Assembly: GCA_017396965.1 (NCBI GenBank)
Contig: JAFQKL010000314.1
Location: 1 to 41,208, forward strand
Length of the DNA stretch: 41,208 nucleotides
Direction: 5' to 3'
From: Clostridia bacterium
Lineage (GTDB): Bacteria; Bacillota; Clostridia; Oscillospirales; Feifaniaceae
Shown: positions 1-41,208 of the stretch, piece after piece
Numbering within the stretch: position 1 is the first letter of the stretch
How the letters are laid out: every line of letters starts with the position of its first letter
Made by a program: the position numbers and the translations under genes
The notes under the pieces: model-generated
The model's database searches: none
Seen by the model: only the letters and a program-made list of their open reading frames with translations
Told to the model about the DNA's origin: nothing

Positions 1-4
1 ACAG

Positions 5-44
5 GTCAAAACAAAGATGAGGTGCGCCGGACTGCGGCGCACCT
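5..44 (-). terminator. Rho-independent terminator downstream of gap
   Basis: 9-bp GC stem GGTGCGCCG (21-29) / CGGCGCACC (35-43) with a 5-nt loop. On the minus strand it is followed by UCAUCUUUGUUUUG. It lies about 43 nt after the gap stop. Confidence 0.6.
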
Positions 45-86
45 CTTCTTTCATTGATTTGATTCCGAAGAAGCAGAAACAGAGGC

Positions 87-1154
<1,068 letters not shown>

Positions 1155-1275
1155 CTATGCCGGTCTGCACTCCTCAGCAGCGAGGAGGCTCGCCGCACAG
1201 GGAGGTGCGGCGCTTCGGGGAGCTAAGCCCGGCTGTTTTGCCGTGAAGCAGGCAAGACGGGGCAGGCTTTCTTCT

Positions 1276-1304
1276 ATTATAATCAAAAACTGCTCAAAAG
1301 ACAA
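1276..1304 (-). promoter_or_regulatory. Candidate sigmaA promoter for gap (TTGTCT-N17-TATAAT on the minus strand)
   Basis: The reverse complement of 1299-1304 is TTGTCT and of 1276-1281 is TATAAT, with a 17-nt spacer. This implies a leader of about 160 nt before the gap ATG. Confidence 0.45.
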
Positions 1305-1324
1305 CCTGCGAATGAGATATTTTC

Positions 1325-1354
1325 TTGTATTTCTGCCCCGGTTTGCGGTATACT
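1325..1354 (+). promoter_or_regulatory. Candidate promoter for the histidine kinase gene (TTGTAT-N18-TATACT)
   Basis: TTGTAT at 1325-1330 and TATACT at 1349-1354 in the AT-rich divergent intergenic region. Confidence 0.35.
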
Positions 1355-1428
1355 GTGGTAAGACCCTTGTGAATTCGACAAAATTCTACATCGAATCGAC
1401 GTTTTGACATTTTTAAAAGGAGTGCATT

Positions 1429-2520
1429 ATGTCTTTGGTTCAAAGTCTGAGGATCCTGCTCAAGCCCAACGACGTTCCGACCCTGATCACCGACGAGAAT
1501 CTGGCGCCCACCGCATTCAATGATGCGGCCCGCAAGCTGCTGCCGGGTCTGATCAAGGCCCTGCCGCTCCCCGACCAGTTTCCCGACTCCCACTGGCGAG
1601 AGGCAACGATGCAGCTCTCCCTCATGCGCCCCTGTGAAATCCTGCTGGAGGGCAGCATCAACGGCTGGTTTACGTTGTTTATGACCCCGGTTTTCCAGCA
1701 AGGCGTCCTCACTGGTGTCATCTGCAGCGTCTCAGAGCCGGTGGACGATGCCCGGCAGATCAACGCCTCCGCCGCCGTCACCCTCCACGACCTGTCAACG
1801 CCGCTCGGCACCATCCGCAACTGCGCCGATCTGCTGCGCCCCCGCGTCACCGGCAAGGACTCCCGTCTCATCGATATTATCACCCAAAATCTCCTTGAAG
1901 TCCGCCGCACCGTCACGGCGGTGGCGACCACCATGGATGCGCACAGCTCGGTGGCGGCTTCCGAGGCAATCAACCTCGGCCGCCTGGCCCAGCGGGTGTG
2001 CGCTGTGATGCAGAGCGACCCGGGGGAGGTGAAGGTGATCTGCAACGCGGCGGAGGATGTCATTGTGCAGGGCAGTCAGGCGCAGCTGCAGCGGGTGATC
2101 ATCAATCTGCTCTCCAACTGCATCTGCTATGCCGCAAGCGAGGTCACCGTCACCGTCGACCGAAACAGAGACTTCTGCTGGCTCAGGGTGGAGGATGACG
2201 GCGAAGGCATCCCGCAAAAGGACATCGCCCACATTCTCACCCCCTGGTTCACCACCGGACGCCGCGGCAGCGGGCTGGGGCTGAGCGTGGCCGACCGCCT
2301 CTCTGCCCTCAACGGCGGACGGCTGGACGTGGCGTCGGAAAACGGTGCCGTCTTCACCGTCAGCTTCCCGGTGATCATGCACCCCCTCCGCTTCGCCAAC
2401 CGTCTGGAGGACACCTATATCACCAAAAGCTCAAAGGAGATGATCCTCTTTGAGCTGCACAAAGCGGAGGCCAAGCGCAAAGAACGCCTCAAGGGCACAC
2501 GATCCTGGCCGTCGATGTAA
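1429..2520 (+). CDS. Orphan cytoplasmic sensor histidine kinase (HisKA + HATPase_c)
   Basis: AAAAGGAG precedes the ATG. H-box HDLSTPLGTIRN, N-box LLSNCICYA, G-boxes EDDGEGI and GSGLGLSV. I saw no hydrophobic TM helix, and there is no adjacent response-regulator gene. Confidence 0.85.
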   Translation: MSLVQSLRILLKPNDVPTLITDENLAPTAFNDAARKLLPGLIKALPLPDQFPDSHWREATMQLSLMRPCEILLEGSINGWFTLFMTPVFQQGVLTGVICSVSEPVDDARQINASAAVTLHDLSTPLGTIRNCADLLRPRVTGKDSRLIDIITQNLLEVRRTVTAVATTMDAHSSVAASEAINLGRLAQRVCAVMQSDPGEVKVICNAAEDVIVQGSQAQLQRVIINLLSNCICYAASEVTVTVDRNRDFCWLRVEDDGEGIPQKDIAHILTPWFTTGRRGSGLGLSVADRLSALNGGRLDVASENGAVFTVSFPVIMHPLRFANRLEDTYITKSSKEMILFELHKAEAKRKERLKGTRSWPSM

Positions 2521-2529
2521 CGGGCCTCC

Positions 2530-2558
2530 TTGACGGGAGAGCCGTCAGATGATAAGAT
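2530..2558 (+). promoter_or_regulatory. Candidate sigmaA promoter (TTGACG-N17-TAAGAT with TGn extended -10)
   Basis: TTGACG at 2530-2535 and TAAGAT at 2553-2558 with an exact 17-nt spacer. It sits between the kinase stop and the next CDS. Confidence 0.5.
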
Positions 2559-2612
2559 AATGAGACGGGATGCTGCCCGGTATCCCGCCATCGACATAAG
2601 GAGGCTATCCAC

Positions 2613-3137
2613 TTGGAACTGCAATATCAGCCCACCATCGACGATCTCGTGGAGGAGGGGCTTTGGGCCTTTCGCACCAACAAGGCCATCAAGAGCAAGA
2701 CAACGGTGTCCAATGCTGTCTGCGCCTTCCTCTTCGGCGCGCTGATCTATGTTTCCTTTGACAACTTTGAGTTTTCGGTCGGCAGCATCCTCTGTGGCGC
2801 GCTGGCCTGCGCGCTGTCGCTCGTCTTCATGCCCAAAACGATGGCCCATTCGCTGCGCCGCCGCACCAAAAAGCTGCTCAAAGGGCCAAACGGACAAAAG
2901 CTGCTCTCGGAGCGCCACTATTCCTTCACCTCCAAGGGCCTTCGCGCCTGGTCGGAGACCTTTGAAAAGATCTATCCTTACAGCGACATCAAGGCCATCG
3001 AGATCCATAAGGACTACCTGTTGCTCCCCTTCCATAACGGCATGGGTCTGCAGATCCCCCTGCGCGCTTTTGAGAATGACACCCAGCGGGAGAACTTCTT
3101 AAACGAATTGCGGGTTCGCAGAGGAGGCGCACAGTGA
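2613..3137 (+). CDS. Small membrane protein, YcxB-like (tentative)
   Basis: TTG start 8 nt after AAGGAGG (2598-2604). Two hydrophobic helices (VCAFLFGALIYV, ILCGALACALSLVF) precede a soluble C-terminal domain, the layout I associate with YcxB-like proteins. Confidence 0.6.
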   Translation: MELQYQPTIDDLVEEGLWAFRTNKAIKSKTTVSNAVCAFLFGALIYVSFDNFEFSVGSILCGALACALSLVFMPKTMAHSLRRRTKKLLKGPNGQKLLSERHYSFTSKGLRAWSETFEKIYPYSDIKAIEIHKDYLLLPFHNGMGLQIPLRAFENDTQRENFLNELRVRRGGAQ

Positions 3138-4282
3138 GTCGCATCACGCCGCATCTGCGCGGCCGTTATCGCGGAAAGCTCAGCCGCCGGACCCCTGCGG
3201 TCGACCCGCTGGTCCTGCGCCCCGCGCTGGCGCTGACCTTCTGGGCGGTGACCGCGCTGCTGCCGCGCCTGCTGCCCGACGCGGCGGTGACGACGCTGTT
3301 GCTGCCCGTTTCCCGCCTGGTTTCCGCCCCGATCAAACTGGTCAGCAGCCTGGTTCCCTTTGCCATACTGGAGCTGCTGCTCCTGGCCCTCCCGCTCGCT
3401 GCCGTCGCCCTGATTGCCTACAGCATCTGGCAGGAGAAAAACACGCCCAAGGGCCGCGAAGGGCTGGATGATGACGAGCATTTCGGCCTGTGGGAGGCAC
3501 TTTCACTGCTGGTGACGGTGGCCGGCATCATGCTGGGCATCTTTCAGCTGACGCTGGGCTTCGGTTACCACGGGCTGACGCTTGAGCAACGTCTTCACTA
3601 TCCCGAAGTCGCCGTCACCGCAGAAAGTCTCTCCGATACGGCGACCCTGCTGGCGGAACGCGCCGCCGGCCTGCGCCGGGAGGCGGACTATGAGGACCGC
3701 ACCGTCACCCGCTACGGCAGGGAGCTGCGCAGATGCTACAAGTCGCTGGCGGAGCGGCACGCCGTCTTCAAGGGCTATGCCGCCCGTCCCAAAAAGGTGG
3801 TTCTCTCGGTGGGGATGAGCTATCTCGGCATCGGCGGAATGTATTCCCCCTTCACCTGTGAGGCGATGATCAACACCGACACCGTCCCCTTTGCGCTGCC
3901 CTTCACCATCGCCCACGAGATGGCCCATTCGCTGCTGGTGGCCCGTGAGGATGAGGCCAACTTCGCCGGCTTCCTCGCCTGCCTGGAGAGCGACGATGCC
4001 GCCCTCGCCTATTCCGGTCACTTTATGGCCCTGCTCTACACCTGCTCGGCCTTCAACCGCGCCGACCCCGAACAGTACCGCCTGTTTTACGAGACGATGG
4101 ATGAAGGAGTGCGCGACGACCTGATTGCCTACAGTCGGCACGTCGATCAGTACGACGGCTGGATCAATGAGATGCACAGCAAGGTGAACGACACCTTCTT
4201 AAAGTCCAACGGTCAGCAGGCCGGTGTTGCCAGCTACGGTCTGATGGTCAATCTGCTGGTGGCCTGGGCCGCGCAGCAGTGA
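3134..4282 (+). CDS. DUF3810-like membrane protein with HExxH metalloprotease-type motif
   Basis: The GTG start overlaps the upstream stop (GTGA at 3134-3137). N-terminal TM helices are present. The motif FTIAHEMAHSLLVAREDEANFAGF is typical of the DUF3810 family. Confidence 0.7.
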   Translation: MSRITPHLRGRYRGKLSRRTPAVDPLVLRPALALTFWAVTALLPRLLPDAAVTTLLLPVSRLVSAPIKLVSSLVPFAILELLLLALPLAAVALIAYSIWQEKNTPKGREGLDDDEHFGLWEALSLLVTVAGIMLGIFQLTLGFGYHGLTLEQRLHYPEVAVTAESLSDTATLLAERAAGLRREADYEDRTVTRYGRELRRCYKSLAERHAVFKGYAARPKKVVLSVGMSYLGIGGMYSPFTCEAMINTDTVPFALPFTIAHEMAHSLLVAREDEANFAGFLACLESDDAALAYSGHFMALLYTCSAFNRADPEQYRLFYETMDEGVRDDLIAYSRHVDQYDGWINEMHSKVNDTFLKSNGQQAGVASYGLMVNLLVAWAAQQ

Positions 4283-4303
4283 GAACCACAAGAGGAAACG
4301 GAG

Positions 4304-4345
4304 AAAACCCCCGGCCTTTCCCATGCGGAAAGGCCGGGGGTTTTT
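4304..4345. terminator. Strong bidirectional rho-independent terminator
   Basis: 14-bp perfect stem CCCCCGGCCTTTCC (4308-4321) / GGAAAGGCCGGGGG (4327-4340) with a 5-nt loop. It has an A-run upstream and a T-run (4341-4345) downstream, and sits between convergent genes. Confidence 0.85.
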
Positions 4346-4425
4346 GATTGAAATTGACTGACATGGTCGAGGGAGAAGACGCCCGGCGCCCTCGGTCGAT
4401 CCGGCGAAACCGATCAGTCAGCAGC

Positions 4426-4734
4426 CTAGATGCCGCAGTACATCACCCGCAGCACCGAAACCTGCTCCTTGTCTTCATCTACCAGATACAAAGCCGCATA
4501 CGGGCCGACAAAGAGGCTGCGCACCCCACGGCTCTGCCACGGCTCCACCGGCACCGCCTGATGGCGGGCAGGGGAGAAGCGAAGCATCTCCAGTTCGCGG
4601 CGCAGGCGACGCTGCTGCTGTGCCGCCGTCTGCCGGAGCATCATCTCGTCGGCGACAAAGCGGTAGATCCTGCGCAGATCGTCTCTGGCCTGCGTCGTCA
4701 CGGTGACGCGGTACTCCTGTTTTGCTGCTCTCAT
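4426..4734 (-). CDS. Type II toxin, RelE/ParE family
   Basis: 102-aa ORF with the family pattern YRVTV..A..DL..IY.F......P..A......L....L..FP..... and a C-terminal VLRVMY. It overlaps the upstream antitoxin gene by 4 nt. Confidence 0.85.
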   Translation of the reverse strand: MRAAKQEYRVTVTTQARDDLRRIYRFVADEMMLRQTAAQQQRRLRRELEMLRFSPARHQAVPVEPWQSRGVRSLFVGPYAALYLVDEDKEQVSVLRVMYCGI

Positions 4735-5033
4735 TTCTGCTCACGCTCCAGCTCTTCAAACACCTCGTGCACATCCTGCACACGGCCGGTGTAGTAATTC
4801 GCGAGTCCGCGCTCCAGCTCGTCGTTAAAGCGCTCCATGGTCATGGAAGTGTAAGACACCGGCGCGTGGATCGGCAGCCGGGTGTCGATCGGCAGGCGCT
4901 GCTGGAGTACAATCTGCTGCAACAGCGCTTCAATGGCTTCCTGCAGGGTGGTATCCTGCTCTTTTAAGACGAGCTCAGCCTGCCGCTTGAGTTCCGGGTT
5001 GACCCGGGCAAAAATCGAGGCGGTTCTTGGCAC
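4731..5033 (-). CDS. Type II antitoxin, RelB/DinJ family (ribbon-helix-helix)
   Basis: 100-aa ORF with a GTG start. The N-terminus IFARVNPELKRQAELVLKE is DinJ-like and the C-terminal tail is acidic. It has a 4-nt ATGA overlap with the toxin gene. Confidence 0.85.
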   Translation of the reverse strand: MPRTASIFARVNPELKRQAELVLKEQDTTLQEAIEALLQQIVLQQRLPIDTRLPIHAPVSYTSMTMERFNDELERGLANYYTGRVQDVHEVFEELEREQK

Positions 5034-5059
5034 GGTCGATCACATCCTTCCAAAACCTA

Positions 5060-5088
5060 ATTATAGCGCAAAAAGGGACAAAGCGCAA
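5060..5088 (-). promoter_or_regulatory. Candidate sigmaA promoter of the TA operon (TTGCGC-N17-TATAAT on the minus strand)
   Basis: The reverse complement of 5083-5088 is TTGCGC and of 5060-5065 is TATAAT, with a 17-nt spacer. The spacer is bracketed by GCGC...GCGC symmetry, a possible autorepression site. Confidence 0.5.
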
Positions 5089-5122
5089 GCCGATTCGTGC
5101 AGCTTTGCACCGTCCGGCGGCC

Positions 5123-5386
5123 TCAGTCTGAAATGACAATCCGCTCACCGCAGTGCGGGCAGTAGTATTCATGCACCAGCGCATGGGTCAGGTGCTGCAG
5201 CGTCTCTCCCTTGCCGCAGTGGGGACAGCGGAGCCAGCGCACCCCCAAAAAGGCATAAAGCCCCAGACACACCGCCACGCCGGCCCAGTAGATCCGATCC
5301 TTCAAAATGGCAAAAAAGACGCAAAAGGCCATGACCACAATACAGCCCCAGCACAGCTGAAGCACTCTGCGACCTGCAAACTTCAT
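5123..5386 (-). CDS. Small membrane protein with C-terminal zinc-ribbon (2x CPHC)
   Basis: An internal ATG at 5386 is preceded by AGGAGGGGA. The 87-aa product has two hydrophobic helices followed by CPHCG..(17)..CPHCG. The upstream part of the 190-aa track ORF overlaps the tautomerase gene out of frame. Confidence 0.55.
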   Translation of the reverse strand: MKFAGRRVLQLCWGCIVVMAFCVFFAILKDRIYWAGVAVCLGLYAFLGVRWLRCPHCGKGETLQHLTHALVHEYYCPHCGERIVISD

Positions 5387-5448
5387 GCGGATCCCCTCCT
5401 TCGCACCCTGCACCGGGCAGGGGAGAACGTGTCCCGGTATCCGGGAAT

Positions 5449-5676
5449 TCAGAACTTCTTCTCGCCGCGCAGGATCTTCATCTTGTCGAGCTTCGGCTCG
5501 ATCTCCGGCTTGAAGACAGTCTCCTGCCAGTCCTCTCTGGCGATCTCCTCCATCGAGATGGTGATTGCCTCGGGCGGGCAGCCCCAGTGCTCCAGCATGA
5601 TCTCGTTGATCTTCTCGACGACGGTGTTCACAACGGCCTCGTCCTTGGGGAAAGATTTGATGGCGATGTACGGCAT
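5449..5676 (-). CDS. Tautomerase family protein (4-oxalocrotonate tautomerase / PptA-like)
   Basis: 75-aa ORF starting MPYIAIK (catalytic Pro1 after Met removal). The length and the W..W..EI.P pattern resemble PptA. AAAGGAGGAAACACC precedes the ATG. Confidence 0.8.
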   Translation of the reverse strand: MPYIAIKSFPKDEAVVNTVVEKINEIMLEHWGCPPEAITISMEEIAREDWQETVFKPEIEPKLDKMKILRGEKKF

Positions 5677-5721
5677 GGTGTTTCCTCCTTTTCAATCATG
5701 TTGACGTTGTTTTCAGAGTTT

Positions 5722-6210
5722 TCAGAGTGTGACAGCGTATCGCAGCTCCTCCACGCCGACATCGCCAAGGATCTGCGAGCCGCCGTCGTGGGCAAAATGG
5801 TGTGCCTCGTAAAAGCGGCGTGCCGCGAGATTGGGGGCAAGCACCCAGAGAAAAGCGCGAGTGAAGTTCTGTTGCCTGGCCTCTGCCAAAAATGCCTCAA
5901 TCAGCGCGTGACCCACACCGCTCTTCTGGAAAAAGGGGTCGACATAAAGCTCCACCAGCTCCACCGCATCCCCCTGCACCCGCCGACGCAGCATCCCTTT
6001 GACGATGCCGTCATCATAGACCCAAAGCTCCTGCCGGTAAACGGGGTCCTGACGCAGCTCTTCGATCACCGAGAGGACGGTGAGCACCTGGAAGCTGAAA
6101 AAATCATCCTCAAAGATGGGGCGATAGGCGGTGCGCTTGGCGAAGACGAGGATCTCCGCGATGCGGGAGATGTCCTCCGGTTCCGCCGGGCGGATCAGAC
6201 GATCGCTCAT
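5722..6210 (-). CDS. GNAT family N-acetyltransferase
   Basis: 162-aa ORF. It has an acetyl-CoA binding-type segment LYVDPFFQKSGVGHALIEAF and a C-terminal RRFYEAHHF. It overlaps the RidA gene by 4 nt. Confidence 0.85.
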   Translation of the reverse strand: MSDRLIRPAEPEDISRIAEILVFAKRTAYRPIFEDDFFSFQVLTVLSVIEELRQDPVYRQELWVYDDGIVKGMLRRRVQGDAVELVELYVDPFFQKSGVGHALIEAFLAEARQQNFTRAFLWVLAPNLAARRFYEAHHFAHDGGSQILGDVGVEELRYAVTL

Positions 6211-6674
6211 TCGTCCTTGAGCTTGACGATCATCTCGATCTCCACCGGCAGGTTCATCGGCAGCTGCGGGGTGGGGATGGCCGAGCGGGCGTGGCGGCCG
6301 GCGTCGCCGAAGACCTCCACCAGCAGGTCGGAGGCGCCGTTGATCACCTTGGGCTGATCGTAAAAGCCGGGGGCGCTGGCGACGAAGCCCAGCAGCTTGA
6401 CGAAATAATCCACACGATCCAGATCGCCGATGGCGGCCTTTAAGGTGCCCAGCAGGTTGATCATTGTCGAGCGGGCGGCAGCATAGCCCTCCTGAATGTC
6501 AAGGTCAGCGCCCACCTTGCCCTTGAAGGAGGATTCGGCGTTGCCCAGCGGGCCGTTGCCGGAGAGGTAGACCATGTTGCCGGCGATGCGGGCGCCCATG
6601 TAGTTGGCCACCGGGGCCGAGGCCTCGGGCAGGGTGATGCCGAGTTCTTCCAGACGCGCTTCAATTTTGGACAT
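6207..6674 (-). CDS. RidA/YjgF family protein (enamine/imine deaminase-like)
   Basis: The N-terminus SKIEARLEELGITLP.....ANY... followed by GNMVYLSG is typical of the RidA-like subgroup. I prefer the ATG at 6674 (GAAAGGA RBS) over the GTG at 6692. Confidence 0.85.
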   Translation of the reverse strand: MSKIEARLEELGITLPEASAPVANYMGARIAGNMVYLSGNGPLGNAESSFKGKVGADLDIQEGYAAARSTMINLLGTLKAAIGDLDRVDYFVKLLGFVASAPGFYDQPKVINGASDLLVEVFGDAGRHARSAIPTPQLPMNLPVEIEMIVKLKDE

Positions 6675-6728
6675 AATTAAAGTTCCTTTCACTTGAAAAT
6701 ATAAAATACTTAAAACGGAATATTTTTG

Positions 6729-7904
6729 CTACACAAGCAGAGAGCGAAGAGCTTCCACCAGCTTGTCCACGTCTTCGTAGGTGTTGACATAATGGAACGA
6801 GGCGCGGATACTGGTCTGCTCATCGGCGCTGTGCGCTTCGTGGACGGTGACGCAAACCCCGCGCTCCCGCAGCGACTCCACCGTCACTCCCTTATCGCCG
6901 GGAACCAGGTTGGTGCCCAGCGCCGAGCGATGCCCTTCGGGATAGGCGCTGGTGACGGTGACGCCGGGGATGGCCGCGGCCTTTTCGTAGAAGTAGTCAG
7001 CCAGCGAAAGCACATGGGCTTCAATCTCCTCCGGCCCCAGCTCGAGATAGCGGGCAGCCACCTCGCCCATGGCAAAGATGCCGGGGGCGAAGGGGTAACC
7101 CAGCTCATAACGCGAAGCGCCGTCCGCCAGATCCGCTTCAAACAGACCGTTTACAAACAGCTGCTTGACCGACAGCCAGCCGGCTCGGCGATTCTTCAAA
7201 GCGTCCCGCAGCGCCGGGCTGACGTAGGCGTAGCCGGTGCCGCAGAAGTTCATCATCCATTTGTAGTCACCGCCGCAGAGGAAGTCGATCTTCATCTTTT
7301 CCACATCCACCGGCAGAATACCGACGGCGTGAACAGCGTCCACCGCCAGCCAGATCCCGTGGGCGCGGCAGTACTCGCCAATGGCGGCGATGTCATGCCG
7401 GTAGCCGGTGGAGCTCTCCACCAGGCAGAGGCTGACCGCCTTTGTCCGCTCGTCGCAGGCGGCGAGAATGGCCTCGGTCGGCACCACGCCGTCCTCACTC
7501 TCTACATAGCGGATTTCCAGCCCCTCCTTACGCAGCATATCAAGCGCATAGGCCATGCTGATGAAGGTGTCGCGGCTGGTGACAATGTTGTCGCCCGGCT
7601 CAAAGACCAGACCGTCCGAGAAAATGCAGAACATGGCGGAGGAGTTGGGGCCGAAGGCGATGTCTTCCGCCTGACAGCCAAGCAGCTTGGCGAAGACACC
7701 GCGGACCCGGGCGATCATGGTGAAAGTCCCCTCGCCGCGGAAGATGGCGTCGCCGCCCTCAAGGTAGCGGCGATCCATGTAGTCCTTTACACCATTGTAG
7801 ACATAATTCGGAATCGGACCGGTCTCTCCCGCCAGCAGATAGGCATATTTTTCAAAAACTGGGAAATTCTCTCTTTCCCTTAAAAACTTCTCTGGAGTTT
7901 TCAT
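6729..7904 (-). CDS. Aminotransferase class V-fold PLP-dependent enzyme
   Basis: 391-aa ORF with a cysteine-desulfurase / isopenicillin-N-epimerase-like layout. The candidate PLP lysine is in GGDYKWMM. The RBS AAGGAGG lies inside the 3' end of the racemase gene. Confidence 0.85.
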   Translation of the reverse strand: MKTPEKFLRERENFPVFEKYAYLLAGETGPIPNYVYNGVKDYMDRRYLEGGDAIFRGEGTFTMIARVRGVFAKLLGCQAEDIAFGPNSSAMFCIFSDGLVFEPGDNIVTSRDTFISMAYALDMLRKEGLEIRYVESEDGVVPTEAILAACDERTKAVSLCLVESSTGYRHDIAAIGEYCRAHGIWLAVDAVHAVGILPVDVEKMKIDFLCGGDYKWMMNFCGTGYAYVSPALRDALKNRRAGWLSVKQLFVNGLFEADLADGASRYELGYPFAPGIFAMGEVAARYLELGPEEIEAHVLSLADYFYEKAAAIPGVTVTSAYPEGHRSALGTNLVPGDKGVTVESLRERGVCVTVHEAHSADEQTSIRASFHYVNTYEDVDKLVEALRSLLV

Positions 7905-7906
7905 AA

Positions 7907-8596
7907 TCAGGAATCCTCCTTGATACAGAGATCGGCAATGGCCTGTGCATGGAGCTGAGTGGTGTCAAAGAGCGGAATCTCGGTGTCCTCCTGCTTGATC
8001 AGCATTCCGATCTCAGTGCAGCCGAGGATCACGCCCTGGGCGCCGGCCTCATACAGCTGCCCGGCGATCTGGAGAAAGCGCGCCGCGGATTCGGGCTTGA
8101 CGATGCCGAAGTTGGTTTCGCCCCAAAGTACGGATTCCATGTAATCCATTTCCGGCTCCGAGGGGATAATAACATCGATGCCGGCGTCGATCAGCCGCTG
8201 CTTGTAGAAGTCATGCACCATCGTGTCCTTGGCGCCCATGAGGCCGATGCGGGTAAAGCCCCTGGCGCGGATGGCGGCGATGGTGGGGTCGGCGATGTGC
8301 AGCAGAGGAATGGAGACTTCCTTCTCGGCATAGGGAACATACTCATGCAGGCCGTTGCTGCAGACGGCAAAACAGGTGGCGCCGCCCGCCTCCAGCCGCT
8401 TGGCGGCCTCCGCCAGCACGCCGCCCTTCTTGGCGGGGGTGTCCTGATCGAGAATATCCTGAAGGTTCACGTTGCACAGCAGCAGCCGGGCGCAGTTGTA
8501 ACCGCCCTTGGCCTCATAAACCGCCTGATTGACGAAACGATACAGATCGATGGTGGAATGAAAACTGGTTCCGCCGATAATTCCGGGAAGTGCCAT
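7907..8596 (-). CDS. Aspartate/glutamate racemase family protein (YgeA/RacX-like)
   Basis: 229-aa ORF. The N-terminus GIIGGTSFHSTIDLYRFVN matches the family, and the two catalytic-Cys contexts are AVCSNG and ILGCTEIG. Confidence 0.85.
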   Translation of the reverse strand: MALPGIIGGTSFHSTIDLYRFVNQAVYEAKGGYNCARLLLCNVNLQDILDQDTPAKKGGVLAEAAKRLEAGGATCFAVCSNGLHEYVPYAEKEVSIPLLHIADPTIAAIRARGFTRIGLMGAKDTMVHDFYKQRLIDAGIDVIIPSEPEMDYMESVLWGETNFGIVKPESAARFLQIAGQLYEAGAQGVILGCTEIGMLIKQEDTEIPLFDTTQLHAQAIADLCIKEDS

Positions 8597-8628
8597 GACT
8601 TAAGATCTCCTTTATTCCAAGATGAGAT

Positions 8629-9357
8629 TTATCGGACAAGAATCTGCGACAGCGTCTCGCCGATGGGGGTGCGGAAGATGAGGTCGGCTTCGCTGTCATA
8701 GGGGGTCTCGCCCTTGTTGAGCAGTACCAGACGGTTGCCCTTATAATACCGGATCAGCCCGGCCGCCGGCCACACCACCAGCGAGGTGCCGCCCACCAGC
8801 AGCAGGTCGGCCTCCATCAGTGCGCGGATAGAGGCCTCAATGACCTCCTCGTCCAGCGACTCCTCATACAGCACAACCTCCGGCTTGACAATCCCGCCGC
8901 AGTCACAGCGGGGAACCCCGTTACCCTGCAGCACAACTTCGGCGTCAAAGGGCTTTTTGCAGCGCATACAGCGGTTCTTCCACACCGAACCGTGCAGCTC
9001 CAGCACATTCCTGCTGCCGGCCATCTGGTGGAGGTTGTCGATATTCTGGGTGATCACCGCGGTCAGCTTGCCGGCCTGTTCCAGCTCAGCGAGCTTTCGG
9101 TGGGCGGGGTTGGGACGGGCGGTGGTGCAGACCATCTTGTCGCGGTAAAAGCGGAAAAACTCCTCGGGGTGGGTATCGAAAAAGCTGCGGCTGAGAATGG
9201 TCTCGGGCGGGTAGTCGAACTGCTGGTGATACAGTCCGTCGGTGCTGCGAAAGTCGGGAATCCCGCTCTCGGTGGAGACGCCGGCGCCGCCGAAAAAGAC
9301 GATGCGCTGCGCCTCGTCAATCCACTGCTGCAGCGTTGCAAGGTCGTCTGAAAACAT
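8629..9357 (-). CDS. cobB: NAD-dependent protein deacylase (Sir2 family)
   Basis: GAGVSTESGIPDFRS, QNIDNLH, HG catalytic histidine, and Zn ligands CMRC...CDCGG. The start is placed at ATG 9357 (AAAGGAGCGATCCC upstream). The 70 extra N-terminal codons in the track ORF have no support. Confidence 0.85.
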   Translation of the reverse strand: MFSDDLATLQQWIDEAQRIVFFGGAGVSTESGIPDFRSTDGLYHQQFDYPPETILSRSFFDTHPEEFFRFYRDKMVCTTARPNPAHRKLAELEQAGKLTAVITQNIDNLHQMAGSRNVLELHGSVWKNRCMRCKKPFDAEVVLQGNGVPRCDCGGIVKPEVVLYEESLDEEVIEASIRALMEADLLLVGGTSLVVWPAAGLIRYYKGNRLVLLNKGETPYDSEADLIFRTPIGETLSQILVR

Positions 9358-9375
9358 CGGGATCGCTCCTTTGAA

Positions 9376-9406
9376 CCCACCCGCCCCATGAAAGAGGCGG
9401 GTGGGC
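9376..9406 (-). terminator. Hairpin between the formamidase and sirtuin genes (weak terminator or attenuator)
   Basis: 10-bp stem CCCACCCGCC (9376-9385) / GGCGGGTGGG (9397-9406). On the minus strand only UUCAAAGG follows, and I found no promoter between it and the sirtuin ATG. Confidence 0.4.
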
Positions 9407-9436
9407 GAAGATGGTTCACTCTGGGAAGCCGTCTGC

Positions 9437-10375
9437 TTATTTCTTCTCAAACACAGAAAGCGGCAGATGGGCGCTGACGATATACTGCCCCGCATCCACG
9501 ATCTCGCAGATCTTGAGATCCACGCAGAGGCTGGCGAGGAAGTAAGCGTCAACAGGGGCAAGTCCATAGGTCTCGGCGATATGGTTCACCATATCCTCTG
9601 TCGCATCGTGCGCCGCCTGGAACAGGTCGCTGTTGACGCCGGTGGTGGCGAAATAGCCTTCCTTGTCCACCGGGCCGGTCAGGGGCGAGGGGGTGAAGAA
9701 CTGGGGGGAGCGGATCTTCTTGCCCTTCTGCAGCGAAAAACGCAGCGTGACGGTCAGCGGGCACTCCATGGCGGTGACGCAGATCTCGCCGTCACCCTGC
9801 ACGGCATGGCCGTCGCCACAGGAGAACAGAGCCCCCTCCACCTCGATGGGCAGATACAGGGTGGCACCCTTCTTGAGGTGGCGGATGTCCATATTGCCGC
9901 CGAAGGTCCCCGGAGGCATCACGGTCTGATCCTTCGCACCCTTGGGGCAGACGCCCATCGTGCCGAGGAACGGCTGGAACGGCACCTTGATGTCCTCACG
10001 GAAGGGGACATACTCACCGTTTGAGAGGTCAAAAACCCGCAGCGCCGGCTCAGTGAAGATGTCGCTGAGCAGACCCATGCCGGGCAGGACCGACATCCAG
10101 CCCCAGGAGCCGACTTTCAGGTCTAAGATCTCCACCGCCAGCGTGTCGCCGGGCTGGGCGCCCTCCACATAGATGGGGCCGGTCAGCGGATAGCAGGCGT
10201 TGAGGTCGAGCTTTGCGATGTCTTCGGTGGTGGAGTTTAAGGTAAAGAAGTCGTTGGTCACCTCACTGGTTTCCATCACCACCGTGTCGCCGTCGGCAAT
10301 GGTCAGGACAGGCTTGTGGCTCTCGTCCCAAAACAGGTGAAACTGGTCTTTGGACAGAAAATGCTGCTTGGACAT
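9437..10375 (-). CDS. Acetamidase/formamidase family protein
   Basis: 312 aa from ATG 10375 (AAAGGAGGCAGATCC upstream). LTGPIYVEGAQPGDTLAVEILD, GGNMD and CGDGHAVQGDGE are characteristic FmdA/AmdA motifs. Confidence 0.85.
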   Translation of the reverse strand: MSKQHFLSKDQFHLFWDESHKPVLTIADGDTVVMETSEVTNDFFTLNSTTEDIAKLDLNACYPLTGPIYVEGAQPGDTLAVEILDLKVGSWGWMSVLPGMGLLSDIFTEPALRVFDLSNGEYVPFREDIKVPFQPFLGTMGVCPKGAKDQTVMPPGTFGGNMDIRHLKKGATLYLPIEVEGALFSCGDGHAVQGDGEICVTAMECPLTVTLRFSLQKGKKIRSPQFFTPSPLTGPVDKEGYFATTGVNSDLFQAAHDATEDMVNHIAETYGLAPVDAYFLASLCVDLKICEIVDAGQYIVSAHLPLSVFEKK

Positions 10376-10440
10376 GGATCTGCCTCCTTTATTCAATGAT
10401 GGCAAAGCCCTCTTGCGAGCGAGGGAAATGCTGTATTTTG

Positions 10441-10469
10441 ATGATATCATCTGTGGGAGACCGTGTCAA
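10441..10469 (-). promoter_or_regulatory. Candidate sigmaA promoter for the formamidase gene/cluster (TTGACA-N17-TATCAT, TGn extended -10)
   Basis: The reverse complement of 10464-10469 is TTGACA and of 10441-10446 is TATCAT, with an exact 17-nt spacer. Confidence 0.55.
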
Positions 10470-10518
10470 GAAAAGACAGAGCAAGGGGGCGGACGCCGTT
10501 TGACGTCCGCCCCCTTGC
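10470..10518 (-). terminator. Rho-independent terminator of the SASP gene
   Basis: 15-bp perfect stem GCAAGGGGGCGGACG (10481-10495) / CGTCCGCCCCCTTGC (10504-10518). On the minus strand it is followed by UCUGUCUUUUC. Confidence 0.8.
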
Positions 10519-10530
10519 CTCAAACCCCGT

Positions 10531-10740
10531 TTAGTGGGAAGAGCTGCCCGAGATGGAGTTCTCGTAGCTTTCAATCATCTTCTTGACCATCTGGCCGCCG
10601 ACAGAACCGGCCTCACGGGAGGTCAGGTGGCCGTTGTAACCGTCGGTCAGGTTGACGCCGACCTCGGAAGCGGCCTGCATCTTGAACTTGTCCATGGCGG
10701 CACGGGCCTGGGGAACGTTGAGCTTGTTATTGCTTTTCAT
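10531..10740 (-). CDS. Alpha/beta-type small acid-soluble spore protein
   Basis: 69 aa from ATG 10740 (GAGGAGAGATTCTTT upstream). KFKMQAASEVGV and LTSREAGSVGGQMVKKMIE are hallmark SASP motifs. The 137-aa track ORF is over-extended. Confidence 0.9.
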   Translation of the reverse strand: MKSNNKLNVPQARAAMDKFKMQAASEVGVNLTDGYNGHLTSREAGSVGGQMVKKMIESYENSISGSSSH

Positions 10741-10818
10741 AAAGAATCTCTCCTCAAAAATACGTTTTGGCGGAAGAGACGGCGCACAGAGAAAGAGCGT
10801 CCGCTCGTTCCGTACCCC

Positions 10819-10847
10819 TAGTTTGACCGCGTCCGGCACGTCTATGA
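10819..10847 (-). promoter_or_regulatory. Possible forespore (sigmaG/F-like) promoter for the SASP gene
   Basis: On the minus strand, TCATA-N18-CAAACTA resembles the sigmaG consensus gHATR-N17/18-CATnnTA. The match is imperfect and rests only on the consensus. Confidence 0.2.
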
Positions 10848-10935
10848 GTGGTGGTTTGTGGAAGATATGCGAAAGTAGGTTCCTTGTGAGCGATTGACGT
10901 GTTTTGAAATACAAAAATTCCGAGCTGTATGCATA

Positions 10936-10964
10936 TTGAAACAAAGGATGTTACCTGTTAAAAT
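10936..10964 (+). promoter_or_regulatory. Candidate sigmaA promoter for the recombinase gene (TTGAAA-N17-TAAAAT)
   Basis: TTGAAA at 10936-10941 and TAAAAT at 10959-10964 with an exact 17-nt spacer, in an AT-rich stretch. Confidence 0.55.
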
Positions 10965-11022
10965 GATATTACCCATTTCAAGCTTCAATTATTTACCCTT
11001 TCACTTTGGAGAGATATGGGGT

Positions 11023-11664
11023 ATGATGGGATCAGGAACGCGGAAGGGAGGAACAACTTTGTCAGGAAAAGTATATGGATATATCCGCGTCAGTACCCGG
11101 GAGCAGAATGAAGATCGACAACTGCTTGCAATGCAATCTCTGGTCGTACCCAGAAAGAACCTGTTTATCGACAGGCAGTCCGGAAAAGACTTTGACAGAC
11201 CCGAGTACCAGCGTTTGCTGGAGACCATGAAGACGGAAGATCTGCTCTATATAAAAAGCATCGACCGTTTGGGGAGGGATTATGACGAAATTTTGGAACA
11301 ATGGCGGCTGCTCACCAAGGAGAAAGGGGTGGACATCGCCGTCATCGATATGCCGCTGCTCGACACCAGGCGGGGCAAGGATCTGATGGGAACCTTCCTC
11401 AGTGACATCGTCTTACAGGTGCTTTCCTTCGTGGCGGAGAACGAACGCTCCAACATCCGCCAGCGTCAGGCGGAGGGGATTCTGGCCGCCAAGGAGCGGG
11501 GAGTGCGCTTCGGACGTCCGCCCAAGCCGCTGCCGGAGAATTACCACCGCGTCTACCGCAAATGGAAGGCCGGCCGCATCACGGGCAAAGAGGCAGCAGA
11601 GGAGGGCGGGATGCCGCTGGCCACCTTCCGCTACCAGGCGGAGATCTATGATGAAGCCCACTGA
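11023..11664 (+). CDS. Small serine recombinase (resolvase/invertase family)
   Basis: YGYIRVSTREQ (catalytic Ser), DRLGRD and ENERSNIRQRQAEG, plus a C-terminal HTH-like segment ITGKEAAEEGGMPLATFRY. Start is ATG 11023 or, alternatively, TTG 11059 (GGGAGG 8 nt upstream, giving MSGKVYGYIRVS). Confidence 0.85.
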   Translation: MMGSGTRKGGTTLSGKVYGYIRVSTREQNEDRQLLAMQSLVVPRKNLFIDRQSGKDFDRPEYQRLLETMKTEDLLYIKSIDRLGRDYDEILEQWRLLTKEKGVDIAVIDMPLLDTRRGKDLMGTFLSDIVLQVLSFVAENERSNIRQRQAEGILAAKERGVRFGRPPKPLPENYHRVYRKWKAGRITGKEAAEEGGMPLATFRYQAEIYDEAH

Positions 11665-11675
11665 AGGGCGAACGG

Positions 11676-11704
11676 TGGACAATCTGCACGAAATCAAGTA
11701 TACT
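11676..11704 (+). promoter_or_regulatory. Candidate promoter for the PHP gene (TGGACA-N17-TATACT)
   Basis: TGGACA at 11676-11681 and TATACT at 11699-11704 with a 17-nt spacer. Confidence 0.4.
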
Positions 11705-11752
11705 GAAAGGCGAAACACAGTGATCGAATCCGACGCGAAAGAGAGGATCCCC

Positions 11753-12568
11753 ATGAAAGTGACCGCTGATCTCCATACCCATTCCTCCGCCTCCGACGGG
11801 CAGTATCCCCCGGAGGAGCTGGTGCGGCTGGCCGCGTCCCGCGGTCTGACCGTGATGGCCCTGACCGATCATGACACGGTGGAAGGAATCGAACCCGCCG
11901 TGCGCGAAGGGCGCCGGGCGGGCATGACCGTTCTGCCCGGCGTGGAGCTGGGGGCGGCCGAGCACCGCAGTCTGCACCTTCTCGGTTACGCATTCGACCC
12001 CGCGTCGCCCGCCATCACCGACCTCTGCCGCAAGCTGCGGGAGGGGAGAGACGAGCGCAAGTACCGCATCATTGACTTTTTGAAGGAAAAAGGTGTGGAG
12101 ATCTCGCTGGAGGAAGTGGAGCAGACCGCGGGCGGAGCTGTGATCGCCCGCCCGCACTTTGCGCAGGTGATGGTGCGCCGCGGCCATGTGGCCACCGTCC
12201 GCGAGGCCTTCGACCGCTATCTCGACACGGAGGAGTACCAGCGGATCGAGCGATTCAAGGCGGATGCCGCCACCTGCATCGCCGCCATCCGCGCCGCCGG
12301 CGGACACGCGTCGCTGGCGCACCCCTGTCAGCTGAAGCTGCCGGAGGAGGAGATGGCCACCCTGGTCCGCAGGCTGGCCGACGCAGGTCTTGGGGCCATC
12401 GAATGTTTCTATCCCGCCCACACCGCGCAGCAGGTGGCCTTTTATCGCAAACTGGCCGAGAAAAACGGCCTGCAGGTCACTGGCGGCAGCGATTTTCACG
12501 GAGAACGCGTCAAGCCGAACATCGCCCTCGCCGCCTGGCCGCTCGAGCTGGACTGGCTGCTCGGGTGA
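11753..12568 (+). CDS. PHP domain phosphoesterase (TrpH/YciV-like)
   Basis: ATG 11753 follows GAGAGGA. The N-terminus DLHTHSSASDG and LTDHDTVEG are PHP metal-binding motifs, and GGSDFHG lies near the C-terminus. The upstream part of the 388-aa track ORF overlaps the recombinase gene. Confidence 0.8.
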   Translation: MKVTADLHTHSSASDGQYPPEELVRLAASRGLTVMALTDHDTVEGIEPAVREGRRAGMTVLPGVELGAAEHRSLHLLGYAFDPASPAITDLCRKLREGRDERKYRIIDFLKEKGVEISLEEVEQTAGGAVIARPHFAQVMVRRGHVATVREAFDRYLDTEEYQRIERFKADAATCIAAIRAAGGHASLAHPCQLKLPEEEMATLVRRLADAGLGAIECFYPAHTAQQVAFYRKLAEKNGLQVTGGSDFHGERVKPNIALAAWPLELDWLLG

Positions 12569-12587
12569 GGAGAAACCCGGTTTTTTG
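12561..12587 (+). terminator. Weak rho-independent terminator after the PHP gene
   Basis: 5-bp stem CGGGT/ACCCG spanning the stop codon, followed by TTTTTT (12581-12586). Confidence 0.45.
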
Positions 12588-12676
12588 CGCTGTGATCGGC
12601 CGCCCGACCGTGGCGAAACGGGTCGTCCGGTTGCGTAAAAAAACCAAAATCTGTGCCGCCGGTTTTCGCTTTTTTG

Positions 12677-12705
12677 TTGAAACCGGGGGTGAGATGGTGT
12701 ATAAT
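12677..12705 (+). promoter_or_regulatory. Candidate sigmaA promoter for pyrH-frr (TTGAAA-N17-TATAAT)
   Basis: TTGAAA at 12677-12682 and TATAAT at 12700-12705 with an exact 17-nt spacer. Confidence 0.6.
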
Positions 12706-12742
12706 AGGTCGAAAAGAATTCTCTGTAAATGAGGTGGTTTTC

Positions 12743-13456
12743 ATGCAGCCGGCATATCGGCGTATTTTACTCAAGCTGAGCGGCGAGGCTCTGGCAGGGG
12801 AGAAGGATACCGGCTTTTGTATTGATGAGCAGGTTTTGATGCCCCTTTGCCGCAGTATTGCCCGCATGGTGGAAATGGGGGTTGAGGTGGCCGTGGTCTG
12901 CGGCGGCGGCAACATCTGGCGGGGACGTGCGGTTCCCGAGATGGAGCGCACCCGAGCCGATCAGGCCGGAATGCTCGCCACCGTCATCAATGCCCTGGCC
13001 TTACAGGATGGCCTGATCCGCAGCGGCGTAAAGGCTGAACTCTTTACAGCGTTTGAGGTCGGCCCCGTCTCCCGCCGCTATCGCAGACCCGATGCCGATG
13101 AAGTTCTCTCTTCCGGCGGCGTGGCCCTGCTGGCCGCCGGCACCGGCAGCCCCTTCTTCTCGACGGATACCACGGCGGCGCTGCGTGCGGCGGAGCTGTC
13201 GGTGGATGCCATTCTGATGGCCAAGACCATCGACGGTGTCTACACCGCCGACCCCAAGAAGGACCCCACCGCCACCCTCATTCCCGAGATCACCGCTTCC
13301 GAGGCACTGGCAAAGCGCCTCGGCGTGATGGATGCCGCGGCGATGGCGCTGTGTATGGACAATCACATCACCATCCGCGTCTTCGCCATGGACCCGCTGG
13401 AGAATCTCATCCGCGTCGTCTGCGGCGAAAACCTGGGCAGCACGGTGATCGCCTGA
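12743..13456 (+). CDS. pyrH: UMP kinase
   Basis: ATG 12743 follows GAGGTGG. YRRILLKLSGEAL, VVCGGGNIWRG and the ATP-site region TIDGVYTADPKKDP are present. It has the conserved position upstream of frr. Confidence 0.95.
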   Translation: MQPAYRRILLKLSGEALAGEKDTGFCIDEQVLMPLCRSIARMVEMGVEVAVVCGGGNIWRGRAVPEMERTRADQAGMLATVINALALQDGLIRSGVKAELFTAFEVGPVSRRYRRPDADEVLSSGGVALLAAGTGSPFFSTDTTAALRAAELSVDAILMAKTIDGVYTADPKKDPTATLIPEITASEALAKRLGVMDAAAMALCMDNHITIRVFAMDPLENLIRVVCGENLGSTVIA

Positions 13457-13528
13457 CCTTTTAAAAACGATAATACCATACCGACCGCAAGACCGAATCT
13501 CAACAGAAATCAGTGGAGGAATTGATTT

Positions 13529-14083
13529 ATGAAGGAAATGTACCGCGAATTTGAAGACAAGATGAAAAAGGCCATCTCCATTCTCGAGGCCGATTATAAG
13601 ACCCTGCGCGCCGGCCGCGCCAACCCCTCCGTGCTGGACAAGGTGACGGTGGACTACTACGGCGCCCCCACTCCCATCAACCAGCTGGCCTCCCTTTCGG
13701 TCACCGAGGCCCGCACCCTCTCCATCAGCCCCTACGATGCTTCGGCGATGAAGTCGATCGAGAAGGCCATCCTCGCCTCCGACATCGGCATCAATCCCCA
13801 AAACGACGGCCGCACCATCCGCCTCGTCTTCCCGCCGCTCACCGAGGAGCGCCGCAAGGAGCTTGCCAAGCAGGTCAAGAAGATGGCGGAGGACAGCAAG
13901 GTCGCCATCCGCAACATCCGCCGCGATGCCATTGACACCTTTAAAAAGATGCAGAAGAAGTCCGAGATCACCGAGGACGACCTCAAGGGCGCCGAGAAGG
14001 ATCTGCAGGATCTGACCAACAACATGACCAAGAAGATCGACGAGATCGCCACCGCCAAGGAAAAGGAGATCATGGAGGTCTGA
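13529..14083 (+). CDS. frr: Ribosome recycling factor
   Basis: 184 aa with RAGRANPSVLD, PLTEERRKEL and the C-terminal coiled-coil pattern. GGAGGAATTGATTT precedes the ATG. Confidence 0.95.
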   Translation: MKEMYREFEDKMKKAISILEADYKTLRAGRANPSVLDKVTVDYYGAPTPINQLASLSVTEARTLSISPYDASAMKSIEKAILASDIGINPQNDGRTIRLVFPPLTEERRKELAKQVKKMAEDSKVAIRNIRRDAIDTFKKMQKKSEITEDDLKGAEKDLQDLTNNMTKKIDEIATAKEKEIMEV

Positions 14084-14128
14084 TCCCCCCTGTCCATAGC
14101 CCTGGTCTGTTAGACATCGGCAACATTC

Positions 14129-14181
14129 CGGCGGGGCCCCTGTTTCCACGGAGGAAGCAGGGGCCGGGCCGCCGTTTTTTT
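14129..14181 (+). terminator. Rho-independent terminator after frr
   Basis: Interrupted stem CGGCGG-GGCCCCTG / CAGGGGCC-GGG-CCGCCG followed by TTTTTTT (14175-14181). Confidence 0.7.
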
Positions 14182-14374
14182 GCGGAAGGTTCGGCATCAA
14201 GCCGTCCTTCCGCCGCCCTGCCCGTCCCTGCCGGGAGGGGCGGCGGGGGAGTGACTGTCACACGCCGCTCCGCCTGCCCAAAGCCCTCTGCGTGGCCGGG
14301 CTGTTTGCCGTCCGCGTTTTTCTTTTCAAAAGCACGATCACTGTCACCCAAACAAAACGGAGGGGGTCACCGCC

Positions 14375-15091
14375 TTGCCCAAGCAAACGCAGTCTGTCGC
14401 CATTGACCGCAGCCGCATCCCGGCTCATATCGCCATCATTATGGACGGAAACGGCCGCTGGGCCACCTCCCGTCTGCTGCCGCGCAGCATGGGGCACCGG
14501 GAGGGCGCCAAAAAATTTCGCGAGATCGCCTCCTACTGTCAGGAGATCGGTGTCAAGCACCTGACGGTCTATGCCTTCTCAACCGAAAACTGGAAACGCC
14601 CCAAAGAGGAAGTGGACACCATCCTCTCCCTCTTTCGCGACTATTTGATCGAGGCCAAAGAGGAGCTGGGCCAGCGCAACATCCGCATCCGCATCCTCGG
14701 CGACCTCGCCCCCTTTGAAGGGGAGCTGCGCGACCTCATCGAGGAAGTGCAGACCATCAACTGCCGCGAGGATGCGCTGATTGCCAACATCGCCGTCAAC
14801 TACGGCGGCAGGGCGGAGCTTGTGACCGCCGCCAACGCCGCCTTTGCCAAAAAGGGCGGCCCCATCACCGAGGAGGAGCTGGCCGCCTGTCTCTACACCG
14901 CCGGCCAGCCCGATCCCGACCTCATCATCCGCACCTCCGGCGAGTACCGCATCTCCGGCTTTCTGCTGTGGCAGTGCTCGTACAGCGAGTTCTTCTTCTC
15001 CGACCTGCTCTGGCCCGACTTTACGACCGAAGAACTGGACCGCGCCATTTTCTCCTTCCAGAACAGAAAGCGACGCTACGGCGGGGTCTGA
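14375..15091 (+). CDS. uppS: Isoprenyl transferase (undecaprenyl diphosphate synthase)
   Basis: TTG start 7-8 nt after GGAGGGGG. HIAIIMDGNGRWA, TVYAFSTENWKRP and RTSGEYRISGFLLWQ are present. Confidence 0.9.
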   Translation: MPKQTQSVAIDRSRIPAHIAIIMDGNGRWATSRLLPRSMGHREGAKKFREIASYCQEIGVKHLTVYAFSTENWKRPKEEVDTILSLFRDYLIEAKEELGQRNIRIRILGDLAPFEGELRDLIEEVQTINCREDALIANIAVNYGGRAELVTAANAAFAKKGGPITEEELAACLYTAGQPDPDLIIRTSGEYRISGFLLWQCSYSEFFFSDLLWPDFTTEELDRAIFSFQNRKRRYGGV

Positions 15092-15177
15092 ACCGAAGAC
15101 GCCCGGTGTAAACTAACATAGGAAAAGGCGCGGGCCGAAGCGTTCCCGCTCTTTTCAGGATATAAGAGGAGTACAAT

Positions 15178-15792
15178 ATGCAGGATCATACGCAGGAAAA
15201 GGGAAGGGGACTGGCGTTCGCCGTGCTGTGGATCATGGCCGTGCAGCTCCTGGATCTGCTGCTGGCGATGGCCGTCTGGTCGGCGGTGGCGGAGAGCTAT
15301 CGAATGGAGTGGCTGGGCTATCTGTTCGGCCTGCTCAACCTCCCGCTCTACTGGCTGGGAGGCTATCTCATGCCGAAGGCTTTCCACCCCGAAAAGGGCC
15401 GGCGTACCACGACACTGCTGCTGATCTTTATCACCGTCAATCTGCTGCTCAGCCTCCTTCTGCCCGGATTCTTCCCGAAACTCGGCCGGGTGTGGACGCT
15501 GCCGCAGCAGTTCACCGCCATCGCCTGCTTCTTCTTTCTCTACTGGACCGGCTTCAGCCACAGCGTTTTCTTCTTTGACGTGGTGGAGCCGATTCTGGGT
15601 CTTGTGGCGCTGGCGCTGATGTTCTTCTTCCTCGGCATCGGCCTCTCCGGTGCGCGCAAACGCGAGGGCAAGGAGACAAATTATGTCGATGTGACACCTG
15701 CGGTCGATGAGGCCGGCGAGGGGGCGGCGGAAGACGCGGAGGCGGAAGCCCCCGCCGAATCGGAGGAGCCGGCCCCCGCCCCCACCACCTGA
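15178..15792 (+). CDS. Hypothetical polytopic membrane protein with acidic Ala/Glu/Pro-rich C-terminal tail
   Basis: AAGAGGAGTACAAT precedes the ATG. It has about 5 hydrophobic helices and the tail DEAGEGAAEDAEAEAPAESEEPAPAPTT. I recognise no family motif. Confidence 0.6.
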   Translation: MQDHTQEKGRGLAFAVLWIMAVQLLDLLLAMAVWSAVAESYRMEWLGYLFGLLNLPLYWLGGYLMPKAFHPEKGRRTTTLLLIFITVNLLLSLLLPGFFPKLGRVWTLPQQFTAIACFFFLYWTGFSHSVFFFDVVEPILGLVALALMFFFLGIGLSGARKREGKETNYVDVTPAVDEAGEGAAEDAEAEAPAESEEPAPAPTT

Positions 15793-15811
15793 ATCAACGG
15801 GAGGACCTGGT

Positions 15812-16621
15812 ATGTTCACCGCGAAATTCTGGGCCGGCGCCGCGTATTTTCTTCTGGCGCTGCCGCTCTTTTACTATTCCCACACCGTTGCCCTGCCGCT
15901 GGTCATGACGGGGATCGCCATGCGCTGCGTCTACGAAGCCTTTCACATCAGCGGCTTTTACGAGTCGAAGCTGCTGATGGTGCCGGCGCTCTGCCTGCCG
16001 CCGCTGCTCTGCTTCGCCCCTTATTTCGGCCACGGACTGTGGGCGCTGTTCTGCTACGCCTGGCTGCTGTTGGCGCTGCTGCTCTATCTGCTGCACTATG
16101 ACAACAGCACCCTGCTGCAGTTCGTCTACTGCGCCTTTTTCACCCTGCTGCTCTCGGCCGGCATCAGCATCCCCGTGCAGACCCGGCAGCTCGAGGGCGG
16201 GCAGTGGCTGATCATCTTCACCTTCGCCGGCTGCTGGGCGGCGGACACCTGCGCGCAGATGTGCGGCAGGATGTTCGGCAAGCACAAGCTGGGCATCGGC
16301 GTCTCGCCCAACAAGACCATCGAAGGCTGCGTCGGCTCGCTGATCTGTACGGCGGCGGTCTACGGTCTGCTGGGCTTTGCCATCAACCGCCTGGCGGGAA
16401 CCACCTTCCGCATCCCGCTGCTCGTCCTCTCCGGGTTTGCCGTCTCGCTGGCGGCGCAGGTGGGCGACCTGCTGGCCTCCGCCGTCAAGAGATGCTTCGG
16501 CGTCAAGGACTTCAGCCGCCTCATTCCCGGACACGGCGGGATGTACGACCGCTTTGACTCCTTCGCGCTGGTGGCCCCCATGGTCTACCTGATGGCCGAT
16601 CTGCTGCCGCTGTTTGCGTGA
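15812..16621 (+). CDS. cdsA: Phosphatidate cytidylyltransferase
   Basis: ATG 15812 follows GGGAGGA. SPNKTIEG and GDLLASAVKRCFGVKDFSRLIPGHGGMYDRFDS form the CTP-transferase signature. Confidence 0.9.
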   Translation: MFTAKFWAGAAYFLLALPLFYYSHTVALPLVMTGIAMRCVYEAFHISGFYESKLLMVPALCLPPLLCFAPYFGHGLWALFCYAWLLLALLLYLLHYDNSTLLQFVYCAFFTLLLSAGISIPVQTRQLEGGQWLIIFTFAGCWAADTCAQMCGRMFGKHKLGIGVSPNKTIEGCVGSLICTAAVYGLLGFAINRLAGTTFRIPLLVLSGFAVSLAAQVGDLLASAVKRCFGVKDFSRLIPGHGGMYDRFDSFALVAPMVYLMADLLPLFA

Positions 16622-16687
16622 GAGAAGTTTGAACCGAACGGTTTTCATCTGAATTCCAACGGAGATTCTGATAGAAGGAGACTTTGA

Positions 16688-17845
16688 TTGAAACGAGATC
16701 TGACCATCCTCGGCTCCACCGGCTCCATCGGTCGTCAGACGGTGGAGGTGGCGCTGGAGCAGGGGATTTCCGTCCGGGCTTTAACCGGCGGGAAGAATAT
16801 TGACTTGATGGAGCAGCAGGTTCGCCTGCTGCGTCCTTCGTTGGTGGCCATGGCCGACCCCGAAGCAGCGGCTGAACTGGCGCAGCGCCTGTTTGGCAGC
16901 GGGGTTCCTGTGCTGTCCGGGGAAGAGGGTATCTGTAAAGCTGCGGAGCTTGACACGGAAACCGTACTCAGTGCCATCGTCGGCGCAGCCGGCATCCGCC
17001 CCACCGTCACCGCCATCGCCCGCGGCGCCCGCATCGGCCTTGCCAACAAGGAAGTGCTGGTGGCGGCGGGCAGTGTTGTCCTGCCGATGGTGGAGCAGTA
17101 CGGTGCCGAGCTGCTGCCGGTGGACAGTGAACATTCTGCCATCTTCCAGTGCCTCATGGCCAAGGGCGGTGGCGGCGCGCCCCGCCGTATCCTGCTCACC
17201 GCCTCCGGCGGCCCCTTTTTCGGGAAGACGCGGGAGCAGCTCGCCGCCGTCACGGTGGAACAGGCACTGAAGCACCCCTCCTGGCGCATGGGTGCCAAGA
17301 TCACGGTGGACAGCGCCACTTTGATGAACAAGGGCTATGAAGTCATCGAAGCCGCCTGGCTCTTCGGCCTGCCGATCGACAGGATCGAGGTGCTGATCCA
17401 CCGGCAGAGCATTGTCCACAGCATGGTGGAATTTGAGGACGGCTCGGTGATGGCCCAGCTCGGCCGCACCGACATGAAGATCCCCATCCAGCTGGCCCTC
17501 ACCTATCCCCAGCGCGCGTCGCTGCCCCTTTCCCCGCTCGACTTCACCCAGCAGCCCCCCCACACCGTCGCCGCCCCCGACCGGGAAACCTTTGGCTGCC
17601 TCGCCCTCTGCGAGCAGGCGTTTGCCGTCGGAGGCACTGCCCCCGCCGCCCTCAACGCCGCGGGGGAGACGGCGGTGTACGCCTTCCTGTCCGGCCGCCT
17701 GCCCTTCCTCGCCATTGAGCAGCTCTGCCGCGAGGTCCTCGCTGCCCATGCGCCGATCCCGTCGCCGTCCCTGGAGCAGATCCTCGCTGTGGACGCAGCG
17801 GTCAGGGCAGAAGCGGAGGAACGGCTGAGCGCCTTCTCTTTTTGA
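16688..17845 (+). CDS. dxr: 1-deoxy-D-xylulose 5-phosphate reductoisomerase
   Basis: TTG start after AAGGAG. ILGSTGSIGRQT, LANKE, VDSEHSA and NKGYEVIEA are present. Confidence 0.95.
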   Translation: MKRDLTILGSTGSIGRQTVEVALEQGISVRALTGGKNIDLMEQQVRLLRPSLVAMADPEAAAELAQRLFGSGVPVLSGEEGICKAAELDTETVLSAIVGAAGIRPTVTAIARGARIGLANKEVLVAAGSVVLPMVEQYGAELLPVDSEHSAIFQCLMAKGGGGAPRRILLTASGGPFFGKTREQLAAVTVEQALKHPSWRMGAKITVDSATLMNKGYEVIEAAWLFGLPIDRIEVLIHRQSIVHSMVEFEDGSVMAQLGRTDMKIPIQLALTYPQRASLPLSPLDFTQQPPHTVAAPDRETFGCLALCEQAFAVGGTAPAALNAAGETAVYAFLSGRLPFLAIEQLCREVLAAHAPIPSPSLEQILAVDAAVRAEAEERLSAFSF

Positions 17846-17896
17846 GCGAAGAAACAGGGTTCGCCGTACATATTCTGGGAATCGGAGGGATGCTTT

Positions 17897-18946
17897 TTGA
17901 TTCAGGCCATTGTCATATTCGGGTTTCTCATCCTCACGCACGAGCTGGGGCATTTCATCGCCGCCAAATGGGCGCGGATCACTGTGCTGGAGTTCTCCAT
18001 CGGCATGGGCCCGGTGCTTTACCAGTGGACCTCAGGAGAGACGGACTACTCCCTGCGCCTGCTGCCCATCGGCGGCTTTGTGCGGATGCAGGGGGAGGAC
18101 AATTTCGACGAGGACGAGGAGGCCCTGCCTCTCCCGCCGCCGGAGCCTGAGGGGGAGAAGAAGACCTTCGCCTTCCCTGAAGTGCCGCTCTGGAAGCGTT
18201 TTATCGTCATCTCAGCGGGTGCCATGATGAATTTCATCACAGCGCTGCTGGTGATGCTGATGCTGGTCGGCGCCCAGGGTGTGGTCGGCACCACCGAGGT
18301 GGCGAAGTTCGATGAGGACAGCCTCTCGTCCCGGTCCGGCCTGATGGTGGGGGATGTGATCACCGCCGTCAACGGCCGTTCGGTTCACATCACCACCGAC
18401 GTCATCTACGCCCTGCTGCACGCGGGGGACGACCCCTGTACCATCGAGGTGGAGCGGGACGGTCAGAAGCTGACGCTGTCAAACGTCGCTTTCCCTGTGG
18501 GCAGCGGCGGCTATTATGAGCTTGATTTTCTCTTCCGCCGCGGCAGTTTTCACCCGCTGTCCATCCTGCATGAGGGCTTTTTCCGATGCCTGACCATCAT
18601 GCGGGAGGTCTACTGGTCGCTGGGCGGAATGTTCACCGGGGAGGTGTCGGTCAACGATCTCTCCGGACCGGTCGGGACCACGCAGGCCATCAGCCAGGTG
18701 TCACAGCAGGGCTTTGGTGCGCTGGTCTATTTTGCCGTCTTCATCAGCATCAATCTCGGCATCGTCAACCTGCTGCCCTTCCCGGCACTGGATGGAGGGC
18801 GGCTGGCGCTGCTGCTGCTGGAAAAGCTGCGCGGAAAGCCGCTGTCTCCCGCTGTGGAGGGTTCAATCAACATGATCGGAATGTTGATCCTCATGGCTCT
18901 GGTGGTGCTGGTGACCTTCAAGGATGTGCGGATGCTGGTCGGATAA
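17897..18946 (+). CDS. rseP: RIP metalloprotease RseP/RasP (site-2 protease, M50 with PDZ)
   Basis: TTG start 7 nt after GGAGGG. HELGHF is near the N-terminus, there is a central PDZ-like segment, and NLLPFPALDGG is near the C-terminus. Confidence 0.9.
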   Translation: MIQAIVIFGFLILTHELGHFIAAKWARITVLEFSIGMGPVLYQWTSGETDYSLRLLPIGGFVRMQGEDNFDEDEEALPLPPPEPEGEKKTFAFPEVPLWKRFIVISAGAMMNFITALLVMLMLVGAQGVVGTTEVAKFDEDSLSSRSGLMVGDVITAVNGRSVHITTDVIYALLHAGDDPCTIEVERDGQKLTLSNVAFPVGSGGYYELDFLFRRGSFHPLSILHEGFFRCLTIMREVYWSLGGMFTGEVSVNDLSGPVGTTQAISQVSQQGFGALVYFAVFISINLGIVNLLPFPALDGGRLALLLLEKLRGKPLSPAVEGSINMIGMLILMALVVLVTFKDVRMLVG

Positions 18947-18974
18947 CGCGACGGGCAGGAAAGGAGTGGAGAAG

Positions 18975-20057
18975 ATGAAGATGGAGCGAAGAAACAGTCG
19001 AAGGGTAACGGCGGGCGGCTTGGCCATTGGCGGCAACGCCCCTGTCTCGGTGCAGTCGATGACCAACACGGCGACGGCCGATGTGACCGCCACCGTCGAA
19101 CAGATTCGCCGCCTGCAGGAGGCCGGCTGTCAGCTGGTGCGGCTGGCGGTGCCGGATCAGGAGGCGGCAGAGGCGTTGCCCCGGATCCGCGCCGCCGTTT
19201 CGCTGCCGCTGGTGGCCGATATTCACTTTGACCACCGCCTTGCCCTCGCCGCCGTGCGGGCCGGGATCGACAAGGTGCGCATCAACCCCGGCAACATCGG
19301 CGGTGAGGCCCGGGTGGCAGAGGTGGCCGCCGCCTGCGTTGCGGCCGCCGTGCCGATCCGCATCGGTGTCAACAGCGGCTCGGTGGAAAAGGAGCTGCTG
19401 GCGAAATACGGCGGCCCCACCCCTGAGGCGCTGGTGGAGAGCGCCCTCGGCCACGCGCTGCTGCTGGAGCGATGCTCTTTTTATGATATCGTCATCTCGA
19501 TCAAGGCCTCCACCGTGGCGGACATGGTGAAGGCCAACCGCCTGCTGGCGGAACGCTGTGACTATCCGCTGCACCTCGGTGTCACCGAAGCCGGAACACC
19601 GGGAGCGGGCATCGTCAAATCAGCCGCAGGCATCGGCGCCCTGCTGCTCGACGGCATTGGGGACACCGTCCGCGTCTCGCTGACCGCCGACCCGGTGGAG
19701 GAAGTCCTCCCGGCGCTGCGCATCCTCGCCGCCTGCGGTCTGCGCCCCGAGGCGCCGGAGCTGGTCTCCTGCCCCACCTGCGGGCGGACGGGAATCGACC
19801 TCATCCCCCTCGCCGAACGAGTGGAACGGGCGCTGTCCGCCAAAAAGCTGCCCATCAAGGTGGCGGTGATGGGCTGCATCGTCAACGGCCCCGGTGAGGC
19901 CCGCGAGGCGGATCTCGGCATCGCCGGGGGCAGGGGAGAGGGCGTGCTGTTTTCCAAGGGCAAGGTGCTGTACCGTGTCCCGGAAGAAAAGCTGTTTGAC
20001 TGCCTGATGGAAGAAATCGACAGATGGGCCGCTGCACGAGAGGAGGCAAGGGAATGA
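18975..20057 (+). CDS. ispG: 4-hydroxy-3-methylbut-2-enyl diphosphate synthase (flavodoxin)
   Basis: ATG 18975 follows GGAAAGGAG. VSVQSMTNT, RINPGNIG and the Fe-S ligands SCPTCGRT...MGCIVNGPGE are present. Confidence 0.95.
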   Translation: MKMERRNSRRVTAGGLAIGGNAPVSVQSMTNTATADVTATVEQIRRLQEAGCQLVRLAVPDQEAAEALPRIRAAVSLPLVADIHFDHRLALAAVRAGIDKVRINPGNIGGEARVAEVAAACVAAAVPIRIGVNSGSVEKELLAKYGGPTPEALVESALGHALLLERCSFYDIVISIKASTVADMVKANRLLAERCDYPLHLGVTEAGTPGAGIVKSAAGIGALLLDGIGDTVRVSLTADPVEEVLPALRILAACGLRPEAPELVSCPTCGRTGIDLIPLAERVERALSAKKLPIKVAVMGCIVNGPGEAREADLGIAGGRGEGVLFSKGKVLYRVPEEKLFDCLMEEIDRWAAAREEARE

Positions 20058-23000
20058 ACACCGCTTTGGGCGAGCTGTTTTCCGACCACGAAACCCTTCG
20101 CGACGAACACCGCGAGGCCAGGGTCAACCGCATCAATTTCGACCGCGACCGCCGCAGCATCGAGGTGTGGATGTTCAGCGACGTACTGCTGGACAAGGAC
20201 CACCTGCGCCGCCTCAGCGACGAGCTGAAAAGCCTCTACAGCTTAAACGACCTCACCATCCACTGCCGCTACAACAATCTCCCCCTCACCCCTGATTACG
20301 CCCCCATGCTGGCGCAGCACATCGCCCAGGTCTGCCCCGCCTGCCGCGGCTTTCTCGAAGACGCCGAGATGGTGGTGGAGGATAACAAGGTGCGCTTTCT
20401 GCTGCAGCACGGCGGCGGCGAATCTCTGGCGCGCAGCAACGCCTCGCGTCTGCTCTCCCAGCTGATTGAGGAGGAGTTCGGCACCCGCTACGAGGTCTGC
20501 TTTGAAGGTGAGCTGGAGCTGAGGGACTTTTCGCAGGATCTGCAGACCGTGCGCACCGCCATCGCGGAGGAGGCGCGCAAGGCCGCCCCGACCCCTGAGG
20601 TCAGGAAGCAGCAGGTGAGCGACCAGCTCTACGGACGCCGCTTCGACCTGCCCACCACCCCCATGCGGGAGGTGGATCTCGACAGCGGCACCGTCGCCGT
20701 CAGCGGCGAGGTGTTCGGACTGGAGACCAGAATCTCCAAGAACAAGCAGACGGTCATCGTCTCCTTCAATCTCACCGACCTCACCTCCTCCCTGCCGGTC
20801 AAACTGTTCCCCAAGGCCGATCAGTCGCGGGATCTGCTGGCGGCGCTGAAGGACGGGATGTACATCAAGGTCCGCGGCGATATGCAGATGGACCGCTACA
20901 CCAATGAGCTGAGCCTCATGGCCCGCGACATTGTCAAAGCCGACCGCCCTGTCCGCCTGGACAAGGCCCCGAAAAAACGGGTGGAGCTGCACCTGCACAC
21001 CACCATGAGTCAGATGGACGCCGTCACCCCGGTGCAGGACTACTTAAAGCGGGCCGCCCAATGGGAGCATCCCGCCATCGCCATCACCGACCACGGCGTC
21101 CTCCAGGCATATCCCGACGCCTGCAACGGTGCCAAAAAAGCCGGCTTCACCGGCAAGATCCTCTACGGCATCGAGTCCTATTTCATCAACGACGGAGACG
21201 CCTCCGCCGAGACCCCGCTGCTCGACGAGGAGATGGTCATCTTTGACGTCGAAACCACCGGCCTCTCCGCCCGCAACGACCGCCTGACCGAGATCGGCGC
21301 CGTGCTGATCAAGGACGGTGCCATCCTCGACCGCTTTCAGACCTTTGTCAATCCCGGGATGCCCATCCCCGGTGAGATTGTCAAGCTCACCGGCATCACC
21401 GATGAGATGGTGGCAGACGCCCCTTCCGAAGCCGAGGCGGTGGCCGCCTTCCTCCGTTTTGCCCAAAACCGCACCCTCATCGCCCACAACGCCAAGTTCG
21501 ACATCTCCTTCATCGGTGCCGCCGCCGTGCGCGCCGGCCTGCCTTTTTTGAATCCCCATGCCGACAGTCTGGCCATCGCCCGCTGTGCCCTGCCGCAGCT
21601 GAAAAACCACAAGCTGGACACGCTGGCCAGCCACTTCCAGGTCTCCTTCCGCCACCACCGTGCCGATGATGACTCCGAGGCCCTGGCCAAGATCTTCTTC
21701 GGTCTGGTGGCGCTGGGCAAGGAGCAGGGGGCGCAGCGTCTGGCCGATCTGCAGACCGTTTTCGGCAGCAGAGCCGATCTGCGCCTGGAGAAGACCTTCC
21801 ATCAGATCATCCTCGTCAAGAATCAGACAGGTCTTAAAAATCTCTTCAAGCTGGTCAGCAAATCGAACCTCCTCTACTTCGGCAACAAGCGCCCCAAGAT
21901 CCCGAAGAGTGAGCTGGTGCGGCTGCGCGAAGGTCTGATCCTCGGTTCCGCCTGCGAGGCAGGGGAGCTGTTCACCGCCATTGTCGAGGGTCAGCCCCGC
22001 GAGAAGCTACTGGAGATTGCCAAGTTTTATGACTACCTTGAGATCCAGCCCATCGCCAACAACCGCTTCCTCATCGCCAAGGGCCTCGCCCGCGATGAGG
22101 AGCAGCTGCGGGACTACAACCGCACCGTCGTCTCCCTGGGTGAAGAGCTGGGCCTGCCGGTTGCCGCCACCTGTGATGCGCATTTCCTCGACCCCGAGGA
22201 GGAGATCTTCCGCAGCATCCTGTTGGCCTCCCAGGGCTTCGACGATGCCGACCGCGAGCTGCCGCTCTACTACCGCACCACAGAGGAGATGCTCGAGGAG
22301 TTCGCCTATCTCGGTGAAGAGAAGGCCTATGAGGTGGTGGTCACCAACACCAATCTCATCGCCGACTGGTGCGAGACCGTGGTGCCGCTGAAAAAAGGGA
22401 TGTTCCCCCCGGAGATCCCCGGCGCCGATCAGGAGCTGCGCGACATCACCTACAGCCGCGCCCGCGAGCTGTACGGCGAAGAGCTGCCCGAGATCGTCAC
22501 CGCCCGCCTCGAGCGGGAGCTCAACCCCATCATCGAAAACGGCTATGCCGTCATGTACATCATCGCCCGCCGGCTGGTGCAGGAGTCGATGCAAAACGGC
22601 TATCTGGTCGGCTCCCGCGGTTCGGTCGGCTCCTCGCTGGCGGCTCATTTCGCCGGCATCACCGAGGTCAACGCCCTGCCGCCCCACTACGTCTGCCCGA
22701 GCTGCCATTTCAGCCGCTTTGACGAAACCGGCACCTACGAGGCCGGCTGCGATATGCCGGATCTCGACTGCCCCGTCTGCGGCACCCGCTGCCGCAAGGA
22801 CGGCTTTGACATCCCCTTTGAAACCTTCCTCGGCTTCTCCGGCAACAAGGTCCCCGATATCGACCTCAACTTCTCCGGAGAGTACCAGACCCAGGCCCAC
22901 AAATACGCGGAATCGCTGTTTGAGAAGGGCCATGTCTTCCGTGCCGGCACCATCGCCACCGTGGCGCAGAAGACGGCGTTCGGCTATGTGAGAAAGTACC

Positions 23001-24271
23001 TGGAGGAGCGGGGGAGAGTGGTCTCCCGCGCCGAGGAGGAGCGGCTGATCAAGGGCTGCACCGGCATCAAGCGCACGACCGGGCAGCACCCGGGCGGTAT
23101 CATGGTGGTGCCGGCGGCGCTGGACATTGAAGACTTCACCCCCGTCCAGCATCCGGCGGACGACGCCTCCAAGGATGTCATCACCACCCACTTCGATTAC
23201 CACGCCATCCACGACAATATCTTAAAGCTCGATATGCTCGGCCATGATGATCCGACCGCCCTGAAGATGCTCGGGGACTTGAGCGGCCTCGATGTCACCA
23301 AGCTGCCGCTGGACGATCCTGAGGTGCTGGAGCTGTTCCGCAGCGTCGACAGTCTCAAGCTTCTGCCGGGGGAGGACGTCGGCAAGACCGGCTCCATCGC
23401 CATCCCCGAGTTTGGCACCGGCTTTGTGCGCGGGATGCTTGAGCAGACCCGCCCCACCACCGTTGCCGAACTGGTGCGCATCTCCGGCCTCTCCCACGGC
23501 ACCGACGTGTGGCTGGGCAACGCAGAAACCCTCATCCGCGAGGGTACCTGCAACCTGCGTCAGGCCATCTGCTGCCGTGATGACATCATGCTCTACCTCA
23601 TCCAGAAGGGGATGCCCAAGCTCGACAGCTTCAACATCATGGAGCAGGTGCGAAAGGGCAAGGGCCTCTCAGACGAGCAGGCGGAGCAGATGCGCCAGCA
23701 CGATGTTCCCGAGTGGTACATCGGTTCCTGCCGCGCCATCAAGTATATGTTCCCCAAGGCCCATGCCGTGGCCTATGTCACCATGGCGCTGCGCATCGCC
23801 TGGTTCAAGGTGCATATGCCGCTGGCATTTTACGCAACCTATTTTTCGGTGCGTGCCGACGCCTTTGACGCCAGTGTCATGGCCCGCGGCAAGCAGCGGC
23901 TCAAGGAGCTGGTGGCGGAGATCGCCGCGATGGAGAGCCGCACCGCCAAGGATGAAGACCGCGCCACTGTGGCCGAGGTGTGCCTTGAAATGCTGGCCAG
24001 AGGGTTTCGTTTTCTCCCGGTGGACCTCTACAAGTCCGATGCCCTCAAATTCACAATTGAAGGCGATTCCCTGAGACCTCCTTTAAATTCTCTCCCCGGT
24101 GTTGGCGACGCGGCCGCGGCCGCCATTGTGGAGGCGCGGGAGAACAACAGCTTCACATCTCAGGAAGAGCTAGCCGCAAGCGCCCGCGTCTCTAAGGCTG
24201 TCATTGAAACCCTGGCAGAAAATGGGGCGCTTGGCGATATGCCGGCCAGCGCACAGCTCAGCTTGTTCTAA
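20054..24271 (+). CDS. polC: DNA polymerase III PolC-type (alpha subunit with 3'-5' exonuclease)
   Basis: ATG 20054 (GGAGGCAAGGGA upstream) overlaps the ispG stop as ATGA. PHP motif ELHLHT, exonuclease motif VIFDVETTGLS, Zn-finger CPSC...CPVCG, and polymerase core PDIDLNFSGE. Confidence 0.97.
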   Translation: MNTALGELFSDHETLRDEHREARVNRINFDRDRRSIEVWMFSDVLLDKDHLRRLSDELKSLYSLNDLTIHCRYNNLPLTPDYAPMLAQHIAQVCPACRGFLEDAEMVVEDNKVRFLLQHGGGESLARSNASRLLSQLIEEEFGTRYEVCFEGELELRDFSQDLQTVRTAIAEEARKAAPTPEVRKQQVSDQLYGRRFDLPTTPMREVDLDSGTVAVSGEVFGLETRISKNKQTVIVSFNLTDLTSSLPVKLFPKADQSRDLLAALKDGMYIKVRGDMQMDRYTNELSLMARDIVKADRPVRLDKAPKKRVELHLHTTMSQMDAVTPVQDYLKRAAQWEHPAIAITDHGVLQAYPDACNGAKKAGFTGKILYGIESYFINDGDASAETPLLDEEMVIFDVETTGLSARNDRLTEIGAVLIKDGAILDRFQTFVNPGMPIPGEIVKLTGITDEMVADAPSEAEAVAAFLRFAQNRTLIAHNAKFDISFIGAAAVRAGLPFLNPHADSLAIARCALPQLKNHKLDTLASHFQVSFRHHRADDDSEALAKIFFGLVALGKEQGAQRLADLQTVFGSRADLRLEKTFHQIILVKNQTGLKNLFKLVSKSNLLYFGNKRPKIPKSELVRLREGLILGSACEAGELFTAIVEGQPREKLLEIAKFYDYLEIQPIANNRFLIAKGLARDEEQLRDYNRTVVSLGEELGLPVAATCDAHFLDPEEEIFRSILLASQGFDDADRELPLYYRTTEEMLEEFAYLGEEKAYEVVVTNTNLIADWCETVVPLKKGMFPPEIPGADQELRDITYSRARELYGEELPEIVTARLERELNPIIENGYAVMYIIARRLVQESMQNGYLVGSRGSVGSSLAAHFAGITEVNALPPHYVCPSCHFSRFDETGTYEAGCDMPDLDCPVCGTRCRKDGFDIPFETFLGFSGNKVPDIDLNFSGEYQTQAHKYAESLFEKGHVFRAGTIATVAQKTAFGYVRKYLEERGRVVSRAEEERLIKGCTGIKRTTGQHPGGIMVVPAALDIEDFTPVQHPADDASKDVITTHFDYHAIHDNILKLDMLGHDDPTALKMLGDLSGLDVTKLPLDDPEVLELFRSVDSLKLLPGEDVGKTGSIAIPEFGTGFVRGMLEQTRPTTVAELVRISGLSHGTDVWLGNAETLIREGTCNLRQAICCRDDIMLYLIQKGMPKLDSFNIMEQVRKGKGLSDEQAEQMRQHDVPEWYIGSCRAIKYMFPKAHAVAYVTMALRIAWFKVHMPLAFYATYFSVRADAFDASVMARGKQRLKELVAEIAAMESRTAKDEDRATVAEVCLEMLARGFRFLPVDLYKSDALKFTIEGDSLRPPLNSLPGVGDAAAAAIVEARENNSFTSQEELAASARVSKAVIETLAENGALGDMPASAQLSLF

Positions 24272-24318
24272 ACTTTTAAGAATTCAAATGTTCTCATCTT
24301 CCAGTTGCAAAAAAATCG

Positions 24319-24347
24319 TTGACAAAAGAACAGATCCCTAGTATACT
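24319..24347 (+). promoter_or_regulatory. Near-consensus sigmaA promoter (TTGACA-N17-TATACT)
   Basis: TTGACA at 24319-24324 and TATACT at 24342-24347 with an exact 17-nt spacer. It is preceded by an AT-rich UP-like stretch (24272-24318). Confidence 0.7.
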
Positions 24348-24353
24348 ATATCA

Positions 24354-24559
24354 TGAGCAGGAGAAACAGGCCAGAGTTGCCTCGGTTTCCTGCCCGCTTG
24401 AGTCCGTTCAAGCGGCCCAGCGCACGCCCCCCGAGAAAGAACGGGGCTCCTTTTGCCACACCCCAGGGCGGGAACGGCAGGGAGGCCCGCAAGCCAAGAC
24501 CTCACCCCTCAATTTGGTTGTTTCTCATTTTGCACCCGTCCTGCTGCGGCAGAGCGGGT
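24354..24559 (+). ncRNA. Candidate structured RNA domain 1 (unclassified) at the 5' end of the promoter-driven transcript
   Basis: Closing helix 24361-24368/24519-24526 (8 bp), extended by 24370-24373/24515-24518 and 24375-24379/24510-24514. Inner helix 24380-83 plus 24389-94 pairs with 24476-85. Hairpins at 24395-24414 and 24429-24446, plus a downstream hairpin at 24534-24559. The family is unknown. Confidence 0.35.
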
Positions 24560-24600
24560 CAGAGCGTACAAAACAGATGAACTTGTATGGAGAAGCTTTC

Positions 24601-24698
24601 GCCGTTTGAGCAAACAGGTTAGCAGCAGGGATTTTGACGGGTGCTCATTTCTTAACCGCACCGCCGATCTCTCGCCCTTTGGAGAGGGCAGAAACGGT
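24601..24698 (+). promoter_or_regulatory. Candidate structured RNA domain 2 (three-way-junction-like leader element)
   Basis: 7-bp closing helix 24601-24607/24692-24698 enclosing hairpins GGTGC(24640-44)/GCACC(24658-62) and CTCTC(24669-73)/GAGAG(24682-86). There is no U-tract terminator before the CDS. Confidence 0.25.
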
Positions 24699-24789
24699 TT
24701 TGCGTAATCCATTGTTCATCACTGCCGGAGTGCAGTATGAAAATAAGCCCCCAAAGCGGGGCAAAACTAACCAAAGCGAGGGAAAAAGA

Positions 24790-25077
24790 ATGTACGAAGA
24801 CAAGACCTTGGTGTGTAAAGAGTGTGGCGCGGAGTTCGTGTTCACCGCCGGCGAGCAGGAGTTCTATGCTGAGAGAGGCTTCCAGAACGAGCCCCAGAGA
24901 TGCAAGCCCTGCCGTGACGCCAGAAAGAACGCTGCCAAGCAGCAGAGAGAGATGTTCACCGCCACCTGCGCTTCCTGCGGCGGCGAGGCGAAGGTTCCCT
25001 TCCAGCCCAGAAACGACAGACCTGTCTACTGCAGCGAGTGCTTTGCCAAGATGAAGGAGGAGCAGCCCAGCTACTAA
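24790..25077 (+). CDS. Zinc-ribbon protein (CxxC-x17-CxxC type, two Cys4 modules)
   Basis: 95 aa from ATG 24790 (GAGGGA upstream). First module CKECG...CKPC, second module CASCGGEAKVPFQPRNDRPVYCSEC. Confidence 0.8.
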   Translation: MYEDKTLVCKECGAEFVFTAGEQEFYAERGFQNEPQRCKPCRDARKNAAKQQREMFTATCASCGGEAKVPFQPRNDRPVYCSECFAKMKEEQPSY

Positions 25078-25118
25078 GCCGGAGCCTGCGTCCGCTCATT
25101 TTGAGAAGGACAAGAAAA

Positions 25119-25156
25119 GACCCGTCCGACCTGAAAATCGGACGGGTCTTTTTTTC
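25119..25156 (+). terminator. Rho-independent terminator of the zinc-ribbon gene
   Basis: 11-bp stem GACCCGTCCGA (25119-25129) / TCGGACGGGTC (25138-25148) followed by TTTTTTT. Confidence 0.85.
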
Positions 25157-25180
25157 CGCTTTTTTCTCCTGTATGATCCA

Positions 25181-25214
25181 AAATCCTCCCCCGGCCGGCG
25201 GCGGGGGAGGATTT
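25181..25214 (-). terminator. Probable terminator of the pyridoxal kinase gene
   Basis: Stem AAATCCTCCCCCG (25181-25193) / CGGGGGAGGATTT (25202-25214). On the minus strand a short U-run (UUUUGG) follows. Confidence 0.5.
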
Positions 25215-25229
25215 CGGAACAGTCTGCGC

Positions 25230-26081
25230 TTAAGTATTGTATTTCATCAGCAGCGGCAAAGTCCGCTCCAGCGGAACGCCCTCCCGCGGCGGCGCGCCGA
25301 CGGCGATGGCCACGCGGATGGTCTCTGAGAGATAGTCGGTGGCGATCTCCAGCGCCTTTTGCATCGGGAAACCGCGCACCAGCAGGCCGGTCAGCACCGA
25401 GGTGAACAGGTCGCCGGTGCCGGGGTACTTGCCGGACAGACGACGGGCGCGAACCTCGTAAAAATTGCCGCTCTCCCGCTCGTAGGCGCAGTTGATGAGC
25501 GTCTCCTCGTCGATGGAAACGCCGGTCAGCACCGCCGTTTTACAGCCAAGACCGCACAGCTCCTTGAGGCAGCTCTTCAGCTCCTCCATGGCAGAGACTC
25601 CTTCACTGTATGGACGGTCGATCAGGTAGACGCACTCGGTCAGGTTGGGGGTAATGACATCCGCCTTGCCGCACAGCTCGCGCATCCGGTAGCCCATCTC
25701 GGAGGTGACGGTGGGGTAGAGCGCACCGTTGTCACCCATCACGGGGTCGGCGACGCAAAGCGCCCCTTCGCTGTGAGAAAAGATATGCTCAATCAGGGCC
25801 ACCTGCTCCAGGGAGCCGAGAAAGCCGGAGAAGATGCCGTCGAAGTTGAGATTTTCCTTTTGCCAATGAGAGAACACCGGCAACACTTCTTCGGTGAGAT
25901 CGCAGAAGGTGAAGTTTTCAAATCCGTCAGTCTGCGTGGAGAGACAGGCGGTGGGGAGGGGGCAGACCTGTACGCCCAGTGCCGACATGGCGGGAATGAC
26001 GGCGGTCAGCGCACACCGGCCGACGCCGGAGAGATCATGGATGGCGGCGACGCGAGGGACGGGACGGTGGGAAAATTCCAC
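25230..26081 (-). CDS. pdxK: Pyridoxal/pyridoxamine kinase (PfkB-like ribokinase superfamily)
   Basis: GTG start 9 nt after AAGGAGG. The N-terminus VAAIHDLSGVGRCALT and the C-terminal GTGDLFTSVL are typical of the PdxK/PdxY family. Confidence 0.8.
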   Translation of the reverse strand: MEFSHRPVPRVAAIHDLSGVGRCALTAVIPAMSALGVQVCPLPTACLSTQTDGFENFTFCDLTEEVLPVFSHWQKENLNFDGIFSGFLGSLEQVALIEHIFSHSEGALCVADPVMGDNGALYPTVTSEMGYRMRELCGKADVITPNLTECVYLIDRPYSEGVSAMEELKSCLKELCGLGCKTAVLTGVSIDEETLINCAYERESGNFYEVRARRLSGKYPGTGDLFTSVLTGLLVRGFPMQKALEIATDYLSETIRVAIAVGAPPREGVPLERTLPLLMKYNT

Positions 26082-26197
26082 GGATAAAACCTCCTTGACC
26101 GCTGCCGGGCAGCAGTCTGATTTACGGCGCGGAAAACTTGAATGCCGTTTTCAGCAGTATACCATAAAACGGCGCGGCGTTCAAGCGGACAGACAAC

Positions 26198-26226
26198 TTG
26201 ACGCTTTGGCTCATATGTGATATACT
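26198..26226 (+). promoter_or_regulatory. Candidate sigmaA promoter (TTGACG-N17-TATACT with TGn extended -10)
   Basis: TTGACG at 26198-26203 and TGaTATACT at 26218-26226 with an exact 17-nt spacer. Confidence 0.6.
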
Positions 26227-26291
26227 GTCGTTAAAATTGCCAAGCTCAGACGGGAAAAACCCCGTTCCCGGGCATGAGAGGAGACGCAACG

Positions 26292-26558
26292 ATGAAGTAC
26301 GAAACCATTCCGCAGGGAGTTTGCGCCAGACATCTTCAGTTTGAGATTGAGGACGGCATCATCCGTTCCGCCGCTTTTTCCGGCGGCTGCCACGGCAATC
26401 TGCAGGGGATCTGCCTGCTGATCGAAGGGATGAAGGCGGAGGAGGTTGCGGCCAAGCTCAAGGGTGTGTGCTGCGGCAGGAAGAAGACCTCCTGCCCCGA
26501 CCAGCTGGCCAAAGCCATTGAAAAGGCGCTGGCCATGGAGCCTGCCCCGGTGGGCTGA
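26292..26558 (+). CDS. TSCPD domain protein (TIGR03905-like, function unknown)
   Basis: ATG 26292 follows AGAGGAG. The motifs CARHLQFEIEDG.I....F.GGC.GNLQGI..L.EGM......KL.G..CG.K.TSCPDQLAKA match my memory of the TIGR03905 family. Confidence 0.8.
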   Translation: MKYETIPQGVCARHLQFEIEDGIIRSAAFSGGCHGNLQGICLLIEGMKAEEVAAKLKGVCCGRKKTSCPDQLAKAIEKALAMEPAPVG

Positions 26559-26594
26559 GGCAGGAGCTTCCCCGGAGTTTCAGACAAAAAACGA

Positions 26595-26631
26595 ACGGAG
26601 ACAGACCCCCCGCGGTCGGTCTCCGTTTTTT
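26595..26631. terminator. Bidirectional rho-independent terminator
   Basis: Stem ACGGAGAC (26595-26602) / GTCTCCGT (26619-26626) with a T-run downstream and an A-run upstream. It sits between convergent genes. Confidence 0.8.
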
Positions 26632-26637
26632 CTGCCG

Positions 26638-27252
26638 TCATGGTGCGTCTCCTTTCAAAGCCTGCCGCGCCAGCAGATAAGCCCCCACCATGGCGAGGGA
26701 AAAGTTGCAGCGGGTGACCCACAGCAGGACCAGCCCGGCAGTGAGGATCAGGGCAGAGGCCGCGCCGCTCACCGTCTGCAACACGGCCTCCCCCCGCTCC
26801 AGACCGAGGACGGGCAGCACCAGCGCCGCAAGCATCCGACCGCCGTCCAGTCCCGTCACCGGCATGAGGTTGAGCAGGCAGAGGGTGAGATTGCAGACGG
26901 TGAAAAAGAGGGCCCCGGGAAAGCTGCCGAACAGGGCGGCGGTCAGCAGCGTACACAGCGCCGTCAGCAGATTGCACAGCGGCCCCGCCGCGGCGACACA
27001 CAGTTCGTCGCGATAGGGGAGCAGCGCCAGCCCCGGGGCCTCGATCTCGATGCCGAAGGGATGCAGCGTCACCCCGGTCACCGGCACGCCGCAGTGCCAC
27101 AGCGCCCGCAGATGGCCCATCTCGTGCAGCATGGCCGAGAGCAGCAGCAGCGGTGCATAGATCGAGCGGTCGAGGGTGAAAAAGAGGGCGATCAACAAAA
27201 CCAGCCAGGGGCTGACCCGGAGCAGGCCGAAACGCAGGGCCAGTCCGCTCAA
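26638..27252 (-). CDS. Site-2 protease family (M50) intramembrane metalloprotease, SpoIVFB-like but lacking a CBS domain
   Basis: 204 aa. The TTG start overlaps the upstream stop (TTGA). HEMGH and NLMPVTGLDGG motifs are present, and the protein is hydrophobic throughout. Confidence 0.8.
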   Translation of the reverse strand: MSGLALRFGLLRVSPWLVLLIALFFTLDRSIYAPLLLLSAMLHEMGHLRALWHCGVPVTGVTLHPFGIEIEAPGLALLPYRDELCVAAAGPLCNLLTALCTLLTAALFGSFPGALFFTVCNLTLCLLNLMPVTGLDGGRMLAALVLPVLGLERGEAVLQTVSGAASALILTAGLVLLWVTRCNFSLAMVGAYLLARQALKGDAP

Positions 27253-28400
27253 GAGATCACCCCCAGCTGCAGGGCGGGATCGAGAAAGATGTCGCTGAGG
27301 CGCAGCTCAAGGTGGAGATGATCCCCGGTGGAGGCCCCGGTTGAACCGACCGAAGCCAGCTTGGTCGAGGGCTTGACCCGGTCGCCCTCCTTGACGAACA
27401 CGCTCTGGCAGTGGGCGTACTTGCTGGTCAGATCTCCGGCGTGGCTGACTACAACGAAGTTGCCGTAGGCGGCGTTAAAACCGACCTCGCTGACCGTTCC
27501 CGAGGCAACCGGCCGGATGGCGGTGCCGGCGGGAGCGGCGATGTCCAGCCCGTGGTGAAAGCTGCGTGTTCCGCTCAGCGGATCCTCCCGTACGCCGTAG
27601 ACCGAGGTGACGGTCCCGGTCAGCGGCAGGCTCAGCTCGTAGGGCAGGGGCTGTCGTTCGGTGGCGCAGTTTTCGGGAATGCTGTCTCCGTCCTCCTCCG
27701 GCTGTTCTGTGACGACAGCGGGAGCGGGCAGAAAGCCGGCTGGATCTTCGGTGATGAGTGCCGTTTGAAACACCGAGAGCAGCGGTTCTTTGTGGGAGAG
27801 ACGCAGCAGCGGCAGCTCATCCCCGGTAGCCCCGTCCTTCAGGCCGGCCGAAGAGGCGACGGCGGCGTCGGAACCGCCGCCGTCTGTGGTGTCCACAACC
27901 TGCTCAGGTGAGGGGAGAGGCCCGCCGGCAGATTCGTCCGCAGCCGAAGTGGTCTGTGACGCCCCCTCCTCTGCTTCACCGTGCGGGCCGCTGCCGTTCG
28001 ACTCAGCCGGCAGCGGCTCCAGCGAATAGGTCCCTTCGGACTCCTCCGCAGCAGCGCCTTCCTCCGGCAGATTCTCTTCGCCGAACACCTGCACCGCGCC
28101 CTCTTCCGAAAAGATTCGGCCCAGTACCGGCACATCCTCCATCAGTTCGGTCAGAGCCGCGTTGACCTCCTCCAGCCCCGTGGTGCGCTCCAGCGTCTCC
28201 ACCATCCCGTCGCGCACACTGCCGCCGATGCCGGACACCATCACCGCCATAGCCACGATCACAGCGGAGCTGGACAGCTGCAAAAACAGTCGCCGGTCGG
28301 CCTGATCCGCGCTCTGCCGCGCCACACGGGAGCCGTGACGGCGCGCCGCACTGCCGAACGAAACCCTCGGCCGCCGGGGCGGGCGCTTTGCGATGCGCAT
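27249..28400 (-). CDS. M23/LytM-domain peptidase with N-terminal TM anchor and low-complexity linker (SpoIVFA-like position)
   Basis: ATG 28400 lies 8 nt after GAGGAGG, which overlaps the spoIVA stop. The C-terminal domain has HHGLD (HxxxD) and GDHLHLE (HxH). The linker is rich in E/A/P/G. Confidence 0.8.
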   Translation of the reverse strand: MRIAKRPPRRPRVSFGSAARRHGSRVARQSADQADRRLFLQLSSSAVIVAMAVMVSGIGGSVRDGMVETLERTTGLEEVNAALTELMEDVPVLGRIFSEEGAVQVFGEENLPEEGAAAEESEGTYSLEPLPAESNGSGPHGEAEEGASQTTSAADESAGGPLPSPEQVVDTTDGGGSDAAVASSAGLKDGATGDELPLLRLSHKEPLLSVFQTALITEDPAGFLPAPAVVTEQPEEDGDSIPENCATERQPLPYELSLPLTGTVTSVYGVREDPLSGTRSFHHGLDIAAPAGTAIRPVASGTVSEVGFNAAYGNFVVVSHAGDLTSKYAHCQSVFVKEGDRVKPSTKLASVGSTGASTGDHLHLELRLSDIFLDPALQLGVIS

Positions 28401-28413
28401 CCCGGTCACCTCC

Positions 28414-29892
28414 TCACAGGATGATGCAGATCAGCCCGCCGCTGCCCTCGTTGATGATGCGCTGAAGCGTCTCCTGCAGCTTCTGCCGCGCCTCCTCCGG
28501 CGTGCGGTTGAGCTTGGCGACCAGACCTTCGTTGACCAGCTCGTGCAGCGATTTGCCGAAGATGTTGGACTCCCAGATCTTCTGGGGGTTCTCCTCAAAG
28601 TCGTCGAGCAGATATTTCACCAGCTCCTCTGACTGCTTCTCGCTGCCGACGATGGGGGAGACCTCGGTCTCGATGTCGGCGCGGATCATATGGATGGAGG
28701 GCGCAGATGCCTTGAGCCGCACTCCGTAGCGGCTGCCCTGCTTGACGATCTCCGGCTCCTCCAGATGCAGCTCCTCAATGCCGGGGGTGACAATGCCGTA
28801 ACCCTTGGCCGTCACCTCTTCCAGGGCCGTCGCCACCTTGTCGTAGCGCTTCTTGATCACCGAGAGGTCGCGCAGCAACGAGACCATCTGCTCCTCGCCC
28901 TCAATCTCAAAGCCGGTCTCCTCGCCCAGGACGCGGTAGAACAGCCCCTCCTCCACCAGTGCGTCGACACTGGCCGTCCCTTCGCCGAGACTCATCTCCA
29001 GCAGCGTTGCCCGCTTGAGGTTGGGGTTTTGGGCGATGCGCTCCACGGCGCCCGATACGTCGCGGATGCGCTCCACCCCGCCGAGGCTTTCGGTCATGCT
29101 CTCGTAAAGGGAGGTCTTGAGCCAATGCTCCGGCGGCAGGGTGAAGATCCAGCCCGGCAGCATGACGTTGACCTCCTTGATAGGGAATTCAAACAGCACC
29201 TTCTCCATAATGCCCTTGATATCCCCCTCGGTCAGCTCCATGCAGTTGACCGGCACCACCGGCACCTCATACCTGGCCGAAAGCTCCTCCGCCAGCGCCA
29301 GCACATGGGGGCTCTCCGGCGCACGGGAATTGAGCACCAGCACAAACGGCTTGCCCAGCTCCCGCAGCTCGCTGACCACCCGCAGCTCCCCCGGCTCGTA
29401 GGCCGAGCGGGGCAGCTCGCCGATGCTGCCGTCGGTGGTGATCACAAGACCAATGGTGGAGTGGTCGCGGATCACCTTGCGGGTGCCGATTTCGGCGGCC
29501 TGATCGAAGGGGATTTCCGCGTCGCTCCAGGGTGTGCGCACCATGCGGGGATGGTCGTTCTCGGTGCTGCCGAGCGCACCCTCCACCAGATAGCCGACAC
29601 AGTCGATGAGGCGGACGTTGAGCCGCGAATTCTCCGACAGCGAGATCTCCACCGCCTCGTTGGGCACGAATTTCGGCTCGGTGGTCATGATGGTGCGCCC
29701 GCCCGCGCTCTGCGGCAGCTCATCCACCGCCCGCTCCCGCTTGTTTTCGTTGACGATGTTGGGCAGCACCAGCGTCTCCATGAATTTTTTGATAAAGGTG
29801 GACTTCCCGGTGCGCACCGGGCCGACGACGCCGATGTAGATATCCCCGTCGGTCCGGCGGGCGATATCGTGATAGATAGAAAATTTGTCCAT
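28414..29892 (-). CDS. spoIVA: Stage IV sporulation protein A (coat morphogenetic ATPase)
   Basis: 492 aa from ATG 29892 (GGGGGTG RBS). Walker A GVVGPVRTGKSTFIKKFM, with full-length resemblance to SpoIVA. The track start at 29919 has no RBS. Confidence 0.95.
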   Translation of the reverse strand: MDKFSIYHDIARRTDGDIYIGVVGPVRTGKSTFIKKFMETLVLPNIVNENKRERAVDELPQSAGGRTIMTTEPKFVPNEAVEISLSENSRLNVRLIDCVGYLVEGALGSTENDHPRMVRTPWSDAEIPFDQAAEIGTRKVIRDHSTIGLVITTDGSIGELPRSAYEPGELRVVSELRELGKPFVLVLNSRAPESPHVLALAEELSARYEVPVVPVNCMELTEGDIKGIMEKVLFEFPIKEVNVMLPGWIFTLPPEHWLKTSLYESMTESLGGVERIRDVSGAVERIAQNPNLKRATLLEMSLGEGTASVDALVEEGLFYRVLGEETGFEIEGEEQMVSLLRDLSVIKKRYDKVATALEEVTAKGYGIVTPGIEELHLEEPEIVKQGSRYGVRLKASAPSIHMIRADIETEVSPIVGSEKQSEELVKYLLDDFEENPQKIWESNIFGKSLHELVNEGLVAKLNRTPEEARQKLQETLQRIINEGSGGLICIIL

Positions 29893-29917
29893 TGCGGCAC
29901 CCCCGTGAGTTTTGTTC

Positions 29918-29947
29918 ATGCTTATGTGGGGGTGGGAAGGATTATGA
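29918..29947 (-). promoter_or_regulatory. Possible sigmaE-type promoter for spoIVA
   Basis: On the minus strand, TCATAAT-N14-CATAAGCAT compared with the consensus TCATATT-N14-CATACAnT. The -10 match is only partial. Confidence 0.3.
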
Positions 29948-29953
29948 CGGCGG

Positions 29954-30334
29954 TCAGAGGATGTTCTCCCAGTTCATCCGCTCCGACTCGGCCAGTCCCT
30001 CCAGCAGTTCGAGCAGTTGATCGCACTCGATGAGAAACTGTATCCGATCTCCCTGATCAAGACAACTCCGGCAGCGGATCGCCGAGGAGAAGAGGGCGTC
30101 GACCTCCGTGTGACTGGTGGAGACGCTGAGGTAGAAAAGCGCGTCGTCCAGCTGGCGGCGAAGCTGCCCGATCTCAGACAACGCCGCTGCGGGATCCCCC
30201 TGCTCGGCCATTTGCCGCGCCTGCTGCACCGTCTCGGTCAGGCGGTCGGTCAGCCGGGTGCAGATGCGTTCGTTGGCGATGCAGAGCAGCGCCGTCAGCA
30301 GCAGTGCCAACAGGGCGATCAGCCAGCGCCTCAT
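29954..30334 (-). CDS. DUF4363-like small membrane-anchored protein
   Basis: 126 aa with an N-terminal signal/TM segment WLIALLALLLTALLCIA and a helical remainder. It overlaps the DUF421 gene by 4 nt, the usual DUF421-DUF4363 pairing. Confidence 0.7.
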   Translation of the reverse strand: MRRWLIALLALLLTALLCIANERICTRLTDRLTETVQQARQMAEQGDPAAALSEIGQLRRQLDDALFYLSVSTSHTEVDALFSSAIRCRSCLDQGDRIQFLIECDQLLELLEGLAESERMNWENIL

Positions 30335-31011
30335 CGGGGATGCTCCTTTCCGATGATCTCGAGAATGTTCCCGTTTCCATCTACCGTACAGTAAAAGGTG
30401 TCCTGCACCGTCATACCCTTTGCCTCCACCATCTGCCTGACATCCGCCTCCGTCAGTCCCAGCTGGCGGCAGACCCGTGCGCTGACACAGCCGTCGCTGA
30501 CCAGCAGACGCACCACGCCGAGGTCCTCCGCCTTCGCCCCCACATCCCTGCGCGTGGCCGGGGTGGCCTGCGGCTTCAAAAAGACGCTCAACTGCCCGTT
30601 GGTCTCCAGCACGGCGTAGGAGACGTCGGCCAGCCTGTTGACCTTCTGCAGCCGCAGCTCTTCGCAGAGGTCGGAGACGGTAAACCGCTGCCGCGCCATC
30701 TCCCGCTGGTCAATCCGCCCATCCTCCACCACCACACTCGGCCGCCCGGAAAGCAGGGTGCCCAGCCACGGCAGTTTGAGGGAGAGGGAGGAGAGCAGCA
30801 CCTCCATCGAGACCAGTGCCGCGATCGAGATCACGCCGTAAATCAGGGGAATGTCGTTGGACTGCATGGGTATGGCCGCCACCTCGGCGATGATGAGGGT
30901 CACCACCAGCTCGCTTGGCTGCAGCTCGCCCATCTGCCGCTTGCCCATCAGCCGCAGGGCTGCTATAATACAGAGATAGAGAATGACGGTGCGGATGAGA
31001 ATGATGCCCAC
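30331..31011 (-). CDS. DUF421 (YetF-like) membrane protein
   Basis: I prefer the GTG at 31011, 7 nt after AAGGAGG. The N-terminus IRTVILYLCIIAALRLMGKRQMGELQPSELVV is the typical DUF421 start. The track TTG start at 31110 lacks an RBS. Confidence 0.8.
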   Translation of the reverse strand: MGIILIRTVILYLCIIAALRLMGKRQMGELQPSELVVTLIIAEVAAIPMQSNDIPLIYGVISIAALVSMEVLLSSLSLKLPWLGTLLSGRPSVVVEDGRIDQREMARQRFTVSDLCEELRLQKVNRLADVSYAVLETNGQLSVFLKPQATPATRRDVGAKAEDLGVVRLLVSDGCVSARVCRQLGLTEADVRQMVEAKGMTVQDTFYCTVDGNGNILEIIGKEHPR

Positions 31012-31117
31012 GGAGAACGCCTCCTTTTGACCGGGGGATGTTTTTTCCTGTCCACCGGAAAGTATGGCGGTTTTTTCCCGGCTGATACCGAAATTCCGCT
31101 GTTTTTTCAAAAAAGAC

Positions 31118-31146
31118 TTGTAAAACCGCCGCGGTTGTGGTAAACT
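31118..31146 (+). promoter_or_regulatory. Candidate promoter for rplS (TTGTAA-N17-TAAACT, TGn extended -10)
   Basis: TTGTAA at 31118-31123 and TGgTAAACT at 31138-31146 with a 17-nt spacer. Confidence 0.5.
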
Positions 31147-31227
31147 ATTTGAGCATTATGAAAGGCGGTCCGCTGCCCGCGTTTTTGCGGAGTTATGAAC
31201 GTCTGTAAAACGAGGAGGAATCCCAAC

Positions 31228-31569
31228 ATGGATTACATCAAGATGCTGACCGAGGGTCAGATGAAGACCGACATTCCGGTTTTCAACATTGGCGACACCG
31301 TGCGTGTCTACGTCAAGGTCAAGGAGGGCAACCGTGTCCGCGCTCAGATGTTTGAGGGCACTGTCATCTCCAGAAACGGCGGCGGTCTGTCTGAGACCTT
31401 TACCGTGCGCCGTCTGTCCTACGGTGTCGGCGTGGAGCGCTGCTTCCCGCTGCACTCGCCCAACATCGAGAAGATCGAGGTCACCCGCCGCGGTAAGGTC
31501 CGCCGTGCCAAGCTGTACTATCTGCGCGGCCGCGTCGGCAAGAGAGCCAAGGTCAAGGAGAAGATCTAA
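31228..31569 (+). CDS. rplS: 50S ribosomal protein L19
   Basis: ATG 31228 follows [29 protein letters not shown] and [16 protein letters not shown] are present. Confidence 0.95.
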
Positions 31570-31579
31570 CACCGAGATC

Positions 31580-31604
31580 AAGGGGGCGTCTTGCCCCCTT
31601 TTCT
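31580..31604 (+). terminator. Rho-independent terminator after rplS
   Basis: Stem AAGGGGGC / GCCCCCTT with a 5-nt loop, followed by TTCTGG. Confidence 0.65.
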
Positions 31605-31635
31605 GGTATGCTAAGCCAAAAGGGAGGGGAAGGGA

Positions 31636-32238
31636 ATGCCGGAGCATGACGGGATGCTGCCCGATGCCGCAGAGCAGGAACAGCAGACTGAGCCGGAGCA
31701 GAAGCTCCCCGGCTCCTTTGCCCTCTCGCTGATTGACTGGGTGGACAGTGCCGTCTACTCGGTGCTGATCGTCATTTTGCTGTTCAGCTTCTGTTTTCGC
31801 TATGTCGGCGTGGACGGCTCCTCGATGTACCCGACCTTGAAGGACAAGGATCAGATCCTGCTCAACTCCGCCTTCTGTCAGCCGGAGAACGGAGATATCG
31901 TTGTCTTCACCAAGCTCAGCCAGCCGCTGGTCAAGCGGATTATCGCCTCGGAGGGGCAGGTGGTGGATATTGACAAGGAAGCCGGCATTGTCTATGTCGA
32001 CGGGGTGCCGCTTTCGGAGCCCTATATCAACGAGCCGACCCGGACGCTTTCGGACGTGGACTTCCCCGTGAAGGTGCCGCCCGGCTGCTTTTTCGTGCTG
32101 GGGGACAACCGCAACGCGTCTTCCGACAGCCGCTCGTCGATTGTCGGTATGGTGGATGAACGTCACGTCATCGGCAAGGTGGTTTTTCGCCTTACGCCGC
32201 TGCCGACCTTCGGCAAGATCGAGTATTCAACCTGGTAG
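31636..32238 (+). CDS. lepB: Signal peptidase I
   Basis: N-terminal TM segment, catalytic GSSMYPTL, VKRIIA, and VLGDNRNASSDSR. Confidence 0.9.
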   Translation: MPEHDGMLPDAAEQEQQTEPEQKLPGSFALSLIDWVDSAVYSVLIVILLFSFCFRYVGVDGSSMYPTLKDKDQILLNSAFCQPENGDIVVFTKLSQPLVKRIIASEGQVVDIDKEAGIVYVDGVPLSEPYINEPTRTLSDVDFPVKVPPGCFFVLGDNRNASSDSRSSIVGMVDERHVIGKVVFRLTPLPTFGKIEYSTW

Positions 32239-32308
32239 GCAGAATGGTCTGCCGCCGCACCCCGCCGGTACCCCGGCGGGGTCTTGTGCGTCGAAAGGAG
32301 GAGGTTTT

Positions 32309-33184
32309 GTGGACAGAGAAGCCCCGTATATCCAGTGGTTCCCCGGTCATATGACCAAAACCCGGCGGATGATCGAGAGCGATCTCAAGCTGGTGGACGC
32401 CGTCGTTGAGCTGCTGGATGCCCGCACCCCCAAAAGCTCGCAGAACCCCTTGATCGAGGAGCTGACCAAAGGCAAGAAGCGGCTGGTCGTCCTCAACAAG
32501 TCAGACCTTGCCGACCCTGCTGCCAACCGTCTCTGGATGGCTCATTTCAAGGCGCAGGGGGCCGAGGTGGTGGAGCTCAATGCCGTCACAGGCAAGGGAG
32601 TTCCCTCGCTGGCCCCGGCGCTGCGCCGTCTGCTGAAAGAGAAGATCGAGCGCGATCAGGCGCGGGGGATGAACAAGCCGCTGCGCGCCATGGTACTGGG
32701 CATTCCCAACGTCGGCAAATCCTCCCTCATCAACCGGCTGGCCAAGGCATCCAAAGTCAAGGTGGCCGACCGCCCCGGCGTCACAAGGGGTAAGCAGTGG
32801 ATCCGCATGGAGGGCAATATCGACCTGCTGGACACGCCCGGTATCCTTTGGCCCAAGTTTGAAGACAGTGAGGTCTCACTCCATCTGGCCTTCACCGGCG
32901 CCATCAAGGACGACGTCATGGACGTGGAGGAGATCGCCTGCCTCCTGCTGGAGCGCCTTAGCCGGCTCAATCCCTCTGCGCTGACCGCCCGCTACAAGCT
33001 GGAACCCGATCCCGAGCAGCCCGGCTACGAGCTGCTCACCAAGCTCGGCAGAAACCGTGGCTTCCTCATCTCCGGCGGCGAGATCGACACCGAGCGCGCC
33101 GCCCGCATCCTGCTCGACGAGTTCCGCGGCGGCAAGCTGGGGCAGGTGACACTGGAGCTGCCGCCCCGGGAGGTGACTCCGTGA
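32309..33184 (+). CDS. rbgA: Ribosome biogenesis GTPase A (YlqF)
   Basis: GTG start after AAAGGAGGAGG. IQWFPGHM and the circularly permuted GTPase motifs NKSDL and GIPNVGKSSLINRL are present. Confidence 0.9.
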   Translation: MDREAPYIQWFPGHMTKTRRMIESDLKLVDAVVELLDARTPKSSQNPLIEELTKGKKRLVVLNKSDLADPAANRLWMAHFKAQGAEVVELNAVTGKGVPSLAPALRRLLKEKIERDQARGMNKPLRAMVLGIPNVGKSSLINRLAKASKVKVADRPGVTRGKQWIRMEGNIDLLDTPGILWPKFEDSEVSLHLAFTGAIKDDVMDVEEIACLLLERLSRLNPSALTARYKLEPDPEQPGYELLTKLGRNRGFLISGGEIDTERAARILLDEFRGGKLGQVTLELPPREVTP

Positions 33185-34236
33185 CACAGCAGGGTTCCGT
33201 GAAGCCGCCCAGCATCTATGATTTCGACAAGGGCCTTCGTCACAATTACGGCCCGCTGCTCTGCGGGGTCGACGAGGCGGGACGCGGCCCTCTGGCCGGC
33301 CCGGTGTCGGTGGCGGCGGTAATCCTGCCGGAAGACGCCCGCTTTGAAGGGTTGGACGATTCCAAGAAACTCACCGAAGCCACCAGAGAGCGGCTGTACG
33401 GCGAGATCACCAAAACCGCCCTCGCCTGGTCGGTGGTGATGATTGATGAGAAGACCATTGACGAGATCAATATCCTCGAAGCGACGATGGAGGGGATGAA
33501 GCAGGCGGTGAGCGCCTTAAGCTGTTGTCCCAACCACATCCTCATTGACGGCAACCGCCGTCCGCGCTTTGAGCCGTTCATCCGTTCCGACATCCTCCCC
33601 AAAGCCGATGCCCGTTCCGCCTCGGTGGCGGCGGCTTCGGTGCTGGCCAAGGTGTCGAGAGACCGTCTGATGGTGCGGCTGGCGGAGGAGTTTCCCGAGT
33701 ACGGCTTTGAAAAGCACAAGGGCTATCCCACCAAGCAGCATTATCAGGCGCTGGAGACGTTCGGCGCTTCCCCCATCCACCGCCAGACCTTTTTGCAACG
33801 CTGGCGGGAACGGATGACGGCAGAGCATCAGCCAACCTACCAGATGCAGGTCGGCCGGCTGGGGGAACAGGCGGTCGGGGAGTATCTTACGGCACAGGGT
33901 TACACGGTGCTGCAGTACAACTACCGCTGTCGGGAGGGGGAAATCGACCTTGTGGCCAGAGACCCCGAAGGAGTGCTGGCTTTTGTCGAGGTAAAGGCGC
34001 GAAGAGGGATGTCCCCCCGCTTCGGGCGCCCGGCGAATGCGGTCAACTACGGCAAGCGCCAGCGGCTGATTCGCGCCGCACTGCACTATCTCTACGAAAA
34101 CGGCAACGCGCCGCACCGCTTTGATGTCGCAGAAGTCTATCTCACCAAGGGGGACAGCGGCCTGCGTGTGCTGTCCATCGAGTATCTCAAGAATTTGTTC
34201 GGTTACGACTATCGGACGGGGAAACCCACCTGGTGA
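33181..34236 (+). CDS. rnhB: Ribonuclease HII fused to a YraN-family (UPF0102) endonuclease domain
   Basis: The GTG start overlaps the rbgA stop (GTGA). The N-terminal part has GVDEAGRGPLAGPV, DSKKL and SPIHRQTF. After about 20 linker residues come GRLGEQAVGEYLTAQGYTVL...GEIDLVA...FVEVKAR, the YraN signature. It is one uninterrupted 351-aa frame. Confidence 0.85.
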   Translation: MTQQGSVKPPSIYDFDKGLRHNYGPLLCGVDEAGRGPLAGPVSVAAVILPEDARFEGLDDSKKLTEATRERLYGEITKTALAWSVVMIDEKTIDEINILEATMEGMKQAVSALSCCPNHILIDGNRRPRFEPFIRSDILPKADARSASVAAASVLAKVSRDRLMVRLAEEFPEYGFEKHKGYPTKQHYQALETFGASPIHRQTFLQRWRERMTAEHQPTYQMQVGRLGEQAVGEYLTAQGYTVLQYNYRCREGEIDLVARDPEGVLAFVEVKARRGMSPRFGRPANAVNYGKRQRLIRAALHYLYENGNAPHRFDVAEVYLTKGDSGLRVLSIEYLKNLFGYDYRTGKPTW

Positions 34237-34255
34237 CGGGAAAGGAGCGGACGGT

Positions 34256-34591
34256 ATGGCAAAGCTCGAGATGCTTCTCGACGGGGATTTTGATGCCCTG
34301 CTTCGGAAAATTGAGACTGGCGTGATGAACGGCAGCTTCACGGCCGAGCTGGAGGACGCAAGCGATTTTTCGTGTGGAGCATCCCGATGCAGCGTCCGTG
34401 TCTTTGAACGGTTCAGCTACAGTGGCGGGAATCGCGTCAGCATGAATGTGACGCTGTTTGGCAGGGAGGACGGCAGAATTCAGCTCTCTGCCATTACGGC
34501 CGGTGGCAGTCAGGGTGTGTTTTTCAAGCTCAACACCTTGGGGGAGGAGAGCTTCCTCGACACACTGCGCGAGGTGCTGGCCCGGCCTTGA
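34256..34591 (+). CDS. Small conserved hypothetical protein (DUF6054-like, tentative)
   Basis: ATG 34256 follows AAAGGAG. The 111-aa product has GGNRVSMNVTLF....G.I.LSAITAGGSQGVFFK.NT.GEE.FL, which resembles a family I recall as DUF6054. Confidence 0.55.
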   Translation: MAKLEMLLDGDFDALLRKIETGVMNGSFTAELEDASDFSCGASRCSVRVFERFSYSGGNRVSMNVTLFGREDGRIQLSAITAGGSQGVFFKLNTLGEESFLDTLREVLARP

Positions 34592-34634
34592 TTTCGATTT
34601 CATCTTACAATAACAAACACAGGAGGGACCGATC

Positions 34635-35594
34635 ATGCTGAAAAAGCGAATCATCGACACCCACTGCGACACCCTGATGCTCTATTCCAAGGACACCACC
34701 GGCTTTGTCGGCGGCCCCTGGAATGTGACGCTCGACAAGATGCAGACCTACGAGAGCTACCTCGGCACCTTCGCCATGTATTACGACGCCACCCAGACCG
34801 ACGAGGAGCGCAAGGCGCAGCAGATCGCCTACCGCGAGGCGGTGGCCCATCTGCTGGCCAACCACCCCGTCCGCCCGGTGCGCACCGTGGCCGACCTTGA
34901 GACGCTCGACCGGGACGGCGGCATGGGGGTCCTGCTCTCCATCGAAAACGCCTGCGTGTTTGACGAGGACCGGGCCGAGTTGGACGCCGCCTGGGAGATG
35001 GGGGTGCGCATGATCTCCCTCACCCACTTCAAGGACAGCCAGTACGGCTGCGGCAACGCCATCAACAACACCCCCGAGCTGGACACCGGGCTCACCGAGC
35101 GGGGCAAGGCGATGGTCAAGCTGGTGGAAGAGCGGGGGATGATCTTCGATGTCTCCCACCTCTCCTTCAAGAGCTTCTGGGATGTGGCGGAAGCGGCGGA
35201 AAAGCCGTTTATCGCATCCCACTCCAATGCCTACGCCGTCCGCGACCACGGCAGAAACTTAAAAGACGAGATGTTCAAGGAGATCGTCCGCCGCGGCGGC
35301 CTCGCCGGCATCTGCTTCGCCCCCGGTTTTATCAGCACTGCTGAGAAGGTGACGGTGGCCCATGTGGCGGACCACGTCGACCACCTCTGCGCGCTTGGCG
35401 GCGAGAAGTGCATCTGTATCGGCGGCGATCTGGACGGGCTGGGCGATGACCTCATCCAGGGTCTGCACAACTGCGCCATGAGCTGGAATCTCGCCGAGGA
35501 GCTGCTGAAGCGCAACTACAGCGAGGCCCTTGTCGGCGATATCATGTGGGGCAATGCCAGGGAATTTTTAAAGAAAATGCTGCCGAAGGCGTAA
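34635..35594 (+). CDS. Membrane dipeptidase family protein (peptidase M19)
   Basis: ATG follows AGGAGGGA. The N-terminus IDTHCDTL, FDVSHLS and SHSNAYAV are typical M19 metal-ligand contexts. Confidence 0.8.
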   Translation: MLKKRIIDTHCDTLMLYSKDTTGFVGGPWNVTLDKMQTYESYLGTFAMYYDATQTDEERKAQQIAYREAVAHLLANHPVRPVRTVADLETLDRDGGMGVLLSIENACVFDEDRAELDAAWEMGVRMISLTHFKDSQYGCGNAINNTPELDTGLTERGKAMVKLVEERGMIFDVSHLSFKSFWDVAEAAEKPFIASHSNAYAVRDHGRNLKDEMFKEIVRRGGLAGICFAPGFISTAEKVTVAHVADHVDHLCALGGEKCICIGGDLDGLGDDLIQGLHNCAMSWNLAEELLKRNYSEALVGDIMWGNAREFLKKMLPKA

Positions 35595-35708
35595 GGCCCT
35601 CGGCTTGATCACAAAGCTTGGATCACGAGATCTTCATGGAGTTGTCTGCCGAGCAGAGTTTCCCGGCGGGATGGCAGCTCCCATGCCTCAGGAAAGGCGG
35701 CAAAATAA

Positions 35709-37181
35709 ATGGTTTATATCAGTACAAGAGACAAGACGAATGAGGTCAACGGATGTGAGGCCGTCGTGCAGGGCATCGCGGCAGACGGTGGACTCTTTGT
35801 CCCCAGGGAGATCCCGTGCCCCGGCCGCGAGGCGCTGCTGGCGCTGGGTGAGCTTTCCTATGTGGAGCTTGCGGCCAAAATCCTCACCCTCTATTTCCCC
35901 GAGATTGGCGAAGAGAAGCTGAAAGCCGCCTGTGAGGCGGCCTATGCACCGGAGAAGTTCGGCGCGGAGCAGCCGGTACGCCTGGTGTCGCTCGGCGACA
36001 AGAACACCATGCTCGAACTGTGGCACGGCCCGACCCTGGCCTTCAAGGACATGGCTCTGCAGCTGCTGCCCCATCTGCTCACCCTCTCGCTGGAGACGAC
36101 CGGCGACAGCCGCCGCGCACTCATCCTCACCGCCACCTCGGGTGACACCGGCAAGGCGGCACTGGAGGGCTTTACCGACGTCCCCGGCACCGGGGTGGCC
36201 GTCTTCTACCCCGCTTACGGGGTCAGTGAGATGCAGCGTCTGCAGATGGTGACCCATCGGGCGTCCAACGTGAAGGTCTTCCCGGTGGACGGCAATTTTG
36301 ACGACACCCAGACCGGTGTCAAGAACATCTTTGCCGACCGGGAGGCGGCTGCGGACGCGGCGGAAAAGGGCGTGTTCCTCTCCTCCGCCAACTCTATCAA
36401 CATCGGTCGCCTCGCGCCTCAGATCGTCTACTATATCTACGGCTGGCTGGAAATGGTCAAGAGCGGCCGCCTGACAGCGGAGCAGCCTTTTGATGTGGCG
36501 GTCCCCACCGGCAACTTCGGCAATATCCTCGCCGCCTGGTTTGCCAAAGAGATGGGGGTGCCGATCCGGCGGCTGATCTGCGCCTCCAACCGCAACAACA
36601 TCCTCACCGATTTCTTTGAAACCGGCCTTTACGACACCCACCGTCCCTTCCACAAGACCAGCTCGCCCTCGATGGATATTCTGGTGTCCAGCAACCTCGA
36701 GCGCCTGCTGTTCTACCTTGTGGACCGGGACGACAAGGCCGTCGCGGACATGATGCAGGCGCTGAAGCGCGAGGGCAGTTACCGTCTGCTGGATCAGGCG
36801 CTGACCCGTGCGCAGTCCTTCCTGACGGCCGCCTGGGCCGACGAAGCGGAGTGTGAGCGGGTGATTGGCCGTCTCTGGCAGGATTACGGCTACGCCGCCG
36901 ACCCCCATACCGCTGTCGCCATGTCCGCCGTCTGGCAGAAGGAGGACGATACGCCCACTCTCATCGCCTCCACCGCCTCGCCCTATAAGTTCTCCTCCAC
37001 CGTCCTGCGCGGCATCGGCAAGGATGTGTCGGAAGACGAGTTTCAGAACCTCGCAGCCCTGGCGGACACGCTGGGTCAGACTGTCCCCGAAAAGCTCGAC
37101 GAGCTGCGCCGCCTGCCGGTGCGCTTTGATTCGGTCCATGCGAAGCAGGAGATGCCGGCGCTGGTGCGGGAGATGTTCTGA
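35709..37181 (+). CDS. thrC: Threonine synthase
   Basis: 490 aa with N-terminus YISTRD, PLP lysine in TLAFKDMALQLL, and TSGDTGKAA. Confidence 0.95.
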   Translation: MVYISTRDKTNEVNGCEAVVQGIAADGGLFVPREIPCPGREALLALGELSYVELAAKILTLYFPEIGEEKLKAACEAAYAPEKFGAEQPVRLVSLGDKNTMLELWHGPTLAFKDMALQLLPHLLTLSLETTGDSRRALILTATSGDTGKAALEGFTDVPGTGVAVFYPAYGVSEMQRLQMVTHRASNVKVFPVDGNFDDTQTGVKNIFADREAAADAAEKGVFLSSANSINIGRLAPQIVYYIYGWLEMVKSGRLTAEQPFDVAVPTGNFGNILAAWFAKEMGVPIRRLICASNRNNILTDFFETGLYDTHRPFHKTSSPSMDILVSSNLERLLFYLVDRDDKAVADMMQALKREGSYRLLDQALTRAQSFLTAAWADEAECERVIGRLWQDYGYAADPHTAVAMSAVWQKEDDTPTLIASTASPYKFSSTVLRGIGKDVSEDEFQNLAALADTLGQTVPEKLDELRRLPVRFDSVHAKQEMPALVREMF

Positions 37182-37231
37182 GGATTCCCCGCGTTTGCAG
37201 CCGGACAAACGGCGTACGCAGCGAGCTGCAT

Positions 37232-37267
37232 GAAAAAGAAAAACCGGGAGAGCGTCAGCTCCCCCGG
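37232..37267 (-). terminator. Terminator of the DUF1540 gene (possibly also stops thrC read-through)
   Basis: Stem CCGGGAGAGC (37244-37253) / GCTCCCCCGG (37258-37267) with one mismatch. On the minus strand it is followed by UUUUUCUUUUUC. Confidence 0.6.
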
Positions 37268-37285
37268 TTGCCCGATCCGCTGCCG

Positions 37286-37465
37286 TCAGCGGCAGGACTC
37301 GTAGGTGGCGCAGCTGGTCTCAGACTTGTCAGAGACCTGGCCGTTGGTCGCGCTGTTGCCGCAGCCGCGCACCGCGATGACCGGTGCGTTGCAGCAGTCC
37401 TTGCCGCAGTGATAACGGCAGGAATCCACGGTGCAGTTGACGCCGCGATTGGTGTAGTCGCTCAT
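37286..37465 (-). CDS. DUF1540 domain small Cys-rich protein
   Basis: Absent from the ORF track because it is 59 aa. My translation is MSDYTNRGVNCTVDSCRYHCGKDCCNAPVIAVRGCGNSATNGQVSDKSETSCATYESCR. AAAGGAG lies 8 nt upstream of the ATG, and the CxVxxCxY...CxA..I.V...T.C.T pattern fits DUF1540. Confidence 0.75.
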   Translation of the reverse strand: MSDYTNRGVNCTVDSCRYHCGKDCCNAPVIAVRGCGNSATNGQVSDKSETSCATYESCR

Positions 37466-37616
37466 GAGAATTGCTCCTTTCGCGTTTGTCGTTTCACGGA
37501 TTGATTTCCCGTGCCACGCTCAGTCTGCCCCGTCTGCCGCCAAATATCCGCGGCAGGGCAGGGTGGTTTTACCGATTGACAGCCTCTGTTTTATAAAGAG
37601 GCGTTCGGAAAAGGAG

Positions 37617-38369
37617 GTGTCTGCCATCGTCCACATCATTGCCGATCCGCATCTGGGGGAGTCGGTCGACAAGCCCATGCGGGTCTTCGGAAGTGAGTGG
37701 GAGGATCACGTCCGCAAGTTCAAAGAGGCCTGGCTTGCCCAGGTGGCCCCGGAAGACACGGTCTTTCTGCCCGGGGACATCTCCTGGGGGATCGACTTAA
37801 ACGAAGCACTGGCGGACTTTCTCTTCCTCGAGCAGCTGCCCGGGAAAAAGATCCTCTCCAAAGGCAATCACGATTACTGGTGGACCACCCTTTCCAAAAT
37901 GCAGAAATTTCTCGATGACAACGCCCTGACCACCATCTCGTTTCTCCACAATGATGCCGTTGCCGTCGAAGGCATGATTGTCTGCGGCAGCAAGGGCTAT
38001 CTGTGGGATGCCGGAGAACCCGTCACCCAAAACGAAAAACTCATCCGCCGGGAGGCGGCACGGCTGGAGCTGTCGCTCAAGGCGGGGCGGAAGCTGCGCA
38101 AAACCTGCCCCGGGTATGAGGCCGCAGAACTGGTGGTGGTGCTTCACTATCCGCCGCTGACGGTGGGGCAGCGCAACGAGCCGATCCTCTCCCTGCTGCA
38201 CGAGTACGACATCAAACGCTGCTATTTCGGCCACATCCACGGCCCCGGAAAGGCCGCGGCCGTCACCGGCGAGGTGGACGGGGTGAGCTATTTCCTCGTC
38301 TCGGCGGATTTTTTGTCATTCTGTCCGCAGAAAATGAACAAAAACAGTTTCCTTTTGAGAGATTTATGA
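37617..38369 (+). CDS. Metallophosphoesterase family protein
   Basis: IIADPHLGE, LPGDISW and GNHDYWW are metal-binding motifs. The start is uncertain. GTG 37617 sits inside the AAGGAGG, while ATC 37626 has ideal 8-nt spacing. The track ATG at 37464 would add 51 unsupported residues. Confidence 0.8.
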   Translation: MSAIVHIIADPHLGESVDKPMRVFGSEWEDHVRKFKEAWLAQVAPEDTVFLPGDISWGIDLNEALADFLFLEQLPGKKILSKGNHDYWWTTLSKMQKFLDDNALTTISFLHNDAVAVEGMIVCGSKGYLWDAGEPVTQNEKLIRREAARLELSLKAGRKLRKTCPGYEAAELVVVLHYPPLTVGQRNEPILSLLHEYDIKRCYFGHIHGPGKAAAVTGEVDGVSYFLVSADFLSFCPQKMNKNSFLLRDL

Positions 38370-38375
38370 TATAAT
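38367..38375 (+). promoter_or_regulatory. Possible extended -10 promoter for tig (TGaTATAAT)
   Basis: TGATATAAT at 38367-38375, overlapping the stop of the upstream CDS. I found no good -35. Confidence 0.35.
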
Positions 38376-38465
38376 GTCTTTTGCTGGCCGTGGTTTTTGT
38401 CGGAGCCTCCGGCAAACGCCGTCCAGTGACCATAAACCAAGATAAAAAACGGAGGTACACATATT

Positions 38466-39848
38466 ATGAAGGTTTTAAACCAAAAGGAGCTCCCCAATTC
38501 CCAGGTTCATCTTGAGATCCGCGTCGAAGGCGAGGAATTCCAGAAGGGTCTGGATGCCGCGTACCGCAAGAATGCTCCCAAGATGAGCGTCCCCGGTTTT
38601 CGCAAGGGCAAGGCTCCCAAGAATCTGGTGCTGAAGACCTATGGTATCGGCGTCCTCTTTGACGATGCCATCAGCGAGACCTATCCCGCCGCTTATGAGG
38701 CAGCCATCACTGAGGCCGGCATTGAGCCTGTTGAGTACCCCGAGGTCACCGTGCTCGATATCAATGAGGAAGGTTACACCTTCACTGCCACCGTTACCAG
38801 AAAGCCGGATGTCAAGCTCGGTGAATACCGCGGCCTCTCCGCCTACAAGCCCTCTGTCGAAGTGACCGAGGAGGAGGTTGAGGAGGAGATCGAGGCCCTG
38901 CGCGAGAGAAATGCCCGCCTGGTTGAGATCGAGCCCCGCCCCGTGGAGCAGGGTGATATCGCCCTCATCGACTACGTCGGCAAGAAGGACGGCGTCCCCT
39001 TTGAAGGCGGTACCGCTGCCGGCCATCAGCTTGAAATCGGCTCCGGCCAGTTCATCGCCGGCTTTGAGGATGCCATCATCGGCCATACCCCCGGTGAGAC
39101 CTTCGACATCAACGTCAGCTTCCCCGAGGAGTACCCCGTGGAGGATCTGGCCGGTCAGCCCGTTGTCTTCACCATCACCCTGCACGCCATCAAGAAGAAT
39201 GAGCGCCCCGAGCTGGACGATGAGTTCGCCAAGGACGTCTCCGATGCTTACAACACCGTCGCCGATCTGCGCGAGGGCATGAAGAAGGCTGTGGAGGAGT
39301 TCAAGATCAACCAGGCCGAGCGCACCTTTGAGGATGGTCTCCTTTCCCAGATCGTTGAGGGCATGGAGGTAGAGGTTCCGCAGGTGTTAATTGATGCCAA
39401 GATTGACAGTCTGGTGGAGGACTTTGGGTTCCGTCTGGAGCAGCAGGGCATCAACCTGGATACCTACCTTGCCATGATCAAGCTCGAAAAGGCTGATTTC
39501 CGCAAGAACTTTGAGGGTTCGGCGATCAATGCCGTCAAGACCTCCCTGGCCCTGGAGGCCATTGTCAAGGCCGAGGACATTGATATCACGGAGGACGAGT
39601 TCAACGCCGAGCTGCAGAAGATCGCCGATCAGGTCGGCATCGAGGTGGACAAGCTGGCCGACATGATCGACAGAGCTGCTCTGGGCCGTGAGATTGCCGT
39701 CACCAAGGCCGTTGAGCTGATCAAGAGCACCGCCACTGCGCTGGATACCCCGCCCAGCAAGGAAGAGCTGGCCGACATCATCAAGAACAACACCACCGTT
39801 CTTGACATCCCCGCCGCCGGCGAGGAGGAAAAGAAGGACGAGGAATAA
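38466..39848 (+). CDS. tig: Trigger factor
   Basis: 460 aa. The N-terminal ribosome-binding motif GFRKGKAP and the central FKBP PPIase domain (DYVGKKDGVPFEGG) are present. ACGGAGG precedes the ATG. Confidence 0.95.
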   Translation: MKVLNQKELPNSQVHLEIRVEGEEFQKGLDAAYRKNAPKMSVPGFRKGKAPKNLVLKTYGIGVLFDDAISETYPAAYEAAITEAGIEPVEYPEVTVLDINEEGYTFTATVTRKPDVKLGEYRGLSAYKPSVEVTEEEVEEEIEALRERNARLVEIEPRPVEQGDIALIDYVGKKDGVPFEGGTAAGHQLEIGSGQFIAGFEDAIIGHTPGETFDINVSFPEEYPVEDLAGQPVVFTITLHAIKKNERPELDDEFAKDVSDAYNTVADLREGMKKAVEEFKINQAERTFEDGLLSQIVEGMEVEVPQVLIDAKIDSLVEDFGFRLEQQGINLDTYLAMIKLEKADFRKNFEGSAINAVKTSLALEAIVKAEDIDITEDEFNAELQKIADQVGIEVDKLADMIDRAALGREIAVTKAVELIKSTATALDTPPSKEELADIIKNNTTVLDIPAAGEEEKKDEE

Positions 39849-39959
39849 TTTCCCCGTTTTTCGCTTCGAAATGGAACAAAACGGCGACTGTTTACGACAA
39901 AAAGAGGGAAGGGGGTCATCCCGCTTCCTCTGGTCTGAGTGCAGCGCCTCATCCGCTGC

Positions 39960-39994
39960 AGACCGCGCGAAGGAGTTTTTCCTCCGCGCGGTCT
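39960..39994 (+). terminator. GC-rich hairpin in the tig-clpP spacer (possible tig terminator)
   Basis: AGACCGCGC (39960-39968) / GCGCGGTCT (39986-39994) plus inner GGAG/CTCC pairing. The 3' flank UGGAGUAUACUUUUC is a poor U-tract. Confidence 0.35.
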
Positions 39995-40109
39995 TGGAGT
40001 ATACTTTTCAAAGCGGCGGCGTATACTCGGGGTGGAATTCCGGCAGACTTTGCCGGGCAATCATCCGAAATACCCGCCGAAAGCGGCACAATGCGAAGGA
40101 GGAAAAAGC

Positions 40110-40691
40110 ATGAGTCTGGTTCCGGTCGTCGTCGAGCAAACCTCACGCGGGGAGCGCTCGTATGACATTTATTCAAGACTTCTCAACGACCGCATCGTCT
40201 TTTTGTCCGATGAGGTCAACGATGTCACCGCCAGCCTTGTCACGGCCCAGCTGCTCTACCTGGAGGCGCAGGACCCCGACAAGGACATCTCCTTTTATAT
40301 CAACAGCCCCGGCGGTTCCGTCTCGGCGGGACTGGCCATCTTCGACACCATGAATTATATCAAGTGCGATGTCTCCACCATCTGCATCGGCATGGCGGCC
40401 AGCATGGGCGCCTTCCTGCTGGCGGCGGGAGCCAAGGGCAAGCGTCTGGCGCTGCCCAACGCCGAGATTATGATTCATCAGCCGATGGGTGGCACTCGTG
40501 GTCAGGCCAGCGACATCAAGATCCACGCAGACCACATCTTAAAGACCCGCGCCACCCTCAACCGCATCCTCTCCGAGGTCACCGGCCAGCCGCTGGAGAC
40601 CATTGAGCGGGATACCGAGAGAGACAACTTCATGTCGGCCGCAGAGGCCGCGGCCTACGGCCTGATTGATCGGGTCATCGAAAAGCGCTGA
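40110..40691 (+). CDS. clpP: ATP-dependent Clp protease proteolytic subunit
   Basis: ATG 40110 follows AAGGAGG. It contains [11 protein letters not shown], catalytic Ser in [11 protein letters not shown], and His in IMIHQP. Confidence 0.95.
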
Positions 40692-40744
40692 TCCGGCTCC
40701 GCCGGACGGCGGACCACTCCAAGTTACGAGAAAAGAGAGAGAGT

Positions 40745-41208
40745 ATGCCTAACAATACCAACCACGAGATCACCTGCTCCTTCTGCGGGAAACCGGCCGG
40801 CGAGGCGCGCCGCATCATCGCCGGCATCTCGGCCTATATCTGCGATGAGTGCGTGGAGATGTGTTATGACCTCATTGACGATGGGGTCGAGGCGGCCCCG
40901 CAGCCCGGCAAGCCGGAGAAGGGCGAGTCGCTGCCCACTACCATGGATATGCTGCCGACCCCGAGAGAGCTGAAAGCCTTGCTCGATGAATATGTCATCG
41001 GCCAGGAGGAGGCCAAGGTGGTGCTGGCGGTCTCGGTCTACAACCACTACAAGCGCATCTACTTCGGCAGCGAGGGCGAGGTGGAGCTGCAAAAGAGCAA
41101 TGTCGTACTCCTCGGGCCCACCGGCGTCGGCAAGACGCTGCTGGCCCAGACCCTGGCCCGCGCCCTCAAGGTCCCCTTTGCCATCTCGGATGCCACAACC
41201 CTGACCGA
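40745..41208 (+). CDS. clpX: ATP-dependent Clp protease ATP-binding subunit ClpX (3'-truncated by the window end)
   Basis: My translation shows the zinc-binding N-terminus CSFCGK...ICDECV, then [12 protein letters not shown] and Walker [14 protein letters not shown]. The frame is open to position 41208. Confidence 0.95.

Follow-up and report, generated by a model that had tools for sequence, protein, structure and literature searches.

SigH (Spo0H)-type sigma-70 factors of the Bacillota are classically encoded in the neighborhood sigH-rpmG-secE-nusG. Genes that resemble them in both region 2 and region 4 are present in relatives of the clostridial genome described here, where they lie between polC and a zinc-ribbon gene instead of in the classical sigH context. 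In contrast to functional SigH genes, the copy described below is non-functional. Pseudogenes that have been mistaken for intergenic noncoding RNAs (ncRNAs) share several characteristics with this locus, such as a long, apparently noncoding gap behind a good promoter, residual similarity to a neighbor's gene, stops, and frameshifts. Unlike plain examples of that kind, the promoter, a 23-nt segment, and the leader of this locus still appear to be under selection because the downstream zinc-ribbon gene depends on them.

Riboswitches and large orphan RNAs represented in Rfam (raiA, OLE, GOLLD, ROOL, 6S, and others) are comparable to this locus in length, in their G+C-rich hairpins, and in their position as a 5' leader. 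However, no covariance model matches here even at an E value of ≤10, and the domains proposed for the locus are not conserved. A third point of comparison is provided by translational coupling, for which rpmI-rplT and the coat and replicase genes of phage MS2 are the classical examples. In systems with long-range sequestration of a ribosome-binding site (RBS), the complementary sequence likewise lies inside the preceding open reading frame (ORF), a few hundred nucleotides upstream of the downstream Shine-Dalgarno sequence. RBS sequestration by upstream-ORF sequence has been described in Bacillus subtilis for sigmaA/sigmaB mRNA isoforms (McCormick et al. 2021, PMC8208050). The predicted helix at our locus differs from those systems in that its pairing register varies between clades.

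We analyzed a 41,208-nt stretch of DNA from a Clostridia bacterium (contig JAFQKL010000314.1), referred to here as the window, and followed up an earlier sequence-only reading that had proposed an undescribed structured RNA downstream of polC. We consider it quite probable that the locus is instead a pseudogene that now serves as a long 5' leader with a retained translational-control helix.

Transcription unit of the zinc-ribbon gene

As the earlier reading had counted, the gap from the end of the polC ORF (24271) to the start of the zinc-ribbon ORF (24790) is 518 nt. The features discussed below are as follows, all on the forward (+) strand, with the source of each in parentheses.

24319 to 24347, +, sigmaA-type promoter TTGACA-N17-TATACT (consensus scan; relatives)
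24348 to 24740, +, putative remnant (pseudogene) of a SigH-like sigma-70 gene (DNA alignment, synteny)
24353 to 24504, +, fast-evolving 5' half, "Domain 1" of the earlier reading (BLAST/nhmmer, single nucleotide polymorphisms [SNPs])
24505 to 24527, +, candidate anti-RBS 23-mer CCCCTCAATTTGGTTGTTTCTCA (conservation, duplex, minimum free energy [MFE] fold, RNAalifold, ensemble)
24575 to 24628, +, putative sigma region 4.1 remnant R*TCMEKLSPFEQTG*QQ (tblastn, sigma proteins of L001 and L002 as queries)
24715 to 24741, +, predicted hairpin TTCAT-c-ACTGC ... GCAGT-ATGAA around the former sigma stop (RNAalifold)
24747 to 24762, +, small predicted G+C hairpin GCCCC-caaagc-GGGGC (folding, terminator scan, RNAalifold)
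24764 to 24782, +, RBS strand AAA-ct-AACCAAA-gc-GAGGG of the predicted long-range helix (duplex, RNAalifold, pair probabilities)
24790 to 25077, +, zinc-ribbon (treble-clef) gene, intact, 95 amino acids (aa) (Pfam and NCBIfam: zf_Tbcl, zf_Tbcl_2)
25112 to 25155, +, intrinsic terminator ending the transcription unit (terminator scan: 18-bp stem, then T-run)

The promoter that had been named for this gap is present, matches the consensus at 11 of 12 positions, and is the sole promoter-like site that a consensus scan returned between 23800 and 25500 (mean for shuffled sequences, 0.4). Its −35 and −10 elements are kept in the window and in five syntenic relatives (L001, L002, L003, L005, and L006), and the pattern TTGAC[AT]-N16-18-TA[TC]A[ACT]T is found just 5' of 43 of the 53 distinct intact sigma genes of relatives. 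This site was originally the sigma gene's own promoter, and transcription from it would start at about 24353 to 24355. Downstream of the 23-mer, the scan recovered no internal promoter ahead of the zinc-ribbon gene. Weak −10-like strings can be seen by eye around the old sigma stop codon and decide nothing.

No strong terminator was detected by the terminator scan upstream of the one at 25112 to 25155, in agreement with the earlier reading; the only other call was a weak, 5-bp "terminator-like" hairpin at 24429 to 24446. The protein encoded by the zinc-ribbon gene is 85 to 93% identical in amino acids to the products of the syntenic genes of L001 to L006. All relatives keep the start codon ATG 24790 together with its Shine-Dalgarno sequence, which is not true of the sequence farther 5'. 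Searching PDB sequences for the zinc-ribbon protein was uninformative, and literature searches on the zinc-ribbon family and on SigH pseudogenes in Oscillospiraceae returned nothing relevant.

A putative sigma factor pseudogene

The order of polC, a long gap, and the same zinc-ribbon gene is shared by L001, L002, L003, L005, and L006, and in three of these (L001, L002, and L005), the gap is occupied by an intact ORF of 206 to 209 aa with the domains Sigma70_r2 and Sigma70_r4_2. Among NCBIfam models, the top matches of these three proteins are SigH models, with E values of about 1e-47, and the intact genes of L001 and L005 match such models over their full length (E values of 1e-41 to 1e-49). 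The sole model whose cut-off is passed by the intact relatives is that of the sigma-70 superfamily (TIGR02937). Against the SigH-type models compared (TIGR02859 and NF006145 to NF006148), they reach 141 to 167 bits and miss the equivalog cut-offs of 208 to 414 bits; scores below every one of these cut-offs do not establish that they are orthologues of the sporulation SigH. As a rule, a sigma gene lies directly 5' of the zinc-ribbon gene: 66 loci have a tblastn match, and 59 of these carry an uninterrupted sigma ORF of 184 to 237 aa. Several of the relatives' sigma ORFs may be leaderless.

The gap of the window is similar to these loci at the DNA level, with nhmmer E values of 3.2e-22 to L001, 2.3e-20 to L002, and 1.9e-17 to L003. 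Positions 24485 to 24788 are collinear with L001 over roughly codons 115 to 206 plus the leader, and the succession of promoter, remnant, and zinc-ribbon gene is common to all five syntenic relatives. The remnant extends from what was the 5' untranslated region (UTR) to the old stop codon, TGA at 24738 to 24740. Compared to L001, about 240 nt including region 2 have been lost, the start codon is gone, and the frame is shifted. The region 4.1 remnant contains two in-frame stops (TGA at 24578 to 24580 and TAG at 24620 to 24622) and does not share the reading frame of the 23-mer remnant; within it, 24589 to 24627 is 75% identical to L001 and 78% identical to L003.

No ORF of the window matches the sigma protein, and the ORF list and tblastn yield peptide fragments in two frames. 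At the level of protein profiles, a model of 59 relatives run with hmmsearch against all six frames left no trace of region 2, and the hmmsearch E value for the sigma remnant in the window was about 1, which is not significant. The evidence for homology comes from similarity at the DNA level to three close lineages and from synteny. The same decayed sequence recurs in L082 and L083, independent metagenome contigs from this species, which excludes an assembly error. Judging from the alignments and the gene order, positions 24348 to 24740 are almost certainly the pseudogene remnant of a SigH-like sigma factor gene. The spoIVA gene is intact 3.3 kb downstream in the window, which suggests that the lost sigma factor was not essential for sporulation.

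A predicted helix between the former linker and the zinc-ribbon RBS

The 23-mer lies in the former linker between the sigma2 and sigma4 domains, at the L001 codons T-P-Q-F-G-C-F-S. It is identical at 23 of 23 positions in the window, L001, L002, and L003, with flanks that are only 36 to 39% identical. The best duplex partner of the 23-mer in all four sequences is the RBS of the zinc-ribbon gene (−21.7 to −22.1 kcal/mol). In the window, 16 bp are predicted between 24506 to 24523 and 24764 to 24782 (−21.7 kcal/mol), and the relatives agree with this prediction. The pairing would bury the Shine-Dalgarno sequence, GAGGG at 24778 to 24782. This helix is part of both the MFE structure and the RNAalifold consensus, with pair probabilities of 0.85 to 0.94 in the window and 0.84 to 1.0 across the four transcripts. 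The RBS side is similarly constant, as 24760 to 24792 is identical at 33 of 33 positions to L001 and at 32 of 33 to L003.

Complementarity of this kind extends beyond the closest lineages. The homologous segment is the best RBS partner in the whole sigma ORF at 33 of 44 distinct short-gap loci. When one representative per clade was taken from 12 clades, cognate segment-RBS pairs averaged −16.3 to −17.2 kcal/mol versus about −12.6 kcal/mol for noncognate pairs from other clades, an advantage of about 4 kcal/mol (permutation P ≤ 1e-4), whereas at 17 other ORF offsets, cognate pairs had no advantage and energies were about −6.5 to −9.4 kcal/mol. The duplexes, at about −16 kcal/mol, surpass the best control site in 600 nt (mean, −14.8 kcal/mol) by only a small margin. 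The Shine-Dalgarno sequence pairs with the segment at a probability of at least 0.6 in 12 of 17 full-length transcripts.

Within the clade of the window, the helix is invariant, and RNAalifold therefore has no covariation to report there. Across clades, the pairing register differs, and no consensus structure emerges when the columns of the alignment are fixed; neither a fixed-register pairing table nor RNAalifold on mini-constructs found a common register. We used energy-based comparisons of cognate and noncognate pairs and of slid offsets for this reason, so the evidence for coevolution is energy based and not column-wise. The segment also encodes a semiconserved peptide motif, S-L-D-x-P-x-F-D, which could add to its conservation in the intact genes. 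Overall, we consider it reasonably likely that the long-range helix genuinely exists and is under selection, and the chances that it still functions in the window appear to be about even.

A proposed history from two-gene unit to untranslated leader

These observations can be arranged into a plausible history. In the ancestor, a sigmaA promoter and a SigH-like sigma gene would have followed polC and formed a two-gene unit with the zinc-ribbon gene. In the lineage of the window, the sigma ORF has been destroyed through the loss of about 240 nt including region 2, the loss of the start codon, a frameshift, and stops. Conservation persists in what the zinc-ribbon gene still needs, namely the promoter, 23 nt of former sigma coding sequence, and the structured leader that carries the Shine-Dalgarno sequence. 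Because the promoter, the 23-mer, and the leader survive, the transcript should now have an untranslated leader of about 436 nt before the zinc-ribbon gene. The earlier proposal of a transcript that runs into this gene as a long structured leader is most likely right in its layout, but the RNA is not an orphan ncRNA or a riboswitch.

In those relatives whose sigma gene is intact, translation of the zinc-ribbon gene may require ribosomes that traverse the sigma ORF to open the helix, which would amount to translational coupling. Alternatively, a shorter transcript without the upstream strand may free the zinc-ribbon RBS. Ribosome-driven opening cannot operate in the window because the upstream ORF is dead; with the 23-mer untranslated, the helix would most likely act as a standing damper on translation of the zinc-ribbon gene.

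We more tentatively suggest, at somewhat less than even odds, a wider scenario in which the dead sigma gene was co-opted, with selection preserving its promoter and the 23-nt piece as a translational-control leader of the zinc-ribbon gene, and the SigH-like genes of many Oscillospiraceae-type Clostridia carry a linker anti-Shine-Dalgarno segment that coevolves with the zinc-ribbon RBS. If this is true, synthesis of the zinc-ribbon protein would be tied to that of the sigma factor, and the uncharacterized zinc-ribbon protein would be the functional partner of the sigma factor, for example an anti-sigma factor or a cofactor.

Alternative explanations

The alternative that survives best, although we regard it as unlikely, is a plain pseudogene without residual RNA function, in which nothing but the promoter and the local RBS is of consequence and conservation of the 23-mer reflects either chance or recent decay. 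Positions 24589 to 24627 are also 75% conserved with no assigned function, which indicates that decay has been uneven or recent and fits this explanation, as do the presence of the 23-mer in only three independent lineages and the lack of column-wise covariation. L113 has kept the zinc-ribbon gene and lost the segment entirely, so the helix is not indispensable. A plain pseudogene is harder to reconcile with perfect identity of the 23-mer in both decayed lineages beside such divergent flanks, since zero changes in 23 nt at the 25% divergence of 24589 to 24627 have a probability of about 0.001. It also leaves aside an RBS complementarity that is family-wide, operon-specific, and absent at the 17 control offsets.

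A functional two-domain ncRNA or riboswitch-like leader (6S-like, raiA-like, or undescribed) is very improbable and is already largely refuted, because the sequence shares homology with a protein-coding gene that L001, L002, and L005 still carry intact at this position. The strong promoter and several perfect G+C hairpins had made this idea attractive, and the MFE of the leader (−163 kcal/mol) is indeed lower than that of all 100 shuffles. However, the predicted fold stability of 24353 to 24789 is ordinary for local DNA: its z-score was −2.55 (−2.09 in a re-run), compared to a mean of −1.05 (standard deviation, 1.0) for 19 control windows of 437 nt from the same sequence, 3 of which were as low or lower, and −2.24 for the intact sigma gene region of L001.

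All helices traced by hand in the sequence-only reading are present base by base, namely the closing helix (24361 to 24368/24519 to 24526, 24370 to 24373/24515 to 24518, and 24375 to 24379/24510 to 24514), the hairpins at 24395 to 24414, 24429 to 24446, and 24534 to 24559, and the helix 24601 to 24607/24692 to 24698. Comparative support for them is lacking. Domain 1 occupies the place of about 370 nt of 5' UTR and sigma region 2 in L001, and BLAST and nhmmer could align it only to the same-species contig L082; a two-sequence search weakly matched 24310 to 24423 to the promoter and start region of L001 (E = 9e-4). Between the window and L082, 9 of 10 SNPs fall in 24382 to 24535, a density of 9 per 170 nt followed by 1 in the next 586 nt. 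Those at 24382 to 24384 and 24478 break 2 of the 10 pairs of the inner helix, and none is compensated. The closing helix is absent from the MFE structure, and forcing it costs 10.6 kcal/mol (−152.6 versus −163.2 kcal/mol); its 3' strand is the 23-mer, which has a better, and conserved, partner in the downstream RBS. The three-way junction proposed as Domain 2 lies inside decayed coding sequence of sigma region 4. No further copy of Domain 1, as expected of a repeat or mobile element, was found in the window or in 163 loci.

The earlier failure to match the conserved cores of housekeeping RNAs and common riboswitches and leaders is borne out by Rfam, which gave no matches in the whole window at gathering scores (riboswitches, 6S, raiA, OLE, T-box, tmRNA, RNase P, and SRP RNA included) and nothing credible in 24200 to 24900 at an E value of ≤10 (two chance snoRNA matches). 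In 18 related loci, Rfam matched nothing beyond true tRNAs, one L10 leader, one fragment of 5S rRNA, and two weak, tRNA-like hits. ARAGORN called a tRNA-Glu(ctc) on the minus strand at 24387 to 24473, which we treated as a false positive given its length of 87 nt, its z-score of −0.25, and no Rfam tRNA match at an E value of ≤10.

Finally, a small protein, either a leaderless 75-aa ORF (24353 to 24580) or an N-terminal extension of the zinc-ribbon protein from TTG 24634, can be set aside with near certainty: both ORFs exist mechanically in the ORF list and ATG 24353 lies 5 nt past the −10 element in the geometry of a leaderless mRNA, but the 75-aa ORF, rightly doubted before, has no Pfam match and no homologue outside the species, the SNPs at 24382 to 24384 alter its codons, and conservation in the relatives stops at the Shine-Dalgarno sequence of ATG 24790.

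Implications

A false ncRNA candidate is removed, as the combination of a promoter and a hand-foldable, G+C-rich sequence is explained by a decaying gene. This class of sigma factor has been lost repeatedly with the downstream partner kept; the window, L003, and L113 are examples, and L006 and L146 may be two more. If the helix is real, it would provide a testable handle on the function of the widespread, uncharacterized zf_Tbcl proteins and an example of a pseudogene fragment kept as a cis-regulatory RNA.

Other hairpins of the leader

Two further hairpins are predicted between the region 4.1 remnant and the RBS. The hairpin around the former sigma stop corresponds to RNAalifold columns 241 to 252/256 to 267 and is kept in all four sequences. 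The small G+C hairpin lies between the former stop and the RBS, is followed by no U-tract, and has a compensatory change (GCCGG/CCGGC) in L003; in most related leaders, its place is taken by a hairpin that covaries and ends in GGGCAA or GGCAA. In more distant clades, an analogous stop-codon hairpin, CAGC-nnnn-GCTGA, can be seen by eye.

A sigma factor pseudogene upstream of the zinc-ribbon gene

Comparison with related loci shows the stretch between polC and the zinc-ribbon gene to be, as far as sequence can tell, a sigma factor pseudogene behind its own original promoter. The 518-nt gap described in the sequence-only reading is borne out, with polC ending at 24271 and the next supported gene starting at 24790. 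The promoter named there is likewise real: a 1.7-kb scan finds no other promoter-like site (mean of 0.4 in shuffled sequence), and the element is common to all six sequences compared (the window, L001, L002, L003, L005, and L006). No strong terminator stands ahead of the zinc-ribbon gene, the only strong one lying 3' of it.

Features around the gap
14375-24271, usual uppS-cdsA-dxr-rseP-ispG-polC block
20024-24271, plus strand, polC (mechanical ORF; start overlaps ispG by 34 nt)
24319-24347, promoter TTGACA-N17-TATACT
24778-24782, Shine-Dalgarno GAGGG of the zinc-ribbon gene
24790-25077, plus strand, zinc-ribbon gene, 95-aa treble-clef protein (Pfam zf_Tbcl and zf_Tbcl_2; NCBIfam CxxC-x17-CxxC)
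25112-25155, terminator
28414-29919, minus strand, spoIVA, intact

Related loci, one genome per species, were found through relatives of the polC C terminus. Among those long enough to judge, the five nearest to the window share its layout: polC, then an extended gap, then the same zinc-ribbon gene (85-93% amino acid identity).

Amino acid identity of the polC C terminus to the window
L001, L002 (Candidatus Galloscillospira and kin, Oscillospiraceae), 84%
L003, 80%
L005, L006, 68%

An uninterrupted ORF of 206-209 aa with Sigma70_r2 and Sigma70_r4_2 domains occupies the gap in L001, L002, and L005. These intact ORFs are SigH-like, with SigH equivalog models as their best NCBIfam matches (E 1e-41 to 1e-49), yet they score below the curated SigH cut-offs, but above the sigma-70 superfamily cut-off. 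The window gap matches its relatives by nhmmer at E = 3.2e-22 (L001), 2.3e-20 (L002), and 1.9e-17 (L003). In DNA alignments, 24485-24788 is collinear with L001 codons ~115-206 plus the leader, and 24310-24423 has a weak match to the sigma gene's promoter and start region; the window is short of ~240 nt of that gene, region 2 entirely included. Two stretches of the former protein are still readable.

Sigma remnant peptides
24492-24527, SQDLTPQFGCFS, readable in one frame
24575-24628, R*TCMEKLSPFEQTG*QQ, in another frame, with stops at 24578-24580 and 24620-24622

A protein profile built from 59 relatives does not detect the remnant, and the window copy has none of the properties tested for in a functional SigH-like sigma factor but does have those expected of a remnant. 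The decayed sequence recurs in L082 and L083, independent metagenome contigs from the same species, which rules out an assembly artifact. Intact spoIVA, 3.3 kb downstream of the dead SigH-like gene, suggests that the organism may still be a spore-former and that the lost sigma factor was a dispensable SigH-like paralogue.

Recurrent decay of the sigma gene in relatives

Relatives usually have such a sigma gene immediately 5' of the zinc-ribbon gene, with tblastn matches in 66 loci, an uninterrupted ORF of 184-237 aa in 59 of them, and a near-consensus sigmaA promoter in 43 of 53 distinct copies. The L003 copy is also decayed, less so than in the window (remnants readable at E = 1e-13; one stop, one frameshift). 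Since polC identities (window-L001, 84%; window-L003, 80%; L001-L003, 83%) do not make the window and L003 sisters, these decays are probably independent. Further truncated or frameshifted copies lie beside an intact zinc-ribbon gene in L126, L085, L122, and the loci listed here.

Sigma remnants beside an intact zinc-ribbon gene
L113 940-1122, last 47 codons alone remain, behind a transporter gene
L146 440-743, C-terminal half left, frameshifted
L006 5290-5973, C-terminal frameshift

These copies indicate that the sigma gene has been lost repeatedly with its zinc-ribbon neighbor left intact; some frameshifts may be low-coverage assembly errors. In many relatives (L148, L133, L106, L121, L152, L140, and others), the -10 hexamer of the sigma promoter ends just 5 nt before the first in-frame start, which suggests that their sigma mRNAs are leaderless. 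ATG 24353 in the window has the same 5-nt geometry, in a frame that differs from that of the sigma remnants.

The structured-RNA reading of the gap

The gap had been read as a highly structured noncoding RNA or riboswitch-like leader. Every helix listed for it was found when checked base by base, and the Rfam comparison proposed with it found nothing in the whole window at gathering scores; relaxing the threshold to E<=10 for 24200-24900 yielded just two chance snoRNA matches. The fold z of 24353-24789 (-2.55; -2.09 when rerun) is not unusual against 19 control windows of equal length from the same sequence, mostly coding (average, -1.05; sd, 1.0; 3/19 as low as the rerun value), or against the homologous region of the intact L001 gene (-2.24). 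The sequence can form the closing helix (24361-24379/24510-24526), but imposing it raises the energy 10.6 kcal/mol above the minimum free energy (MFE) fold. Domain 2, proposed as a three-way junction, sits in decayed region 4 coding sequence. Domain 1, the nested 5' helices (24353-24504), has no detectable relative except a same-species contig; its reading as a repeat was rejected.

Between the window and L082 there are nine SNPs in 24382-24535 and one in 24536-25121, against a background of 7 per 1,910 nt in L081. The former interval is a within-species SNP hotspot (~170 nt, versus the next 586 nt) that could reflect neutral decay or a recombination tract. Through the SNPs at 24382-24384 and 24478 the inner helix loses two pairs and has a third weakened, with no compensating change, and the SNP at 24454 abolishes the sole start codon of the frame crossing 24505-24527. 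Overall, the noncoding RNA or riboswitch reading is not supported, and no Rfam family fits. The leaderless 75-aa ORF, already doubted, has neither family match nor conservation. An ARAGORN call of tRNA-Glu(ctc) (87 nt, minus strand, 24387-24473) has no Rfam tRNA match and a fold that does not beat shuffled sequence (z, -0.25); it is likely a false positive that could mislead automatic annotation.

A conserved segment complementary to the ribosome-binding region

Neutral sequence should be near saturation between the window, L001, and L003 lineages, because polC third-codon identity is only 46-53%. Several islands in this stretch are nonetheless conserved.

Identity of window intervals to L001 and L003
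24505-24527, 23/23 and 23/23
24528-24588, 39% and 36%
24589-24627, 75% and 78%
24628-24712, 39% and 36%
24713-24746, 79% and 74%
24760-24792, 33/33 and 32/33

The 23-mer at 24505-24527 occupies the variable sigma2-sigma4 linker of the sigma gene and is complementary to the zinc-ribbon ribosome-binding region (CCCUC/GAGGG, UUUGGUU/AACCAAA, GUUU/AAAC). That region is its best downstream partner in the window, L001, L002, and L003 (-21.7 to -22.1 kcal/mol). Both the window MFE fold and the RNAalifold consensus across the four sequences contain the helix; ensembles of the full-length transcripts give its pairs probabilities of 0.84-1.0 and hardly ever leave the Shine-Dalgarno bases unpaired. Within the window's clade this helix is invariant. 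The conserved leader also includes two hairpins, one at 24715-24741 enclosing the old sigma stop codon and one at 24747-24762 with a compensatory change in L003.

The block at 24589-24627 (sigma region 4.1) is conserved although out of frame and stop interrupted; we found no function for it. Third-codon identity of the zinc-ribbon gene is 70-75% to L001, L002, L003, and L006 and 60% to L005, so that, compared with polC in the same genomes (46-53%), its synonymous sites are unusually constrained.

To extend the comparison past the clade, protein homology was used to place the segment, at a fixed offset after the K-H-x-P-L-N motif. At 33/44 distinct short-spacer loci, no other part of the whole sigma ORF is a better partner for the cognate RBS. 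With one representative from each of 12 sigma clades (<60% amino acid identity), cognate pairs average -16.3 to -17.2 kcal/mol versus ~-12.6 for noncognate pairs (permutation p <= 1e-4), whereas 17 other ORF offsets give -6.5 to -9.4 kcal/mol and no cognate advantage. In full-length folding, the Shine-Dalgarno pairs with the segment at probability >=0.6 in 12/17 representatives. In single loci or clades, differences in one strand are matched in the other.

Segment and RBS partner
L005, CCTCGCT and AGCGAGG
L154, ATCCTCTC and GAGAGGAT
Window clade, TTTGGTT and AACCAAA
L094, L099, TTTGAC and GTCAAA

Fixed-column alignment of the pairing gives no consensus because the register differs between clades. 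In absolute terms, the energies are only slightly more favorable than that of the best site across 600 nt of control sequence; a semiconserved peptide motif is encoded in the same segment, and in L113 the zinc-ribbon gene survives without the segment.

A possible role for the anti-RBS segment

Transcription from the promoter would now yield a ~436-nt zinc-ribbon leader, with the transcript ending at the terminator, in which 24506-24523 would sequester the Shine-Dalgarno. In intact operons, ribosomes translating the sigma ORF would open this helix, a form of translational coupling; rpmI-rplT and MS2 are examples. Alternatively, a shorter transcript could bypass the helix, as shown for B. subtilis sigmaA/sigmaB isoforms (PMC8208050). 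In its predicted action the helix resembles known RBS-sequestering coupling structures, with a putative dependence on translation. Because no ORF is translated through the 23-mer in the window, the helix would there be a constant damper on the zinc-ribbon gene. Perfect conservation of the 23-mer in two decayed lineages suggests that the helix is still selected. The region is mostly an ordinary decaying gene; a by-product of modest interest is the predicted, conserved long-range anti-RBS element retained in the wreck. The searchable literature yielded nothing on this sigma/zinc-ribbon pair.

Other zinc-ribbon leaders in relatives

In relatives with a long spacer between the sigma and zinc-ribbon genes (107-133 nt), a tRNA-like element lies immediately 5' of the zinc-ribbon RBS (L100 891-957, L110 76-140, and L006 ~5905-5972; also just upstream of the gene in L097, L161, L141, L089, and L156). 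A D-arm-like UAGCUyAA..AGAGC and a T-arm GGUUCAAAUCC are recognizable in the element, which scores only 37-40 bits with the Rfam tRNA model and is not called as a tRNA by ARAGORN; it may be an RNase P/Z processing signal. Most of these loci have a weak RBS complement in the sigma linker or lack one. A third leader type precedes zinc-ribbon genes without an upstream sigma gene (L096 ~2423-2476; also L093, L098, L102, L103, L127, L136, and L163) and consists of AACC(G)ACCCTG, ~40-45 nt, and then CAGGGCAA. It has no Rfam match, and of its structure RNAalifold supports only the closing stem, CCCTG/CAGGG. The three leader types and the window hairpin at 24747-24762 share a GGGCAA end.
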